From Candidatus Bathyarchaeia archaeon (GTDB taxonomy: Archaea > Thermoproteota > Bathyarchaeia > Bathyarchaeales > Bathycorpusculaceae), in NCBI GenBank assembly GCA_038883655.1, contig JAVZLQ010000001.1:96001-160000 (forward strand): DNA of 64,000 bases, in the 5' to 3' direction. Of this stretch, positions 1 through 64,000 are shown one piece after another (within the stretch, counting starts at the first letter, position 1; each line of letters opens with the position of its first letter). The translations under genes and the position numbers were made by a program. The notes under the pieces were generated by a model that was given only the letters and a program-made list of their open reading frames with translations, was not told the origin of the DNA and ran no database searches.

Positions 1-1200
1 AGCGCTCCGCAAATATTCTTCCAAAACGCCTTCGTACACATTTCTTGTTTGATTGGCTATCTCATCCCAATTATATTTCTCTCTAACTTTTTTGAAGGCA
101 TTGTTCCTTATCCAATCCGCATATTTCTCGTCTGTTAAAACCCTCGTTATCCCCCAAGCCAGCGACTCTGGATTGTTCACGTAGACTTTTACTCCATCAA
201 CGTCATGCTCAACGATTTCGGACAAGCCTCCAGTATCCGAAACCACAACCGGGCTTTTGGCCGCCATGGCCTCTAGGGCTACTATGCCGAAGGGTTCGAA
301 GAGCGATGGCACAACCGAGACGTCTGCGCATTTCTGCAGTTTTTTCAGCGTGTCATCATCAACGAATCCCGTGAAAATTACCTTGTGGGACAAGCCCATG
401 TTACCAATTAGGCTTGAAAGCTGCTCTTTCATATAGCCGTTGCCCACAATTATGAACTTCGCGTTAACCTTTTCGAGAACCTTTGGAACAGCATTCACAA
501 GCACGTGAACTCCTTTTTCGTAGACGAGTCTTCCGACGAAGAGCACGATTTTCTCTTCTGGCAATGCGAATTTGCTTCTGAACTGCCGCAAGTCTTCTGC
601 TTCGTTTCTCGAGTATACTTCTACGTTTACGCCGTTTGGAACCATGACAAGCTTGTCTTCTGGAAGCCCAAAAGCCCACTTAACATGTGAAACCATGTAG
701 TTGCTGCAGCATATAACCTTCCAAGCCTCATAGGTTAGCCAAGCCTCGGTTTCATGAATCATTCGTTCATAATCAAAATGTATTCCATTTCTGCGTCCAA
801 TTTCTGTTGAATGGATTGTAGCCAAAAGTGGTTTCCTAAAAACATGTTTTAAGCCTATTCCCGCGTTCGCCACAAGCCAGTCGTGCGCATGGAAAATATC
901 AACTTTTCCGCCCAAACTGCGCACTATTGCCGCTGCTTCCTTTTGCATGTTAACATTCATCAAGTAAACCCATGTTGCAAAGTCTGGAGAGGGGTTCTTG
1001 TAGGAGTCAATCCTAAAAACTTCAACTCCACCATCCAAAACCTCGTGCTGCGGCGCCCCCGGAAAATCGCATGTAACCACATATACTTTGATGCCCTTTC
1101 GCGCTAAACTTTTGGATAAATTGTAAACATGAGGTGAGATTCCTCCGATGATTCTTGGCGGGAACTCCCAAGTGAGCATCATGACTGTCAGGTCTTTCAT
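1..1200 (-). CDS. Glycosyltransferase family 4 (glycogen synthase-like), 3' end outside the window
   Basis: Not in the ORF track. Read by hand from ATG at 1200: MKDLTVMMLTWEFPPRIIGG...HAHDW...LFEPFGIVALEAMAA. ATGA overlap with the upstream gene's stop. Confidence 0.9.
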   Translation of the reverse strand, partial: MKDLTVMMLTWEFPPRIIGGISPHVYNLSKSLARKGIKVYVVTCDFPGAPQHEVLDGGVEVFRIDSYKNPSPDFATWVYLMNVNMQKEAAAIVRSLGGKVDIFHAHDWLVANAGIGLKHVFRKPLLATIHSTEIGRRNGIHFDYERMIHETEAWLTYEAWKVICCSNYMVSHVKWAFGLPEDKLVMVPNGVNVEVYSRNEAEDLRQFRSKFALPEEKIVLFVGRLVYEKGVHVLVNAVPKVLEKVNAKFIIVGNGYMKEQLSSLIGNMGLSHKVIFTGFVDDDTLKKLQKCADVSVVPSLFEPFGIVALEAMAAKSPVVVSDTGGLSEIVEHDVDGVKVYVNNPESLAWGITRVLTDEKYADWIRNNAFKKVREKYNWDEIANQTRNVYEGVLEEYLRSA

Positions 1201-1832
1201 TTCGCGTTTTTGCCTCCAGCCACCGCGCAGTATATTTCCAAGATGCTTTTCAACCATCCTTGCGATTTTAGCTTTACCACGCTTATCTTTTCCAGTGGAA
1301 CCTTGTAGATTCTGAAAACTTCTTCTCGCATCCACTCTGATTTGACAATGAGCCTTTTAGCTTCATACATTCCAAGCCACTCAATGCTTTTTATAGCCAT
1401 ATTAAAAGGCGAGTTTGCCCCGTGTGAACGGTGCTCTTCAAGGCTTTCAACAGAATAGATGAATGGTATGCCAAGCGCCTTTTTCAAGGTTACAGCCGCT
1501 GGGATAAAATGCCAATCATGGGCATCTATCAAATCTACTTTTCTGTTTGCCCTATAATACACGTCTGCTGCTGCCCTTTCAACTTCTTGGTTTAATGTTA
1601 AGACCCATGTGAGCACGCCTATGTGTGTGCGCACAGGATTTGTTACTCTGTGTGTTTTTACGCCGTTTTGCTCGTTGGATTCTCCAGTCAAATAGTCATG
1701 GTACGTGACAACATGGGTTTCCACGCTATTTTTTGTAAGTTGTGTTGCCAACTTCTTAACGTAATATGCGAGTTGCCCCACAATTCTTGGAGGGTATTCC
1801 CATGAAAAGATTATTACGCGCATTGGTTTCAC
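1197..1832 (-). CDS. GT4 N-terminal-domain-only protein
   Basis: Has WEYPPRIVG and DAHDWH motifs but ends before the C-terminal nucleotide-sugar binding domain (no EPFG motif). Confidence 0.8.
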   Translation of the reverse strand: MKPMRVIIFSWEYPPRIVGQLAYYVKKLATQLTKNSVETHVVTYHDYLTGESNEQNGVKTHRVTNPVRTHIGVLTWVLTLNQEVERAAADVYYRANRKVDLIDAHDWHFIPAAVTLKKALGIPFIYSVESLEEHRSHGANSPFNMAIKSIEWLGMYEAKRLIVKSEWMREEVFRIYKVPLEKISVVKLKSQGWLKSILEIYCAVAGGKNAK

Positions 1833-2083
1833 TACGTGAAAAGCGCGCAGACCTTTATTATTCCACGTCCAGTGAGGTAGTATCGCTTTTTCCCATCGTT
1901 GTCCATGAAGCTTTCCACAAAACCCTCAATCTTATAGTTGTCAAGTGCTCGTTCAACCTCGCCAATGTCGAGCTGCAAAACTTGCGCCAGTTCTTCACTT
2001 CTCCTTGCCAAATCAGCGGCGGTAGCACATAAATTGTGCAGTGTCTGCAAAATTTTTTCTGATGTTGGGAGTTCCCCCATCAA
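1832..2083 (-). CDS. Small winged-helix protein
   Basis: 83 aa with an HTH-like core and a KRYYLTGRG wing motif; abuts the GT4 genes. Confidence 0.65.
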   Translation of the reverse strand: MMGELPTSEKILQTLHNLCATAADLARRSEELAQVLQLDIGEVERALDNYKIEGFVESFMDNDGKKRYYLTGRGIIKVCALFT

Positions 2084-2155
2084 ACTCTCACCCTTGAATG
2101 TTCAAACATAGTTTTGCGCTTTCCGCCTATAAATAGGTGCGTACATTTCGCAAGT

Positions 2156-3703
2156 TCATAAATACTTTGTTGCCTCTTGCACTTGCGTTTTAATTTCGGC
2201 GAACCTTTCACTTGCAACTTTAATTAGTAACCTCCTTAGCTCTTCTCCTTCTTGCTTTTCAACCCTAATCTTCTTCAGCTTATTCGCCAACTGTTTATCA
2301 TGAAGCGAATTTTCAACCCACTGTTCAAAGTCGCCGCGGTGCCAGTGAAATTCTATGGATTTTGCGTCTACTTTTTTGAGGGCGTTTATGAAGCCCTTTA
2401 GACTCCAAGCCATGAAGCCCGTAAACTTGTCTTTTCCAACGCCAGTGTAGAACAGGAACGGTTCATTGGCAGCTGAAATTGCAAGTTTTACTCTATTTTC
2501 GAAGTCCAAAGCCACAGCATGCGCGGTTACAAATGCGTCTGTGGGCGAGTTGAAGGGACTGAAGTAGGAGTGAACTTCTCCTGGTCCACCGCCAGCCATA
2601 AACATATAGTACAAGTGGTCACTTGTTTGCAAATAACGCCATATCCGCGTTAGGTCTTTGTCTTCAGCCTCCCTAATTAAAGGTTCAAGTCGCCTTATGC
2701 ATGTGTAATAAGCCCACTGCATCGTATTGCCAAGCCAGCAACTGGCGTCTCTTTCCAAGTCAGCCCATGAAACTGTTCCACCAAGCTCTGGAACGTCTAT
2801 CTCTCCAGAAACCGCGTATTTATCTACAACCTCTGACGGCGTAGCCATGTGCATGTGCCACCACTTCAAAATTTCCTTTGGCAAATGCCTCAAAAAATCG
2901 TGGATGCCAGTTTCTGGCCAGTGGTGTTCGCCGAAGGTTTCATAGTCTGGAAAGATGTTTACGCATTGTCCTGGTGTTGCCGCGAGCCAGCTTGCATATT
3001 TGTCTGCGGTTAGCGGCCACTCGCTCCACCATCTTGCCGAGAACCTAAACCCTATGTCGTCTGTCAGCTTGTAATTTCTTAGTAGAACTTTGATTTTTTG
3101 GCAGCTTTTGGGCTTGTAGAGGTAGTTTGGCGATTTCTCGTGAAGTATCCTTTCTACGCCTTCTGTGAATATTCCTTTGTATCCCATCTCTTCAGCTGTT
3201 TTTGCTATGGCGTTGTTATACAGTAGTTCCGTGTTCTCGAAGACTTTTGGCGTGTATCCAAGCAAATCCCTTACTGCTTGCTTGTGCATTTTCACCTGTT
3301 CGATAAATTCACTTCTTTCTGGGTATAGGCTTGCAAGAGAGTGGTAGTATGTTTGGCTTAGAAATTCTACGCATCCAGTTTCTGCGAGTTGTTTGAAGGA
3401 TTCTAGGAGGTCTTTGTTGAACATTTCACATTGTTCTAGGAAAATGCCAGATATGCTAAACGAAAATTTCACTTGCTTTTTCTCCCTTTTATGCGCGTCT
3501 ATCAGCTCGAGCAATATCTGGTTTGATGGAAAATAGCATTTTCTACACGCTCTGTCGAAAACTTCTCTATTCACAACATTGTCAAAATAATATTCGAATA
3601 GCTCATTTTTCTTTACATGCCTAAACGTTTTGTTTTCCCAGAAAAAGTTCTTCTTTAGGCGATGTGGCTGGTGAACTTCGAATACAAACACTATGTCTGT
3701 CAA
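2156..3703 (-). CDS. Glycoside hydrolase family 57 (alpha-amylase-like) with a DUF5752-like C-terminal domain
   Basis: FEVHQP, ENTELLY, DYETFGEHHW and QTSDHLYYM motifs; C-terminal SIEFH..RGDFEQWV segment. Confidence 0.9.
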   Translation of the reverse strand: MTDIVFVFEVHQPHRLKKNFFWENKTFRHVKKNELFEYYFDNVVNREVFDRACRKCYFPSNQILLELIDAHKREKKQVKFSFSISGIFLEQCEMFNKDLLESFKQLAETGCVEFLSQTYYHSLASLYPERSEFIEQVKMHKQAVRDLLGYTPKVFENTELLYNNAIAKTAEEMGYKGIFTEGVERILHEKSPNYLYKPKSCQKIKVLLRNYKLTDDIGFRFSARWWSEWPLTADKYASWLAATPGQCVNIFPDYETFGEHHWPETGIHDFLRHLPKEILKWWHMHMATPSEVVDKYAVSGEIDVPELGGTVSWADLERDASCWLGNTMQWAYYTCIRRLEPLIREAEDKDLTRIWRYLQTSDHLYYMFMAGGGPGEVHSYFSPFNSPTDAFVTAHAVALDFENRVKLAISAANEPFLFYTGVGKDKFTGFMAWSLKGFINALKKVDAKSIEFHWHRGDFEQWVENSLHDKQLANKLKKIRVEKQEGEELRRLLIKVASERFAEIKTQVQEATKYL

Positions 3704-3848
3704 AGCTTAGCCTCTATCCCATTTTATCGCTGTATGTTATTTTAGCTTATTTGCTTAGTTCAACGCTGTTTTAGTAATTTTTATATTTGATTCGGATTTT
3801 GAATTCATAATTTATTTATCCGTTGCACCACATCTCCATAACACAAAG

Positions 3849-4571
3849 GTGAAACGTTTGTCAATTGAAAAACTGAAAGTTGAAAGCCACCAGGAACTAG
3901 AACAGCTAATAACCAGCGAGATAAATAAGGTGGAGAAAAACCTAACAGTCATCTGCAGTAACATACCAATAAATGATAAAGCAACTCTGGACATTCTGTG
4001 CCACGACGATAATGGGCAACTGGTCATAGTGCAGGTAAGCGTCGAAGAAGACGACACCATGTTCTTACATGGAATCCAAAGCATTGATTACGTTGACAAG
4101 TTCAAATCCTTCCTAAAAGCAACGTACAACAAACACAAAATCGACGACAAAACCAAACCGAGACTAATACTTATTGCGCCACACTTCTCAGATGCTTTAC
4201 GCCTTGCCGTAGAGGGAATGAAAGGCATACGCGTTGACCTGTACGAGTGGGAATATCTAAAGCTCGGAGACCATAAGGGGCTCCACCTCCAACCCATTTT
4301 TACTTGGGCGCCACCTGAGAAGCCGAGGGAAAAAGAGGAAAAAACAGTTGAAAAGAAACGTGAGCCAAAACCCATAAAAAAGAAAGAGCCGCCTATGCAA
4401 ACGCCTCCAGTTGTTGAGAAGAAGGAAGAACCAAAACCAACACCGCCACCAGTGAAGGAACCACCGAAAGAGGAGCTTCCGCCGTTTCCGCCACCACCAG
4501 AGCCAAAAGAGGAGAAACCAGTTAAGCAAGAACCAACAGAGCAGCCAAAGAGAAAACTAAAGCTGTTCTAA
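3849..4571 (+). CDS. NucS/DUF91-like PD-(D/E)XK-fold protein with a Pro/Glu/Lys-rich tail
   Basis: LDILCHDDNGQLVIVQVS and PRLILIAP resemble the NucS C-terminal fold; low-complexity tail. Confidence 0.6.
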   Translation: MKRLSIEKLKVESHQELEQLITSEINKVEKNLTVICSNIPINDKATLDILCHDDNGQLVIVQVSVEEDDTMFLHGIQSIDYVDKFKSFLKATYNKHKIDDKTKPRLILIAPHFSDALRLAVEGMKGIRVDLYEWEYLKLGDHKGLHLQPIFTWAPPEKPREKEEKTVEKKREPKPIKKKEPPMQTPPVVEKKEEPKPTPPPVKEPPKEELPPFPPPPEPKEEKPVKQEPTEQPKRKLKLF

Positions 4572-4605
4572 AACATCGCTTCGCCGTTTCTGCCCTTTTA
4601 CTTAC

Positions 4606-5919
4606 TTGGACGGTTTCTGTTTGAGAATCGGTTTCTTTGTCTGGGAGTATCCTCCCGCGCTTGTCGGCGGCCTGGGCACGTACGCCGACTACATTACACG
4701 TGAATTTGTTTCCATGGGACATGACGTAACCGTTTTTACACTTAATCCTGGAAACTTGAAAACCCGCGAAATTGTTAGGGGCGTTGAGGTTCACAGACCC
4801 TTAATTGTGAACGCCAGCAACGTCTTTCCAATGTTCGTTATTGACGACTTAAAGAAGTGGGGAACAAACATTCGCTTGTTCAACGACATCTTCATATACA
4901 ATATTCTGAGCGCAACAAAATTCATAAACAGTATGTTGAAAAAGGAATGTTGCAACTACGACGTTGTATGTGTTCATGACTGGCTTAGCAGCATCGCTGG
5001 AATCCTCGTGAAAAACGAAACAAAAGTTCCAGTTGTCTTCCACGTTCACAGCACCGAATGGGGTCGAAGCGGAGGACACGGCTCCGAAGTGGTCTCGTAC
5101 TTAGAGTGGGAGACAGCCCAAAAAGCCGACAGAATAATAACCGTAAGCCACGCCATGCAGGAAGACCTTGTCCGACATGGATGGCCAAAATCGAAAATAA
5201 GCGTTGTATGGAACGGTGTTGACCCAGAACGCTATAACCCCAAAAACTGTAGGGCTGAAGAAGTTGAAGCCATACGCAACAAATATAACATAAAACCAGA
5301 CGAAAAGATGATTCTCTTTCTCGGCAGGCTCACATGGGTTAAAGGCGTCACAAACCTTATCCAAGCAATGCCCCTTATCTTAAGCGAATACCCAAACGCC
5401 AAACTTGTGATTTTGGGCAAAGGCGAACAACAAAACGACATCGTTGAAGCTGCAGATAGGCTTGGAATAAGTAAAAACGTCATCTGCAGATTCGATTTTG
5501 TTCCAGAAAAAGAACGCATACTGCACTACGCAGCTGCGGATGTCTGCGTTTTTCCATCCACTTACGAGCCATTTGGAATAGTAAGCCTGGAAGCCATGGC
5601 GATGGCAAAACCAATAGTTGTTGGCGCACAAGGCGTGGTCGGTTTCAGAGAACAGGTTGCACCATACGGCCCAGACCAGAACGGAGTACACGTGAACGGT
5701 GGAAACCCAGCGGACATCGCATGGGGAATAAAAGAAGTTCTGTGCGATTTAGAAAGAGCCAAAAGGTGGGGAGAAAACGGCAGAAAACGTGTCCTGCAGT
5801 ACTTCACGTGGAGGAAAGCCGCTGAACAAACCCTAGAAATATACAGCAAGCTTCAGCATCCGAAAGAGCAAGACGAGTATCGCGTCGTAGATCTCATGGA
5901 AAAAATTACAAGAGCATAA
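4606..5919 (+). CDS. Glycosyltransferase family 4 (glycogen synthase-like)
   Basis: WEYPPALVGGLG, VHDW and YEPFGIVSLEAMA motifs. Confidence 0.9.
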   Translation: MDGFCLRIGFFVWEYPPALVGGLGTYADYITREFVSMGHDVTVFTLNPGNLKTREIVRGVEVHRPLIVNASNVFPMFVIDDLKKWGTNIRLFNDIFIYNILSATKFINSMLKKECCNYDVVCVHDWLSSIAGILVKNETKVPVVFHVHSTEWGRSGGHGSEVVSYLEWETAQKADRIITVSHAMQEDLVRHGWPKSKISVVWNGVDPERYNPKNCRAEEVEAIRNKYNIKPDEKMILFLGRLTWVKGVTNLIQAMPLILSEYPNAKLVILGKGEQQNDIVEAADRLGISKNVICRFDFVPEKERILHYAAADVCVFPSTYEPFGIVSLEAMAMAKPIVVGAQGVVGFREQVAPYGPDQNGVHVNGGNPADIAWGIKEVLCDLERAKRWGENGRKRVLQYFTWRKAAEQTLEIYSKLQHPKEQDEYRVVDLMEKITRA

Positions 5920-5937
5920 AGAAAAAGGGAAAATTCG

Positions 5938-7167
5938 TTAAGCTTTTTTCGCAGCGGCTTTTTCCAGCGCCACAACGCCTGGCAGTTTCTTTCCCATTAG
6001 AAATTCTATTAGTGCACCTCCAGCCGTGCTTACGTAGGATATTTTGCTTGATAATCCAAGTTCTTGCAGCGCTGCTATTGTGTGTCCTCCGCCAGCAAGC
6101 GAGAAAGCCTTTGAATTTGCAATTTCCTCAAATATTCGCTTTGTTCCGAAAACAAACTCGATTCTTTCGAAGACCCCCATTGGCCCGCTTACAACGATGG
6201 ACTTTGCATTTCTAATTATTTTCGCGTATTCCTCAACTGTTTTCGCTCCAATGTCAAACATTTGATAGTTCGTGGGCAAAGCGTCAACGGTAATCTCCTT
6301 CCTTTTTCCATCAGCTTCTACAGCAACGTCCACCGGCGTCTTTATCTTGCCTGGATACTTTTGCATAAGCTCCTTTATTCCAGGTATTAAGCCCGTAAGC
6401 TCCTTTTTTTCTAGGAATTCCATGTTTGGTTTTCCAAGGTCAACGCCCTTCGCCGCTAGGAATAGTTGACCGATAACGCCGCCTGTGAGCACATAGTCTG
6501 CTATGTTATTGCCTAAAACATACTTTGATATCTCAAGTGAGTCGTCGCCTTTTGCTCCGCCGAAGATGAAGACGCATGGTTTTTCTGGTTTTTCAAGCAC
6601 TCTGCTTAAGGATTTGAGTTCTCTCTCCATTATACGTCCAGCGACACTTGGCAGAACCGCCGTAAAACCTATGATCGAAACGTGTGCTCTGTGTGCTGCT
6701 GCAAATGCATCATTCACAAAGATGTCAGCTAGTGGTGCAAGGTTTTTGACAAGCTCTGTTTCCGCGTGCTGTTCTGGTGTCCCCTCTTTTGTTTCTCCAG
6801 CAAAGTTTCTAACATTGTCCAGGACAAGTATTTCGCTGCTTTTCAATCCTTTTATGGCTTCTTTGGCTTTTTCTCCGAAAACCTCATCAACATACTTAAC
6901 TGGTCTGCCTAAAATTTTTCCGAGGATTTCCGCGTGCTGTTTCAACGGTATAAAGTCTGGGTCACCCTTTCGTCCCTGATGCGCCAAAACAACAACTTTC
7001 GCGCCCTTTTCCGCCAACTCCTTTATCGTTGATTCGCCATGCGCTCGAATTCTCGAGTCATCCAAAATCTTTTTAGTTTCCGGGTCTACCGGCGAGTTGA
7101 AGTCAACCCTAACAAGCACAACTTTATCCCTGACTTGAACATCATCTAGAGTTAGACATTTTGCCAT
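5938..7167 (-). CDS. pgk: Phosphoglycerate kinase
   Basis: RVDFNSP, HQGRKG, NDAFAAAHR and STAGGA motifs. Confidence 0.97.
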   Translation of the reverse strand: MAKCLTLDDVQVRDKVVLVRVDFNSPVDPETKKILDDSRIRAHGESTIKELAEKGAKVVVLAHQGRKGDPDFIPLKQHAEILGKILGRPVKYVDEVFGEKAKEAIKGLKSSEILVLDNVRNFAGETKEGTPEQHAETELVKNLAPLADIFVNDAFAAAHRAHVSIIGFTAVLPSVAGRIMERELKSLSRVLEKPEKPCVFIFGGAKGDDSLEISKYVLGNNIADYVLTGGVIGQLFLAAKGVDLGKPNMEFLEKKELTGLIPGIKELMQKYPGKIKTPVDVAVEADGKRKEITVDALPTNYQMFDIGAKTVEEYAKIIRNAKSIVVSGPMGVFERIEFVFGTKRIFEEIANSKAFSLAGGGHTIAALQELGLSSKISYVSTAGGALIEFLMGKKLPGVVALEKAAAKKA

Positions 7168-7232
7168 TTTTACTCCCTCTAAACCTTTATAAAATAAAAA
7201 ATTGGGGGCTCTAAATTTAAGCCTTGAAGCCT

Positions 7233-8246
<1,014 letters not shown>

Positions 8247-8306
8247 TTAAACCACCCTTATGTTATATCTGCTTTAAATACCCACATTTGCTAATTAATT
8301 TTTGCG

Positions 8307-9653
8307 CTAGCGAAGCTTCATTAAGACCATTTCAGCAGCCAAGACGAATGGCTCCCAAGTTTCGCATAGGGGCGGTGCGTAGGCTGTGTCTGCCTTGGCC
8401 AACTCTTTAACTGTCATCTGTTTTTGTATAGCTAATGATATGACGTTTATTCGCTGTGTTACCTCTTCTCCGCCGATTATCTGGGCGCCTATAACCCTTC
8501 CAGACTCTTTTTCAACGACCAGTTTCACTTTTATTGGCAGAGCGCCTGGATAATAGTCTGCCTTTGTTTTCGAAGAAATCGTTCCGGTAACGGTTTCAAT
8601 TCTCGCCCTTTGTGCAGCGTTTTCAGTTAAGCCCGTGGCGCCCACATCCATGTCGAAAAGTCTTGTCACGGCAGAGCCTAAAACTCCGGTGAAAAGCGAG
8701 TATCCTCCAGCTGCGTTTATTCCAGCAACCTTTCCATGTCTAACTGCAACGGTGCCTAGTTGTTGAAGGGTTGGTCTCTGTGTGACGATGTGTATGGACT
8801 CTGCGCAGTCGCCAACAGCATAAACGTCTTTTGCGCTTGTTTCCATTCTTGCGTTTGTTTTGATGGCTCTGGTTTCTCCCAAATCTATTTTCGCGTTCAC
8901 GGCAAGTTGCGTGTTTGCTCTTACGCCAAAGGCGCTTATGAACAGGTCTGCGGTTATCTGTTCGCCTCCAGCGACGATGCCGGTTACTTTTTCTGTTCCG
9001 AGGAACTCTTCAACACCCTTTCCAGTTAGAATGTTGATTCCCCTTTGTTGAAGCATTTCTTGGACAACCTTAGCCATGTCAGCGTCCAGCATCTGCGGCA
9101 AAATTTGGGGCAGCAACTCCACAACAGTCACGTCCAAACCTCTTTCTTTTAGGGCTACGGCTGTTTCTAAGCCAATTAAGCCAGCGCCCATAATCACCGC
9201 TTTCCTTGCCCCTTCCTTGACTGCTTGGGCAATTCTTTCGCCATCCTCTATTGTGCGAAGTGAGTGGATGCCCGCTTTTTCTCTGCCTTTGATCGGTGGG
9301 ATGAAACTGCTTGCACCCGTTGCTATTATTAGGCTGTCATATGCGATGGTTTCGCTTTTGCCATCCTTGTCTAAGGTCTCAACGGTTTTTTTCCCAGTAT
9401 CTATCGCGGTGACTTTTGTTTCGGTTTTTAGGTTCAGCTTCATCATTTGGAAGTACGACGGCGGAAACACGATGAGGTTTTGGAAGCTTGGTATTTGCCC
9501 ACCTAGGACGAAGGGTAGCCCGCAACGTGAATAGCCAGCATGCTTCTCTTCAGTTATCAATGTTATCTCCGCAGTCCTATCGGTTTTTCTTGCCGCCGAG
9601 GCTGCGTCGACCCCCGCTGCGTGCGCTCCAATTATAACTATGTGTCTTGGCAT
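8307..9653 (-). CDS. FAD-dependent pyridine nucleotide-disulfide oxidoreductase (CoA-disulfide reductase/NADH oxidase family)
   Basis: GAHAAG, YSRCGLP (single redox Cys), GAGLIGLE and YAPP motifs. Confidence 0.88.
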   Translation of the reverse strand: MPRHIVIIGAHAAGVDAASAARKTDRTAEITLITEEKHAGYSRCGLPFVLGGQIPSFQNLIVFPPSYFQMMKLNLKTETKVTAIDTGKKTVETLDKDGKSETIAYDSLIIATGASSFIPPIKGREKAGIHSLRTIEDGERIAQAVKEGARKAVIMGAGLIGLETAVALKERGLDVTVVELLPQILPQMLDADMAKVVQEMLQQRGINILTGKGVEEFLGTEKVTGIVAGGEQITADLFISAFGVRANTQLAVNAKIDLGETRAIKTNARMETSAKDVYAVGDCAESIHIVTQRPTLQQLGTVAVRHGKVAGINAAGGYSLFTGVLGSAVTRLFDMDVGATGLTENAAQRARIETVTGTISSKTKADYYPGALPIKVKLVVEKESGRVIGAQIIGGEEVTQRINVISLAIQKQMTVKELAKADTAYAPPLCETWEPFVLAAEMVLMKLR

Positions 9654-9668
9654 TGTTCTGTTCCTTCT

Positions 9669-10079
9669 TTACTTGATTAAACTCTTGTGCCATTCCACTG
9701 CCTTGTTGAAGTCCATTATGTTTGCCAGTTCAGCCTGAAGATTGGATGGCTTTACAAGCAGTAGCCAACCCTTCCCATACGGGTCTTCATTCAAAATTTC
9801 TGGTTTTGACTGGACTTCAGTGTTGACTTCTAAGACTGTTCCGCTTATTGGCGCGACGAGGTCTGAAACCGCTTTAACGGACTCAACTGTTCCGTAGGGC
9901 TCGTTTTGTTTTATTGTTGTCCCTGGACTTGGGAGTTCTGCGTAGACGATTTCGCGGAGTTGTTTTTGTGCATAGTCTGTTATACCGATGCGCACGTTTT
10001 CTCCTTCGATTTTTGCCCACTCAAAATCCTTCGTGTAGTAGAGGCCTTCTGGCACCTCGTATCCGTCAACCTTCACCAT
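9669..10079 (-). CDS. gcvH: Glycine cleavage H protein (lipoyl carrier)
   Basis: GITDYAQ, VESVKAVSD (lipoyl-Lys) and DPYGKGW motifs. Confidence 0.95.
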   Translation of the reverse strand: MVKVDGYEVPEGLYYTKDFEWAKIEGENVRIGITDYAQKQLREIVYAELPSPGTTIKQNEPYGTVESVKAVSDLVAPISGTVLEVNTEVQSKPEILNEDPYGKGWLLLVKPSNLQAELANIMDFNKAVEWHKSLIK

Positions 10080-10196
10080 GTTGTTTTCACCTCTTAATTA
10101 GTTGTTATTCTTTTGCGTTTCAACCATTAAAAATTAACTGTTATCTTGCGCTATTGTTAAGTCAAAATAGGTGTTAGAAACGTCAGCCTTGCAGTT

Positions 10197-11276
10197 TCAT
10201 CTGCCCCTTTTTCCGCTTATGTACTCTTCAACCCACACCTTTGCCTCTGGGTCTGGCACTTGAATTGGCGGATGTTTGAAGGCGTATGATGATATACTTA
10301 TTAGTGGTCCCGCGATTTTGCGGTCCAAAGCCAACTTCACAGCTCTTATCACGTCGATTACGACACCAGCGCTGTTCGGCGAATCCTCAACTTCAAGCTT
10401 AACAGATATTGTTAATGGTCTGTCACCAAACTTTCTACCCTTAAGCCATATGTAACATATCTTCTTGTTCCCTAGGAAAGGCACGTAGTCTGATGGTCCT
10501 ATTCGCGTTGGCAAGTCGTATGGCACGAGGCTTTTTACAGCTTCTGTTTTGCTTATGCGCTTTGTTTTTAGGCGTTCCTCGACGGTCATGTTTAGGAAGT
10601 CTGTGTCACCTCCAAGGTTAAGCTGGTAGGTTTCGTCAACTATTACGCCTCTGTCAACGCAAAGCCTAACAAGGTTCCTGTGCAGTATAGTCGCGCCCAA
10701 CTGGCTTTTTATGTCGTCTCCAGCAACTGGCAACCCTTTCTCCTCGAATTTTTTGCTCCACGCTGGGTCTGAGGCTATAAATTCTGGCATGCAGTTTATG
10801 AAGGCGCATCCAGCATCTAACGCCGCTTGGGCATAAAAACGTGTGGCATTCCAGCTTCCAACAGGCAAATAGTTGACTAAGACTTCTGCTTTAGCTTCTT
10901 TCAAAACTTTTATGACATCGTCCTTTCGGGTTTGGCTGTCATTGTAAACGTTGAAAGGCGCTTTCATGTGTTCAGCTACGCCGTCCAATATTGGTCCAGG
11001 CGAAACCTTCACGCCTAAATGCGGAACTTCTGCAAACTTTGCCACACAGTTTGGTTCAGTGAATATTGCTTCAGAAAGGTCTTTTCCAATTTTGTTCTTG
11101 TTCACGTCAAACGCCGCGACGAATTTCACGTCTCTTACGTGGTATCCTCCAAAGTTAACGTGCATAAGTCCTGGAACAGCCTCGTCTTCCTTCGCGTTCT
11201 TGTAGTATTCTATTCCTTGAATTAGAGCTGAGGCGCTGTTGCCAACGCCTACTATTGCGACGCGGATTTCTGGCAA
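10197..11276 (-). CDS. ino1: myo-inositol-1-phosphate synthase
   Basis: GVGNSASALIQG, GDDIKSQLGAT and DSPNSAG motifs; likely TTG start at 11276. Confidence 0.95.
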   Translation of the reverse strand: MPEIRVAIVGVGNSASALIQGIEYYKNAKEDEAVPGLMHVNFGGYHVRDVKFVAAFDVNKNKIGKDLSEAIFTEPNCVAKFAEVPHLGVKVSPGPILDGVAEHMKAPFNVYNDSQTRKDDVIKVLKEAKAEVLVNYLPVGSWNATRFYAQAALDAGCAFINCMPEFIASDPAWSKKFEEKGLPVAGDDIKSQLGATILHRNLVRLCVDRGVIVDETYQLNLGGDTDFLNMTVEERLKTKRISKTEAVKSLVPYDLPTRIGPSDYVPFLGNKKICYIWLKGRKFGDRPLTISVKLEVEDSPNSAGVVIDVIRAVKLALDRKIAGPLISISSYAFKHPPIQVPDPEAKVWVEEYISGKRGR

Positions 11277-11416
11277 ATATAACACTCTCTTTTGAAGGCG
11301 TTTTGTCAATGGTTTAGGTTTGAGCAGCTCTTAACTTTTTCTAGGGCATAGCAAAATTAAAAGGGAACATTAAACGAGAAGAGCTCAGAGAAGACCCGTT
11401 TAGGAATGGTGTTTGC

Positions 11417-11785
11417 ATGAGCGAAGGTGACGTGAAAATAAAATTTGAGCCTTTCAAGGAAATCGTGATTATGGAACGCAACTTTTTCGCAACTCCAGAT
11501 GACATGGCAAGGTTTGTATCCGTAATTGCTGGTGGCAAACCCGCTGGGCTATACTGGGCTGAAGGCGTGGTTTTCCTCTATTTCCCGCTTCCAGCATCAA
11601 CAGAAGCCTCTGCAAAAGCGCTCATCGAAGAGAATAGGGTTTACTGGACCTTCGTCGGTTATGCGCTTATGCCAAAGTACCAGCAGACGATAGAGACGAG
11701 AGAAAAAATAATCGTCCCGGTTATTGACATGTCCTCTAACCCCATGTTCAGAAAGGTTGCAAATTGGCTGAAAGAACAAAAATAA
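11417..11785 (+). CDS. Conserved archaeal hypothetical protein
   Basis: 122-aa ORF with an LYWAEGVVF core; operon-like with ribK. Confidence 0.7.
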   Translation: MSEGDVKIKFEPFKEIVIMERNFFATPDDMARFVSVIAGGKPAGLYWAEGVVFLYFPLPASTEASAKALIEENRVYWTFVGYALMPKYQQTIETREKIIVPVIDMSSNPMFRKVANWLKEQK

Positions 11786-12183
11786 ACGCAATACAAGTTG
11801 AAGGCAAAGTTTTCTCTGGAAGTGGTGAAGGCGCAAAATTCGTTAGCCTTCCATGGGTGAAAAGGCAGATAGCCGAAAAGCTAGGGTTCATTCCCTACAA
11901 CGGAACATTAAACATAAGGCTGAACGAGGATGGTGTAGCCCTTAAAAGGCATATCTTGGACAAAGCAGAGGCCATAAAAATAATTCCACAAGAAGGGTTC
12001 TGCCACGGAAAACTCTTCAAAGCAGTTTTTATGGACAAACTGGAATGCGCAATAGTCATACCAGAAGTTAACGGCTACCCAAGGAACGTAATCGAAATAG
12101 TTGCTCCCATAAACTTAAGAGAAAGATTCAAGTTAAAAGATGGTGACACTGTTAAAGTAAAAATTTTAACTTGCCACTTTTAG
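11764..12183 (+). CDS. ribK: CTP-dependent riboflavin kinase
   Basis: GKVFSGSGEG, PYNGTLN and EIVAPINLRERFKLKDGD motifs. Confidence 0.92.
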   Translation: MAERTKINAIQVEGKVFSGSGEGAKFVSLPWVKRQIAEKLGFIPYNGTLNIRLNEDGVALKRHILDKAEAIKIIPQEGFCHGKLFKAVFMDKLECAIVIPEVNGYPRNVIEIVAPINLRERFKLKDGDTVKVKILTCHF

Positions 12184-12256
12184 GCGCCATTTTTGCAGCA
12201 AAATCTAGAGGGGCTAGTCAATTTTGCGTGTTGCACAGCCAAAAACTGACAATTTC

Positions 12257-13762
12257 CTAAACGGACTTTTCCTCACGCTTGTCTTTTAGAAAGTTTCTTA
12301 TGTACTCTTCTAGACAGTTGTTCTTTTTCAAGTACAAGCCATATTTAACAAGCGCGTTCATCGCCCTTGCGGCGTCTTCTGGTGAGGAGTATGCGGGTAT
12401 CCCAAGTTTATCAAATCTAAAGCGCGTGTGCAGTGCCATTTCAGTTTCACCTATGTCACATGCAACAATGGGCTTCTCGTATCTAGTGGCAACTTTCGCC
12501 ACTCTGTCAACGTAATCCTCTTGTAAAGCTGGCGTGTGATGCAGGCCAAGCAGTATTATGCCGTGAATCTGTGGGTCTTGAAAGAGTATTTCAGTCGCCA
12601 ACTCGAACATCTCGGAAGTGACAGAGCCCGTCAAATCCACTGGGTTGAGGTTTGTTGCGAATCTTGGAATTTTTTCATCAGCCTTTAACTTTTCAAACTT
12701 TTGGATGGTCTCTTCGGAAAAACGTTTCACAGACAAGCCCAAAAGCTCACATTCATCAACAGCCATTATTCCTGGACCACCAGCATCCGTAATAACGCCA
12801 ACATTTTTTCCGGCGGCTGGAGGCTGCATTGCCAAGGCTTTTCCAACATCAAAAAATTCCTCCATGTCCTTCGTCCTTAAAATCCCAGTTTGGGCAAAGG
12901 CTGCATTATAGATGTTGTCAGAACCAGCAATTGCCCCAGTATGCGATGCTGCAGCCCGTGCTCCAGCTTCGGTTCTTCCAGCCTTAAGAGCCGCAATAGG
13001 CTTTTTCTTTGTTACTTTCCTTGCAGTTTCGATGAATCTCCTTCCGGACTTTATGTCCTCGACATAAAGCAATATCACTTTCGTCTCCTTATCATACAGC
13101 AGGTAATTGAGCATCTCAGCCTCATCAACGTCGCGTTTGTTCCCAAAACTTATGAATTTGCTTAGACCAATTTGCCTCCCAGTTAAATAGTCTATTGCCG
13201 CAACGCCGAACGCCCCACTTTGTGTAACTATTGCAATGTTTCCAGGCATGGGACGCGGTGTGGCGATAACCTCCTCTCCAGTTGTTAACACCTTTGTTTC
13301 TGGAAGGAAAAGCATGTCAACACCAGTCTTTGGATCGTAAACTCCTAAGCAGTTTGGACCTAAAACGCGTATTCCAGCCTTTTTGGCTATACCTATAACC
13401 TCTTCCTCAAGTTCGCGATTTCCAATTTCAGCGAAACCAGAACTTATTATGACAACAGCTTTAACTCCTTTCGAGGCGGACTCCTCCATTATTTGCGGCA
13501 CAAGATGCGCGGGAACAACAATAACAACGAGGTCCAAATTTTTAGGAATATCCAGAACTGACGGGTAACATTGAAATCCTAGAATGGAGTCTTCGTGGGG
13601 GTTGACTGGAAAAATCTCTCCTTTAAAAACGCCTCTTTTCTTGTTTTCCACAAAATTTTTGAAGATTACGTGTCCAGCCTTGTTAATCCTCTTTGTGGCG
13701 CCCACCACAGCAACAGAGCCTGGATTAAAAAAGGCGTCTAACAATCTTATCGCTTTTTCCAC
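12257..13762 (-). CDS. acdA: ADP-forming acyl-CoA synthetase, alpha subunit
   Basis: GPNCLG, QSGAFG, ASHTGAIAG (phospho-His) and NPVDLTG motifs. Confidence 0.92.
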   Translation of the reverse strand: MEKAIRLLDAFFNPGSVAVVGATKRINKAGHVIFKNFVENKKRGVFKGEIFPVNPHEDSILGFQCYPSVLDIPKNLDLVVIVVPAHLVPQIMEESASKGVKAVVIISSGFAEIGNRELEEEVIGIAKKAGIRVLGPNCLGVYDPKTGVDMLFLPETKVLTTGEEVIATPRPMPGNIAIVTQSGAFGVAAIDYLTGRQIGLSKFISFGNKRDVDEAEMLNYLLYDKETKVILLYVEDIKSGRRFIETARKVTKKKPIAALKAGRTEAGARAAASHTGAIAGSDNIYNAAFAQTGILRTKDMEEFFDVGKALAMQPPAAGKNVGVITDAGGPGIMAVDECELLGLSVKRFSEETIQKFEKLKADEKIPRFATNLNPVDLTGSVTSEMFELATEILFQDPQIHGIILLGLHHTPALQEDYVDRVAKVATRYEKPIVACDIGETEMALHTRFRFDKLGIPAYSSPEDAARAMNALVKYGLYLKKNNCLEEYIRNFLKDKREEKSV

Positions 13763-13768
13763 GCGTGT

Positions 13769-14608
13769 TCACCTTTTGCCTTTAACAACCACTATGGGTT
13801 TATGCTTTACTGTGTCAAGCATCTCCCAACTAACTTCAGTCAAACCAACCCTAAACCTTCTAGCCATCTCCCAAACAGTCGAACCAGCACCAAACCCCCT
13901 CGCGCGGTTCGCCAACTCGGCAATGTCTAAAGCTAACTCGACTGGTATTCTCCGTCCAGCCACAGCCACTGGAGTTGCTCTCCTTTTCAGTTTAAGAACT
14001 CTTCCAACGATGTAGGCGACAAAGCTAAAACAGTGTATGTCCCTAACAGTTTTTCGTCGATGCGTAAAATGAAAGTTTCCTATGGAAAACGTCTTGTCGG
14101 TATCTACAATAATAACCGAAACATCCTTGTGCAGTCTCAAGCGTATTTGCTCTCTGATTTCGCTTGCTATTCTGTCCGCATTTTCAAGAGGCAAACTCAC
14201 ATACGAATAGGCTAAGTTGCTCCCATCTATGCCCCCTTCAGAACCAAACATCAACGACTGCAAAAAACCAACATTCTGCAGCGCAACTTGTTTATGGCGG
14301 CTTCCCTCCTCGAATGGATATTCGCGAATATTTCTGAGCAATCCTTTCCGGAACTTACATATTGGACCTAAAACGTAACCCCATACCACGCGCATCCAAA
14401 ACCACGCAATTATTTTCGCTGTTAGGCTTGGCTTAACTTTGCCCTCATCAACAATGTTGTTTGAGGCTGTGGATATCGCCTTTTCGGATATTACAACAAA
14501 ATCTCCGTTATCTAATTTCCCATTAATGCTTCTGACGATTTCCTCCACATAGTTTGTTCCGGGTCTCCAGTAACGCGTTATAATCGCAAAAGCCTTGTAG
14601 TTCGGCAT
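13769..14608 (-). CDS. Coenzyme F420-0:gamma-glutamyl ligase (CofE)-like protein
   Basis: VVISEKAIS, GGIDGSN and IIVDTD motifs. Confidence 0.75.
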   Translation of the reverse strand: MPNYKAFAIITRYWRPGTNYVEEIVRSINGKLDNGDFVVISEKAISTASNNIVDEGKVKPSLTAKIIAWFWMRVVWGYVLGPICKFRKGLLRNIREYPFEEGSRHKQVALQNVGFLQSLMFGSEGGIDGSNLAYSYVSLPLENADRIASEIREQIRLRLHKDVSVIIVDTDKTFSIGNFHFTHRRKTVRDIHCFSFVAYIVGRVLKLKRRATPVAVAGRRIPVELALDIAELANRARGFGAGSTVWEMARRFRVGLTEVSWEMLDTVKHKPIVVVKGKR

Positions 14609-14628
14609 TTAAACCGCTGGCTTAAAGC

Positions 14629-15327
14629 CTATAGGCTTCTGAACTGCTCCTTTATCTCTTCAATGTTGCATTCTGGCGGTTTCATTTTTCCTTCTGGACA
14701 GTAGCCCAACTCAACACATGTAGGTCCAGCATTCTCAAAAAGCGCCGGCGCCACCTTTCGTACTTGTTTCAGCATTTCAATAGCTACTTCCCTTATTTCC
14801 CATTGTGCACGGTTGCAGCAGCGCAAGTTAAAAAAGTGACGTAGTTCCCGCGCATTCATTGTTACAATTATGTTCGTTTTTGCGGCGTTTGGAAGAATAA
14901 ACCTTGCATCTTCCTTTGGAATGCCCATATCCAAAAGTTTCTTGTAAGCATCAGAAATCTTCTCCAAAGTTTCATCAAAAACCTTTTTTGCTTCGGCGTT
15001 TTCTGCAATGTTTGGCGGTGTAACAAACTTTTCAAGCGTGTCATAAGCCACGTAACGTTGGCTTTGCTGCGTGTAAGAAGCAATGCGGTGCCTAACAAGC
15101 TGGTGTGTCATAGCCCTTGAAACGCCCTCAATGCTAAATGTGAAGGAAGCATGTTCTATAACCGACATGTGCCCGTAACCCGTAACCCTTTCGATTATTC
15201 GTTTAGCAGTCTTCAAATCCATCTTCTCAAAAATTTCAGAAGGGCTTCCGCTTCTCGTCGATGTCAGGGCAGCGGCTCCACATAGAAGTTCCGCATCCAT
15301 CGTGTAGCGGAGAAGTTTAACCTTCAA
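14629..15327 (-). CDS. thyX: FAD-dependent thymidylate synthase
   Basis: GHMSVIEH, RHRIASYTQQSQRY and AQWEIR motifs. Confidence 0.97.
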   Translation of the reverse strand: MKVKLLRYTMDAELLCGAAALTSTRSGSPSEIFEKMDLKTAKRIIERVTGYGHMSVIEHASFTFSIEGVSRAMTHQLVRHRIASYTQQSQRYVAYDTLEKFVTPPNIAENAEAKKVFDETLEKISDAYKKLLDMGIPKEDARFILPNAAKTNIIVTMNARELRHFFNLRCCNRAQWEIREVAIEMLKQVRKVAPALFENAGPTCVELGYCPEGKMKPPECNIEEIKEQFRSL

Positions 15328-15398
15328 ACCTTGCGCCTCACCACTCTTTTAACGGAAGGTAATAAATTTGCTTTGTGTAAAAGGGTTTTGGGAAAAGC

Positions 15399-16028
15399 TT
15401 GCCAAGAATAAAACGCGCCATTGACTATATAGAGGCTTTGTGCTCAAGTAAAGAAAAAGCAAAAAGCATACTCGGCGAAGAATTGAAGCAGCATTATGAT
15501 AAGTGGTCGAAATCCCTCAATTTACAAGATTTTCTGCTTTTCCTTGAAATAATAAAGGAGAATAAAGGCAAGATTGGTGTTCCACAGTTTTTCGGCAAAT
15601 TCCGTGCATACGCATTTGAGGAATACATTTATAGATTGATAAGTGCGAGAGCCAACATGCCAAAAAATCTCCAAACGTTTTGGGGCGAAAAATGCATAGT
15701 TTGGCGTGAAGGCAAAAGCGAATATGCCATGGAGTTCGACGTTTCCATAGGTGAGAAACTAAACGATTTTGTCGAGCCGAAAATGGTTTTTGAAGCGAAA
15801 GTCGAGTTGGATGCCGCACGCCTAAAAACGGCATTAGCTTCATTTGCAATCTTGAAACGATACAATCCAAAGGCAATGTGCATACTACTGTATCTAATTA
15901 GAGATTTTGACACAACCTTACTTAGACTTGCTGAACAATGGACTGATGGCATTTTTCAATTTAAAACAGATAACAAAGCATTAAACAACATAATCAATTT
16001 TGTAAATAAACGCCTAGGTAAATGCTAA
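15399..16028 (+). CDS. Hypothetical PD-(D/E)XK nuclease-like protein
   Basis: AFEEY...EFDVSIG...VFEAK spacing matches a restriction-endonuclease-like catalytic motif. Confidence 0.55.
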   Translation: MPRIKRAIDYIEALCSSKEKAKSILGEELKQHYDKWSKSLNLQDFLLFLEIIKENKGKIGVPQFFGKFRAYAFEEYIYRLISARANMPKNLQTFWGEKCIVWREGKSEYAMEFDVSIGEKLNDFVEPKMVFEAKVELDAARLKTALASFAILKRYNPKAMCILLYLIRDFDTTLLRLAEQWTDGIFQFKTDNKALNNIINFVNKRLGKC

Positions 16029-17059
16029 ATATGCGCGTAAATGCGGTCGCTTGTGTATCTGCCACTTTCCATCTCTGTCTCAATTTCCCGCAGAAGCAAT
16101 ATCCGCTTGAAGGTTGGCGGGTGCGTTGCAAACCAAGTATTTATTTTCACCCAAGCGGACTTCGCTTCTTTCTCCATGGCAAGTTCCAATTCTCTCTCGT
16201 CGAGAACACCATCCTTGTCCAAGTCATACTCTTGCTTTTTCTCAATTATCATTTGCACCTCTTGCTTAGCCATCGCTGGGTCGCCAATATAAAACGCTCT
16301 TGCGCCAGATGGAGGTTTAGGTGAAAGCGACAAGCCGTAAGTGATTTTTGCCAATGCGCTTTGAAGGCTTCTTGGAGAGCCAGTAACGTAAGCGGAATAA
16401 GCGTCTGCGTAGTGCTCTCTAAGTCTGCTTAGGCGCATAACACAGAAAAGCGAAACTATGTAAACTATGTATGAGATTATGGCTACCGCGAAGAAAGCGG
16501 CTTTTATGCTTCCCTCCTCCTTCTTTCTGGACGAACCAGCGTGTCTTGCAACTTCCCAGGTCCCCCTTGCAATTAAATAAGCCAAAAGCGGCAGCGCCGA
16601 AAGAACAGTCATAACCACGTAATCCTTATGCTTAATGTGCCCCAACTCGTGTCCAATAACGCCCCTAATCTCATCCTTGTTAAGTTTCTTTAAAAGTCCC
16701 TCATGGACAGCTAACGTTGTATTCTTGGCGGTTCTCCCAAAAACAAAGGCATTAGGCGTATCATCCGGAACCATAGCCAAGCGCGGCGTCGGAATTCCAC
16801 TTTTATCCGCCAACTCTTTAACGGTTGATTCAAGCCAGGGGTTCTCGCCAGGCTCCAAATAGCGAAGCCTCGTTGAACTCTCAACAACCGCTGGACCTAT
16901 AAGGTATTGGAAAAGTATGAATAGGGCTGTGCCCACTATTGCCCATTCCAACGGGAAACTGAAAGCAATCATGATTACCGACAGGAACAACGCAAATATA
17001 AAAGCCACTAAGAAAATGGATGTTCCCATGGCAAAGCGAAGTTCGGCAAGTCTAGCCAT
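16025..17059 (-). CDS. htpX: Zinc metalloprotease HtpX (M48)
   Basis: PNAFVFG, HELGH, SRLREHYAD and THPP motifs; transmembrane segments. Confidence 0.93.
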   Translation of the reverse strand: MARLAELRFAMGTSIFLVAFIFALFLSVIMIAFSFPLEWAIVGTALFILFQYLIGPAVVESSTRLRYLEPGENPWLESTVKELADKSGIPTPRLAMVPDDTPNAFVFGRTAKNTTLAVHEGLLKKLNKDEIRGVIGHELGHIKHKDYVVMTVLSALPLLAYLIARGTWEVARHAGSSRKKEEGSIKAAFFAVAIISYIVYIVSLFCVMRLSRLREHYADAYSAYVTGSPRSLQSALAKITYGLSLSPKPPSGARAFYIGDPAMAKQEVQMIIEKKQEYDLDKDGVLDERELELAMEKEAKSAWVKINTWFATHPPTFKRILLLREIETEMESGRYTSDRIYAHI

Positions 17060-17185
17060 TAGCGTTTCTCCAGAAAATCACATGACAAAGCATGGCGAAT
17101 TAAAGCTTTCTTTAACTAACAGTAAAATTTGCATCTTACATTTTCGATATTTCTTTCTTTCCCAGCGGCAACAGCTCTCGTTACA

Positions 17186-17959
17186 TTATGTTTTTCCAAA
17201 AAACTCTGTGAAATTTTTTACTATTTGCTCTGCAACTTCTTCAACGCTTAACCCTTTTATTTTCGCTACCGCCTCAACTACCACTGGTACGAACGCGGGA
17301 GTCGTTTTCTCACCGTTAAACGGCTGCTTAAAGTACCTCACTGGGCCATCAGTTTCCGTCAGCAAGTTCGTTAATGGCGTTCGCCTTACAACCTCTTTGA
17401 TGCCGTTGGAGTATACCGTTGGCGGTCCTTCTGTAATGTAATATCCGTTTTCTATGGCTTTTGCCAGTGCGCTTATTGGGTTGCTGAACCAGTGGAGAAG
17501 CACTTTCTTGAGGCGGTACGAGGGAAGCATATCAACAATATATGCTGTTGTGCCGCGCGAGTGAATTATAACTGGCAAGTCAAGCCTTTCAGCTAAGCGT
17601 AACATTTCGTCAAAAACCTTTAACTGCTTAGCCCAAATCTTCTCATATTTTGCGTCTAGCCCCACTTCTCCAATAGCAACAACCGCTTGGTTTGTCCTTT
17701 GCCCAGAAATTAGCTTCACAACTTCTTGAAGTTCGTCATTTGTCAATGCTTGCACGTTCCACGGGTGTATCCCCAAAGCGGCGTAAACAAGTCCATCATA
17801 CTTTTTAGCGAGCTTTAGGCTATTTATGCTCGTCTTCAAATCCATAGAGTTTGAAACTAGGGCAACAACATTGGCTTTTTTCGCTTCACTTATAATTTCT
17901 TCTACGCAGTTGACATATTCCTCATCTGACAAGTGAATGTGGGCGTCAACAAACTTCAT
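17186..17959 (-). CDS. tatD: TatD family nuclease
   Basis: DAHIH, GIHPW, IGEVGLD and ETDGP motifs. Confidence 0.93.
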   Translation of the reverse strand: MKFVDAHIHLSDEEYVNCVEEIISEAKKANVVALVSNSMDLKTSINSLKLAKKYDGLVYAALGIHPWNVQALTNDELQEVVKLISGQRTNQAVVAIGEVGLDAKYEKIWAKQLKVFDEMLRLAERLDLPVIIHSRGTTAYIVDMLPSYRLKKVLLHWFSNPISALAKAIENGYYITEGPPTVYSNGIKEVVRRTPLTNLLTETDGPVRYFKQPFNGEKTTPAFVPVVVEAVAKIKGLSVEEVAEQIVKNFTEFFGKT

Positions 17960-18025
17960 TAGGGCATCCTCTTAGATGCAAATTACGTTATTACATGCAC
18001 TTTTATAATTTATCCCATTTAACAA

Positions 18026-18041
18026 GAAAAGGTTAAATATT
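18026..18041 (+). promoter_or_regulatory. BRE/TATA promoter of the histone gene
   Basis: GAAAAGGTTAAATAT about 40 nt upstream of the ATG; GGAGG ribosome-binding site at about 18066. Confidence 0.6.
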
Positions 18042-18077
18042 GTTTTAAATAGAAAAAGAGGCTACGGAGGAGTCTTT

Positions 18078-18299
18078 ATGGCTGATTTGGAGTTAGCTGT
18101 TGCTCCTATGCATAGAATATGTAAAAAAGCTGGGGCAGACCGTGTTAGCGAAGCAGCAGCGAAAGAGCTTGCTAAAGCTTTGGAAGAGGTTGGCATTAAA
18201 ATTGCCAAAGAGGCGCTTGATTTTGCGATGCATGCTGGAAGAAAAACCATAAAGGCGGAAGACATTGAAATTGCAGCGAAAAAAGTCATGGGTAGGTAA
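18078..18299 (+). CDS. Archaeal histone (HMf family)
   Basis: [20 protein letters not shown]...[12 protein letters not shown]. Confidence 0.96.
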
Positions 18300-18346
18300 A
18301 AGCTGTTTTCTCCAGCTTCCCCTTTCTTTTTCGCAATTTGCCCCTT

Positions 18347-19099
18347 CTAAACTATTCGGGAAGAGTCCCACAAGAACTGAAAGTACTCTCTAGCAAAGCG
18401 AACAAGTCCAACATGGTTGCTCCATATTACTAAGCTTGGTTTATCCTCACCAAGAAAAAGCATAGCCTCTTTGCCATCAACAATTATGCCTCCGCCGAAC
18501 ATCTGGTCTCTAGCGCGCAAATCCACAAAACGCACTAGTTTCCTAATTTTATCGTCCACAATTTTTTCTGAAACCATAACCTTTACTTTAACATCGGCTT
18601 TCTTCAGCGCTTCTTGAAGAAACGTGGCTGAAGATGCAATCATGTTTTTTGCGAATTCTGGAATTGCAACCATTATTTCTCTGTTTGCTTTGTGCACTGT
18701 TTCTTCTAGTTTAGTCATTACAGCCTTCTGTCCATACAATATTAATATGTCTGGGCGTTCAACGAGCTCTTGCTGCTCATACAAGAGTTGTAGTTCACCA
18801 GCGATTTTTTGTTCCCAAAATTTGTATTTCTCCTCGAATTTGAGCTTAGCATTTGCTATCGCTTCAAGAGGAGCCACTGGATGATATTTTGTCGGTCGGG
18901 TTTCAACGCTTTTTATCCATCCCTTGTTCCTAAGCGAGTTTAAAACTTCGTAGATTTTTGAGTATGGAACTTTTGCTTTTCTGCTTATTTCCATGGCTGT
19001 CATTTGTCCACTTTCCAAAAGCGCTAGGTAAGTATCAACTTCGTATGTGTTCAGTCCCATCTCTCGTAGAATCCTTTTAGCTTCTTCGCTTACTGGCAA
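18347..19099 (-). CDS. TrmB family transcriptional regulator
   Basis: GLNTYE, VPYSKIYEVLNSL HTH, and a PLD-like effector domain. Confidence 0.9.
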   Translation of the reverse strand: MPVSEEAKRILREMGLNTYEVDTYLALLESGQMTAMEISRKAKVPYSKIYEVLNSLRNKGWIKSVETRPTKYHPVAPLEAIANAKLKFEEKYKFWEQKIAGELQLLYEQQELVERPDILILYGQKAVMTKLEETVHKANREIMVAIPEFAKNMIASSATFLQEALKKADVKVKVMVSEKIVDDKIRKLVRFVDLRARDQMFGGGIIVDGKEAMLFLGEDKPSLVIWSNHVGLVRFAREYFQFLWDSSRIV

Positions 19100-19182
19100 A
19101 GCATTTCCCCTTAATCACCTTATGAAAAGTTTGGAAACCTTATTATATTCTACCCTTTTCTTACAAACTTTACAATTGGCTT

Positions 19183-20688
19183 ATGATGCGTGAAAACATG
19201 CAATTCATAAAAAATACGAAAAGCATTTGCCCCGAATGCCTAAAAGTCATAGACGCTACAATATTTGAGGATGGCGGAAAGGTTTACATAAAGAAGACTT
19301 GTCCAGAACACGGCTTTTTCCAAGATGTCTACTGGTCTGATTATGAGCAGTATTTACGCGCTGAAAAGCTTCGGTATGACGGTGACGGCTTAAGAAATCC
19401 GCGTACAAAAACAGTCAATGGTTGCCCATATGATTGTGGAATATGTCCTCAACACAAGTCGCACACAGCCCTAGCCATAATCGACGTCACAAACAGGTGC
19501 AACCTAAAATGTCCAGTGTGCTTTGCGAACGCTGCAGCCGCTGGATATGTTTACGAGCCGACGAAAGAAGAAATTCGTGGAATGCTTGAAAACTTGCGCA
19601 AAAATGACCCCGTACCCGCGACTGCCCTACAGTTTTCTGGAGGTGAACCAACTGTTCGCAATGACTTGTTCGAGCTCATTCAAATGGCAAAGGAGCTTGG
19701 CTTCCGTCACGTTGAGGTTAATACGAATGGGCTTCGACTTGCCCAAAGCGTCGAATATTGCAGGGGCTTGGAAGAGGCTGGGATGAGCACTGTCTACTTG
19801 CAGTTTGACGGTTTAACGTCAGGCGTTTACAAGTTCATCCGTGGGATAGACCTTCTAGACGTTAAGATGAAGGCTATTGAAAACTGCCGAAAAGCTGGGA
19901 TCGACAGCATAGTCCTAGTCGTCACGCTGATTAAGGGCGTAAACGACAGCCAACTCGGCGACATAATACGTTTTGCAGTTAAAAACTTCGATGTTATACG
20001 CTGCATAAACGTTCAGCCTGTTTCTCTCTGTGGAAGGTTACCCCAAACTGAACGCGACAAGATGCGTATTACAATCCCAGACTTTATGCGCCTAGTGCAG
20101 GAACAAACAAACGGCAAAATCAAGGTTTCAGACTTCTATCCAGTGCCAACCGTCGTGCCAGTTTCGAAGGCTGTTGGAGCGCTTAAGGACAAAAGGTATG
20201 TGGAGTTCACTGCGCATCCTCACTGTGGCATGGCAACATACCTTTTCATCGAAAACGGCGAAATCGTCCCAATAACGCGTTATGGAAACGTGGACAAGTT
20301 TGTCGAAACGATGCGGAAAATATATGATGATGCCTCTAAAGGGAACAAAAACAAGGCGAAACTACGTTTAGTCGGAGCTTTGCGGCATATCAAATTCAGT
20401 TTCCTAAGGAAATATGTTTGGGGTGTGTTGAAAGAAGGAAGCTACGAGGCGCTTGGCAAACTGCAGAGAAAATCAATTTTACTCTCTGCCATGCATTTCA
20501 TGGACCCGTACAACTTCGACCTAGAACGCGTACAGAGATGCGTTATCCACTATGCCATACCAGATGGGCGCATAATACCGTTCTGCACGATGAACTCCAT
20601 ACATAGGGCTGAAATAGAGAAGAAGCTTGGAATGTCGATAAAAGAGTGGCAGAATAGGCATAAAGCTGAAATAATGCAGTACGTATAG
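19183..20688 (+). CDS. tes: Radical SAM tetraether lipid synthase (Tes/MJ0619 family)
   Basis: SICPEC...CPEHG, CPYDCGICPQH, CNLKCPVC, HPHCG and RCVIHY...IPFC motifs. Confidence 0.9.
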   Translation: MMRENMQFIKNTKSICPECLKVIDATIFEDGGKVYIKKTCPEHGFFQDVYWSDYEQYLRAEKLRYDGDGLRNPRTKTVNGCPYDCGICPQHKSHTALAIIDVTNRCNLKCPVCFANAAAAGYVYEPTKEEIRGMLENLRKNDPVPATALQFSGGEPTVRNDLFELIQMAKELGFRHVEVNTNGLRLAQSVEYCRGLEEAGMSTVYLQFDGLTSGVYKFIRGIDLLDVKMKAIENCRKAGIDSIVLVVTLIKGVNDSQLGDIIRFAVKNFDVIRCINVQPVSLCGRLPQTERDKMRITIPDFMRLVQEQTNGKIKVSDFYPVPTVVPVSKAVGALKDKRYVEFTAHPHCGMATYLFIENGEIVPITRYGNVDKFVETMRKIYDDASKGNKNKAKLRLVGALRHIKFSFLRKYVWGVLKEGSYEALGKLQRKSILLSAMHFMDPYNFDLERVQRCVIHYAIPDGRIIPFCTMNSIHRAEIEKKLGMSIKEWQNRHKAEIMQYV

Positions 20689-20745
20689 AATGAGAATAAC
20701 CATAAAAACAGCGGGAAAACTTTCTCTTAATGGAAGCTGAAAACT

Positions 20746-21081
20746 ATGGGTGGAAAAAAGAAGCTTAGCCTAAAACAGATGGAACGCATGCAAGCAAGAA
20801 AGGCGGAGGAAGAAAAAGAAAAGAAGAAAAAGGAGAAAGCAGCAGCGGCAGCGCCAGCAAAAGAAAAACGCGCTTCGGATGTTATTCCTCCAGACCCAAA
20901 AAGCGAGAAGATAATAGGCGAACTAAAGAAAATGCCAGTTCTAACCCCATACACGGTTGCCACACGTTTCAACATACGGATAAGCGCGGCAAAGGACTTT
21001 CTTGAACAGCTAGAGGAAAACGGTATAGTGCAACTTGTCTCTGGAAACCACGACATCAAAATCTACAAACCAGTGGGATAG
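20746..21081 (+). CDS. rps25e: 30S ribosomal protein S25e
   Basis: Basic N-terminus MGGKKK; LTPYTVA...ISAAKDFLEQL winged helix. Confidence 0.88.
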   Translation: MGGKKKLSLKQMERMQARKAEEEKEKKKKEKAAAAAPAKEKRASDVIPPDPKSEKIIGELKKMPVLTPYTVATRFNIRISAAKDFLEQLEENGIVQLVSGNHDIKIYKPVG

Positions 21082-21561
21082 TTGGAGTTCCCAAAAAGAG
21101 TTTACACTTATGAAGAGGTCAAAAAGGCAAAAGAGTTAATTGACAAAGGCTACAAACACCGTTTGATAACGCGTGGCAACAAAACCTTCAAGCAAAAGGT
21201 GAAAGAAGCACTTAGGCTTATTAAAACTGCTGGTTACTACGATTTTTTGAGGACTTACATTCATTACATAATCGAGATTGATGGCTTAACCCAGCTTAGA
21301 GAGTCCGAAGCCGCAATATGGGCAAACAAGTATGCTGTTGAAAACCCCGTTGACGCGGCAAGCCTATTCATGCAAAAGGCTAACCACATGAAGGAATATC
21401 TTGAAAGCAAGCTATATTATGGAGGTAAAGCTGAAAAGCGCTCAGTTGAGAAGCGCATAGAATTCCTGGAAGCCTTAAAAAGGAAAAGCCGCAGTAAAGA
21501 AGTAAAACAAGAGTGCGAGAGGCTTCTAAAACTTTGGAGCGAAAGCTCACTAGTTTACTAG
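21082..21561 (+). CDS. Conserved hypothetical protein
   Basis: 159-aa ORF starting immediately after the rps25e stop. Confidence 0.7.
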   Translation: MEFPKRVYTYEEVKKAKELIDKGYKHRLITRGNKTFKQKVKEALRLIKTAGYYDFLRTYIHYIIEIDGLTQLRESEAAIWANKYAVENPVDAASLFMQKANHMKEYLESKLYYGGKAEKRSVEKRIEFLEALKRKSRSKEVKQECERLLKLWSESSLVY

Positions 21562-21936
21562 TTCAACCCTAATTTTTGTTCCACTCTTAACCTTGCTGAA
21601 AATCTCAAGGTTCCTAGTAACTTTTCCAAGGATGTTAACTGGGCTGTAGGGTTGAGATTCTCCATAAAAGATGCATATAGCGCTGCCCATAGGCCAAAAG
21701 GCTATCGTACCCTTTTCAACAGTGTCCTTTGCCTTTTCCTCTCCCATCTTCACTGGAGTTTCGAAGTATACTTCCTCTTTCCAGAGGGCTGCCCTTCCTT
21801 CTATTGGAAGTTTCCTAACTATCATGTCCACTGTTCTCGGCGACAGAAAGCGCACTAACTCGCCTTCCGCCTCACCCAGCCCTTCAATTACAAACTTTAT
21901 CTTTACTCTCGAAATTGTTTTTTCCTCGGCGCTCAT
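21550..21936 (-). CDS. Cyclophilin-like fold protein (DUF369/TM1367-like)
   Basis: WKEEVYF, GTIAFWPMGSAICIFYG and SPVNILG motifs. Confidence 0.85.
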   Translation of the reverse strand: MSAEEKTISRVKIKFVIEGLGEAEGELVRFLSPRTVDMIVRKLPIEGRAALWKEEVYFETPVKMGEEKAKDTVEKGTIAFWPMGSAICIFYGESQPYSPVNILGKVTRNLEIFSKVKSGTKIRVELVN

Positions 21937-23261
21937 TACTTTCTCACCCTTTGAAGGAAATTATCTAGCACTTGCTCAAGCGAGATTGGTCCGAGAACCT
22001 GAAGTTCGTACTTCACCCTAACAGTTGGCTTACTTATAGTTGTTACTCTTCTAAGGTCTATCGGTGTCCCGATGACCACGACGTCGCATGGCGTGCGCTC
22101 AATTGTTTCTTTTAACTCAGCTATTTGTTTTTCGCCATAACCAAGGGCTGGAAGGATTCCTCCCAAATGCGTGTATTTTTTATACGACTCCTTTATCGAA
22201 CCAACGGCATATGGCTTTGGGTTGACGATTTCACTTGCGCCAAGCCTCTGCGTTATTATTGTTGCTGCTCCATATGGCATGTCGCCATGCGTTAATGTAG
22301 GGCCATCCTCGATTACTAGGGCTCTTTTGCCCTTAACCAGTTCTGGATTGTCAACGGTTATCGGCGAGGCAGCATCTAAAACTATGGCGTTTGGATTAAC
22401 CATTTTAATGTTTTCTTTCACCCGCTTCACATTTTGTGGATCGGCGGTATCCACCTTATTTACAATAACAACATTTGCCATTCGAAGATTTGCCTCGCCT
22501 GGATGGTAGGTAATTTCGTGTCCAGGGCGATGCGGGTCAACCACAACTATGTGTAAGTTTGGTTTGTAGAATGGTATGTCGTTGTTGCCTCCATCCCAAA
22601 CTATAACGTCTGCTTCCTTCTCTGCTTCACGCAAAATCTTTTCGTAGTCAACTCCCGCATAAACTATTATGCCATTGTCAATATGCGGCTCGTATTCCTC
22701 TCTTTCCTCAATCGTGCAATTATGCTTGTCCAAATCTTCATATGAAGCAAAACGTTGACAAACTTGTTTTCTGAGGTCGCCGTATGGCATTGGATGGCGA
22801 ACCACAACAACCCTTAAGCCCTTGTTTTTCAAGATTTTCGCAACCTGCCTTGAAGTTTGGCTTTTTCCCGAACCAGTCCTAACAGCGCCAACAGATACAA
22901 CTGGAACTTTCGCCTCTAACATTGTGTTTTTTGGTCCCATTAGGCGGAAATCTGCTCCGCAGGACAAGGCTATTGACGCTTTGTGCATGACATATTCATG
23001 CGATACATCGCTGTATGCAAAGATAACCTCTTCAACATTATGTTCCTTTATCAAGGCTGGCAGTTTCTCTTCCGGATAAATTGGTATTCCCTTAGGATAG
23101 TTTGGACCCGCAAGTTCTGAAGGGTACACTCTGCCTTCTATTCCTGGAATCTGAGTGGCGGTGAAGGCAACAACCTCATAGGCGTCGTTGTTTCTGAAGT
23201 AGACGTTAAAGTTGTGAAAATCTCTTCCCGCTGCGCCCATTATAATAACTTTCCTTTTCAT
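21936..23261 (-). CDS. COG2403 P-loop protein (annotated cDPG-synthetase-like/GTPase); likely arginine synthetase ArcE
   Basis: GAAGRDFHNFN, RTGSGKSQT, EEREEYEPH, WDGGNND and EDGPTLTHG motifs. Confidence 0.8.
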   Translation of the reverse strand: MKRKVIIMGAAGRDFHNFNVYFRNNDAYEVVAFTATQIPGIEGRVYPSELAGPNYPKGIPIYPEEKLPALIKEHNVEEVIFAYSDVSHEYVMHKASIALSCGADFRLMGPKNTMLEAKVPVVSVGAVRTGSGKSQTSRQVAKILKNKGLRVVVVRHPMPYGDLRKQVCQRFASYEDLDKHNCTIEEREEYEPHIDNGIIVYAGVDYEKILREAEKEADVIVWDGGNNDIPFYKPNLHIVVVDPHRPGHEITYHPGEANLRMANVVIVNKVDTADPQNVKRVKENIKMVNPNAIVLDAASPITVDNPELVKGKRALVIEDGPTLTHGDMPYGAATIITQRLGASEIVNPKPYAVGSIKESYKKYTHLGGILPALGYGEKQIAELKETIERTPCDVVVIGTPIDLRRVTTISKPTVRVKYELQVLGPISLEQVLDNFLQRVRK

Positions 23262-23334
23262 AAATGGTTCCCTTCTAAAACCGTGAGGTTTAATACTACG
23301 GGTTTCATTCCATATAAACCTTAACGTGTCAGCG

Positions 23335-24438
23335 TTACTCTAGTAGACGTAAAACTGTTTCCCCTATGAAGTCTGCCTGTTCCGCTGTTACTCCTGGATG
23401 AACCGGCAAAGAGAAGACTTGTTCAGCTGCCTTTTCTGTTTGTGGGAGCCTTCGCTTTCCGAATTTTTTGTAGAATGGCATTCGATGGATTGGATTTGAA
23501 TAGTAAACCTCTGCTCCTATGCCATTACGCTTTAGCTCCACGACGATTTTATCTCTTTCTGCTCTTTTTGCGTTTTTCAACCTAACGGTGAACAAGTACC
23601 AGCTATGTCTGTATCCTTTTGGTTCCTTTGGCAATTGCAGCTTCTCCGCCTTTTCCAGTTTTTTTGCAAGTTTCTCTGCGTTCCTTCTTCTTTTTTCCAG
23701 AAATTCAGGCAACCGCTTGAGCTGAACATAGCCTATTGCCGCTTCAATTTCTGGCATGCGGTAGTTGTAGCCCAGCATAACGGACATGTATTTTTCCACT
23801 TCGCCGTGGCTTCTCATTGAACGGATTTTATCCGCCAACATATCATCATTAGTTGTTATCATTCCCCCCTCACCAGTTGTCATGTTCTTGCTTGCGTAAA
23901 AGCTCCAACAAGCAATGTCAGCGAATGTTCCAGGAGGTTTTCCCATGTACAATGCGCCGTGTGCTTGGGCGGAGTCTTCAATGACTTTTAGTCCATGTTT
24001 GTCAGCAATTTCTTTTATCGTTTTCATATCTGCTGGCAAACCGTAAAGGTCAACTGGCACTATCGCCCTAGTCTTTTTTGTTATCGCCTCCTCTATTTCT
24101 TCTGCAGAGATGTTGTATGTTTCTGGGTTTATGTCAACGAACACTGGTTTGGCTCCAAGTGCAGCTATCACTTCAGCTGTAGCTACGAAGGTGAAGCTTG
24201 GCACTATAACCTCGTCACCTGGTTTTACACCTGCAGCGGCAACTGCTAGGTGTAGGGCGGCTGTTCCAGAGTTTACCGCTATTGCGTGTTTTGCTTTTAC
24301 ATGCTCTGCATAGGCTTTTTCAAATTTTGAAACCATGGGACCAGCGCCAAGTCCATGCGTTAGAATCCCGCTTTCAAGAACCCTAATAACGGCTTTTATT
24401 TCCTCTGTTCCTATTTGTGGAGCGTTAATTGGAATCAT
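23335..24438 (-). CDS. DegT/DnrJ/EryC1/StrS aminotransferase
   Basis: NSGTAALH, IEDSAQAHG and SFYASKNMTTGEGG motifs. Confidence 0.93.
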   Translation of the reverse strand: MIPINAPQIGTEEIKAVIRVLESGILTHGLGAGPMVSKFEKAYAEHVKAKHAIAVNSGTAALHLAVAAAGVKPGDEVIVPSFTFVATAEVIAALGAKPVFVDINPETYNISAEEIEEAITKKTRAIVPVDLYGLPADMKTIKEIADKHGLKVIEDSAQAHGALYMGKPPGTFADIACWSFYASKNMTTGEGGMITTNDDMLADKIRSMRSHGEVEKYMSVMLGYNYRMPEIEAAIGYVQLKRLPEFLEKRRRNAEKLAKKLEKAEKLQLPKEPKGYRHSWYLFTVRLKNAKRAERDKIVVELKRNGIGAEVYYSNPIHRMPFYKKFGKRRLPQTEKAAEQVFSLPVHPGVTAEQADFIGETVLRLLE

Positions 24439-24518
24439 GGAATCGCCTAGCCCAAAATTCTAGTACACCCTTCTATGTTAAATAATTTCGTTTTTGGCTT
24501 GCTGATAAAAATGGAAAA

Positions 24519-25160
24519 TCAGGGTTTTAAGAAGTTGTTGTTTATGGTTTTTACTCTGTTTAGGAAATCACCCATTTCCTTTTCCACTTCTTCCTTCCGC
24601 TTTGTTAGGAAATCTAGTTCCTCAATGATTTCTTGAAGCCATTCTTTTATGGCGCGTTTACACTCCTCCTCCGTCATATTCTCAAGATATTCTGAAACGT
24701 CTTTTGGTTTGCCTTTCTTCAGCAAATTTAACGGGTAATTTATTTGCTGAAACTTTGAGAATGGAAAGAAATGTCTTGTTGAACGTGGCTTCATTAGGCG
24801 CCCGCTTATTCCAGCCGATATGACATCTTCAATTGGTATTTCCGCGTCTTGATCATAAATGTACCGATGAATTCTTCTTTTCCCTACGCGTATCCCAAGG
24901 TTTTTGCTTGCGTCCACGAGTATTGTTGGTATAAGCGTGTATCCTATGTTTTTGAGGGCGAGCCAGCGGTGCATTCCATCCAGTATCACGCGCGTCTTTT
25001 CGTCTGCTATTATTGGATATTTTAGCACTCCGTCTCTGGTTATCTCTTGCTTAAGGATTTCAAGGTATAGCGGCGAACCCTTCTCATGGGGTTTTAACTC
25101 ATCTACGGGCAGCACAACCACTTTTAAATTTGCTTTTTTCTCCAGTGTTGTCGACGTCAA
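24519..25160 (-). CDS. ParB/Srx-fold protein, SerK/SbnI-like free serine kinase candidate
   Basis: LKPHE, PIIAD, ILDGMHRW and STRH motifs. Confidence 0.7.
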   Translation of the reverse strand: MTSTTLEKKANLKVVVLPVDELKPHEKGSPLYLEILKQEITRDGVLKYPIIADEKTRVILDGMHRWLALKNIGYTLIPTILVDASKNLGIRVGKRRIHRYIYDQDAEIPIEDVISAGISGRLMKPRSTRHFFPFSKFQQINYPLNLLKKGKPKDVSEYLENMTEEECKRAIKEWLQEIIEELDFLTKRKEEVEKEMGDFLNRVKTINNNFLKP

Positions 25161-25171
25161 TCATTTCACCG

Positions 25172-26527
25172 TCAGCGCTTGAAAACTGGAACTTCGATTT
25201 TTTCAGGTTCATAATCGACAAGTTTGCCCGATAGGAACTGCTCATACGCTGACAAATCAAGCAAACCGTGTCCGCTGTAGTTCATTGCGATAACCTTCTT
25301 CTTGTTTGTTCGCTTGCAGTTCAAGGCTTCGTCTATGACGAATTTTAGACTGTGCGCGGTTTCTGGAGCTATTATTAAGCCTTCTGTTTGCGCCAGAATT
25401 TGGGCTGCTTGGAAAATTTCTGTTTGGCTGTATGCGACTGAGCGCATGTACCCCTCATAGATCAGGTATGATATTAGCGGCGCCATTCCATGATACCTTA
25501 AGCCGCCAGCGTGAATCGGTGGGCAAGCATACCCATGACCGATTGTTAACATTTTAAGTAGCGGTGTCATCTCACCAGTATCGCCATAGTCATATGTGTA
25601 AACGCCTTTTGTAGTGTGCGGCACGGCTTTCGATTCGCAAGCAATGAATTCGGTTTCCGTTTTGCCCTTAAGTTTATCCATCATAAATGGGAAGCAGAAA
25701 CCAGCGTAGTTTGAGCCTCCTCCTATGCAACCACAAACAACGTCTGGATACTCGCCTATAAGTTCAAACTGCTTTTTTGCTTCTAACCCTATAATCGTTT
25801 GGTGCATTAGTACGTGATTCAGCACCGAACCCAAAGAATACCGCGTGTCCTCGTTTGTTAATGTGTCTTCAATGGCTTCTGTTATGGCTATGCCAAGCGT
25901 TCCCGGATGGTTTGGGTTCTCCTTTAGGAGTTTCCTTCCGAAGCTTGTTTGGTCGCTTGGTGATGAAAACATTTCAGCGCCATAGACTTGCGCTATTATC
26001 CTTCTTCCTGGTTTTTGTTGGTAGCTTGCTCGAACCATGTATATGCGGCATTTTAAGTCGAAAATTGTGCATGAAAAAGCTAATGCTGTGCCCCACTGTC
26101 CAGCGCCAGTTTCTGTTACAAGTCGCTTTATTCCCTGCGCCTTGTTATAGTACGCTTGTGCAAGCGCCGTGTTTGTTTTGTGGCTTCCAGTTGGACTAAA
26201 GTTTTCACATTTAAAGTAGATGTGCGCTGGAGTCTTCAAGTATTGTTCAAGTCTTTTTGCGCGGTACAACGGTGTTGGTCTTGGAAGCCTTAGATACGCG
26301 TCTAAAACTTCATCTGGTATTTTTATGAAGCGCTCCGTGGATACTTCTTGCCTTATCAGTTCCTTTGCGAATATTCTCTCTAGGACTTGTGGGCTTATTG
26401 GCTGCATTGTTGTTGGATCTAATGGTGGCGGTAATGGTTCTGGCAAGTCCGCTTGTATGTTGTACCATTGTTCTGGAATTTCGTCCGGGTTTAAGGGAAT
26501 GAAGCATTCTTTTGCGTTGCCTTTCAT
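25172..26527 (-). CDS. trpB2: Tryptophan synthase beta-2 (TrpB2)
   Basis: WYNIQADLP, GSHKTN, ETGAGQWG, GGGSN and GGLRYHG motifs. Confidence 0.95.
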   Translation of the reverse strand: MKGNAKECFIPLNPDEIPEQWYNIQADLPEPLPPPLDPTTMQPISPQVLERIFAKELIRQEVSTERFIKIPDEVLDAYLRLPRPTPLYRAKRLEQYLKTPAHIYFKCENFSPTGSHKTNTALAQAYYNKAQGIKRLVTETGAGQWGTALAFSCTIFDLKCRIYMVRASYQQKPGRRIIAQVYGAEMFSSPSDQTSFGRKLLKENPNHPGTLGIAITEAIEDTLTNEDTRYSLGSVLNHVLMHQTIIGLEAKKQFELIGEYPDVVCGCIGGGSNYAGFCFPFMMDKLKGKTETEFIACESKAVPHTTKGVYTYDYGDTGEMTPLLKMLTIGHGYACPPIHAGGLRYHGMAPLISYLIYEGYMRSVAYSQTEIFQAAQILAQTEGLIIAPETAHSLKFVIDEALNCKRTNKKKVIAMNYSGHGLLDLSAYEQFLSGKLVDYEPEKIEVPVFKR

Positions 26528-26641
26528 TCTTTTCGCTCCTACATGTACTTTTTTGTTCTTTTATGTACGGTAGTATACCTCTAAATGCGCGAACATATTT
26601 ATACTTTATTGCGCAAAAATGTACATGAAGGAAACTGGAAC

Positions 26642-27145
26642 ATGTGGAGTACAATCAAAAAATACCTTGAAAACCACCCGGAAAGACTAAAAGTTGCGCG
26701 TGTCCTCGTAGAAAACGGACTGAGCGTAAAAAACACGAAAATATTCCTAAACGAAATTGAGATTCCTCCAATCCGTGTGGCACGAGTTGCTGGCGTAGAT
26801 AGGCGAACAGTAAACGAGACGTTGAAGGCTATTAGCGCAAATCGTGAACTTTGCCAAATCTTTGAGGGATTACGGAACGCTGGGCACTCCCTAAAAGAAA
26901 TCGCGAAGCACCTAAACTTTGGGGTCTTGGAAATAACGCCTGTTGACGCTAGAATGCCTGGCATACTTGCCAATTCAGCCTTAATATTGGCTGAAAATGG
27001 CTTAAGCATTCGTCAAGCTATTGTGGATGACCCTGAACTTTCTCCCGAGCCCAAACTTACGTTAATTGTTGAGAAGAAAATTCCAGGTGAGCTTATTCCA
27101 AAGTTTCTAAGGGTTAATGGAGTAGCTAAAGTTTCAGTTTATTAA
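26642..27145 (+). CDS. ACT-domain regulator of amino-acid metabolism (COG2150-like)
   Basis: GVDRRTV HTH-like segment, PGILA, SIRQAIVDDPEL; start moved to ATG 26642. Confidence 0.85.
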   Translation: MWSTIKKYLENHPERLKVARVLVENGLSVKNTKIFLNEIEIPPIRVARVAGVDRRTVNETLKAISANRELCQIFEGLRNAGHSLKEIAKHLNFGVLEITPVDARMPGILANSALILAENGLSIRQAIVDDPELSPEPKLTLIVEKKIPGELIPKFLRVNGVAKVSVY

Positions 27146-27159
27146 AGGCATAAACAACA

Positions 27160-28953
27160 TTATGGTATGTTCAAATTGTCAAAGTAAATTATTATCCACT
27201 TGTCTCCTCTCTGCTCAATGTGCATGGTAACGCTGTTTCCTCTTTCTGTTGCCATCAACTCGTTCCATTGGTCGGTTCGCAGGTCTTTGGGTGTTGCCTC
27301 AACCCACTGATAAGTTGTGTTGTATAACTGTAGGACTATGTGTGTTGTTCCATCCTCGACATACTCGTACTTATCGCGGACGGTCTCGTGAAGTTCAATG
27401 TATGTTATGGCGCCGAAAAGTTTTATGAAATCTATGCGTGTTTTGCTCACTAGTTGTGTGCTTGTTAATTCCTCAGTCATCATGTTTATTACTACTTTAC
27501 TGGTTTCCCAAGCGTCTACTATTGCAAATCCAGCCAAGTAAATGGTTTCGTCTGGTTCGCTGGTGCCTTCACGCCAATAAATCGGCACGTACCATGCGAG
27601 CCTATAAGTATTTGAAACGTTAACTGGGTATAATAGTGGCATTTCCGCGTAGTAAATTCCCGCGGCTGGTTTTGGCAATTTTCCTTCCACAATGTCTTCC
27701 GCCGTCATGCCAGATATGTAATTGCTTAGCCTATAATCGTAAAAGAATATGCCGTCACGCGTGGCTTTGAAGACGCCTGCTAGCGTTCTCTGGTTTCCGT
27801 AGGGGTTAACGCATACAATCGCTACCATGTCGTTTGTTTCCGGGTCTAAGACGTATCGCGTGTCCTCTGTCATTTGGAAGCGCTCGCGGCTCGGCGGTAT
27901 TATCCACAAGAAGCCTCCAGCCCAATAGTCAAAACCTTCTCCTCTTCTGAAGCATCCCATCTCGTTTATCATTTCCTCAAGCCAATTCTCATCGTAAACC
28001 TGCGTAATCCAGTCGGGGACTATGGACAAATCGTTTCCGTCATATCTCAAGCTGCCTTGTGAATCGTAGATTATGGGTTTTTCATATCTCCTTATGAGGT
28101 CAAAACCAACATTGTAGCGTGTTAAAACGTATAGTGTTTCATTTGTTGTTGAGTTCCATGTTGCGTATGCCACGCCATAGCTTTGCGATGTGTCTGCCAT
28201 GTAAGAGCGGAAATGTATGTTGTGGTCCCACCACAAGTTTTCTCCAACAGCGAATTCTACATGTAGTGTTTCTGGTGGCGCAGCTGGGTCTGTTGCGTCT
28301 ATTATGACGAATCCTTTAACATAGTTTTCCGCCAACACGTTTGTCGAGCCTATGACTGCAACCCAAACAAGTTTTCCTTGTGGAGATTTTGTTATGTGGC
28401 AGTCCAAAACGCGCATGTTGCTGCCAAACTCTGACATATGCCTACGCGCAATTGAAACTGCCAACTCCTTTGTTACTAAACGAACCATGTTATCTGGAAT
28501 TTCCTTGCTGAAGGGAAACTCCGAACTTTTAAATGTTATGAAATTGTTAAAGTAGGCGGCGTTTGCCACCCTTTGAATTTGCCAGAAAACAACAGCCAAA
28601 GAAATCGAAAGTAAATAAATCAAAAATAGGGCTACAACTATTTTTCCTCTAACTTTTGCAGACAATTTCAATGGAACATGGCGATGACGTGGATAAAGGT
28701 GTTCTGTTGCACCTTCTTCTTCCAAATGCTTTAGGGAAAACGCTGATTCAATAAGCGCCGCAAAAGCCCTTGTGAATATGAGTATGTATATGAAGATGCT
28801 TAGGGGTGTACGCGAAAACTGAACTATAAAGAAAATGAATAATCCTAAAAGGAGTGAAACAAATCTGGCGGGAGATTTCCATTTTGGTTTTCTCGGCGGG
28901 ATTGGAATGTACCACACAAAAGCCCATATCAACAGTAGTATGAACAAGTTCAA
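27160..28953 (-). CDS. Membrane-anchored hypothetical protein
   Basis: Several N-terminal transmembrane helices followed by a large aromatic-rich soluble domain. Confidence 0.7.
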   Translation of the reverse strand: MNLFILLLIWAFVWYIPIPPRKPKWKSPARFVSLLLGLFIFFIVQFSRTPLSIFIYILIFTRAFAALIESAFSLKHLEEEGATEHLYPRHRHVPLKLSAKVRGKIVVALFLIYLLSISLAVVFWQIQRVANAAYFNNFITFKSSEFPFSKEIPDNMVRLVTKELAVSIARRHMSEFGSNMRVLDCHITKSPQGKLVWVAVIGSTNVLAENYVKGFVIIDATDPAAPPETLHVEFAVGENLWWDHNIHFRSYMADTSQSYGVAYATWNSTTNETLYVLTRYNVGFDLIRRYEKPIIYDSQGSLRYDGNDLSIVPDWITQVYDENWLEEMINEMGCFRRGEGFDYWAGGFLWIIPPSRERFQMTEDTRYVLDPETNDMVAIVCVNPYGNQRTLAGVFKATRDGIFFYDYRLSNYISGMTAEDIVEGKLPKPAAGIYYAEMPLLYPVNVSNTYRLAWYVPIYWREGTSEPDETIYLAGFAIVDAWETSKVVINMMTEELTSTQLVSKTRIDFIKLFGAITYIELHETVRDKYEYVEDGTTHIVLQLYNTTYQWVEATPKDLRTDQWNELMATERGNSVTMHIEQRGDKWIIIYFDNLNIP

Positions 28954-29063
28954 ATTTGCTGCCTCACTTAAAGTCTAAAACTTTTATATATTTAAGTTGA
29001 TGGATAAAAAATAATCTTATTATCCAACTATACTCTTTAACATAAAAGCAACAGAGGCTTGCT

Positions 29064-30173
29064 ATGAGTTATACAGTTAAATGTTCAGCTTGCAATCGCT
29101 CTTCAAATAACTTGCTAGAGTTTAAGTGTCCCTCTTGTGGAAGTCCGCTTAACGTTCATATAAACATAAAATTTGAAAATAAAGAGATTCTTAAAAAACG
29201 CCACAACCTATGGCGCTACGCGAAGTTTTTCCCATATGTAGATGGCGGAAGCATCATAACTCTGGGCGAAGGCTGGACGCCTCTAGTCAAATTTTTCAGA
29301 AACTTGCATTTTAAGCTTGAAAACCTTAATCCCACTGGTTCCTTTAAAGACAGAGGCTCTGCAGTTCTCATGTCAGCGTTGCACAAACATATCAAAAAGG
29401 CGAATGGCTATATCGCCGAAGATTCTTCTGGCAACGCTGGTGCCTCAATTGCGGCTTACGCTGCACGTGCTGGTTTAAAAGCGAAAATCTACGTCCCAGA
29501 AAATGTTTCTGGACCAAAATTTAATCAAATAAAATTTTATGGTGCTGATGTTGTTAAGGTTTCTGGTAGCAGAAGCAATGTGGCTGAAGAGGCGCAGAAA
29601 GTTGAAAGTGGCAAAGTCTATGTTGGACATATCCTTCATCCGCTTTTCAGGGAAGGCATAAAAAGTCTCGCTTATGAAATTGCTGAACAGTTTGATTGGC
29701 GTGTTCCAGAAAGGATTTACTTGCCAGTTTCCGCTGGGACTCTCTTATTGGGCGTTATAAATGGATTCAAACATTTACTTGATTCTGGCGAGATTAAAGT
29801 TATGCCTAAAATCGTGGCTTGCCAAACACGGCAAGTTTCACCTTTATACCATAAATTCAAAGGTCTCCCTTACACTCCGCCTAAACGGATAAGCTCCATC
29901 GCAGACGCCTTAGTTAGCGTTAATCCACCACTTTTAGATATTATGGTTAAAAGCTTGAAAGAAGCTGATGGTGATGCCTTTTTGGTTGAGGAGAACGAGA
30001 TTTTTGACGCTTTTTTGGAGCTTGCAAAGAAAGGCTTCTTTGTTGAGCCAAGCTCCGCCGTTGCTTACGCCGCCTACAAGAAGCATGTTGAAAGCGGTGA
30101 AACATCAAAAGGTGAGGATTCAGTCGTTGTTCTCACTGGAAGTGGATTGAAAACCGCGTTGCAGCCAATCTAG
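29064..30173 (+). CDS. Threonine synthase-like PLP enzyme
   Basis: N-terminal Zn ribbon, LGEGWTP, NPTGSFKDRG and DSSGNAG motifs. Confidence 0.88.
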   Translation: MSYTVKCSACNRSSNNLLEFKCPSCGSPLNVHINIKFENKEILKKRHNLWRYAKFFPYVDGGSIITLGEGWTPLVKFFRNLHFKLENLNPTGSFKDRGSAVLMSALHKHIKKANGYIAEDSSGNAGASIAAYAARAGLKAKIYVPENVSGPKFNQIKFYGADVVKVSGSRSNVAEEAQKVESGKVYVGHILHPLFREGIKSLAYEIAEQFDWRVPERIYLPVSAGTLLLGVINGFKHLLDSGEIKVMPKIVACQTRQVSPLYHKFKGLPYTPPKRISSIADALVSVNPPLLDIMVKSLKEADGDAFLVEENEIFDAFLELAKKGFFVEPSSAVAYAAYKKHVESGETSKGEDSVVVLTGSGLKTALQPI

Positions 30174-30207
30174 GGGTTGCAGAATCTAACTTTGGGCTAT
30201 CTTTTTA

Positions 30208-30221
30208 GAAAAATTTATATT
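30208..30221 (+). promoter_or_regulatory. BRE/TATA promoter of the thermosome gene
   Basis: GAAAAATTTATAT followed by a GGAGGAGG ribosome-binding site. Confidence 0.55.
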
Positions 30222-30265
30222 GTAATGATGTTTCTCATTGAGACGCACGGAGGAGGTTATCTGAT

Positions 30266-31897
30266 TTGTCAACACCTGGCGGAGTTCCAGTTTTAATATT
30301 GAAGGAAGGTTCAAGTCGAAGCAGAGGTAGAGAAGCGCAACACGCAAATATTATGGCGGCGCGAATTGTAGCTGAAACCGTTAAAAGTTCTCTTGGACCA
30401 AAGGGTATGGATAAAATGCTTGTTGACAGCTTCGGCGACGTCACAATAACAAGTGATGGGCGCACAATCCTTGACGAAATGGATGTTCAACATCCAGCCG
30501 CCAAAATGATGGTTGAAGTTGCAAAAACACAGGATAACGAAGCTGGTGATGGAACAACAACGGCTGTGATAATCGCAGGAGAACTTCTAAACAAGGCTGA
30601 AGAACTTATCGGAAAAAACATTCACCCGACAATAATAATCGACGGTTACAAGAAGGCCTCTGAGAAGGCACTTGAGGTTCTCGACGAAATAGCCATAAAA
30701 GCTGGGACAAAAATGCAGGAATATGCAAAGATGGTTGCAATGACTTCGATGGCAAGTAAGCTTGTCGCTGAACACCGAGAATACTTGGCTGATTTAGCTG
30801 TAAAAGCAATTCTTGAGGTTGCGGAAAAAGAAAATGGCAAGTACAAGGTGGATGTCGACGACGTTAAAGTCGAGAAGAAACCGGGCGAATCACTAAGAGA
30901 TACAAGGCTTATTCAAGGCATAGTTTTAGATAAGGAAGTTGTACATTCTGGAATGCCCAAGCGCGTGGAAAACGCGAAGATTGCTTTGCTCGACGCTTCC
31001 CTCGAAATTGAGAAGACAGAGTTTGACGCCAAAATAAACATTGAAAGTCCAGAGCAGATGGAGGCTTTTCTCAAGCAAGAAGAAGAAATGCTGAAAAACA
31101 TGGTTGACAAGCTTGTTGCTGTTGGCGCAAACGTTGTTCTATGCCAAAAAGGCATAGACGACATGGCACAACACTTCTTGGCTAGAAATGGAATATTAGC
31201 TGTTCGTCGCATCAAAAAATCAGACATGGAGAAGCTTGCAAAAGCTACCGGAGGAAAAATAATAACAAACATTGACGATATGAGTCCAGCAGATCTCGGC
31301 TACGCAAGCCTAGTTGAGGAACGCAAAATAGGCGACGACAAAATGACGTTCATAGAGGGTTGCAAGCACCCAAGAGCCGTTACAATACTGATAAGGGGCG
31401 GCACAGAACGCATAGTGGATGAAGCAGAAAGGTCGCTTCACGATGCGCTTTGCGTAGTCAAAGACGTAATTGAAGAACCAAAAATACTAGCTGGAGGCGG
31501 AGCACCAGAACTCGAAATTTCAAGAGTTCTCAAGAAGTACGCTGAAACACTGCCTGGAAGAGAGCAACTTGCAGTCAAAAGCTTCGCAGAAGCCTTGGAA
31601 GCAGTCCCAATAACCCTAACTGAAAATGCGGGACTGGACCCAATTGATGTGCTTTCAGAACTTAGGGCTCGCCACGAAAAAGGCGAGGTCTGGACTGGCA
31701 TAGAGGTGCTTTCTGGAAAAGTTCAGGACATGGCTTCTGCTGGAGTTTTTGAGCCTTTAGCTGTTAAAAAGCAGATCATTAAATCGGCTACTGAAGCAGC
31801 TTCGATGATATTGAAGATTGACGATATAATTGCTGCTGGTAAGATGAAGACTCCAACACCTCCGAAGGGTATGCCAGAGGGTGCTGGAGAGTATTAA
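30266..31897 (+). CDS. ths: Thermosome (group II chaperonin) subunit
   Basis: [16 protein letters not shown] and GGGAPE motifs. Confidence 0.97.
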
Positions 31898-31924
31898 AAA
31901 ACGTCTAAAAAAGAGAAAAAAATC

Positions 31925-32164
31925 TTGATAGGTCCACCAAAACTTACCCGCTTTGAAAGAGCTAGGATAGTTGGCGCTAGGGCTTTGCAAATATCTATGG
32001 GCGCGCCGATACTTGTTGATGTTTCAGAGGGCTTCTCAAGTCCCATAGACATTGCGCTAAAAGAGCTTGAAGCTGGAATACTGCCAATAACCATTAGGCG
32101 AGTGTTGCCAGATGGCACCTATCAGGATATTCCACTGAAGTGGCTTTTGGAAGGAGAAGAATAA
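31925..32164 (+). CDS. rpoK: RNA polymerase subunit Rpo6 (K)
   Basis: [22 protein letters not shown]; start position uncertain. Confidence 0.95.
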
Positions 32165-32169
32165 CCCAT

Positions 32170-32661
32170 TTAACTGTTTTTATTTATGTTTGTTTTTAAA
32201 ATTTCTTTTGCCTCTTCAAGAGTTTTCCTAATTCTTGTCCAGTGGGCGCCTTGCCAATAAACTTGTCCACACTTTGGGCATCGCCAAAACTCGTCGTAAA
32301 ATTTGAAGGTGGTTTTCTCAACCTTATTTTCTACACTTTCTTTTGGAACAGGTTTTACACGCGTGTTGCATTTTGGGCAACGCGAAACCTTTAGGTCTAT
32401 ATCTAACGAGATTCTGTATCTTTTCGCTAACCGCGCAAGCCTTTCAGCTTCATTTGTTCCTTCCAAATAAAAGGCGTTAATACCCTTAGCCGTTGCTTGC
32501 TGGTAAAGCTCCAAATCTCTTGTAAGCAAAATTCTTCTTTCCTTTTTGGCTAATGCCATCAGCTGCGCATCATCCAGCCTATTTGAATACTTCACGTTAT
32601 GCCCTAACATGCGGAGCCAACGCGTCAGCTTTCCAAGCATACCATCAGCAATAAACTTCAA
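32170..32661 (-). CDS. Mut7-C RNase domain protein (PIN-like plus Zn ribbon)
   Basis: FIADGMLGKLTRWLRMLG, LLTRD and RCPKCN...CPKCGQVYWQGAH motifs. Confidence 0.9.
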   Translation of the reverse strand: MKFIADGMLGKLTRWLRMLGHNVKYSNRLDDAQLMALAKKERRILLTRDLELYQQATAKGINAFYLEGTNEAERLARLAKRYRISLDIDLKVSRCPKCNTRVKPVPKESVENKVEKTTFKFYDEFWRCPKCGQVYWQGAHWTRIRKTLEEAKEILKTNINKNS

Positions 32662-34013
32662 TGCTGTTTTCTCCGTAGAATTCTTCCACTTCCAGCATTG
32701 CAGACGATTTCGCCATCATCCATAACTAGTTTGCCATTTACAAAAGTTTTGACAGGCTTCCCCTTAAACCTCCACCCATCAAAGGGCGAGAACTTGGCTT
32801 TAGAATGGAACTTTGAAGCGTCAATTCTTCCTTCTCTTTTCAAGTCAACAACCGTCAAGTCGGCGCTGTTTCCCGCGCTTAAAAAGCCACGTCCCCCCAA
32901 ACCAAAAATTTTAGCCGGGTTCTCAGCCATAAGCCTAATAACATCCGACAGAGCCAAGTTTCCACGATTAACCTCGGTAAGCAAAAGCGGCAAAGTAGTT
33001 TCTAAACCAACCACACCAGTCTTAACATCCCAAACAACATCTGCCACTTTTTCCGCCAACACGTGCGGAGCATGATCTGAAGCTATAACATCAATTATGC
33101 CACCTTTTATTCCCATCCAAAGGGCTTCTACATGACTCTTTTCTCTAACTGGAGGCACGGTTAAGGCTATGATTCCAGCACTCTTCAAATATTCATGAGA
33201 CAAGAGAAGATGATGAGGCGTAACCTCGCAGGTTATGGGCAGCATGGACTTTTTTCCTTCCTGTACTGTTTCGAGTCCCGCTTTTGTGCTCACATGGCAA
33301 ATGTGAATTCTGTTAGGCGTTTGTCTAACAATGTTTAACAGCCGTTTTATGGCACTTTGTTCAGCCCTTTCAGAATGTGCTTCAAGAAAAGCTTCAATAT
33401 CGTTGCGATTGTTAAGCTTCAACTTTTGCTCCTCCGCCTTTACAGCCGCTCCATCTTCGGCGTGAACGGCAATCAACACGTCCATTCTGCTGAGAATCTT
33501 AAACGCTTCAGCCAAAGAAGAATCATCATTAATGTTTAACCCTCCAACTTGTTCAATCATGAAAAGTTTAAACGCTATAGCGCCAGCATCAACAATCTCC
33601 TTTATCTCCTCTAGGCGCCTTGGAAATTCAGAGTAAAAACCAACATTGACCAAAATGCGGTTTTCAGCTTTTTCGATGCGATTTTTCAGGTTTTCAGCGC
33701 TCATGGTAACAGGCTCGTTATTTGGCATATCCAAAACCGTCGTCATTCCACCCGCCGCCGCTGAAGCTGTTCCACTGTAAAAGTCTTCTTTGTAGGCTTT
33801 CCCCTCATCTCGTAAGTGTACATGGACGTCAATTAGTCCTGGCAGAACAAGCAGTCCTTTCAAGTCCATTTTCATTTCTGCTTTCGGCATTTGTGCTTCT
33901 CTGCCTATTTTGACGATTTTTCCGTTTTCCAAGGCGATGCTGCAGTTCACTATTTCGTTGTTGATGTAGGCTTTCGCATTGCTTAAAATTAAATCGCACT
34001 TCAATTTTTTCAC
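32658..34013 (-). CDS. pyrC: Dihydroorotase
   Basis: DVHVHLRD, DMPNN, CEVTPHH and SDHAPH motifs. Confidence 0.9.
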   Translation of the reverse strand: MKKLKCDLILSNAKAYINNEIVNCSIALENGKIVKIGREAQMPKAEMKMDLKGLLVLPGLIDVHVHLRDEGKAYKEDFYSGTASAAAGGMTTVLDMPNNEPVTMSAENLKNRIEKAENRILVNVGFYSEFPRRLEEIKEIVDAGAIAFKLFMIEQVGGLNINDDSSLAEAFKILSRMDVLIAVHAEDGAAVKAEEQKLKLNNRNDIEAFLEAHSERAEQSAIKRLLNIVRQTPNRIHICHVSTKAGLETVQEGKKSMLPITCEVTPHHLLLSHEYLKSAGIIALTVPPVREKSHVEALWMGIKGGIIDVIASDHAPHVLAEKVADVVWDVKTGVVGLETTLPLLLTEVNRGNLALSDVIRLMAENPAKIFGLGGRGFLSAGNSADLTVVDLKREGRIDASKFHSKAKFSPFDGWRFKGKPVKTFVNGKLVMDDGEIVCNAGSGRILRRKQH

Positions 34014-34060
34014 TCATCTATTTGTTCTCGGTGAATATGGCATGTAAAATTGTTAAAAGT

Positions 34061-34972
34061 TTACTCTATAAGCTTGAAAAAGTCCCTCTCCGTTATTATG
34101 CCAACAAGTTCCCCATGCTCAACGACTGGAATTGCGCCCACGTTTCTGTCCCGCATAAGCCTCGCCGCTTGTCCCGCATCCATTTGGGGTTCAATCGTTG
34201 CGACTTCCTTTGTGGCTATTTCAAGTGCTGGGGTATTCAAAACTTGTATGATCGTGCCAGACCGCAACTTTTCAAAAACCTTACCAGAACCAAAAAAGCG
34301 TATAACATCCATTGTCGTTATTATGCCAATAACTTTTCCATCAGATATTATCGGTAACCTTCTAAAACCCTGATTTATCATGGTCTTTTCAGCCTCGAAA
34401 ATCGTCGTTTTAGGCAACGCTGTAACAACCTTATCCGACATCAACTCAGCCACTTTTGCACCACTTATTTTGTCGGCAAAAATGTTAACAATGTCCCTTT
34501 CCGTAATTATTGCGCGCACACGATTTTGCGGGTCAACAACGGGTAAGCCTCCAAGATTTTTCTCCTTCATCAATCTTACTGCATCGCTTATTTTTGAGGA
34601 TGCGCTTACGGTGACAACATCCTTCGTCATTATCAACCGCACCGGTTCGTTTATAGCCTTAAAAATGTTGCCGCCATATTTTCTCTCAATTATTTCAAAC
34701 TTCTTCCCACCGCCAAGATAATCAATGACATCAGTAGCTGTTATTATTCCCTCTAAAGTTTTTGTTCCAGGATTTGCTATTGGTATTCTACGAAAACCCT
34801 CCCTTGTCATCGTCTGAATTGTGTCATAGATTGGTGTTGTCGACGCACATGTCACAACGGGACTTTTTGCGACATGTAATATTTCGCCCTCGTGTCTCCT
34901 AGATGGAGGCTTCTTCGCTGATGGTTTACCCTTCTCCTTCAACGTTCTCCTAAATGTTTCACGACTCAACAA
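34061..34972 (-). CDS. Four-CBS-domain protein
   Basis: Repeated FRRIP/FRRLP and GIITERD units. Confidence 0.9.
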   Translation of the reverse strand: MLSRETFRRTLKEKGKPSAKKPPSRRHEGEILHVAKSPVVTCASTTPIYDTIQTMTREGFRRIPIANPGTKTLEGIITATDVIDYLGGGKKFEIIERKYGGNIFKAINEPVRLIMTKDVVTVSASSKISDAVRLMKEKNLGGLPVVDPQNRVRAIITERDIVNIFADKISGAKVAELMSDKVVTALPKTTIFEAEKTMINQGFRRLPIISDGKVIGIITTMDVIRFFGSGKVFEKLRSGTIIQVLNTPALEIATKEVATIEPQMDAGQAARLMRDRNVGAIPVVEHGELVGIITERDFFKLIE

Positions 34973-34983
34973 GCTCTCCCTTC

Positions 34984-35769
34984 TTATTTTATAAGCAATT
35001 TGACAATATCCTCTCTGTCAACTATACCTATCAATTTACCATCTTCATCTTTTACCGGGACTCTCCCTATATCCTTCGAAACCATCACCTTGGCAACGCG
35101 GATCGCCTTAACCGAAGGCCCAACCGCTATAACATTTGTATTCATAACTGCAGAAATCTTCGAAGAGGCCTTAAAACGTCCCTTTGCCGACTCAAAGGTT
35201 GGCAATGTAACCCCCCTCTCAAGAAGGTCTTTTTGGGTAACTATTCCAACAATCCTTCCATTCTTAACAACCGGCAAACCTGCAAGACGTTTCTCAAGCA
35301 TCAAGCGCCAAATGTTATCAACTTCATCGTCTGGAGAGCAAGCCACAACATCCCTAGTCATTATTTCAGAAATTTCCTTCGCAAACTTCTCTGGGCTTGT
35401 CCTAATTGAATATTCAATAAAATTTTCCAAGCCTAAAACTCCCATATACATCTTATCCGTTGGTGATGCTACAACAGGCGCGTGCCAAGCATCTACGCGC
35501 AGCATACCCCTAATTGCTTGCACAACCTCCTCTTCCACTGTTGCCACGTACCTAGGCTGGGTCATGATGCCCTTAACCCTAATTAGCGAAACAGAAGAGG
35601 ATATCGCCATAATATCGCGGCGTGAAACCTTGCCCAAAAGCTTTCTTTGCTCATCCGTCACTGGAAGTATCCTTAAGCTATGCTGCCTTATAATTGCGCG
35701 GGCTTTTGTCGCTAACTCGTCTGCATGTATAAACGGGTGTTTTGCATCCATTATTTCTTTAACACGCAA
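34984..35769 (-). CDS. Four-CBS-domain protein
   Basis: CBS repeats (LPVVKNGRIVGIVTQKD, VPVKD...GIVDRED). Confidence 0.9.
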   Translation of the reverse strand: MRVKEIMDAKHPFIHADELATKARAIIRQHSLRILPVTDEQRKLLGKVSRRDIMAISSSVSLIRVKGIMTQPRYVATVEEEVVQAIRGMLRVDAWHAPVVASPTDKMYMGVLGLENFIEYSIRTSPEKFAKEISEIMTRDVVACSPDDEVDNIWRLMLEKRLAGLPVVKNGRIVGIVTQKDLLERGVTLPTFESAKGRFKASSKISAVMNTNVIAVGPSVKAIRVAKVMVSKDIGRVPVKDEDGKLIGIVDREDIVKLLIK

Positions 35770-35784
35770 AAAATCGCCCCTTCA

Positions 35785-36369
35785 TTACTCCTCTTCAAAT
35801 TCAACCCTACAATCTTCACATAAAAATTCTCCGTTAACCTCCTTTAAGGCGTCTGACCATGCTCCACAGCGGTCGCAGTATCCAGCAAGGGGCGCGCCTT
35901 CTTCGGTTGCCTCTTGGGCTCTGTTCTCGCCTTCTATCATGGCATGCTCCTGAATAGTTTCAAGAAGTTCTGGCATAACTGATAGAATGTCTTTACTTGA
36001 GAGCAATCCAATCAACTGTCCCTTGTATATCACTCCCAGCCTCCTAATGTTTAGTCTACTCATTCTTCTGGCTGCCTCGCTTATTGTTGCATCCGGCTCT
36101 ATGGTGATCAAGGGCGAGGTCATAACCTCGCTTGCTTTTATGGAGTCTGGCTTTGCGTTTTTCGCTAGGACTCTTCCAACAAGGTCTCTTTCTGTTATTA
36201 TTCCAAGCGGTTTTCCATTTTTGCTTGTGACTATTATGCATCCTAGTCGATGCTTTTCCATTAGTTCCGCAACTTTGTTTACTGGTGCATTTTCCTCTAT
36301 GGTTATAACTGGGCTGCTCATTACATCCTTAACCAGCAGTCGTGATGTCCTTAATCCAATCTCTGACAT
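35785..36369 (-). CDS. CBS-pair protein with a C-terminal Zn ribbon
   Basis: GIITERD; GYCDRCG...LCEDC. Confidence 0.9.
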   Translation of the reverse strand: MSEIGLRTSRLLVKDVMSSPVITIEENAPVNKVAELMEKHRLGCIIVTSKNGKPLGIITERDLVGRVLAKNAKPDSIKASEVMTSPLITIEPDATISEAARRMSRLNIRRLGVIYKGQLIGLLSSKDILSVMPELLETIQEHAMIEGENRAQEATEEGAPLAGYCDRCGAWSDALKEVNGEFLCEDCRVEFEEE

Positions 36370-36535
36370 GTTCTCTCCGCCACGCTGCGCGCACTTTTGC
36401 CTTTTGTATGCTTCACTGAACTCAAACTGAAATCCAGCATTTAAAACTTGTCATGTTCACGGAGTTACATTTTGTTCTTTGGGAAATCTTATTAGCGGGC
36501 TTGTCATTGCTATTGTCTGACGTGTGGTATGTGTG

Positions 36536-37426
36536 ATGTTGAGGACGAATGTTGATAAGCTTGTTAAAATTTCCGTTTTTGGCGAGGTTGTTAGTCCAGT
36601 TTTTGGTAGGGGCGTGTATAACATTTCCGCTGAGGGCACCCCCGTCGTCTTGCCCGGTGTTGGCGGAATAACCTACAACGTGCGTGTTGGTGATCCCGCT
36701 TGCGGTTGGGAGGCTGATCATGTTGAGCCCGGTGTAAGCATCGAAAACAGGGAGAATGATCCGCGTTTTGGTCAAGGCGCGAATGCCGCTTTGAACGTTC
36801 TTTCTTGTGTTGGTAATGAGGCTGTTGTTGTTAGTGGTGATGCGAAGGGCTCTAGGGGCGTTGTGACTGGCAAGCATGGCGGTATTGAGCATGTTCTAGT
36901 TGATTTTCCGCCCGAAACGCTTGAGAAGCTTATGTTGGGTGATAAAGTTCTTGTTAAAGCCTTCGGTGTTGGTTTGAAGCTTTTGGATTTTCCCGATGTT
37001 AAGGTTATGAATTTGGATCCGCGTTTTTTGGAGGCTATCGACCCTAAAGTTGAGGATGGCAAGCTTGTTGTTCCTGTTACGCATGTTGTTCCAGCTGGGA
37101 TTATGGGTTCTGGTTTGGGCGCGAATCAGACTTATTCTGGGGATTATGATATTCAGCTTTTTGATGAGGGTGTTAGGCGTCAGTTTGGGCTTGATGATCT
37201 AAGGCTTGGGGATTTGGTTGCGATTCTGGATGCCGATCACTCTTTTGGGCGCATTTACCGCAAGGGCGCGGTTTCTGTCGGTATTGTTGTGCACACGAAC
37301 TGCGTGAGTTCTGGTCATGGTCCTGGTGTTACTACGCTTTTTACTTCTTCTACTGGGCGTATTGTTCCTCGTGTTGATGCTGGTGCGAACATTGCGCGTT
37401 TGTTGAGGCTTAGGAATGATATATAA
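36536..37426 (+). CDS. DUF4438 family protein
   Basis: PGVGGITYN, ADHVEPGVS, GKHGG and GHGPGVT motifs. Confidence 0.8.
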   Translation: MLRTNVDKLVKISVFGEVVSPVFGRGVYNISAEGTPVVLPGVGGITYNVRVGDPACGWEADHVEPGVSIENRENDPRFGQGANAALNVLSCVGNEAVVVSGDAKGSRGVVTGKHGGIEHVLVDFPPETLEKLMLGDKVLVKAFGVGLKLLDFPDVKVMNLDPRFLEAIDPKVEDGKLVVPVTHVVPAGIMGSGLGANQTYSGDYDIQLFDEGVRRQFGLDDLRLGDLVAILDADHSFGRIYRKGAVSVGIVVHTNCVSSGHGPGVTTLFTSSTGRIVPRVDAGANIARLLRLRNDI

Positions 37427-37473
37427 GCGTGTTTGTTGTATTGATGTTTGTAAAATGGGGTTGGTTGTGGTTT

Positions 37474-37764
37474 ATGCCTTATAAGCGTAAGAGTCGTGGG
37501 CGTTCTAAGGGTGATAAGGGCAGTAGTGGTCCTGTTCAGTGTGCTATGTGTGGGCAGCTTGTTCCTCGTGATAAGGCTAAGAAGGTTACTGTTAGGCGTT
37601 CTATTGTTGATCCGCAGTTGGCTAAGGAGCTTAGGCAGAGGGGCGCTTATATTTCTTCTTTGGTTGATACTAAGTATTATTGTATTTCTTGTGCTGTGCA
37701 TAGGGGTATTGTGAAGGTTAGGGCGCGTGAGGAGCGGCGTTTGCGTTCTGGTAGGCGTTTTTAG
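37474..37764 (+). CDS. rps26e: 30S ribosomal protein S26e
   Basis: MPYKRKSRGR...CAMCGQLVPRDKA...YCISCAVH; ATG at 37474. Confidence 0.95.
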   Translation: MPYKRKSRGRSKGDKGSSGPVQCAMCGQLVPRDKAKKVTVRRSIVDPQLAKELRQRGAYISSLVDTKYYCISCAVHRGIVKVRAREERRLRSGRRF

Positions 37765-38369
37765 TTTCTAGCGGTTTTTAGTTTTTTGTACGTGTATATT
37801 GTGCGTTGTATTACTGTTGCGTGTGTTAATATTGCTAACGCGATTATGGCGTAGTTTAGGGTTTGGGTTGGCTGCCAGAAATAGGCGATTATTGTTGCTG
37901 TTGTTAGTATGATTAGGCGTTCTGGGCGTTCTGCTATCCCTATTGTTTCCATTTTTATTTGGAGTGATTCCGCCTTTGCGCGGGTGTAGCTTACGAGTAA
38001 GGCGCCGATTAGGGCTGCGGTTCCCCAATGAATTTCGCATAGTCCGCTTATTGTTATTGCTGTGATTGTTGCGGCGTCGGCGTATCTGTCTAGGAGTGAA
38101 TCTAGGAAGCTGCCGAATTGCGTTGTTTTTTGTGTTATGCGGGCTGTTGCGCCGTCTAGGGCGTCGCAGTATCCCGATAGTAGTAGTAAAAGCGCTGCTG
38201 CTACTAGGTAGGCGCTGTTTGTTTGCCATTGTGTATAGGCAGTTGCGGATGCGATTGCGAGTGTAATGCCTATTGCTGTTATTGTGTTTGGTGTTAAGCC
38301 TATTTTTGTGGCGGTTTTTGCTTGGTTTTCTAGTAGTTTTTGGGTTTTTTGTTTTAGTTTTGTTAGCAT
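37761..38369 (-). CDS. CDP-alcohol phosphatidyltransferase (archaetidylinositol phosphate synthase-like)
   Basis: TPNTIT, DALDGATAR...GSFLDSLLDRYAD and ERPER motifs. Confidence 0.9.
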   Translation of the reverse strand: MLTKLKQKTQKLLENQAKTATKIGLTPNTITAIGITLAIASATAYTQWQTNSAYLVAAALLLLLSGYCDALDGATARITQKTTQFGSFLDSLLDRYADAATITAITISGLCEIHWGTAALIGALLVSYTRAKAESLQIKMETIGIAERPERLIILTTATIIAYFWQPTQTLNYAIIALAILTHATVIQRTIYTYKKLKTARN

Positions 38370-38448
38370 TTTTGCGCCCGTTTTGGGTTAATTTTATTTG
38401 TGTTTGTTATGTAAGTTTTGTTGTGCGCGTTTGGAGTGTGTTTGCGTT

Positions 38449-38742
38449 ATGGTGGTTGTTGAGTTGTTGCGTGTTGGCAGTAAGGCGTGTTTGGGTGTGC
38501 GTGTTGAATTGCCCAATTCGCCTCCTTTGTTGGTTGTTGTTGCGGATAAAGGCTTTGTTATGTGTGGGTTTTTGAATGTGGAGGCTGCTGAGCGTTTGGG
38601 TGTTGCCGCTGCAATGGTTAGTGGTGTTAAAACTTTTGAGGATGTTTTGCGTTCAAGTGTTAAGGCTGTTACGAGCGGGGCTGGAGCGTTAGGCGTTAGG
38701 GTTGGCATGAGCGGAGAAGAAGCGTTAAAATGCATGTTTTAG
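38449..38742 (+). CDS. DUF1805 (YunC) family protein
   Basis: GFVMCGFLN, AAMVSGVKTFED and GMSGEEAL motifs; ATG at 38449. Confidence 0.88.
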   Translation: MVVVELLRVGSKACLGVRVELPNSPPLLVVVADKGFVMCGFLNVEAAERLGVAAAMVSGVKTFEDVLRSSVKAVTSGAGALGVRVGMSGEEALKCMF

Positions 38743-38990
38743 AAGTGAAGTACTGCCAAAAAGTGAATGGTTTGTTTTTTCCTTTTATTTTCCCTACTTC
38801 CTTCCTCTCTAGTTTTTCAAAACGTCAATTTTATGACTTTTCTGTTTGCTAAATTGGATACCCCCTCTAGAAATTTTAGCTTCTAACAAAGCATGCGAAA
38901 ATGAACTGCTATAAAACGTTATTTTCCCCACCCCTACCCTCTAGATTTTGTTGCTATTTTAGTTTTAGGGATGGGTTGTTTGGTTAGGTG

Positions 38991-41900
38991 TTACATGAAG
39001 TTGTCTAGTGATGTGGTTGTTTCTTTTGTTTTTTCTACTTCTGGTTTTTTTGGTGGTTTTAGGCGTGGTTCTTCTTCGCCTTTTATGGCTTCTGGTGTGG
39101 CTTCTTCTGCCCTTTGAAGTCTTCTCTTCATCATTGTTTTAGCCATGATTTTTGCGGTTTTTGCCAGTTCTTTTGGCAGTTTGAGTATTCTCGTTATTTC
39201 CATGTCTATTTTCTCGATGACTGTGTCCCAGAGTTTTTCAATGTTTTCTGCTGTGTCTGCACCGCCCAGTTTTCGTGCTTCAGCCTCAAGCTCATCAAAA
39301 AGAGAAGCCAACAGCTCTACATCCTTCTGTTTTAGAGTTTTAACGTCTAAAATGGGCATTTCTTCAGCATGTTTGACTTCTAATGCTGCAACGCCCATTC
39401 CAGTTATGCGAGCATGAGACTCTATATATAATTGCGGAAAGCTTGAATTTAGATAAGACAATAATGCTTTTGTTTCATTTTCAGTTAATTCGATTTTTGG
39501 GATGAAGGTTATAATAGCGTGATATGTTACAACTGGATGTTTAGTTAGGATAAACCTTGTTTTATATTGTGATTGATATATTGCCATTATTGGTGCTTTT
39601 TCTATTCCGCCGAGGTCATACCATCCATGAAAGAGGTCTTTCTTTTTTTCTCTTGCTTGGCATGCTAAGGCTTGGCTGCATATTTTTCCGCCGCCCCTTG
39701 TGCCTCTTATCATTGTTCGGCATTCTGTTTCTCCCCATTTTATATAATCCAAAACGTTTTTGGGCAGTTTCTCGCGTGGTTCATGGCACATGAAAAAGTA
39801 GCATGGCGCGCCCTTCTTTTTTAGCTCTTCCCAATCTTTCTTTGTGAAAGTGAACCATTTAGCATACCTTGCACTTGTTAAAGCAGGATAAGCATAGTCT
39901 TTTAAGCCATAATGCTGAACCTTACTCTCATCCAAATAGAAGAAATCCTTTGCTCCAACATCAGGTCTTTTACCATGCTTAATAGACCAAACAGACCAGA
40001 AACAATTGCCACGGCTTGGCTCAAACAAGTCCCCCAACCGAATAGTTCTACCTTTAAGCTTGTCTAGTATAGCATTTGCATCAAATAGAAGGTTTATCCA
40101 TTTTTGTTCTTTGGGTATTTCCCTCTGCTTTAAAGCTCTGATGATGTAGCGTTCCTCGTATTTTTCTGGTTTTTCAATAGCCTCTAAAATCTCATCAACC
40201 TTGAATGCTTCTGTTTCCGCTATGTCTGCATACATGAAAACTGTTTGATTATCTTCGCGTTCTTCCTCGTTGGCGCATTTTTCAAGGAGTATGATGCATG
40301 TGCCGATTAATGGCACTGGAAAGACTCTGGCTGAAATGTCAATTAAAGCCTTAACCTTAAAATGGTCCAAAAGGAAACGCCCAAAATCAACGCCATAATC
40401 CGTTTGAAGCCAACTATCAGAAATAATCATCCCAAGCCTTCCGCCTTCCTTCAGCATATCAAAGGCGTGCATTATGAAATGAATGTAAATGCCAGGCTCC
40501 ACGCCTCTCTGAATCTGAGCGGTCAAATTATATTCTGTAAGCAATTTTTCAATGGAATCTTTGATGGCTTCTCTTGTTTTTTCTGGAATTTCAGTCCACC
40601 GCGTGTAAGGCGGATTAGCAATAACAGCGTCAAACTTTGGAATTGCAATTTCACGCTTTATTTCCCCAGCCAAAGTCTTAACCACGTAAGGCGAAACAAC
40701 AGTCTGCTCAGCCTCAACCCTAAAGAAATCAGTATGAATCGTATTCACCTCAGTTGACGGCGCCCTAATATAACGCGAAGCCAAATTCAAAGCAGTCAAA
40801 TGCAACGGAAACGGGTTAATATCAAAAGCATAAAGCTGCCTCAAAATCTCCTTATGCGCCTTTTCAGTAGGCTCTCTATACCCTTTCAACTCCAACAGAC
40901 GCTTATACGCCTTAACCAAAAAAGTGCCAGAACCACAACCAGGGTCCAGAACCTTGTCGTCTGGGCTTCTTACAGCCCACTTCGTGATTAATTCTGCTAT
41001 GGCTGGTGGCGTATAAAACTGTCCAAGAGCATGCCTTTCAGCAGCTGGAATAAGCTCCTCGTAGATAAAGCCGACAATATCCGAGCCTAAATCCTCAAGC
41101 CTATGATGCTCCATGTCCTCAATAAACGCATTAATGCCCTCAAGCACAAAGGGGTCGTCTGGAAGCTCGATCTCATCATAAATCCCTGTATAAAACACAG
41201 GCTCAAAATCGCCAGTAACCTCAACAGCCTTAGCAAAATAACGATACAGCAAATCCAAATAAGCTTTAGCATCCAGAGGTGGAATGCGCTCAAGCTTACG
41301 TTGACCCAACTCTTTAAAATGCCTCTCCAAAACCTTGTAAAAGACAATTTTGTTCATGAAAACGTAAGCCATTTCCTTGGCTAACTGCGTGGCATCGGGC
41401 TTATAGCCGACCTCTTCTGCAAACCGCGCATATTGTGCCTTAAATTCCTCGTTAACCCTAAGCTTTCTACGAATTAACGGCTCAACAGCCTCAGAAAGCC
41501 AAGTCACAAAATCCCTAAGCACAACAATAAAAGACCAATCAAGAGGGGTAACCGCCACTGGGACCTGCTGATAAAGCTTAGCAACAGTAATCAAAAGCTC
41601 CTCTGCAAACTCCTCGTTAACCACGATTCTTTCTTTAATCAAGATCCTATGCGTGTCAAAAGAAAACTTTTCAGTTTCCTTCGGTCTTCTAAATAAAGCA
41701 AAAATCCTCCCATTAGTCGTCGCAAAGTAAGGCGCACCAGAGTAAGTAGCATACCACAACGCCTGTTCAATTACAAACCTACTAGTAGGCGCAATATCTC
41801 TACGCTCACGGTAAAATCCAGGCTTGTCTATCTTTCGTTTAGTTTCAATAATAAGCAACGGCCTTTTGCCCGCCAAAAGGACAGCAACGTCAGCACGCCG

Positions 41901-42029
41901 CCCACTAATAGGGTATTGAGTTTCCGGCTCAGCGAATCTTACTCCCTCAATCGTAAAGCCTCTTTTCTCCAAAACGCTCAAAATATAATGGTGAAGTTTA
42001 CTTTCAATTCTGGCTTCACGGTCACTCAT
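38991..42029 (-). CDS. Type IIG restriction-modification enzyme (fused endonuclease, N6-adenine methyltransferase and target-recognition domain)
   Basis: N-terminal RRADV...IIETK nuclease motif, GQFYTP, LDPGCGSGTF and NPPY. Confidence 0.9.
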   Translation of the reverse strand: MSDREARIESKLHHYILSVLEKRGFTIEGVRFAEPETQYPISGRRADVAVLLAGKRPLLIIETKRKIDKPGFYRERRDIAPTSRFVIEQALWYATYSGAPYFATTNGRIFALFRRPKETEKFSFDTHRILIKERIVVNEEFAEELLITVAKLYQQVPVAVTPLDWSFIVVLRDFVTWLSEAVEPLIRRKLRVNEEFKAQYARFAEEVGYKPDATQLAKEMAYVFMNKIVFYKVLERHFKELGQRKLERIPPLDAKAYLDLLYRYFAKAVEVTGDFEPVFYTGIYDEIELPDDPFVLEGINAFIEDMEHHRLEDLGSDIVGFIYEELIPAAERHALGQFYTPPAIAELITKWAVRSPDDKVLDPGCGSGTFLVKAYKRLLELKGYREPTEKAHKEILRQLYAFDINPFPLHLTALNLASRYIRAPSTEVNTIHTDFFRVEAEQTVVSPYVVKTLAGEIKREIAIPKFDAVIANPPYTRWTEIPEKTREAIKDSIEKLLTEYNLTAQIQRGVEPGIYIHFIMHAFDMLKEGGRLGMIISDSWLQTDYGVDFGRFLLDHFKVKALIDISARVFPVPLIGTCIILLEKCANEEEREDNQTVFMYADIAETEAFKVDEILEAIEKPEKYEERYIIRALKQREIPKEQKWINLLFDANAILDKLKGRTIRLGDLFEPSRGNCFWSVWSIKHGKRPDVGAKDFFYLDESKVQHYGLKDYAYPALTSARYAKWFTFTKKDWEELKKKGAPCYFFMCHEPREKLPKNVLDYIKWGETECRTMIRGTRGGGKICSQALACQAREKKKDLFHGWYDLGGIEKAPIMAIYQSQYKTRFILTKHPVVTYHAIITFIPKIELTENETKALLSYLNSSFPQLYIESHARITGMGVAALEVKHAEEMPILDVKTLKQKDVELLASLFDELEAEARKLGGADTAENIEKLWDTVIEKIDMEITRILKLPKELAKTAKIMAKTMMKRRLQRAEEATPEAIKGEEEPRLKPPKKPEVEKTKETTTSLDNFM

Positions 42030-42147
42030 TTGAAACTTCCTTTCCTATAGTTAAACTGTTCTCTATGCTCCTAGACCAAATTTAAATTTGCATAAACTCT
42101 GATAAAAATGTTCAACGGCAAATCTGAATCCTTAAAAAAAGCTATAT

Positions 42148-42180
42148 GTTACTTTAGTGTTATTTTTCGTTACTGAAGTG
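42148..42180 (+). promoter_or_regulatory. Direct repeat, putative operator upstream of the AbrB-like gene
   Basis: GTTACTTTAGTG (42148-42159) and GTTACTGAAGTG (42169-42180), 21 nt apart. Confidence 0.45.
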
Positions 42181-42187
42181 ATATAAA

Positions 42188-42382
42188 ATGAGCACGGTAA
42201 AAACCAGAAAGGTTGGGGGTTCAATAGTAATAACACTACCAAAAAAGCTTGTAGAAAGCAAGAAAATCAAAGAAGGCGAACTCCTAGAAATAACCATCAA
42301 AAAAGGCAAAATTGATGGTTTCGGCGCCCTCAAGGGAATGAAACCATTCACAGCGGAAGACGAGCTAAAAGTGTATGATTAA
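42188..42382 (+). CDS. AbrB/MazE/SpoVT family antitoxin-like protein
   Basis: KTRKVGGSIVITLPK...IKEGELLEITI; no toxin ORF follows. Confidence 0.85.
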   Translation: MSTVKTRKVGGSIVITLPKKLVESKKIKEGELLEITIKKGKIDGFGALKGMKPFTAEDELKVYD

Positions 42383-42484
42383 AAGTTATTTTTAAGTGCT
42401 TCGAGTCGGTAAATACCAAGCGGGACTCACACTTTCAAAACATAAAACAAGCAATATTAATAACAAAACTGTAACATTCACTTC

Positions 42485-43072
42485 ATGCAAAACCAACTAA
42501 ACGCCATAGCTACTGAAATCAAGCAATGCACAAAATGTCCGCTGCATAAGTCGCGTAAAAATGTTGTTCCTGGTGAGGGTAACCCAAACGCAGAAATAAT
42601 GCTCATAGGCGAGGCTCCTGGCTACTGGGAAGACGTTCAAGGCAAGCCTTTCGTGGGTGCTGCTGGAAAATTTTTAGATACGCTACTAGCCGAGGCTGGA
42701 GTTTCAAGAGCTCAGGTCTTCGTTGGCAATGTCTTAAAATGCCGTCCACCAAGAAACCGCGAACCCGCCCCCGCCGAAATCCGAACTTGCACGCCATACT
42801 TGGATAGGCAGATAACCGCCATAAAACCAAAACTAATCGTAACACTCGGAAACCACTCAACCGCATATATTCTCGCAAAAGCTGGAACCCCATTCAAAAG
42901 CATAACAGAGGCAAGGGGAAAATTTTACCCAGCAAATATTCTAGGATTGGCTTTAACCGTTTTTGCAACATTACATCCGGCGGCTGGGCTCTACAGCGCC
43001 AAATACAAACAACAGCTCATCCAAGACTTTAGGCTGCTCAAAACAAAAATAGCGGAAATGGGCTTAACCTAA
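42485..43072 (+). CDS. udg: Uracil-DNA glycosylase family 4
   Basis: CTKCPL, GEAPG, PFVG, KCRPP and HPAA motifs. Confidence 0.94.
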   Translation: MQNQLNAIATEIKQCTKCPLHKSRKNVVPGEGNPNAEIMLIGEAPGYWEDVQGKPFVGAAGKFLDTLLAEAGVSRAQVFVGNVLKCRPPRNREPAPAEIRTCTPYLDRQITAIKPKLIVTLGNHSTAYILAKAGTPFKSITEARGKFYPANILGLALTVFATLHPAAGLYSAKYKQQLIQDFRLLKTKIAEMGLT

Positions 43073-43984
43073 CTTTTCAGCCCTCTCCAATTCGCCCAAA
43101 AGCTCATCCAAACCCTTAAAAGTTTTCGAAGGCAAACCAGCAAGTAACTCCGCCAGCCTTACCTGCTTGCCCTCCGCGATTTCCACAAGCCTCCAACCCA
43201 CCCGCTTAATAAGAACGCTTTTCGCCACTGGATAACGAACCTTGCCTAAAACGCTTTTCACAGAATCCAAGCCAACACCGCCAGCCAACCTCGGAAATCT
43301 GCCCCGTGAAAGGTAATGCGCAAACCGCAAGCCGTCCTCAAACATGGAAAGATTATTAAAAAGCACATAAACCGTCTTCCCGCTAGCCTCAAAGGGTTTA
43401 ACAATTTCCGCCAGCCTCCTCAACTCCGCATCGCTGTACTGGTAATAATAAAGCTCTTCACCCAGACCATGCAACCTAAAATAGGCAATTTGACCAGTAT
43501 AAACGGGCAAAACCCGAAACGGGTCAGTAACATGCACAACATCCAAGCCGCTTAAAACCCTACCAAGCTCCTCACGGACTTCTGGCTTATCCCACTCAGA
43601 ACCGCGAGTTTCCCAAACAAGAACTAAGTCTCCACGGTCAACAGCTTTAAAAAATTTCTCTGCGTCGCCAAGCCTTTCTGGGCGAAAAGAACCAGGTGTC
43701 TGAAACAAAAGCACATTAGCCTTCAAAATTTTGCATATCTGCTTCATCTGCTCAAACGCCTTATGGCAACCCTCATCTAACACCATTTTTGCCTTATGCG
43801 TAATATCCTGATGCGCCTTAACGGTAAACTCAAACACTTCAGGTGCTTTTTCGCGCCAGCCCCTAATAGTCTCCAAACGCGGATAATCATAGAAAGTGCG
43901 GTTCAACTCAACAAGCTTAAACTCTTCAAAATACTTTTTCATGCTAGCCGCGAAACCGCAACACCCAACCTTAATCATACGCAT
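43064..43984 (-). CDS. DUF72 family protein with a C-terminal extension
   Basis: VELNRTFY, FTVKAHQDITH, YFRLHG and VLFNN motifs. Confidence 0.9.
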   Translation of the reverse strand: MRMIKVGCCGFAASMKKYFEEFKLVELNRTFYDYPRLETIRGWREKAPEVFEFTVKAHQDITHKAKMVLDEGCHKAFEQMKQICKILKANVLLFQTPGSFRPERLGDAEKFFKAVDRGDLVLVWETRGSEWDKPEVREELGRVLSGLDVVHVTDPFRVLPVYTGQIAYFRLHGLGEELYYYQYSDAELRRLAEIVKPFEASGKTVYVLFNNLSMFEDGLRFAHYLSRGRFPRLAGGVGLDSVKSVLGKVRYPVAKSVLIKRVGWRLVEIAEGKQVRLAELLAGLPSKTFKGLDELLGELERAEKLG

Positions 43985-43999
43985 TTCACACTTTAAATG

Positions 44000-44779
44000 C
44001 TAAACGCTGATTTTAGGCGGAGCGCGGATAGGCCTACCCAACTTTCTGCGCAATGCAATGCGATAAAGCTTACGAAGAGACTTAACAAGCTGCTCAACGG
44101 TAGGCAAACCAGAATAAATAAGCGGGATGCGGTCGTACTCCGCAAGCCTAACAGAATAATCATCAGGCCTAACGCCGTGGAAAACAACCACACGAGGCTT
44201 TAGGCTGCTCAAACGCACAATCATCATAGGCGAACACTCACCACCAATATTCGTGAAAACTAAGGCTCTCTCCGTCGTAACGCCCAAAAGCTGAGAATAC
44301 TCAAAACCAGAAAGCGTCTCAACCGCTTTACGCCCATCAACAACCGTGTAGCCATTAACCTCCTTAACAAATAGGCTTGAGCAGGCAACAACCTCGCCTT
44401 TAATGGCTTTACACAAATACTCGACGCGTACTGGAATGGGGAACTCACGCAAATCAATGACCGCCACGCTTGGCGAACTCGTCAACTTGGCAAACTCGCG
44501 AATAAAACGCCCGCCGCGCTCCTCATCAATCTTCAACAAAGCCCAGACAAAACGTCTAATAAACCGCGTTCCAGGACTCTGGCGTCTACCACTCTCGTAA
44601 TCGCTGATGACAGAAGAGGATATGACCATCTTGTCCGAGAGGGTTGTCTGCGAAACAGCGAATAACTCACGCCACTTACGCATTGTTGCGCCAGGCTTAC
44701 TTGAGAGGATTATCTCACCAGCAATTCGCCTGGCAAGAACCTCGCGAACGCTTGGAGACGCTGACATGCATTCCGCCAA
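44000..44779 (-). CDS. XRE-type HTH transcriptional regulator (archaeal COG1709-like)
   Basis: RIAGEIILS, RKWRELF and SVISDYESGRR motifs. Confidence 0.85.
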   Translation of the reverse strand: MAECMSASPSVREVLARRIAGEIILSSKPGATMRKWRELFAVSQTTLSDKMVISSSVISDYESGRRQSPGTRFIRRFVWALLKIDEERGGRFIREFAKLTSSPSVAVIDLREFPIPVRVEYLCKAIKGEVVACSSLFVKEVNGYTVVDGRKAVETLSGFEYSQLLGVTTERALVFTNIGGECSPMMIVRLSSLKPRVVVFHGVRPDDYSVRLAEYDRIPLIYSGLPTVEQLVKSLRKLYRIALRRKLGRPIRAPPKISV

Positions 44780-45015
44780 GAGTCTCCCTTAAACATGCAA
44801 GTATAAAACTGTACCGCTTTCTAGACGATAAGTGCATAATCCTTATATTTTGGAACGTCGTATGAGTTGGAGACCTTAGATGCGCCCACAAATAACGAAA
44901 ACGAAAAATTCCTTTATGCATTTGGTTACTGGGCGCTTTATTAAAAGGCAAATTATGTATTGAGCGCCCGTAGAACCGCGTTTTGTCTATAGGTTTCCGG
45001 GCTAGGTGATGTAAA

Positions 45016-45774
45016 ATGGCTGTAGAAAACAACTTGTCCATCGTCCACTTGTCTGACATCCACGCTGGCGCGAAGTTGGAGCGGGATATGCTAGAGAGGG
45101 CTATTGATGAGATAAACGAGTTAAACCCAGACTTGATTGTTGTTACTGGCGACTTAACAGAGGATGGACTGCTTGAAGAATTCCAAGAAGTACATCAGCA
45201 TCTTCAAAGGCTAAAGTGCAAGCGTCTTGTTGTTGGAAGTGGAAATCACGACGCTAGAAACACTGGATATAGGCTTTTCCCGCGTTTCTTTGGCAAGCCA
45301 TGGTCCGTAACGGAAATTGGCGATGTTGTACTCATAATGTTGGATTCCTCCCGACCAGACCAAGATGACGGTGAGGTTGGTTATCGCCAGAGACTCTGGC
45401 TAAGAGAGTGCCTAGAAAAATATCATGACAAATTTAAGGTTGTGGCTATGCACCACCACCTCTTGCCAGCGCCGGACACTGGCATGGAGAAGAACATGAT
45501 AGTGGATGCTGGAGACGTGCTTTGGACACTGGTCTCGCATGGCGTAAACCTAGTCTTGTGTGGTCATCGTCACCGCCCGTGGGTTTGGAAGCTTGGAGGC
45601 TTATCCATCGTTTATGCTGGAGCAGTTTCCACAAGCAGGCTTAGGGGCTTCTACCAAAACTCTTACAACATCATTAAGATTGAAGATGGCAAAGTTGACG
45701 TCGACCTAAAAATAGTTGGCGGCGGCGAATACGTTTTTGAGCCGAACGTCATCAAGACTTTGCAGACTGTTTAG
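45016..45774 (+). CDS. Calcineurin-like metallophosphoesterase (Icc/CpdA-like)
   Basis: SDIH, TGDLT, GNHD, MHHH and GHRH motifs. Confidence 0.92.
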   Translation: MAVENNLSIVHLSDIHAGAKLERDMLERAIDEINELNPDLIVVTGDLTEDGLLEEFQEVHQHLQRLKCKRLVVGSGNHDARNTGYRLFPRFFGKPWSVTEIGDVVLIMLDSSRPDQDDGEVGYRQRLWLRECLEKYHDKFKVVAMHHHLLPAPDTGMEKNMIVDAGDVLWTLVSHGVNLVLCGHRHRPWVWKLGGLSIVYAGAVSTSRLRGFYQNSYNIIKIEDGKVDVDLKIVGGGEYVFEPNVIKTLQTV

Positions 45775-45814
45775 CGGTTAAAGTGCATGTTTGAAAGAAA
45801 GAGAAAAAGGGATA

Positions 45815-46915
45815 TTATAGTATTGATTCTTTGTTTAGCGGAAAGGCTGTTGTTGCTCTTATGTCGTCTGTTCCTAAAACGAATTGTGTTACTCTGTTTA
45901 GTCCTATGCCGCATCCAGAATGTAGAGGTCGCGGTTCCTTATAGAATTCTAGGAACCATCTAAAGTCTTCTATGCTTCCGCCTTTTGCGACAAGCTGCTT
46001 GAACATCATAGAGTTTATGAGGCGTTCATAGAGCTTCTCATACCTATATTCGCGTTCTGCTGCGCCGACGGCTTCTCCGCTCATTGGCAGTAGCAAGTCT
46101 GCGCTGTTGACTATTGCTGGGTTTTCGTCATTTTCCCGCATGTTGAAGAACTTTATGGCTTTCGGGAAATGCGTCACAAAAAGCGGTTGGTTTCCATGCA
46201 TCTGAACGAGCAGTTTTTCATGGTGGCTTTTGAGGTCGTCACCCCACTGTACGCCATATTCGGCTAGAAGCCCAACGGCTTCTGTGTATGTTATCCTCTG
46301 GAATGGTCTTTTAATTCGCTTGAGCCTTTCAACGTCAACTTTTAGTAGTTGTAGTTCGCGTTCTCTTTCGTTTAGTGCGCAGTTTATCATGGAGCAAATT
46401 GCGCCTTCTATGTGCTTTAGCAGTTCTTCGAAGTTGCCTGCGAACTCCAGTTCGATTAGAGTGAACTCGGCTAAGTGGCGCTCGTCAGCCAGCGGTTCTG
46501 CTCTGAAGCTTTGTATTATGCACCAAACTTTTCCGAGGAAAGGCGTTAAAGCTTCTAGGTAAAGCTGTCCTGTTTGGCTTAGGTACGCTTTTTGTCCAAA
46601 ATAGTCCAGTTCGAACATTGTTGCTATGTTTTCGCATGCGCCTGTCGCCTTTGTTATATGTGGAACTACGACCTCTGTGAAGTTGTTTTCTTCAAGGTAT
46701 TTTCTTGCCCCTCTTATTAGGCTTGACTCTATTTTTACAACGGCATACATTTCTGGCGTTGAAAGTAGCTTGTGCCTGTCTGTTGTGCTTTTCAGAATGG
46801 AGATGTCCAGCGCTTCTTGTTTTCCTAGAATTTTTTCAATCTCACTTGGATGGGTCTCCAAGACCCACACCAGCAATCCGCATTTTTCAAATATAAAACT
46901 TTTGGTTTTAAGCAA
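45815..46915 (-). CDS. AsnRS-like protein lacking the anticodon domain (archaeal asparagine synthetase A type)
   Basis: GACEN, LSQTGQLYLE, FRAE...RHLAEF and GCGIGLNR; no OB fold. The true start is probably near 46862. Confidence 0.8.
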   Translation of the reverse strand: MLKTKSFIFEKCGLLVWVLETHPSEIEKILGKQEALDISILKSTTDRHKLLSTPEMYAVVKIESSLIRGARKYLEENNFTEVVVPHITKATGACENIATMFELDYFGQKAYLSQTGQLYLEALTPFLGKVWCIIQSFRAEPLADERHLAEFTLIELEFAGNFEELLKHIEGAICSMINCALNERERELQLLKVDVERLKRIKRPFQRITYTEAVGLLAEYGVQWGDDLKSHHEKLLVQMHGNQPLFVTHFPKAIKFFNMRENDENPAIVNSADLLLPMSGEAVGAAEREYRYEKLYERLINSMMFKQLVAKGGSIEDFRWFLEFYKEPRPLHSGCGIGLNRVTQFVLGTDDIRATTAFPLNKESIL

Positions 46916-46937
46916 ACGCGGGATTAAACCTTCTTTT

Positions 46938-47834
46938 TCACGCCGTGAATATTAAGAAGATTCCAGTTACGATGATAATTGACCCAGCAACGTCTAGTAT
47001 TGTCACTTTTTCATGTAAGAAGATGATTGCTGATAATGTTGAAAATAACGGTGTTGTTGAAGAGATTGGCACAGCTTGTGATTCTGTTGTTTGTGTAAAG
47101 CTGTACGTTAAGAAGAACCATCCTAGCCCTAGAGCTACTAGTCCGCCAAATATGAGTGCGGCAAAAGTTTTCTTTTGCATTTTTATAAAGCCGTGCTCTC
47201 TGTCAATTATCGGCGCCAAAATCAGAAGTGAAGCCGCGATTGCCGTTGTTCTGATGATGTTGATTGCTAGAGCATGCTCTAATTCTGGGTTCTCCCTAAC
47301 GGCCATGTTAATCATTGCTATACTTATTGACCAAAATATTGCTGTTAAAAGTGCAGAGGCAACACCAATGATTAACGTTCTTTTTTCCGAAACTTTAACA
47401 CCTTCTTTTCCTTTTTGGCTTAGAAGCCATATCCCAAAAACTATGGCAAAAGCGCCAAGAACTATTGTTAAGGTTATGCTTTCATTTTCAAAGAATGTTG
47501 CCCAGAGAAGATTGAAAAGCGGATAAGTGCATGTTATCGGAACGGCGCGTGCAACACCAACAAGCTTTAGGCTTTTCATGTAAAGCGTATCTCCAAAACC
47601 AAGCCCTATTATACCGCTTATGCACGCCATAACGATTGCTTCAAGGGGCAAGTCCATTAAAACCCAAAACTTGCCAACAGCAAATGTAAAAGCGATTAGT
47701 ATGGCACTTGTAGATGCTAGACGCACAATGTTTGCTGATATCGGCTTCGTCTTTTCCAACGCTTCTTTATACATGACTGCCGAAACAGTCCAGCTTAAAG
47801 CTGCGCCTAACGCTGCAAGTTCGCCAAACATCAT
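46938..47834 (-). CDS. DMT/EamA family transporter
   Basis: About 10 transmembrane helices in two repeats; GDTLY and PLFS..LHEK motifs. Confidence 0.9.
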   Translation of the reverse strand: MMFGELAALGAALSWTVSAVMYKEALEKTKPISANIVRLASTSAILIAFTFAVGKFWVLMDLPLEAIVMACISGIIGLGFGDTLYMKSLKLVGVARAVPITCTYPLFNLLWATFFENESITLTIVLGAFAIVFGIWLLSQKGKEGVKVSEKRTLIIGVASALLTAIFWSISIAMINMAVRENPELEHALAINIIRTTAIAASLLILAPIIDREHGFIKMQKKTFAALIFGGLVALGLGWFFLTYSFTQTTESQAVPISSTTPLFSTLSAIIFLHEKVTILDVAGSIIIVTGIFLIFTA

Positions 47835-47926
47835 CTCACGCCATTAACATCTAAACTTCATAAGAGTTTCGTCTATGGCTGTTAAATATCTAACGCAAAC
47901 ATAAATCAGAAAAGGAAGGCAAGCAA

Positions 47927-48622
47927 ATGCAGATCGAAATCAAATGGGATTCGCGTGTTTTAGCAGAGTTCCCCGAACTCGCCATCTGCATAGGCACAAT
48001 AAAAAATGTGCGTATAGAAAGGGATAACGAGCAGATTCAAAGACTTAGGAAAATCGTTTACGACGAGGTTAGAAGCAAATATAAAATTGAAACGCTTAAG
48101 GACAACCCGACAGTGCGAGCCTACAGAGACTTCTACTGGAAACTCGATATAGACCCAACAAAAACGAGGCCCTCTGGCGAAGCCTTGTTACGCAGAGTTT
48201 TACATGGAGATGAGCTTCCCCGCATATCCACGGTTGTTGACGCCTACAACTTGGCTTCTATGCAAACAATAATTCCAATAAGCGGCTTCGACAAAGACTG
48301 TCTGAAACCGCCTTTTCATGTGCGTTTTGCGAGGAATGGCGAAACGTTTACGGGTATAGGCATGGCAAAACCCATAAGCCTAACCGAAAAAATGCTTGTC
48401 TTGGCTGATGAAAGACAGGTCTTGTGTGTTTACCCATACCGCGACTGCGACAGCACAAAGATTACGGTGCAGACGCGAAACGTGCTGGTAGTGGCTTATG
48501 GCGCCCCAGAAATAAGCATAGAACTACTTAAAAACGCCACAGAAACCACACTATCCTATATCAAGCAAGTGGCTGGAGGAGAAATAGAGGCAATAAAGGT
48601 TTTTAGCGCCGCAACCAAATAG
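47927..48622 (+). CDS. B3/4 domain protein (PheRS-beta-related, trans-editing)
   Basis: IDPTKTRPSGEALLRR, VVDAYN and YPYRD motifs. Confidence 0.9.
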   Translation: MQIEIKWDSRVLAEFPELAICIGTIKNVRIERDNEQIQRLRKIVYDEVRSKYKIETLKDNPTVRAYRDFYWKLDIDPTKTRPSGEALLRRVLHGDELPRISTVVDAYNLASMQTIIPISGFDKDCLKPPFHVRFARNGETFTGIGMAKPISLTEKMLVLADERQVLCVYPYRDCDSTKITVQTRNVLVVAYGAPEISIELLKNATETTLSYIKQVAGGEIEAIKVFSAATK

Positions 48623-48638
48623 ACATTGGTGCTTTAGC

Positions 48639-49433
48639 ATGAGTTTTCACGTTAAAATGGAAAAGGCGGCGCAAGCTAAAGGCTCAAACATTGTTTTGGC
48701 TTTGGACTTTCCCTTCGAAAAACCAGAAAACCGCGAAAGACTTTTCCGCAAAGCAGAAAGCGTACTCGAGGCTGTTCATCCGTATATTTGCGCCGTGAAA
48801 ATCAACCACCACCTCGTCCTTCCATTAGGCTTGTTTGACGGCGTCAAAAAACTTGTTGATAAAGCCCATAGTTTAGGACTTGCAACGATAATGGACTGTA
48901 AGGCTAATGACATAGGTTCAACAAACCAGATAATCGCCGAATACTATTACGCTGCTGGCTTTGACGCCTTAATTGCCAATCCCTTTGTCGGGTGGGAAGA
49001 GGGCGTAAAACCAATTTTTGATGCAGCGCAGAGGCTTGGGCGCGGCGTTATCCTGCTGGCTTATATGAGCCACAAAGGCGCAAGTGAAGGCTATGGACAA
49101 ATCGTAATCAATCCAGAGACCAATAAGAAAACTCCGCAATACGTCTTGTTCGCAAATAAAGCACTTACATGGAAGGCGGACGGTGTAGTCGTAGGCGCAA
49201 CTTACCCCGAAAAGATAAAAGAAATACGCCAAATAATTGGCGAAAAAATCCCGATATACTCGCCTGGAATCGGCGCCCAAGGAGGAGAAATAAAAACTGC
49301 GTTAGAGGCTGGTGCACGTTATCTCATTGTTGGACGGGCAATAACACACGCCGAGGAGCCTTCAAAAGTGGCAAAGGATATTAAAGATTCAGTGAACAAA
49401 ATCATGTTAAATCTCAAATTCCAATCTCCCTAA
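48639..49433 (+). CDS. pyrF: Orotidine-5'-phosphate decarboxylase
   Basis: LALD, DCKANDIGST, VGAT, PGIGAQGG and IVGRAI motifs. Confidence 0.95.
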   Translation: MSFHVKMEKAAQAKGSNIVLALDFPFEKPENRERLFRKAESVLEAVHPYICAVKINHHLVLPLGLFDGVKKLVDKAHSLGLATIMDCKANDIGSTNQIIAEYYYAAGFDALIANPFVGWEEGVKPIFDAAQRLGRGVILLAYMSHKGASEGYGQIVINPETNKKTPQYVLFANKALTWKADGVVVGATYPEKIKEIRQIIGEKIPIYSPGIGAQGGEIKTALEAGARYLIVGRAITHAEEPSKVAKDIKDSVNKIMLNLKFQSP

Positions 49434-50346
49434 AAACTTCTCGGCTTTGTTCCATCCACCCAAATTTGGGAAGCTGTTTTATCAGACTTTTCATTTTGGG
49501 GTTCAGTTGCAACGCTTTTTTAAAGGCGTTTATTGCTTCTTGCTTTTCTCCAAGTCTTAAATACACTATGCCCAAATCCACGTATACATCGTCAACATTT
49601 GGGTTCAGCGAAGCCGCCTTCAGCAGAACCGCTAAAGAGGCTTCTAAATCACCTTTCGCCATTTTTTCTTCACCTTCGTCAATTAAGGAGTAAACACGAT
49701 GTAAAACAAGCAAACGCTTTAGCTCTGCAATCGGATCGGGATGGTCTTCAACGCGTAAGTCAATGTAACGGTCACCATAACCTGTACGTCCGCAATTCTT
49801 TCTAACAACAAGTAAGGCGGCAGATTGCCTTCCTCTAGCGTCGCCTCCAGCCTCTTCTCCACCTTCTAATGCGGCAACTAGTTTATCAGCTAAATCTCCA
49901 CTGGCTGCTTCGAACTTTTGCGCCATCCTTATTACTACGTCCTCGCTTGTTAAGATGTTTCCTTGAACTGCATAGTTTTTGCCAACTTTGCTTCCAGCCC
50001 ATTCTAGACAGTTCTTTCCCGTGAAGGCGCATGCATTACCTTTAGCATCCACGATTCCAACTTGTCGAAACTCTTTTGCTTCATCGCCTCTTGTAAGTTC
50101 GTCTATTACTTCTTCAACTGTTAAACCTTGTTTAAGAAGCTGTAAACCGCGAGGTCCATAAGAAACGTTAACAAAAGATTGAGTTGCGATTGCCCCAACA
50201 TCTGCTTCTGCCCATGGAACAACAGAGCCAACAGAAAAGTAACGTGATTGCACGGCAACCCCCAGATCTCTGGTGGATGGCTCGAAGGCTACTATGGAAA
50301 AAGTTGATGCCAAATAGCATTTTTTAGGAACAGTATACACTTTCAC
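49414..50346 (-). CDS. DUF1028 (Ntn-hydrolase-like) protein with C-terminal TPRs
   Basis: TFSIVA, GAIATQ, GGDARGRQSAA and DLRVEDH motifs; TPR helices. Confidence 0.88.
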   Translation of the reverse strand: MKVYTVPKKCYLASTFSIVAFEPSTRDLGVAVQSRYFSVGSVVPWAEADVGAIATQSFVNVSYGPRGLQLLKQGLTVEEVIDELTRGDEAKEFRQVGIVDAKGNACAFTGKNCLEWAGSKVGKNYAVQGNILTSEDVVIRMAQKFEAASGDLADKLVAALEGGEEAGGDARGRQSAALLVVRKNCGRTGYGDRYIDLRVEDHPDPIAELKRLLVLHRVYSLIDEGEEKMAKGDLEASLAVLLKAASLNPNVDDVYVDLGIVYLRLGEKQEAINAFKKALQLNPKMKSLIKQLPKFGWMEQSREVFREIGI

Positions 50347-50380
50347 GAGTTAATCCCTCTGCTTCTGCTGTGGTTAAATG

Positions 50381-50533
50381 CTATCTTCCTTTTCTTTCCC
50401 ACAATTCTTTCTTTAACAAATCCCTAACTGCCGAACGTATGGCTGCACTTCTGCTTGGGTACATGTTCGCCCTAACAAGCTCATCTAAACCTTCTAAGTA
50501 TGCTTCGGGTAACAGTACAGTTACAATTTTCAT
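50381..50533 (-). CDS. Ribbon-helix-helix (CopG/CdrS-like) transcription factor, 50 aa
   Basis: Below the ORF-track cutoff. Hand translation MKIVTVLLPEAYLEGLDELVRANMYPSRSAAIRSAVRDLLKKELWERKGR; GGAG ribosome-binding site upstream. Confidence 0.9.
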   Translation of the reverse strand: MKIVTVLLPEAYLEGLDELVRANMYPSRSAAIRSAVRDLLKKELWERKGR

Positions 50534-50544
50534 TTTCTCCACTC

Positions 50545-50568
50545 CACATATTATGTTTATAATATGTG
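50545..50568. promoter_or_regulatory. Perfect palindrome, putative operator
   Basis: CACATATTAT-GTTT-ATAATATGTG between a TATA-like element and the RHH start codon. Confidence 0.6.
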
Positions 50569-50579
50569 CAAATATAAGT

Positions 50580-50927
50580 TTAAATGAATCTTCCGGTTAT
50601 TTGTTCGTCCAATGTTTGGAGTTCTTTCATGATTGTTTTGAAGGTTGTCGGTATATCCTCTACGTGTAGGGTGCGGCGGCGAATTCCTTCTTGAACAGTA
50701 CCAGTCGCTATTAACAAGCTGCCGAGGATATCGCTTACAAAGGGTTCTGGAAAAACCAGTAGGGCTACACCTAGCTTGATAAGCCATGGCTTGCTTCCAT
50801 TATTCCATAGCTTTTTAGTAGCCTTAACGGTCTTCAATGTTCCGTTTAAAGATTGGAGAAAGTCAGCATAGCTTTCACTAAGCTCGGTTAACGCGTTAGC
50901 CACGGCTTTTGACTCATCCAACTTCAA
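50580..50927 (-). CDS. Hypothetical protein with one hydrophobic segment
   Basis: 115 aa, LGVALLVFPEPFVSDILG; GGAGG upstream. Confidence 0.65.
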   Translation of the reverse strand: MKLDESKAVANALTELSESYADFLQSLNGTLKTVKATKKLWNNGSKPWLIKLGVALLVFPEPFVSDILGSLLIATGTVQEGIRRRTLHVEDIPTTFKTIMKELQTLDEQITGRFI

Positions 50928-51290
50928 AGCGAGAACCCTCCCAAACTTCTAAAGCTTAGGAAAAGCAAAAGCATAGAAAAGCTTTAACTGCTAAGAAAAG
51001 GGACTTTTGCGCGGCGTTTAGGAGCGAAGAAGAAACTTTTTTAAAATTACATTTCAAACGCGGCAGCATCCCAATAGAATTTTAGTGATTTTAAAGTGAA
51101 AATTGTAAAGCAGCGGTTGCGTATTTGACCGAAAATATTATTTCCAAGGCTAAATAAACCCGTTGTAAAAGCTGGTGGTAATACTTGTTTACCTCGCTTT
51201 CTAGCATGTTCGGTGCGTCCAAAAGCGGTAAATACATAAGCCGCGAGGTGATAACTCAGCTAATCGCTTAAGCCTCTGGAGCGGAAAATC

Positions 51291-52493
51291 ATGGAAAGCT
51301 TTAACCCTGAAAAATTTGTTGAAACACAAATTGCAGAGATAAAAAGGGCTATTGGAAAAGATAAGGCTTTGGTGGCTGTTTCTGGAGGCGTGGACAGCAC
51401 AACATGCGCTGTTCTGACGCATAGGGCTATAGGAAAAAACCTCGTCTGCATAATGCTTGATGACGCCTTTATGCGCGAAGGCGAACCAGAACGCGTGGCT
51501 GAAATACTCTCTAAACCGCCTTTAGAAGTTCCAACAAAAGTTGTCAACGTGCGCGAACACTTCTTAAAGGCTATGAAGGGCTTGAGGGACGCTGAGGAAA
51601 AGCGCAAAATGTTCCGCGACACGTTCTATCAAGTTCTAGGTGAAACAGCAAAAAACGAGGGCTGCAAAGTCCTTGTGCAAGGCACAATACGCGCGGACAT
51701 AATCGAAACAGTAAGCGGCATAAAAACACAGCACAACGTTCTGGAGCAGATGGGAATAAACCCGATGGAAAAGTACGGCTTCAAAATTGTTGAGCCACTT
51801 TTAAGCCTTTATAAATGGCAAGTACGCTTGGTTGCAAAGCATCTGGGTTTGCCGCCAGAAATTTCTGAACGCCAACCATTCCCTGGTCCAGGCTTGTCGG
51901 TTCGTGTTGTGGGCGAAATTCGTTCAGATAAACTTGAAACTTTGAAGAAAGCCACTGCGGTTGTTGAGCGCGAACTTGCGGCACATAATCCCAGTCAGTA
52001 TTTTGCAGTAATAATTGATAATGAGTCTTCTGAAGCGCCTTCTGGCATCCTTCACGTACAGGAGACTGTGGCGCGTTTTCTTAATGTTCCATCAAGAAAC
52101 GTTGCTGTGAAGATTTTCAAGGACAAAGCTACTGGTATAGAAGGCGGAAAGCGGCGTTACGGCGAGATTGTTGGCATAACAGTTCAAACAGCCAGTGGGC
52201 AGGTTCACCAAACAACAATCCAGAACATGGTTGCGCTTCAGAAGAAACTAATCACAGAAAACCCCAAGATTGCGAGAGTATTCTACGCTGTTCGGGACTT
52301 GCTAGCGAAAAAGCCTTATGTTGTTGGCATAAGGGCTGTCCAAACAAGAGATTTCTTAACAGCGGAAGTTTCGGAAATTCCGTGGGCTACCCTTGACAAA
52401 GCCGCGGAAAAGGTTTTAAACGAATGTGCCAATGTGGCCGCTGTTTATTATGATGTTACGCCTAAGCCTCCCGCAACAATAGAGATGGAGTAA
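51291..52493 (+). CDS. guaAB: GMP synthase ATP-pyrophosphatase subunit (long form)
   Basis: SGGVDS, QGTI, RQPFPGPGL and YDVTPKPPATIEME motifs. Confidence 0.92.
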   Translation: MESFNPEKFVETQIAEIKRAIGKDKALVAVSGGVDSTTCAVLTHRAIGKNLVCIMLDDAFMREGEPERVAEILSKPPLEVPTKVVNVREHFLKAMKGLRDAEEKRKMFRDTFYQVLGETAKNEGCKVLVQGTIRADIIETVSGIKTQHNVLEQMGINPMEKYGFKIVEPLLSLYKWQVRLVAKHLGLPPEISERQPFPGPGLSVRVVGEIRSDKLETLKKATAVVERELAAHNPSQYFAVIIDNESSEAPSGILHVQETVARFLNVPSRNVAVKIFKDKATGIEGGKRRYGEIVGITVQTASGQVHQTTIQNMVALQKKLITENPKIARVFYAVRDLLAKKPYVVGIRAVQTRDFLTAEVSEIPWATLDKAAEKVLNECANVAAVYYDVTPKPPATIEME

Positions 52494-52499
52494 AAGTCA

Positions 52500-52826
52500 A
52501 TGTTCCGCGTGAGAGTTCAAAAAATCGAGTCTATTCGCGATTTGGACGGTAACCTTGGGAAACGCATAGAACTCGTCGAAGAGCGCAAGCTTCCACATCT
52601 GGTTGTCCGACCCCAAACAGAAGAAGCCAAGGTGGTACAAGACGTTTTACAAGCCTTACAGCAGCAGTTACCAATGTTTCCAGCTAGGGCTGAATTTGCA
52701 TTTCCAAAAATAATACTCTTTTTGACTGAGCAAGAATACGAAAGTTTGGGCATAAGTTTCGACGTGAACCAGACGTATGATGTGGTGCTTGAAAATCAAA
52801 CGATAAAGTTCAAGAAAGTTTCATAA
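52500..52826 (+). CDS. Arcadin-1-like protein
   Basis: Pattern D..G..(K/R)IE(L/V)VEE...EEAKVVQDV...PKIILFLTEQEYE matches Pyrobaculum arcadin-1 as I recall it. Confidence 0.7.
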   Translation: MFRVRVQKIESIRDLDGNLGKRIELVEERKLPHLVVRPQTEEAKVVQDVLQALQQQLPMFPARAEFAFPKIILFLTEQEYESLGISFDVNQTYDVVLENQTIKFKKVS

Positions 52827-53145
52827 TCTCTTTTCGCATGTGCTTCAAAGCCGAATAACGCGGATGAAAGGACAAAACAAACATCATACTCTTTAAGGCT
52901 GAAAGGACAAGACTGGGCTGAACCTTTCCATCCCGATCACAGTAAAGCGGAATAGGCTCTTCTTCGCCATTCTTATAGTAAACGTATATGGGTTTAAACT
53001 TGCCCTTGAAGGCGACAACCTCAAAATCCAAATTCAAAAGCCCAGCAACCCTCGCAACGGTTGCGCTAACCGACTTAAGCCTTCTTCCATTAAAAGCAAA
53101 AGATGAAGCGTAAACCAGCAACTTGCCGCCAGCACTCTTAATCAT
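52810..53145 (-). CDS. Conserved hypothetical protein
   Basis: ATG at 53145 after GGTGA; PIYVYY...IPLYCD...MFVLSFHP. Confidence 0.65.
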   Translation of the reverse strand: MIKSAGGKLLVYASSFAFNGRRLKSVSATVARVAGLLNLDFEVVAFKGKFKPIYVYYKNGEEEPIPLYCDRDGKVQPSLVLSALKSMMFVLSFHPRYSALKHMRKEIMKLS

Positions 53146-53284
53146 ACACGCATCACCAACTAGACGAATGCTCAGCCAAAAACTCCTTTTAAAACAAGCG
53201 TCCGAACGACAAAAATGCACAGTGGAGAGAGTTAAGTTAAAGTGAAGATGAATCAAATTGAAATTACGTGGAGCGGACAGCCCC

Positions 53285-53563
53285 ATGACGGTTAGAGCTC
53301 ATGTTTTTGTTTCGGGTAGGGTTCAAGGCGTCTTTTTCAGGTCTGAAACGGCATATGAAGCAAAAAAGCGTGGCGTTAAGGGCTGGGTTCGCAACTTACC
53401 AGACGGAAGAGTCGAAGCCATATTCGAAGGCGAAGAAAAAAACGTAGAAGAATTAATAAAATTCTGCAAGCGCGGACCACCAGGAGCACGAGTAACGAAC
53501 GTAGAGGTTTTATGGGAGCGTCCCACTGGAGAATTCAAAGATTTTGAAATCAAATACTGGTAA
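53285..53563 (+). CDS. acyP: Acylphosphatase
   Basis: [22 protein letters not shown] and GPPGARV motifs. Confidence 0.95.
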
Positions 53564-53598
53564 ACCTTTAAGGATGAGAGTTCTCATGAATGTCCGCA

Positions 53599-54030
53599 TC
53601 ATGTTTTCTTTCTTGGGACTCTGAAGTGTGATGCCTTTCCTGCGCTTACGTAATCTCCGCCTATTCCACGTACTACCGATGCTATTTTTGCAAAGTTTTC
53701 CGAACCTAAAAATTGTCTTGGCTTTATAATTATGTAATCATCTTTTTCTTCGAAGTTTAAGAGGTTCTCCAAGTCTTCTGGGAACATCATTTTTATGTCT
53801 TCTATTGACTGCGTTTTTTCTATGGTTTTTGGCGTTGTTGTGGGCATAGGCGCGGGTGGCGTTGGTGTTGGAGTGGTCGGCGGCGTAGTTGGCGGTGTGA
53901 TTTGTTGGATTGCTATTGATTTTAGTGTTATCGATATTTCCCTTAGGTCTTCTGCTACGCGATTTAGGATTATGAGCGTCTCGTCTATTCTTTCAATAAG
54001 CTTTTCAAGAATTTTTCCTTCGCCGCTCAT
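53599..54030 (-). CDS. Hypothetical protein: coiled coil, Pro/Thr linker, small C-terminal domain
   Basis: ATG at 54030 after GGAG; the upstream extension of the listed ORF overlaps rtcA. Confidence 0.7.
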   Translation of the reverse strand: MSGEGKILEKLIERIDETLIILNRVAEDLREISITLKSIAIQQITPPTTPPTTPTPTPPAPMPTTTPKTIEKTQSIEDIKMMFPEDLENLLNFEEKDDYIIIKPRQFLGSENFAKIASVVRGIGGDYVSAGKASHFRVPRKKT

Positions 54031-54121
54031 ATGCTTCTCCTTTTCCAAATCCTTAATACAAAACCATTTATTAATTGTTTTTGACAAGCAAAATAGAAAA
54101 CGTTGAGAGGTTAAGTAGCAT

Positions 54122-55159
54122 TTGATTGAGGTTGACGGCGGCCAAAAAAGCGGAAGCGGTACAATCCTGAGGCTTTCGGTTGCTTTAGCCGCCATAATTG
54201 GGCAGCCCCTACACATATACAATATTCGGCAGAATAGACCACAACCAGGTTTGAGACCACAACATTTGGAAGCTGTCTTAACCGCTGCTAGGCTTTGCGC
54301 TGCAGATTTGAAAGGTGCAGAGTTGAACTCTCGTGAGCTTTGGTTCTTTCCAAAAAAGGTGCGCGGCGGAACAGTTGAGGCTGAAATTGGAACTGCTGGG
54401 AGCATTCCAATGCTGCTAATGACCGTTTTGCCAATATGCGCTTTCGCGGAAAACCCCGTGCAACTTCATGTTTCAAAGGGCGGGACAGACGTTCAAAACG
54501 CGCCCACGATCAACTATCTGCGTTTTGTTCTTCTGCCAATGCTCAAGCAAATGGGAATAAACGCATCCTTACACGTTAACAAATATGGTTATTACCCAAA
54601 AGGAATGGGTGAGGTAACCGTTACCGTCAAGCCGAACAAGAACTTGAAGCCTATTCGCCTAGAAAATTTTGGCAAGATAAAAGGGTTGAAGGGCTTTTCT
54701 GTGTGCACTTTCCTAGCTGATAGGCGGGTGGCTGAACGCCAAGCAGAAGCGGCGAACAGCTACTTGCGTGAGAAAGGCTACACGGCGGAAATCCAAATAG
54801 TGAATGACAGGTCTAATCCCCTTCAAAAGGGCAGTTCATTAGTTTTATGGGCTGAAACTGACGCTGGCGCTGTTTTGGGTGCTGATGCCATAGGAGAAAT
54901 TAGAAAGACAAGCGAGGCTGTTGGGCGAGAGGCAGCCGAGAAACTTTATACTGAAATTTCATGTAAGCCCACTGTTGATGTACATTTGGCTGACATGCTA
55001 GTTCCCTATGTGGCTTTAGCTAAAGGCAAATCTTGCTATTTGACGCGGCAAGTTTCAGACCATTTGGAAACGAACATTTGGCTCGCGCAAGAGTTGTTGG
55101 GCGTTAAATTTAATGTTGAAAGGGTTGGTGAGCTTTACAGAATTGAGCGAACAGCCTAA
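54122..55159 (+). CDS. rtcA: RNA 3'-terminal phosphate cyclase
   Basis: IRQNRPQPGLRPQH, GGTDV, GYYPKGMG and SDHLETN motifs. Confidence 0.93.
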   Translation: MIEVDGGQKSGSGTILRLSVALAAIIGQPLHIYNIRQNRPQPGLRPQHLEAVLTAARLCAADLKGAELNSRELWFFPKKVRGGTVEAEIGTAGSIPMLLMTVLPICAFAENPVQLHVSKGGTDVQNAPTINYLRFVLLPMLKQMGINASLHVNKYGYYPKGMGEVTVTVKPNKNLKPIRLENFGKIKGLKGFSVCTFLADRRVAERQAEAANSYLREKGYTAEIQIVNDRSNPLQKGSSLVLWAETDAGAVLGADAIGEIRKTSEAVGREAAEKLYTEISCKPTVDVHLADMLVPYVALAKGKSCYLTRQVSDHLETNIWLAQELLGVKFNVERVGELYRIERTA

Positions 55160-55184
55160 AATTGAGCTTGCGAGTGGCGTCTTT

Positions 55185-56579
55185 ATGAAGGTGAAGGTTA
55201 GGGGAATATACACAACAGCCTTAACAAAACTACTTTTAGATAACGGCTTTGAAATAATTGAGCCGTCCCTAGCCATAAAAAACCGTTTTGGGCTTGCGGA
55301 CAATTTTCTGCAGCCAGACATGAAGGTGAAAGACCGTTATGACATGCAAGGTGTGAGGGTGCTTGGCAAACCAGAAGCTGTTGAAAGGTTCAAGATGATT
55401 TTGCAGGAGGCTTTACCGGATGTTATAACTAGGAAGTGGGCTGTCAGTGTGGATGGAATATACAAGGGCAAAGTTGTCGGAGTTTGCGGAGACACAGTTT
55501 ATGTTGACATGGGCGAGGGCGTAATTGGGCAACTCCAGAAACCAAACCTACATGCCTCAGAAGGTGAATCTATAATTGTTCAGGTTGAAAGAAGGCGCAT
55601 TGGAGCAAAACAGCCAACCTTAACCACAAACTTGAAGATTGTTGGAGAAAATGCCATTCTCGTGCAGAACAGCCGCGTTGGTGTCAGCCTAAAAATCCGC
55701 GACATTAACAAGAGAGCTGAACTTTACGCTTTGGGAATGAAACTTGCCCCGGAAGGTTGGGGAATAATTTGGCGTGAAACCTCGGCAAAAATGTCAGTAG
55801 AAGCCTTAGAAGGTGAGGTGAAGATGCTTGTGGAGAAAGCGGAAAGTCTAAATGAAAGGGCTGTCGTGACGGAAGCACCGTCAATTTTGGTTGAAGGTTT
55901 AAGTTTCATGGATGTTGAGTTTCCTTTCTTCTCAAAGAGGGAAATGGATAAGCTTAGGGCGTATGTTACCCCAACATTGGATGGGCATCACTTTTACAAG
56001 AGTTGTGGTGGGAGGGTTTCATCCACCTTGGAGATGGCGGAAAAACTTTTGGAAAATGGTCAAAATGAAAGTGTGGTTAATGATGCTTTTAGGCAGCAAA
56101 TCGTATACGAGTTTCCAGAAGAAGGCTCAATTGTTGATGTTGAACATGTTAAGCTAAGCGGCGCGGTTTTCCACCTTGGACAAGCAGAAATCGAGAGCAT
56201 CGATGATAAAAGGCTAAAATACAGCCGAATCATGCGGAGCAACGGCTTCTATGATGGGTTAGGCGTGAAGAAAGAAGCAGGAGACAAAGCTGTAAGCGAA
56301 ACCGAAATTGGCGAATTCTACACAACAACAAGTTATTTTTCCGTTGATGGAACATTTAAGGGCAAATACATAAACCTAAACACACCAGTGGAAATTTATC
56401 CGCAAACACTCCGCTATGTAGATTTAGAAGTTGATGTCTGCGTATTGCCAGACGGCACAACTAAGGTTTTGGACATGGAGAAACTTGAAAAAGCATTAGA
56501 GCGTGGGCTCATAAGCAAGGCGTTTTTCCAGAAAATTTTGGAGAAAGTCGAAGAAATAAAGAGGGTTTGCGGGTCTTAA
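55185..56579 (+). CDS. fau-1: RNA-binding protein/ribonuclease FAU-1 (DUF402)
   Basis: VRGIYTTALT, GHHFYK, YINLNTPVE and RYVDLEVDV motifs. Confidence 0.9.
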   Translation: MKVKVRGIYTTALTKLLLDNGFEIIEPSLAIKNRFGLADNFLQPDMKVKDRYDMQGVRVLGKPEAVERFKMILQEALPDVITRKWAVSVDGIYKGKVVGVCGDTVYVDMGEGVIGQLQKPNLHASEGESIIVQVERRRIGAKQPTLTTNLKIVGENAILVQNSRVGVSLKIRDINKRAELYALGMKLAPEGWGIIWRETSAKMSVEALEGEVKMLVEKAESLNERAVVTEAPSILVEGLSFMDVEFPFFSKREMDKLRAYVTPTLDGHHFYKSCGGRVSSTLEMAEKLLENGQNESVVNDAFRQQIVYEFPEEGSIVDVEHVKLSGAVFHLGQAEIESIDDKRLKYSRIMRSNGFYDGLGVKKEAGDKAVSETEIGEFYTTTSYFSVDGTFKGKYINLNTPVEIYPQTLRYVDLEVDVCVLPDGTTKVLDMEKLEKALERGLISKAFFQKILEKVEEIKRVCGS

Positions 56580-57649
56580 TGCCAAAAGAAGCTGTGTGCT
56601 TAAAAATTCCGAAAGCTGAAGGCGAAAAAGCCATAATCCTAGTCAGCAAACTCAAAATAATTGATAGGGAACTGGAAATTCAAAGAAACAAAAATTTCAT
56701 TTATGTCCCGCTTACTAGCCAACCATCAGAAGATGCCCTAAAAACCTTGCAAAGCCAAATCCAAGAATATGAAATAACAACATGTGCATTCCAAGAAAAG
56801 GCTAGAAAAAGTAGAACCATAATTGAATACCTTGAGGGTAAACTTTCGCCACACTTGCTGGCAAGCCTTCCAAAGGCAATGGACATTGTTGGCGACATAG
56901 CCATAATAGAAGTTCCTCCAGAACTGGAAAAACACAAAGGCTTAATAGGCGAAGCCATAATCGAAACTCACAGGAACATTAAAACTGTTCTTGCAAAAGC
57001 TGGAGCCATAAGCGGAACCTACCGCCTAAGAGAATTGGCAGTAATTGCTGGAGAACCTAAAACCGCGACAGTCCACAGGGAATATGGATGCCAGTATTAT
57101 GTTGACCTTGCAAAGGCGTATTTTTCCCCTCGCCTATCATATGAGCATCATAGGATAGCATCGCAGGTGAAGGAAGGCGAAACAGTGATTGACATGTTTG
57201 CTGGTGTTGGGCCCTTCTCCATTTTGATTGCCAAGATGCGTGAGCGTGTGAAGGTTTATGCCATAGATATTAACCCAGAGGCAGTTGAATTGCTGAAACG
57301 TAACATAAGGCTGAACAGGGTTGAAGGCAAAGTCTATCCAATGCTTGGAGACGCAGAAGGAATTATCGAAAAAATGTTCGTTGAAGTTGCTGACCGTGTA
57401 ATTATGAACTTGCCGGAGAAAGCCATAGATTTTGTCGTTTCTGCGTGTAGGGCGCTCAAAGCAGCTGGCGGAATGATCCACTTTTATAGCTTCGTTAAAC
57501 CTTCAGAACCACTGGAAGACATTAAAATTCGCTTCGCCCGAGTTGTTGAAAAGTCTGGGCGTAAGCTGGAGAAAATCCATTTTTCAAGGCTTGTTCGCGA
57601 AACAGCCCCATACGAGTGGCAAGCAGTAATAGACGCAGAAATTCGTTAA
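56579..57649 (+). CDS. trm5: tRNA (guanine-N1)-methyltransferase Trm5 family
   Basis: YFSPRL, DMFAGVGPF and RVIMNLP motifs. Confidence 0.9.
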   Translation: MPKEAVCLKIPKAEGEKAIILVSKLKIIDRELEIQRNKNFIYVPLTSQPSEDALKTLQSQIQEYEITTCAFQEKARKSRTIIEYLEGKLSPHLLASLPKAMDIVGDIAIIEVPPELEKHKGLIGEAIIETHRNIKTVLAKAGAISGTYRLRELAVIAGEPKTATVHREYGCQYYVDLAKAYFSPRLSYEHHRIASQVKEGETVIDMFAGVGPFSILIAKMRERVKVYAIDINPEAVELLKRNIRLNRVEGKVYPMLGDAEGIIEKMFVEVADRVIMNLPEKAIDFVVSACRALKAAGGMIHFYSFVKPSEPLEDIKIRFARVVEKSGRKLEKIHFSRLVRETAPYEWQAVIDAEIR

Positions 57650-58101
57650 ACGCTTACGGTTAACGTAATCTTCACTTTTTGCCGCGGGTTCTTCAGCTCT
57701 TCAACAAGCCTTCTTGAAAGGTCGCACGCCGCTTTGTCGGCTTTTATTGCCAATGTTCTCGCGCATACATAATCGCTTTTTCTGACAACAATGTCTGTTG
57801 GATGAGTCAAAATCAACTTTGGGCTGCCAAATGCTTTAACAACTTCAGCAACTTCATTCGTTTCAATATGCACAGTTATTTCTGCTCTTTCATTTAAGAG
57901 GCATTTTTTAAATTCTAGGCTTAAATCTGCTAAAGCTTTGTCTGCTGAAACAGCAATTATGCAATCACCTTTTCTTGTAAGCTCAGTTTCCTTCGTAATT
58001 TCAAGCGTTGACCCATGCGTGGCGCTAATATTCTCATGTCCGCGAGCAATGATGACTTCTCTTACTTTCACGGAGGTTCCATCCACGCTATTTGAGGGCA
58101 A
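57646..58101 (-). CDS. DUF371 family protein
   Basis: GHENISATH.STLEIT, GDCII and RKSDY..RTLAI motifs. Confidence 0.88.
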   Translation of the reverse strand: MPSNSVDGTSVKVREVIIARGHENISATHGSTLEITKETELTRKGDCIIAVSADKALADLSLEFKKCLLNERAEITVHIETNEVAEVVKAFGSPKLILTHPTDIVVRKSDYVCARTLAIKADKAACDLSRRLVEELKNPRQKVKITLTVSV

Positions 58102-58540
58102 GTTTAAGTATTATTGCGTCATGTCCAAGCCCAAAATAGTCTTGCATGAAGCCAGTTATGCGGAACCCGTGCTCATAATAGAAGGGGATGGCTGACGCGC
58201 ACTTGTAATGCACCTCTGCAAGAACAGCCATAGCGCCTTTACGCTTTAGCGCTTTTAATATCTTTTCCAGCAAACGCCTTCCTATGCCCCTTCCTTGATA
58301 ATCCTTTGCGATAACAATGTCTTCAAGCGTTCCTTGCTGACCACGAATGTCTGCAAGTGCATATCCAACAACTTTTCCATCTTTAACAGCCACGAAAGCT
58401 AAGTCTGGGTTTTCCCTTAATCCATCTAAAATGTGTTTGGAGTATTCTTCTTTTGTGGCGTAAGGGTTCGCCAGCACGGAGAGCTCGGATACAACTGGCA
58501 AGTCACTCTCAAGCATTCTCCTAATGGCTATTTTGGTCAT
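58088..58540 (-). CDS. GNAT acetyltransferase
   Basis: YQGRGIGRRL motif A; FYYEHGF. Confidence 0.88.
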   Translation of the reverse strand: MTKIAIRRMLESDLPVVSELSVLANPYATKEEYSKHILDGLRENPDLAFVAVKDGKVVGYALADIRGQQGTLEDIVIAKDYQGRGIGRRLLEKILKALKRKGAMAVLAEVHYKCASAIPFYYEHGFRITGFMQDYFGLGHDAIILKLALK

Positions 58541-59004
58541 GTCTTTTCACTTTGCTGCAGTTCCTTTGCTAGGTAAAGTGCAACCTTTCCGTCTTGGTAG
58601 ATTTTGTCGTTGTATCCGCAGATTTTGTAGCCATTTTTAAAGTATAGTTGTAGGGCTGGTGTGTTGTCAATTGCCGTGTCAAACATTATGACCCGCGCTT
58701 TTTTCTTTTTGGCAAAGGCTTCCATAGCCTTTAATAGGGCTGTTCCTATGCCTTTGCATCTGTGTCGCGAATCCACGAGGACAGTTATAACGTAGGCGCT
58801 GTTGTTCCACCTATAAAAATGGATGCGCGAATAACCAACAATCTCACCGTTTTCTTCTGCCACAAAAAAGAAGCATTTTTCGTTTGGATTTTTCAGCGCA
58901 AAAAGTGCGCGTAAATTTTCCTTTGTCGGTTCACCGTTTCTCTTTTCTAAATCCAAAATTTCATCCAAATCCTTTACAGCGGCAATGCGAACCCTAACCA
59001 TCAC
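58537..59004 (-). CDS. GNAT acetyltransferase
   Basis: RCKGIGTALL; NTPALQLYFKNGY. Confidence 0.88.
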   Translation of the reverse strand: MMVRVRIAAVKDLDEILDLEKRNGEPTKENLRALFALKNPNEKCFFFVAEENGEIVGYSRIHFYRWNNSAYVITVLVDSRHRCKGIGTALLKAMEAFAKKKKARVIMFDTAIDNTPALQLYFKNGYKICGYNDKIYQDGKVALYLAKELQQSEKT

Positions 59005-59019
59005 TTCACCACTCCACGT

Positions 59020-59985
59020 CTATTCTAGAACTTCTATGCTATCCACTTTGCCGTCTCCATCTAAATCGAAGCCTTGAATAACCGTTGCGAACGAGTCTTC
59101 GCCACCATACTTCCTCAAGGTTTTTTCCCAAAAATTTGTTAAAGCCAAAACACATGCCTTTGTGCCAACAGCCTTATTTCCAGCCAAAACAATTATTCTT
59201 TTTGTTTTGTCCCATGGATTCGCTATTTTCGCTATCAAACCGACAGCATCCGCCATGTAAACGTTAGTTGTTCTCCTTGAAACTAAACCGCCGAACAAAA
59301 AGCCTTGTTCTGAAGGTTGCATGTTAAACCTTATTGGCAAATAGTCATTCACTTCCTGCGTTAGAAGGTTTGTTCCCGGACCGCCTACGAGGATTAGGTT
59401 GTTCCGTTCTTCTTTTTCGGCTTTCACGTCAACGTCGAGTTTCACGGCGAACTCATCTGGCAATCTTGAAAATTGTCCAAGAAAGAATGTCAAGTGTGAT
59501 GCGTAATGTCCATCTCTAGCGCTTGTTTTGAACGGTCCGTGTGGTGTTGGACTGCCAACGACTATTTTTCCTTCGAATGTTCCGTCATCCCTTATGAATT
59601 CTTTGAAAAACTTTTGGATTTGCTCGTCTATTCTTACCAGCGGAACCTTCTTTATTGTCTTATACTTTAGTGGGAGTTCTATGCCAAATGCGGGCGCCAC
59701 AACCTTATAGTATTTTGCCATTGCGCCTTTCTTTCCCTCTTCTCTCGCAACTGTTATGGCTCCTGCTTTCGCAAGCTTCCTAATGTGATAGTAAACTTTC
59801 TGTTCATGAACTCCAAGTGTCTTCGCGATTTCCAAAGGGTACATTTCCTTTTCAGAAAGCATGACCAGAATTTTCCAACTTAACTTTCCCATCATCATCT
59901 TAAGCTTCTGTGGATCTTCAACAATCATTATGTCCTTTGCCTTCTGAACTTTGCCTTCTTCATGGACTAGCAGTTTTTTGTACAT
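59020..59985 (-). CDS. ArsR-type HTH regulator with an S-layer-like C-terminal domain
   Basis: EQKVYYHIRKL HTH; NLILVGGPGTN; terminal DLDGDGKVD. Confidence 0.8.
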   Translation of the reverse strand: MYKKLLVHEEGKVQKAKDIMIVEDPQKLKMMMGKLSWKILVMLSEKEMYPLEIAKTLGVHEQKVYYHIRKLAKAGAITVAREEGKKGAMAKYYKVVAPAFGIELPLKYKTIKKVPLVRIDEQIQKFFKEFIRDDGTFEGKIVVGSPTPHGPFKTSARDGHYASHLTFFLGQFSRLPDEFAVKLDVDVKAEKEERNNLILVGGPGTNLLTQEVNDYLPIRFNMQPSEQGFLFGGLVSRRTTNVYMADAVGLIAKIANPWDKTKRIIVLAGNKAVGTKACVLALTNFWEKTLRKYGGEDSFATVIQGFDLDGDGKVDSIEVLE

Positions 59986-60195
59986 TTTTCTTCGTGTCTA
60001 TAGGGGGCTAATCCATTATAAAAATTTTTATTATGGTAAACGTACAACTAAACAAAGCATACGCCAAACAACGAACACGGCGGCTCCTAAGCTCTTAAAA
60101 AATTTTTAGAGCTTGAATTTTTCTCTTAAAAAACCTTATTTACGGAAAAGCTTCGATAAAAGCTTGCAAAACCAGAAGGGCGATGAGGCTCAAGC

Positions 60196-62025
60196 ATGTG
60201 TGGAATATTCGGATGCGTATTAAAAGAAGGAAACGCCGCGCCGACGATTCACGCTGCACTTGAAAGGTTGGAATACCGCGGCTACGATTCAGTAGGCGAA
60301 GCAACAATTCATAACGGCGTTCTATACATAAAAAAGGACAGCGGAAAAATAGAGGAAGTTCATAAAATCAACAACTTGGACGATCTGCCAGGCAATATTG
60401 GCATTGGGCATACACGATGGGCAACCCACGGCGCGCCGCTACAAATAAACGCACATCCACATGTGGACTGCAGTGGGCAAATTGCTGTAGTTCACAATGG
60501 CATAATAGAAAATTTTGCAGAACTAAAAGCGGAACTGGAAAACCGTGGACACATTTTCAGGTCGAAGACGGACACCGAAGTTATAGTCCACCTAATCGAG
60601 GAGAATTTGAAGGCTAACCCACAAATAAGCCTCACAGAAGCTGTTCTCGAAGCCGTTAGAAGGCTTGATGGTTCATACGCTATAGCCGTAATCTACACGA
60701 AAGAGCCTGACAAAATAGTTTGTGCGAGAAATGAAAGCCCACTTGTGCTCGGCATCGGCGAAAACGCAATTTATTGCGCCTCTGACATTCCAGCCTTTCT
60801 GCCACTCACCAACAAGGTAGTCGTAGTTGAAGATGGCGAAATTGTCACGCTGTCGTTAGAAGGCTATGAAATTAGGAGGATTGTTGACTTCAGTACAGTT
60901 TTGCGTGAGCCAAAGGTTGTTGACTGGACACCTGAAATGGCCGTAAAGCAAGGTTATCCACATTTCATGCTCAAGGAGATCCACGAGCAACCAGCAGTTT
61001 TAAGAAACACGTTACGGCTTCAGGAGCACTACTTAGACCTTATGGCAACATTCCTTGATCGTGCACGCGAAGTCTTCCTCGTGGCTTGTGGGACAAGTTA
61101 CCACGCGTGTTTGGCTGCTTCCTACATGTTCTCCAAACTTGCCTTTTTGGGAACATATCCCGTTATCGCTTCAGAATTCATTGAACAGCATGGAAAGTCG
61201 GTGAACATCGACAGCACGATTTTGGCTGTGAGTCAATCTGGCGAAACCGCTGACACGTTGGCGGCTGTGAACTGTGCAAGGCAGCGGGCAGCTACAATCC
61301 TTGGACTGACAAACGTTATTGGTTCAACTCTAACGCGTGTCTCGCGAGTCTACATTGGTCAGCAGTCTGGTCCAGAAATAGGCGTAGCAGCGACAAAAAC
61401 TTTCACGGCGCAACTTTCCGTTTTAGCCCAACTCGCCCTACGACTAGCCAAAAAGAGAGGCAAAATATCACAGGATGAGATGGACTTTATCGCTGAGCGA
61501 CTGGAAAAACTACCAGAAGTCGTCGAAACCATAATCCGCACACAAGAGGAAAAGGTAAAACAGATTGCCAAAAAATACAAAGACGCTAAAATATTCTTCT
61601 TCCTTGGACGTGGAATAAGCACGGCAACAGCCTACGAAGGTAGGCTTAAGCTCATGGAAATTGCCTACGTGCCTTCAATAGCCTTCCCAGCTGGAGAAAG
61701 TAAGCATGGACCAATAAGCCTCATAGAGCCGGGCTTTCCAGTTGTTTTTATATGCCCGAAAGACGATACGCGTAAGACGCTTATTGGGAATATTATGGAG
61801 ATGAAGGCTAGGGGTGCATCAATAATAGCGGTTGTTGAGGAGGGCGACGAGGAGATAAAGGGTTTGGCTGACGATTGGGTTGAAGTTCCAAAGGGTATTC
61901 CAGACGTACTTTCGCCAATACCATTCGTGATTCCGCTTCAGCTTCTAGCCTATTACATGGCTATTGAACGTGGACACAACCCAGACACTCCGCGGAATCT
62001 CGCGAAGTCTGTAACCGTCAAATAG
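60196..62025 (+). CDS. glmS: Glutamine--fructose-6-phosphate aminotransferase
   Basis: MCGIFG, EYRGYDS, HTRWATHG, SQSGETAD and PRNLAKSVTV motifs. Confidence 0.97.
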   Translation: MCGIFGCVLKEGNAAPTIHAALERLEYRGYDSVGEATIHNGVLYIKKDSGKIEEVHKINNLDDLPGNIGIGHTRWATHGAPLQINAHPHVDCSGQIAVVHNGIIENFAELKAELENRGHIFRSKTDTEVIVHLIEENLKANPQISLTEAVLEAVRRLDGSYAIAVIYTKEPDKIVCARNESPLVLGIGENAIYCASDIPAFLPLTNKVVVVEDGEIVTLSLEGYEIRRIVDFSTVLREPKVVDWTPEMAVKQGYPHFMLKEIHEQPAVLRNTLRLQEHYLDLMATFLDRAREVFLVACGTSYHACLAASYMFSKLAFLGTYPVIASEFIEQHGKSVNIDSTILAVSQSGETADTLAAVNCARQRAATILGLTNVIGSTLTRVSRVYIGQQSGPEIGVAATKTFTAQLSVLAQLALRLAKKRGKISQDEMDFIAERLEKLPEVVETIIRTQEEKVKQIAKKYKDAKIFFFLGRGISTATAYEGRLKLMEIAYVPSIAFPAGESKHGPISLIEPGFPVVFICPKDDTRKTLIGNIMEMKARGASIIAVVEEGDEEIKGLADDWVEVPKGIPDVLSPIPFVIPLQLLAYYMAIERGHNPDTPRNLAKSVTVK

Positions 62026-62086
62026 GTTTCGCTTCAAATTTTACTTTAGGCAAATACGTTAAAAGCGCGCTAAGCATCTATTAGAT

Positions 62087-62808
62087 TTGGTGCTAAGATT
62101 GGTTGATGAGGACTGGAAAAGACTTATTGAAAGTCTAAAAAGGGAGGGAATTCTCCGCTCGCCTAACGTGATAAGGGCAATGCAACTGCTTCCAAGGGCA
62201 AAGTTTCTTCCAGAAAACATGCGATCCTACAGCGCTGTTGACACGCCTCTTCCAATTGGCTTTGGGCAGACCATATCCGCGCCACATAGCCTCAGCGCAA
62301 AAGCTGAGCTAGGCGAAACATGGTTTCAATAATGAATGAAGCCCTACAATTGGAAGCGGGACAGAAAGTGCTTGAAATAGGCGCTGGCAGCGGATGGCAC
62401 GCAGCAACAATAGCCGAGATCGTTGCGCCGAGCAACGCGCCGCGAAGTGAGTGGGGACACGTGTACACGGTGGAAATAATCCAAGGACTAGCTGAGTTTG
62501 CAAGAAAAAACATCATGAACGCTGGGTACGGCGACCGTGTAACAATAATATGCGCAGACGGATCGCTGGGATATCCGGAAAAAGCGCCATACGACAGAAT
62601 CCTAGTAACCGCGGCAGCGCCAGCAATTCCAAAACCTCTAATGGAACAGTTAAAGTCAAATGGAATAATGCTAATCCCTGTTGGAAGCGTACACCTATTC
62701 CAAAACCTAATAAAAGTGACTAAAGGTGTTGATGGAAAACTGCGGGAGGAAAACCTCGGCGGAGTAGCCTTTGTCCCGCTCACTGGACGCTATGGACACA
62801 AATATTAG
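62087..62808 (+). CDS. pcm: Protein-L-isoaspartate O-methyltransferase, interrupted by a 32-nt BHB intron (exons 62087-62285 and 62318-62808)
   Basis: ORF 62087-62332 gives D.PLPIGFGQTISAPH; ORF 62320-62808 gives MV..MNEAL...VLEIGAGSGW...APYDRILVTAAA...FVPL. Removing 32 nt joins them into a 229-aa protein. Confidence 0.92.
62286..62317 (+). other. Putative bulge-helix-bulge (tRNA-type) intron in pcm mRNA
   Basis: Central helix CGCC/GGCG, 3-nt bulges ACA and AAA, intron stem TAG(C)CTCAGC/GCTGAGCTA, exon pairing ACCAT/ATGGT. Confidence 0.85.
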
Positions 62809-62811
62809 ATT

Positions 62812-64000
62812 TTAAATACTTTCCAGTTTTTCTTTATAAGCCATCAAGTCCAAGAAGCCGTGTCCACTAATGTTCATGCATATCACTTTTTCCTCGCCAG
62901 CCCTTTCAGCCTTTAACGCTTCGTCTATTCCAGCGCGTATGGCATAGCTTGATTCTGGCGCTGGCAGCCACCCTTCGCTTTGAAGGAAAATTTTTGCTGC
63001 TTCAAATATCGCCTTTTCATCTGTAGGATAGGCTACAGCCTTAACTATGTTGTGATGCCTCAACATGCTTATGATTGGCGCTGCTGCATGGTATCTCAAA
63101 CCATCCGCCTTTATTGGAGGCATTTCTGTTTTGTGTCCAAGAGTGTAAACCTTTATGAGTGGTGTGTGTTCCGCAACGTCGCCAAAATCATATTTGTACT
63201 CGCCCTTAACAAGGTTTGGTGCCGCAAGCGATTGGGCAGCCAAAAATTCGCATTCACGTTTTCCCTTTAATACTTCGCCGATGAAGGGTAGGGCTATGCC
63301 TCCGAAGTTTGAGCCTCCGCCTAAGCAGCCCACAATCAAATCCGGCTTTTCATCGATTAGGTCAAACTGCTTAATAGTTTCAAGTCCTATTATAGACTGG
63401 TGCATTAACACGTGATTTAAAACAGAGCCTAAACAGTACACGCAACCCTCATGTGTTTCGGTATATTCCAGTCCCTCCGAAATCGCAATTCCAAGCGAAC
63501 CCGGATGCGCAGAGTTTTTGGAAAGCGTCTCCCTTCCGATGCTTGTTTCTTTGCTTGGCGAAGCGTAAACCTTGGCGCCCAAGAGTTTCATCAAAGTTCT
63601 TCTGTCAGTTTTCCAGTCATAAACTGATTTAACCCAAAAAATTACACATTCGAGACCCAAAAGCCTAGCCGCATAGGCTAGTGCCGTTCCCCACTGCCCC
63701 GCGCCAGTTTCGGTGCTTAAAGTTGTTTTTCCCTCTTTTAACGCGTAATATGCTTGAGCAACAGCTGTGTTCGTTTTATGAGAACCTGTTGGAGACAAAT
63801 CTTCACGTTTATAATAAAGCCTAACCTTTTTCAAGCCTAACCTTTTTTCTAGGCGTTTTGCACGGTAAAGCGGGCGCGGTCTACCCATGTGAATATAAAG
63901 TTCACGAATTTCTTCGGGTATTGGAATCCACCCTTCACTTGACATTTCCTGCCTTAAACATTCTTTAATCATGGTGCGAGCCAAATATTCCATGCGTGAA
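62812..64000 (-). CDS. trpB2: Second TrpB2 paralog, 5' end outside the window
   Basis: GSHKTN, ETGAGQWG, GSVLNHV and DGLRYH motifs; the frame stays open to the window edge. Confidence 0.93.
   Translation of the reverse strand, partial: SRMEYLARTMIKECLRQEMSSEGWIPIPEEIRELYIHMGRPRPLYRAKRLEKRLGLKKVRLYYKREDLSPTGSHKTNTAVAQAYYALKEGKTTLSTETGAGQWGTALAYAARLLGLECVIFWVKSVYDWKTDRRTLMKLLGAKVYASPSKETSIGRETLSKNSAHPGSLGIAISEGLEYTETHEGCVYCLGSVLNHVLMHQSIIGLETIKQFDLIDEKPDLIVGCLGGGSNFGGIALPFIGEVLKGKRECEFLAAQSLAAPNLVKGEYKYDFGDVAEHTPLIKVYTLGHKTEMPPIKADGLRYHAAAPIISMLRHHNIVKAVAYPTDEKAIFEAAKIFLQSEGWLPAPESSYAIRAGIDEALKAERAGEEKVICMNISGHGFLDLMAYKEKLESI

Follow-up and report, generated by a model that had tools for sequence, protein, structure and literature searches.

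The gene for a protein-repair methyltransferase, pcm, raises a question in the 64-kb stretch of Bathyarchaeia DNA analysed here (the window): can the coding sequence of an archaeal protein be interrupted by an intron of the kind that is removed from pre-tRNAs? The gene reads as two open reading frames that part inside a conserved motif, and the initial annotation interpreted the short insert at the break as a bulge-helix-bulge (BHB) intron of the pcm mRNA, possibly requiring a splicing endonuclease (EndA) of relaxed specificity. A BHB intron in the cbf5 pre-mRNA is said to have been described by Watanabe in 2002 and by Yoshinari in 2006. The cbf5 gene encodes a pseudouridine synthase and carries its pre-mRNA intron in Desulfurococcales and Sulfolobales (Yokobori 2009, PMC2738675); according to that paper and to PMC7714728, cbf5 of Crenarchaeota is the sole protein-coding gene in which an archaeal BHB intron has been confirmed, which agrees with the annotation's mention of cbf5 as the well-known archaeal mRNA intron. 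Judging from conservation, covariation, selection, the cut rule and the presence of EndA and RtcB, all of which support the annotation's core reading, we consider it very probable that the pcm insert is a tRNA-type (BHB) intron in a coding sequence.

Results

The pcm gene is broken inside a conserved motif

The first part of pcm is an open reading frame on the plus strand (62087..62332, 81 amino acids with translation table 11) that ends in GQTISAPHSLSAKAELGETWFQ before its stop codon; it reads ...GQTISAPH and then continues with 14 unrelated residues. Its start codon is uncertain, TTG 62087 being the first listed. The second part (62320..62808, 162 amino acids) starts MVSIMNE... and lies in a frame that differs from that of the first. 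When translated to position 62285, exon 1 matched the PCMT profile (PF01135, curated cut-off 20.3) at profile positions 4-59 with 45.9 bits, and exon 2 matched it at positions 61-208 of 210 with 146.3 bits. Since the two halves match adjoining parts of the profile, they belong to a single protein-L-isoaspartate methyltransferase gene, broken at profile position 60. The open reading frames and the profile thus bear out that a 32-nt insert splits the pcm frame inside GQTISAPHMV, and the extent of the first frame bears out that reading of the unspliced mRNA ends after 81 amino acids, both of which the annotation had stated. Deletion of 62286-62317 in script yielded a frame of 229 codons without a stop. 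The 229-aa product could be aligned with five intronless orthologs (73-80% identity), with no gap where the exons join. The closest public pcm proteins (up to 93% identity) come from Candidatus Bathyarchaeia or Bathyarchaeota MAGs.

The host genome is a metagenome-assembled draft of 1.42 Mb; it comprises 19 contigs, with a completeness of 93% and a contamination of 6.5%, and the window corresponds to positions 96001-160000 of its contig C1. No second pcm was found in it, the only other match having an E value of 8e-4. No homing-endonuclease gene adjoins pcm. By eye, its upstream neighbour, a 609-codon open reading frame, is GlmS-like, and a neighbouring 393-codon open reading frame on the opposite strand resembles a TrpB-type enzyme. 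Neither tRNA genes nor Rfam matches were found within the window.

The insert folds into a relaxed bulge-helix-bulge motif

All features of the motif lie on the plus strand. The predicted 32-nt intron (62286..62317) runs from the third nucleotide of a 5' bulge to the second nucleotide of a 3' bulge. It is preceded by exon 1 (62087..62285), whose last base, C62285, is the first base of a His codon, and followed by exon 2 (62318..62808, stop codon 62806-62808), which contributes the AC of that codon and continues with ATG GTT. The 5' strand of the central helix, CGCC (62280..62283), belongs to exon 1, where it makes up bases 2-3 of an Ala codon and bases 1-2 of a Pro codon; it pairs with the 3' strand GGCG (62312..62315), close to the 3' end of the intron. 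The 5' bulge is ACA (62284..62286, predicted cut 62285/62286) and the 3' bulge is AAA (62316..62318, predicted cut 62317/62318). Within the intron lies a hairpin (62287..62311) of 9 bp with one bulged C and a GCAAAA loop. The outer pairing connects 62268..62279 on the exon-1 side, where AGACCAU (62268-74) is followed by the unpaired bases 62275-78, with 62319..62326 on the exon-2 side, where C62319 precedes AUGGUUU (62320-26), the partner of AGACCAU. On recheck, the letters and coordinates that had been given for helix, bulges and hairpin proved correct throughout.

The minimum free energy (MFE) of the 71 bases 62262-62332 was -25.2 kcal/mol, compared with -15.4 +/- 2.5 kcal/mol for shuffled sequences (z -3.9), and none of 200 shuffles was as stable. 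The MFE fold contains the CGCC/GGCG helix, the ACA bulge, the 9-bp inner hairpin and the outer helix 62268-74/62320-26. The fold proposed in the annotation is therefore recovered as far as helix, 5' bulge and hairpin are concerned, but not entirely on the 3' side, where the MFE fold has an internal loop of AUCCG (62275-79) opposite AAAC (62316-19) and not a clean 3-nt bulge. A clean AAA bulge needs the pair G62279-C62319, and it is then 62275-78 that bulge on the other strand.

The element has the make-up of a BHB motif: a central helix of 4 bp has a 3-nt bulge at either end, one on each strand, and the bulge lengths are constant in all 84 sequences compared. The outer helix consists of one G-C pair, 4 unpaired bases on the 5' strand and then 5 bp, which are 84-85% paired in relatives, with the middle pair of the five unpaired in 61 of 84. 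The pair that corresponds to G62279-C62319, beside the 3' bulge, is invariant, and both its bases are also under coding constraint. The strict hBHBh' form, reportedly set out by Marck and Grosjean in 2003, requires that each bulge be immediately followed by a flanking helix of 2 bp or more; the pcm intron departs from it, its inner helix being fine and its outer helix interrupted. We therefore class the motif as a relaxed BHB. That the exon-side helix is imperfect, with one pair and then a 4-nt bulge, had been noticed from the start, and both the fold and the relatives agree.

Exon and intron covary and the relatives fix the predicted cut site

We aligned 84 intron-bearing sequences with MAFFT (alignment A1) and scored the pairs of the motif. 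In A1 89.5% of the cells were paired, compared with 25-37% when the partners were slid by 1-3 columns. Double changes occurred at 9 of the 18 pairs, and none of 500 shuffles reached the observed pairing or covariation score, these controls being of a kind that leaves shared ancestry in place. A second alignment (A2) held 61 sequences, namely 35 rows of A1, 6 further loci and 20 pattern matches; its proportions are not population frequencies, because these 20 rows were picked partly for being variant. In A2 94.3% of the cells were paired, and over both alignments the controls with slid partners gave 25-40%. The central helix was paired in 100% of A2, and its sole variable pair, which joins the third base of the exon Ala codon with an intron base, was GC in 47 sequences, AU in 11 and GU in 3, without a single unpaired case. 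In the inner helix, pairing in A2 was 99.2% over the first four pairs, with four or five pair types each. Our search pattern (see below) admitted all four combinations of GCG or GCA with GGCG or GGTG; the pcm-like matches with GCA (9 in the Bathyarchaeia list and 6 in the phylum list) all had GGTG and none had GGCG.

Predicted BHB cuts fall between nucleotides 2 and 3 of each bulge, according to PMC2738675. Applied in silico, this rule rebuilt the His codon and gave SAPHM in 84 of 84 sequences, and when both cuts were moved one base upstream SAPHM was obtained in only 3. The window alone cannot fix the cut site, since cuts at +1 or +2 give the same protein there. In the many relatives with TCT or ACT as 5' bulge, or with a G after the bulge (L028 is one), only the canonical cuts give His, and the shifted ones (+1/+2) give Leu or Gln instead. 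The 3' bulge tolerates any base at its middle position (A 64, G 13, T 4, C 3; n=84), while its third position, which splicing would turn into the middle of the His codon, is an A in all 84 sequences. Cuts at AC/A and AA/A had been proposed to restore both the frame and APHMV, and the in-silico removal in the window and the 84 relatives agree with this.

These observations also bear on an alternative that dispenses with splicing, in which pcm is a split gene whose 81-aa and 162-aa polypeptides are translated separately and assemble. The first piece would end in a tail encoded by the insert and the second would start at ATG 62320, and the hairpin would be incidental or would couple the two translations. 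Such an arrangement would fit with the ATG of exon 2 lying only two bases past the splice site, with the stop codon of the first frame overlapping the exon 2 frame, and with the public runs that we aligned, among which no spliced RNA was seen. It is nevertheless very unlikely in our view, as it leaves without a reason the compensatory exon-intron changes from GCG/GGCG to GCA/GGTG, and likewise the 3-nt bulges on both sides and the invariant A at the third position of a bulge whose second position varies. Moreover, the ATG is the Met of ISAPHMV and is also found in intronless genes; the tail encoded by the insert would vary by species in sequence, length and frame; and the invariant His would be lost in the TCT-bulge variants, whose unspliced reading is not His.

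Both exons are under selection

Diversity by codon position was 0.175/0.132/0.50 over the last 60 codons of exon 1 in 83 intron-bearing relatives and 0.16/0.09/0.53 over exon 2 in 85 intron-bearing relatives, and no stops were found in either exon. By this measure both pcm exons are under purifying selection. The predicted intron thus interrupts a coding frame of which both parts are selected, as expected of an intron of the cbf5 kind.

Distribution and history of the insert

Exon 2 had a match in 39 of 41 related genomes, strong in 37 of them. Among 30 pcm loci from related genomes, 25 carried an insert at the same codon and 5 were continuous (GCN CCN CAC/ATG GTN). With 80 more loci the figures became 95 with the insert at that codon and 15 without (110 loci), and removal of duplicates left 100 distinct loci, of which 86 were intron-bearing and 14 precisely intronless. 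The intronless alleles read GCN CCN CAY/ATG, which is exactly the predicted spliced product. Alignment of pcm across relatives, a check that the annotation had proposed, thus revealed both presence and absence of the insert at one codon and compensatory changes. The length of the intron in 84 distinct sequences was 28-40 nt, with a remainder of 1 after division by 3 in 41 sequences, of 2 in 37 and of 0 in 6; in other orders the insert reaches ~55 nt.

To follow the insert more widely we searched genomes with the pattern GCRCCWCW-N18-48-GGYGANACATG, with the reversed pattern as control; the genome counts obtained in this way are minimum figures, since the pattern is a narrow one and pcm is absent from some genomes. 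The pattern was found in 97 of 401 sampled Bathyarchaeia genomes, compared with 5 for the reversed control, and occurred in the majority of families within the window's order, as well as in other orders (for instance in 5 of 7 genomes of family f20). In a phylum-wide sample of 401 genomes it was found in 44, compared with 9 for the control, and 29 of the 44 fell within the class. Out of the 15 matches outside the class, seven loci were checked by translation, and four of these were pcm with an insert after ...GQTISAP, from families f46, f57 and f61. The other three were chance matches as judged by translation, and a fourth genome shares one such string. The tally outside the class is 11 of 336 genomes in three families (f46 6/6, f57 3, f61 2).

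To examine the history of the insert we used a maximum-likelihood gene tree, computed quickly from 100 rows of exon 2 and rooted arbitrarily. The 14 intronless pcm genes were nested among the intron-bearing ones, which requires 6 or more changes of intron state; well-supported branches force 2 or more of these. All of the deepest branches, which belong to other families of the order, were intron-bearing. The simplest reading of the tree seems to be that of an old pcm intron lost precisely several times; because the root of this gene tree is arbitrary, gains or transfers of the intron could also have taken place.

The genome encodes the splicing machinery

Two proteins with both EndA domains and an intact RtcB are encoded in the host genome; the two EndA genes lie on contig C1, at about 274.1-274.7 kb and 196.8-197.4 kb. 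EndA paralog 1 is nearest to the catalytic subunits 2cv8, 3p1z_B and 2zyz_B (E 1e-32 to 1e-43), which are the enzymes of Sulfolobus tokodaii, Aeropyrum pernix and Pyrobaculum aerophilum. It aligns with residues 30-45 of the S. tokodaii enzyme with a single one-residue gap, and the Crenarchaea-specific extra loop of EndA is placed at S34-S44 by Yoshinari et al. (PMC2724299). Paralog 2 is closer to the enzymes of Methanopyrus and Methanocaldococcus. It has a Thr in place of the His of GIEHAP in paralog 1, a His that we take to be the catalytic residue; one of the two A. pernix EndA entries carries an Ala at this position, which is consistent with a catalytic His. Paralog 1 is thus probably the catalytic subunit, of crenarchaeal type, and paralog 2 a structural one. 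A catalytic and a structural subunit are the make-up of the heterotetrameric type of EndA, which probably assembles here as well, as predicted from the two paralogs. Heterotetrameric and epsilon-2 EndA are given as the only types that cut non-canonical introns in PMC5829648. With introns allowed, ARAGORN predicted 39 tRNA genes in the genome, 15 of them with introns, some of these calls looking doubtful.

Another way of obtaining the full-length protein would be translational recoding, in which the ribosome would bypass the hairpin or shift frame over it and read the unspliced mRNA through, much as in the hop of phage T4 gene 60. A stable hairpin does stand right after the break and the full-length protein is clearly selected. 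We regard recoding as extremely unlikely all the same: matching take-off and landing codons are absent, the stretch to be skipped would measure anything between 28 and 40 nt, and as much as ~55 nt in other orders, the conserved feature is the geometry of an EndA substrate and not a slippery site, and the organism possesses the splicing enzymes.

Removal of a BHB intron from the pcm pre-mRNA, which we consider the best explanation, would proceed as follows. The CGCC of exon 1 would pair with GGCG near the 3' end of the intron, leaving a 3-nt bulge on each side, and the splicing endonuclease, probably a heterotetramer of the crenarchaeal-type catalytic subunit and the histidine-less structural paralog, would cut each bulge between nucleotides 2 and 3. 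RtcB would then join the exons, so that the His codon is put together from C and AC and the mRNA encodes the invariant ISAPHMV and a methyltransferase of 229 residues; a small intron RNA, linear or circular, would be released. On this basis we infer that the pcm mRNA is cut and joined inside the cell.

Public runs and the search for further introns

No RNA run was among the public sequencing runs listed as containing this DNA. Three public runs (two contig sets that are probably DNA and one raw RNA run) were aligned to 61600-63100 at 90% likeness. The raw RNA run had 0 reads on 61600-63100. One 147-nt contig of an independent public run, probably DNA, covers 62187-62333 and carries the insert. 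None of the aligned contigs, from sets that are probably DNA and none of which is confirmed RNA of the organism, skipped the 32 nt. A single contig of the second contig set joins 61722 to 62318, its right end being the predicted start of exon 2; this joint carries no weight, since one of its sides has just 23 letters and the letters in between are unknown. A search with an IUPAC motif across the exon junction returned 19 metagenome contigs. Each of these is a distant intronless allele, at most 82% identical to the loci studied, and none can therefore be the spliced form of a gene that carries the intron.

A dead gene or an assembly artefact is hardly credible as an explanation of the insert, even in a metagenome-assembled draft that is 93% complete with 6.5% contamination, since the insert is found in about a hundred independent assemblies with differing hairpin sequences and in the 147-nt contig of an independent run, and since both exons are under purifying selection and free of stops.

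We also scanned the genome for BHB motifs, defined by a 4-bp helix, a 3-nt 5' bulge, an inner stem of 4 bp or more and a canonical excision that joins the frames. This gave 109,769 motif hits, of which 4,353 joined open frames and 1,003 passed a longest-frame filter, mostly ordinary gene junctions. Among the 253 candidates of up to 80 nt that join open reading frames in the 1.42-Mb genome, the pcm intron ranked first by hairpin energy per base, and this strict-motif scan found no other convincing mRNA intron among these 253. Because of the strict definition of the motif, relaxed introns may have escaped it. The annotation's suggestion that other frameshifted genes hide micro-introns thus found no support in the scan of this genome with the restricted motif. 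A search of the host genome for cbf5 with TruB_N and TIGR00425 did not find the gene.

Discussion

Next to cbf5, pcm appears to be a second family of archaeal protein genes in which a BHB intron is conserved. In Schwarz et al. 2020 (PMC7714728) only one further BHB intron is reported, in the cbf5 mRNA, and Yokobori et al. (PMC2738675) mention unconfirmed intron predictions in other genes, with reference to a paper on a Sulfolobus rudivirus and to a chapter in a book. We found no report of a pcm intron in a literature search that most subscription journals lay outside.

The pcm intron resembles that of cbf5 in several respects. Both introns are short, interrupt a coding frame and sit within a codon of a conserved motif (the catalytic Asp in cbf5, the His of ISAPHMV in pcm), and both have a relaxed BHB with cuts predicted between bulge nucleotides 2 and 3. 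Both occur in hosts with a hetero-oligomeric EndA, here predicted, and both are patchily present, with intronless relatives. The two differ in the gene, pcm encoding a protein-repair methyltransferase, and in the lineage, which for pcm is Bathyarchaeia plus three families of other classes. They also differ in the kind of evidence, as the splicing of cbf5 was demonstrated by cDNA and in vitro cleavage, and that of pcm is predicted from sequence.

Archaeal pre-tRNA introns (BHB or bulge-helix-loop) share with the pcm intron the 4-bp helix and two 3-nt bulges as well as the pairing of the 5' exon with the 3' end of the intron, and EndA and RtcB are the presumed enzymes. In contrast to them, the pcm intron is hosted by an mRNA, which ribosomes can read before splicing, and its outer helix is coding sequence and is interrupted.

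In animals, RtcB is the joining ligase of HAC1/XBP1-type splicing. HAC1/XBP1, named in PMC13149111, is the eukaryotic case in which IRE1 and a tRNA ligase splice an mRNA in an unconventional way. There, as predicted for pcm, a protein endonuclease cuts at sites borne by hairpins, a tRNA ligase joins the ends and the reading frame is changed; unlike the pcm case, HAC1/XBP1 splicing uses another nuclease and is regulated by stress, and no regulation is indicated for pcm. Another case is Haloferax volcanii HVO_1309, an mRNA that is a substrate of the tRNA splicing endonuclease, as we predict for the pcm mRNA; unlike in pcm, its BHB site lies in the 5' UTR and interrupts no reading frame (PMC7714728).

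We see no sign of the pcm intron doing more than having to be removed, and the proposal that its splicing is a control point for repair capacity is not supported by the present evidence. A related reading, which we consider unlikely, is that the intron is ancient, predates Bathyarchaeia and has been kept because its splicing is used; the age would follow from the fact that three or more families of other classes share it at this codon. If this were true, the output of the repair enzyme would be tied to tRNA-splicing activity or to the way in which the relaxed motif folds at different temperatures, nothing but the 81-residue fragment would come from unspliced mRNA, and the excised small RNA might itself act. 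It would amount to regulated mRNA splicing in a prokaryote.

The intron has consequences for how these genomes are read. As pcm appears as two open reading frames with table 11, gene callers that are blind to introns will list it as a truncated or frameshifted gene, and metabolic reconstructions may score an intron-bearing pcm as missing. The pcm introns also provide a natural series of exon-intron covariation for studying how endonucleases of relaxed specificity recognize their substrates. They reopen the question of how ribosomes are kept off an unspliced mRNA despite coupled transcription and translation. With a second gene family carrying a BHB intron, at one codon in about a hundred species and in more than one class, the splicing of mRNAs by the tRNA machinery would cease to be the curiosity of a single gene.

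Distribution of the intron among Bathyarchaeia

When the intron pattern GCRCCWCW-N18-48-GGYGANACATG was scanned over 401 Bathyarchaeia genomes, just one of the 40 genomes sampled from genus g17, which belongs to the same family as the genome under study, carried it. G019, a 100% complete genome and the only member of this genus that was searched with the protein, gave no strong pcm match. The genus may have lost the whole of pcm, rather than the intron alone. Two genomes, G008 and G391, have two pattern matches apiece. Both matches in G391 look like genuine pcm introns and lie on different contigs, which suggests that two strains or two gene copies are present in one bin. In G008, for which the scan lists the location G008:C50:95042-95095, the second match has the look of a chance occurrence.

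Contigs of public sequencing runs over pcm

The summed depth of contigs from two public runs, X1 and X2, both marked as probably DNA, jumps to 480 and 432 at positions 62314-62364 of the window and is 10-100 elsewhere. The presumed cause is that many relatives living alongside each other share an almost identical start of exon 2. A single X2 contig joins position 61722 to 62318, and the latter coincides exactly with the base at which exon 2 is predicted to start; the joint has just 23 letters on one side, and unknown letters may lie between the two parts. This contig could be a chimera, or its source could be a relative whose pcm is intronless or spliced.

Splicing-related genes of the genome

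Introns were predicted by ARAGORN in 15 of the 39 tRNA genes of the genome, among them a 90-nt intron in tRNA-Trp; several of the predicted introns sit at unusual positions. A few anticodon calls made by the program (aaa, atg and agc) look like mis-parsed intron-containing genes. The cbf5 gene was not found in the whole genome, which is rated 93% complete: the TruB_N profile (PF01509) gave zero matches and TIGR00425 gave weak partial matches only, of which the best two fall in the C-terminal part of the profile (positions 234-315). Possible reasons are that cbf5 is missing from the assembly, has diverged strongly or is fragmented.

The histidine-less EndA paralog (L112 1228-1785; contig G000:C1, stretch about 196.8-198.7 kb) is followed, 17 bases downstream and on the same strand, by an ORF of 429 codons (L112 1802-3091, same stretch) that, judged by eye, looks like a putative histidyl-tRNA synthetase. 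This arrangement recalls the endA-trpS1 operon described in Haloferax (PMC7714728).

Intron lengths

Lengths that are a multiple of three are rare, being found in 6 of the 84 intron-bearing pcm relatives of the A1 alignment. This scarcity could reflect shared ancestry, or selection against inserts open to ribosome read-through.
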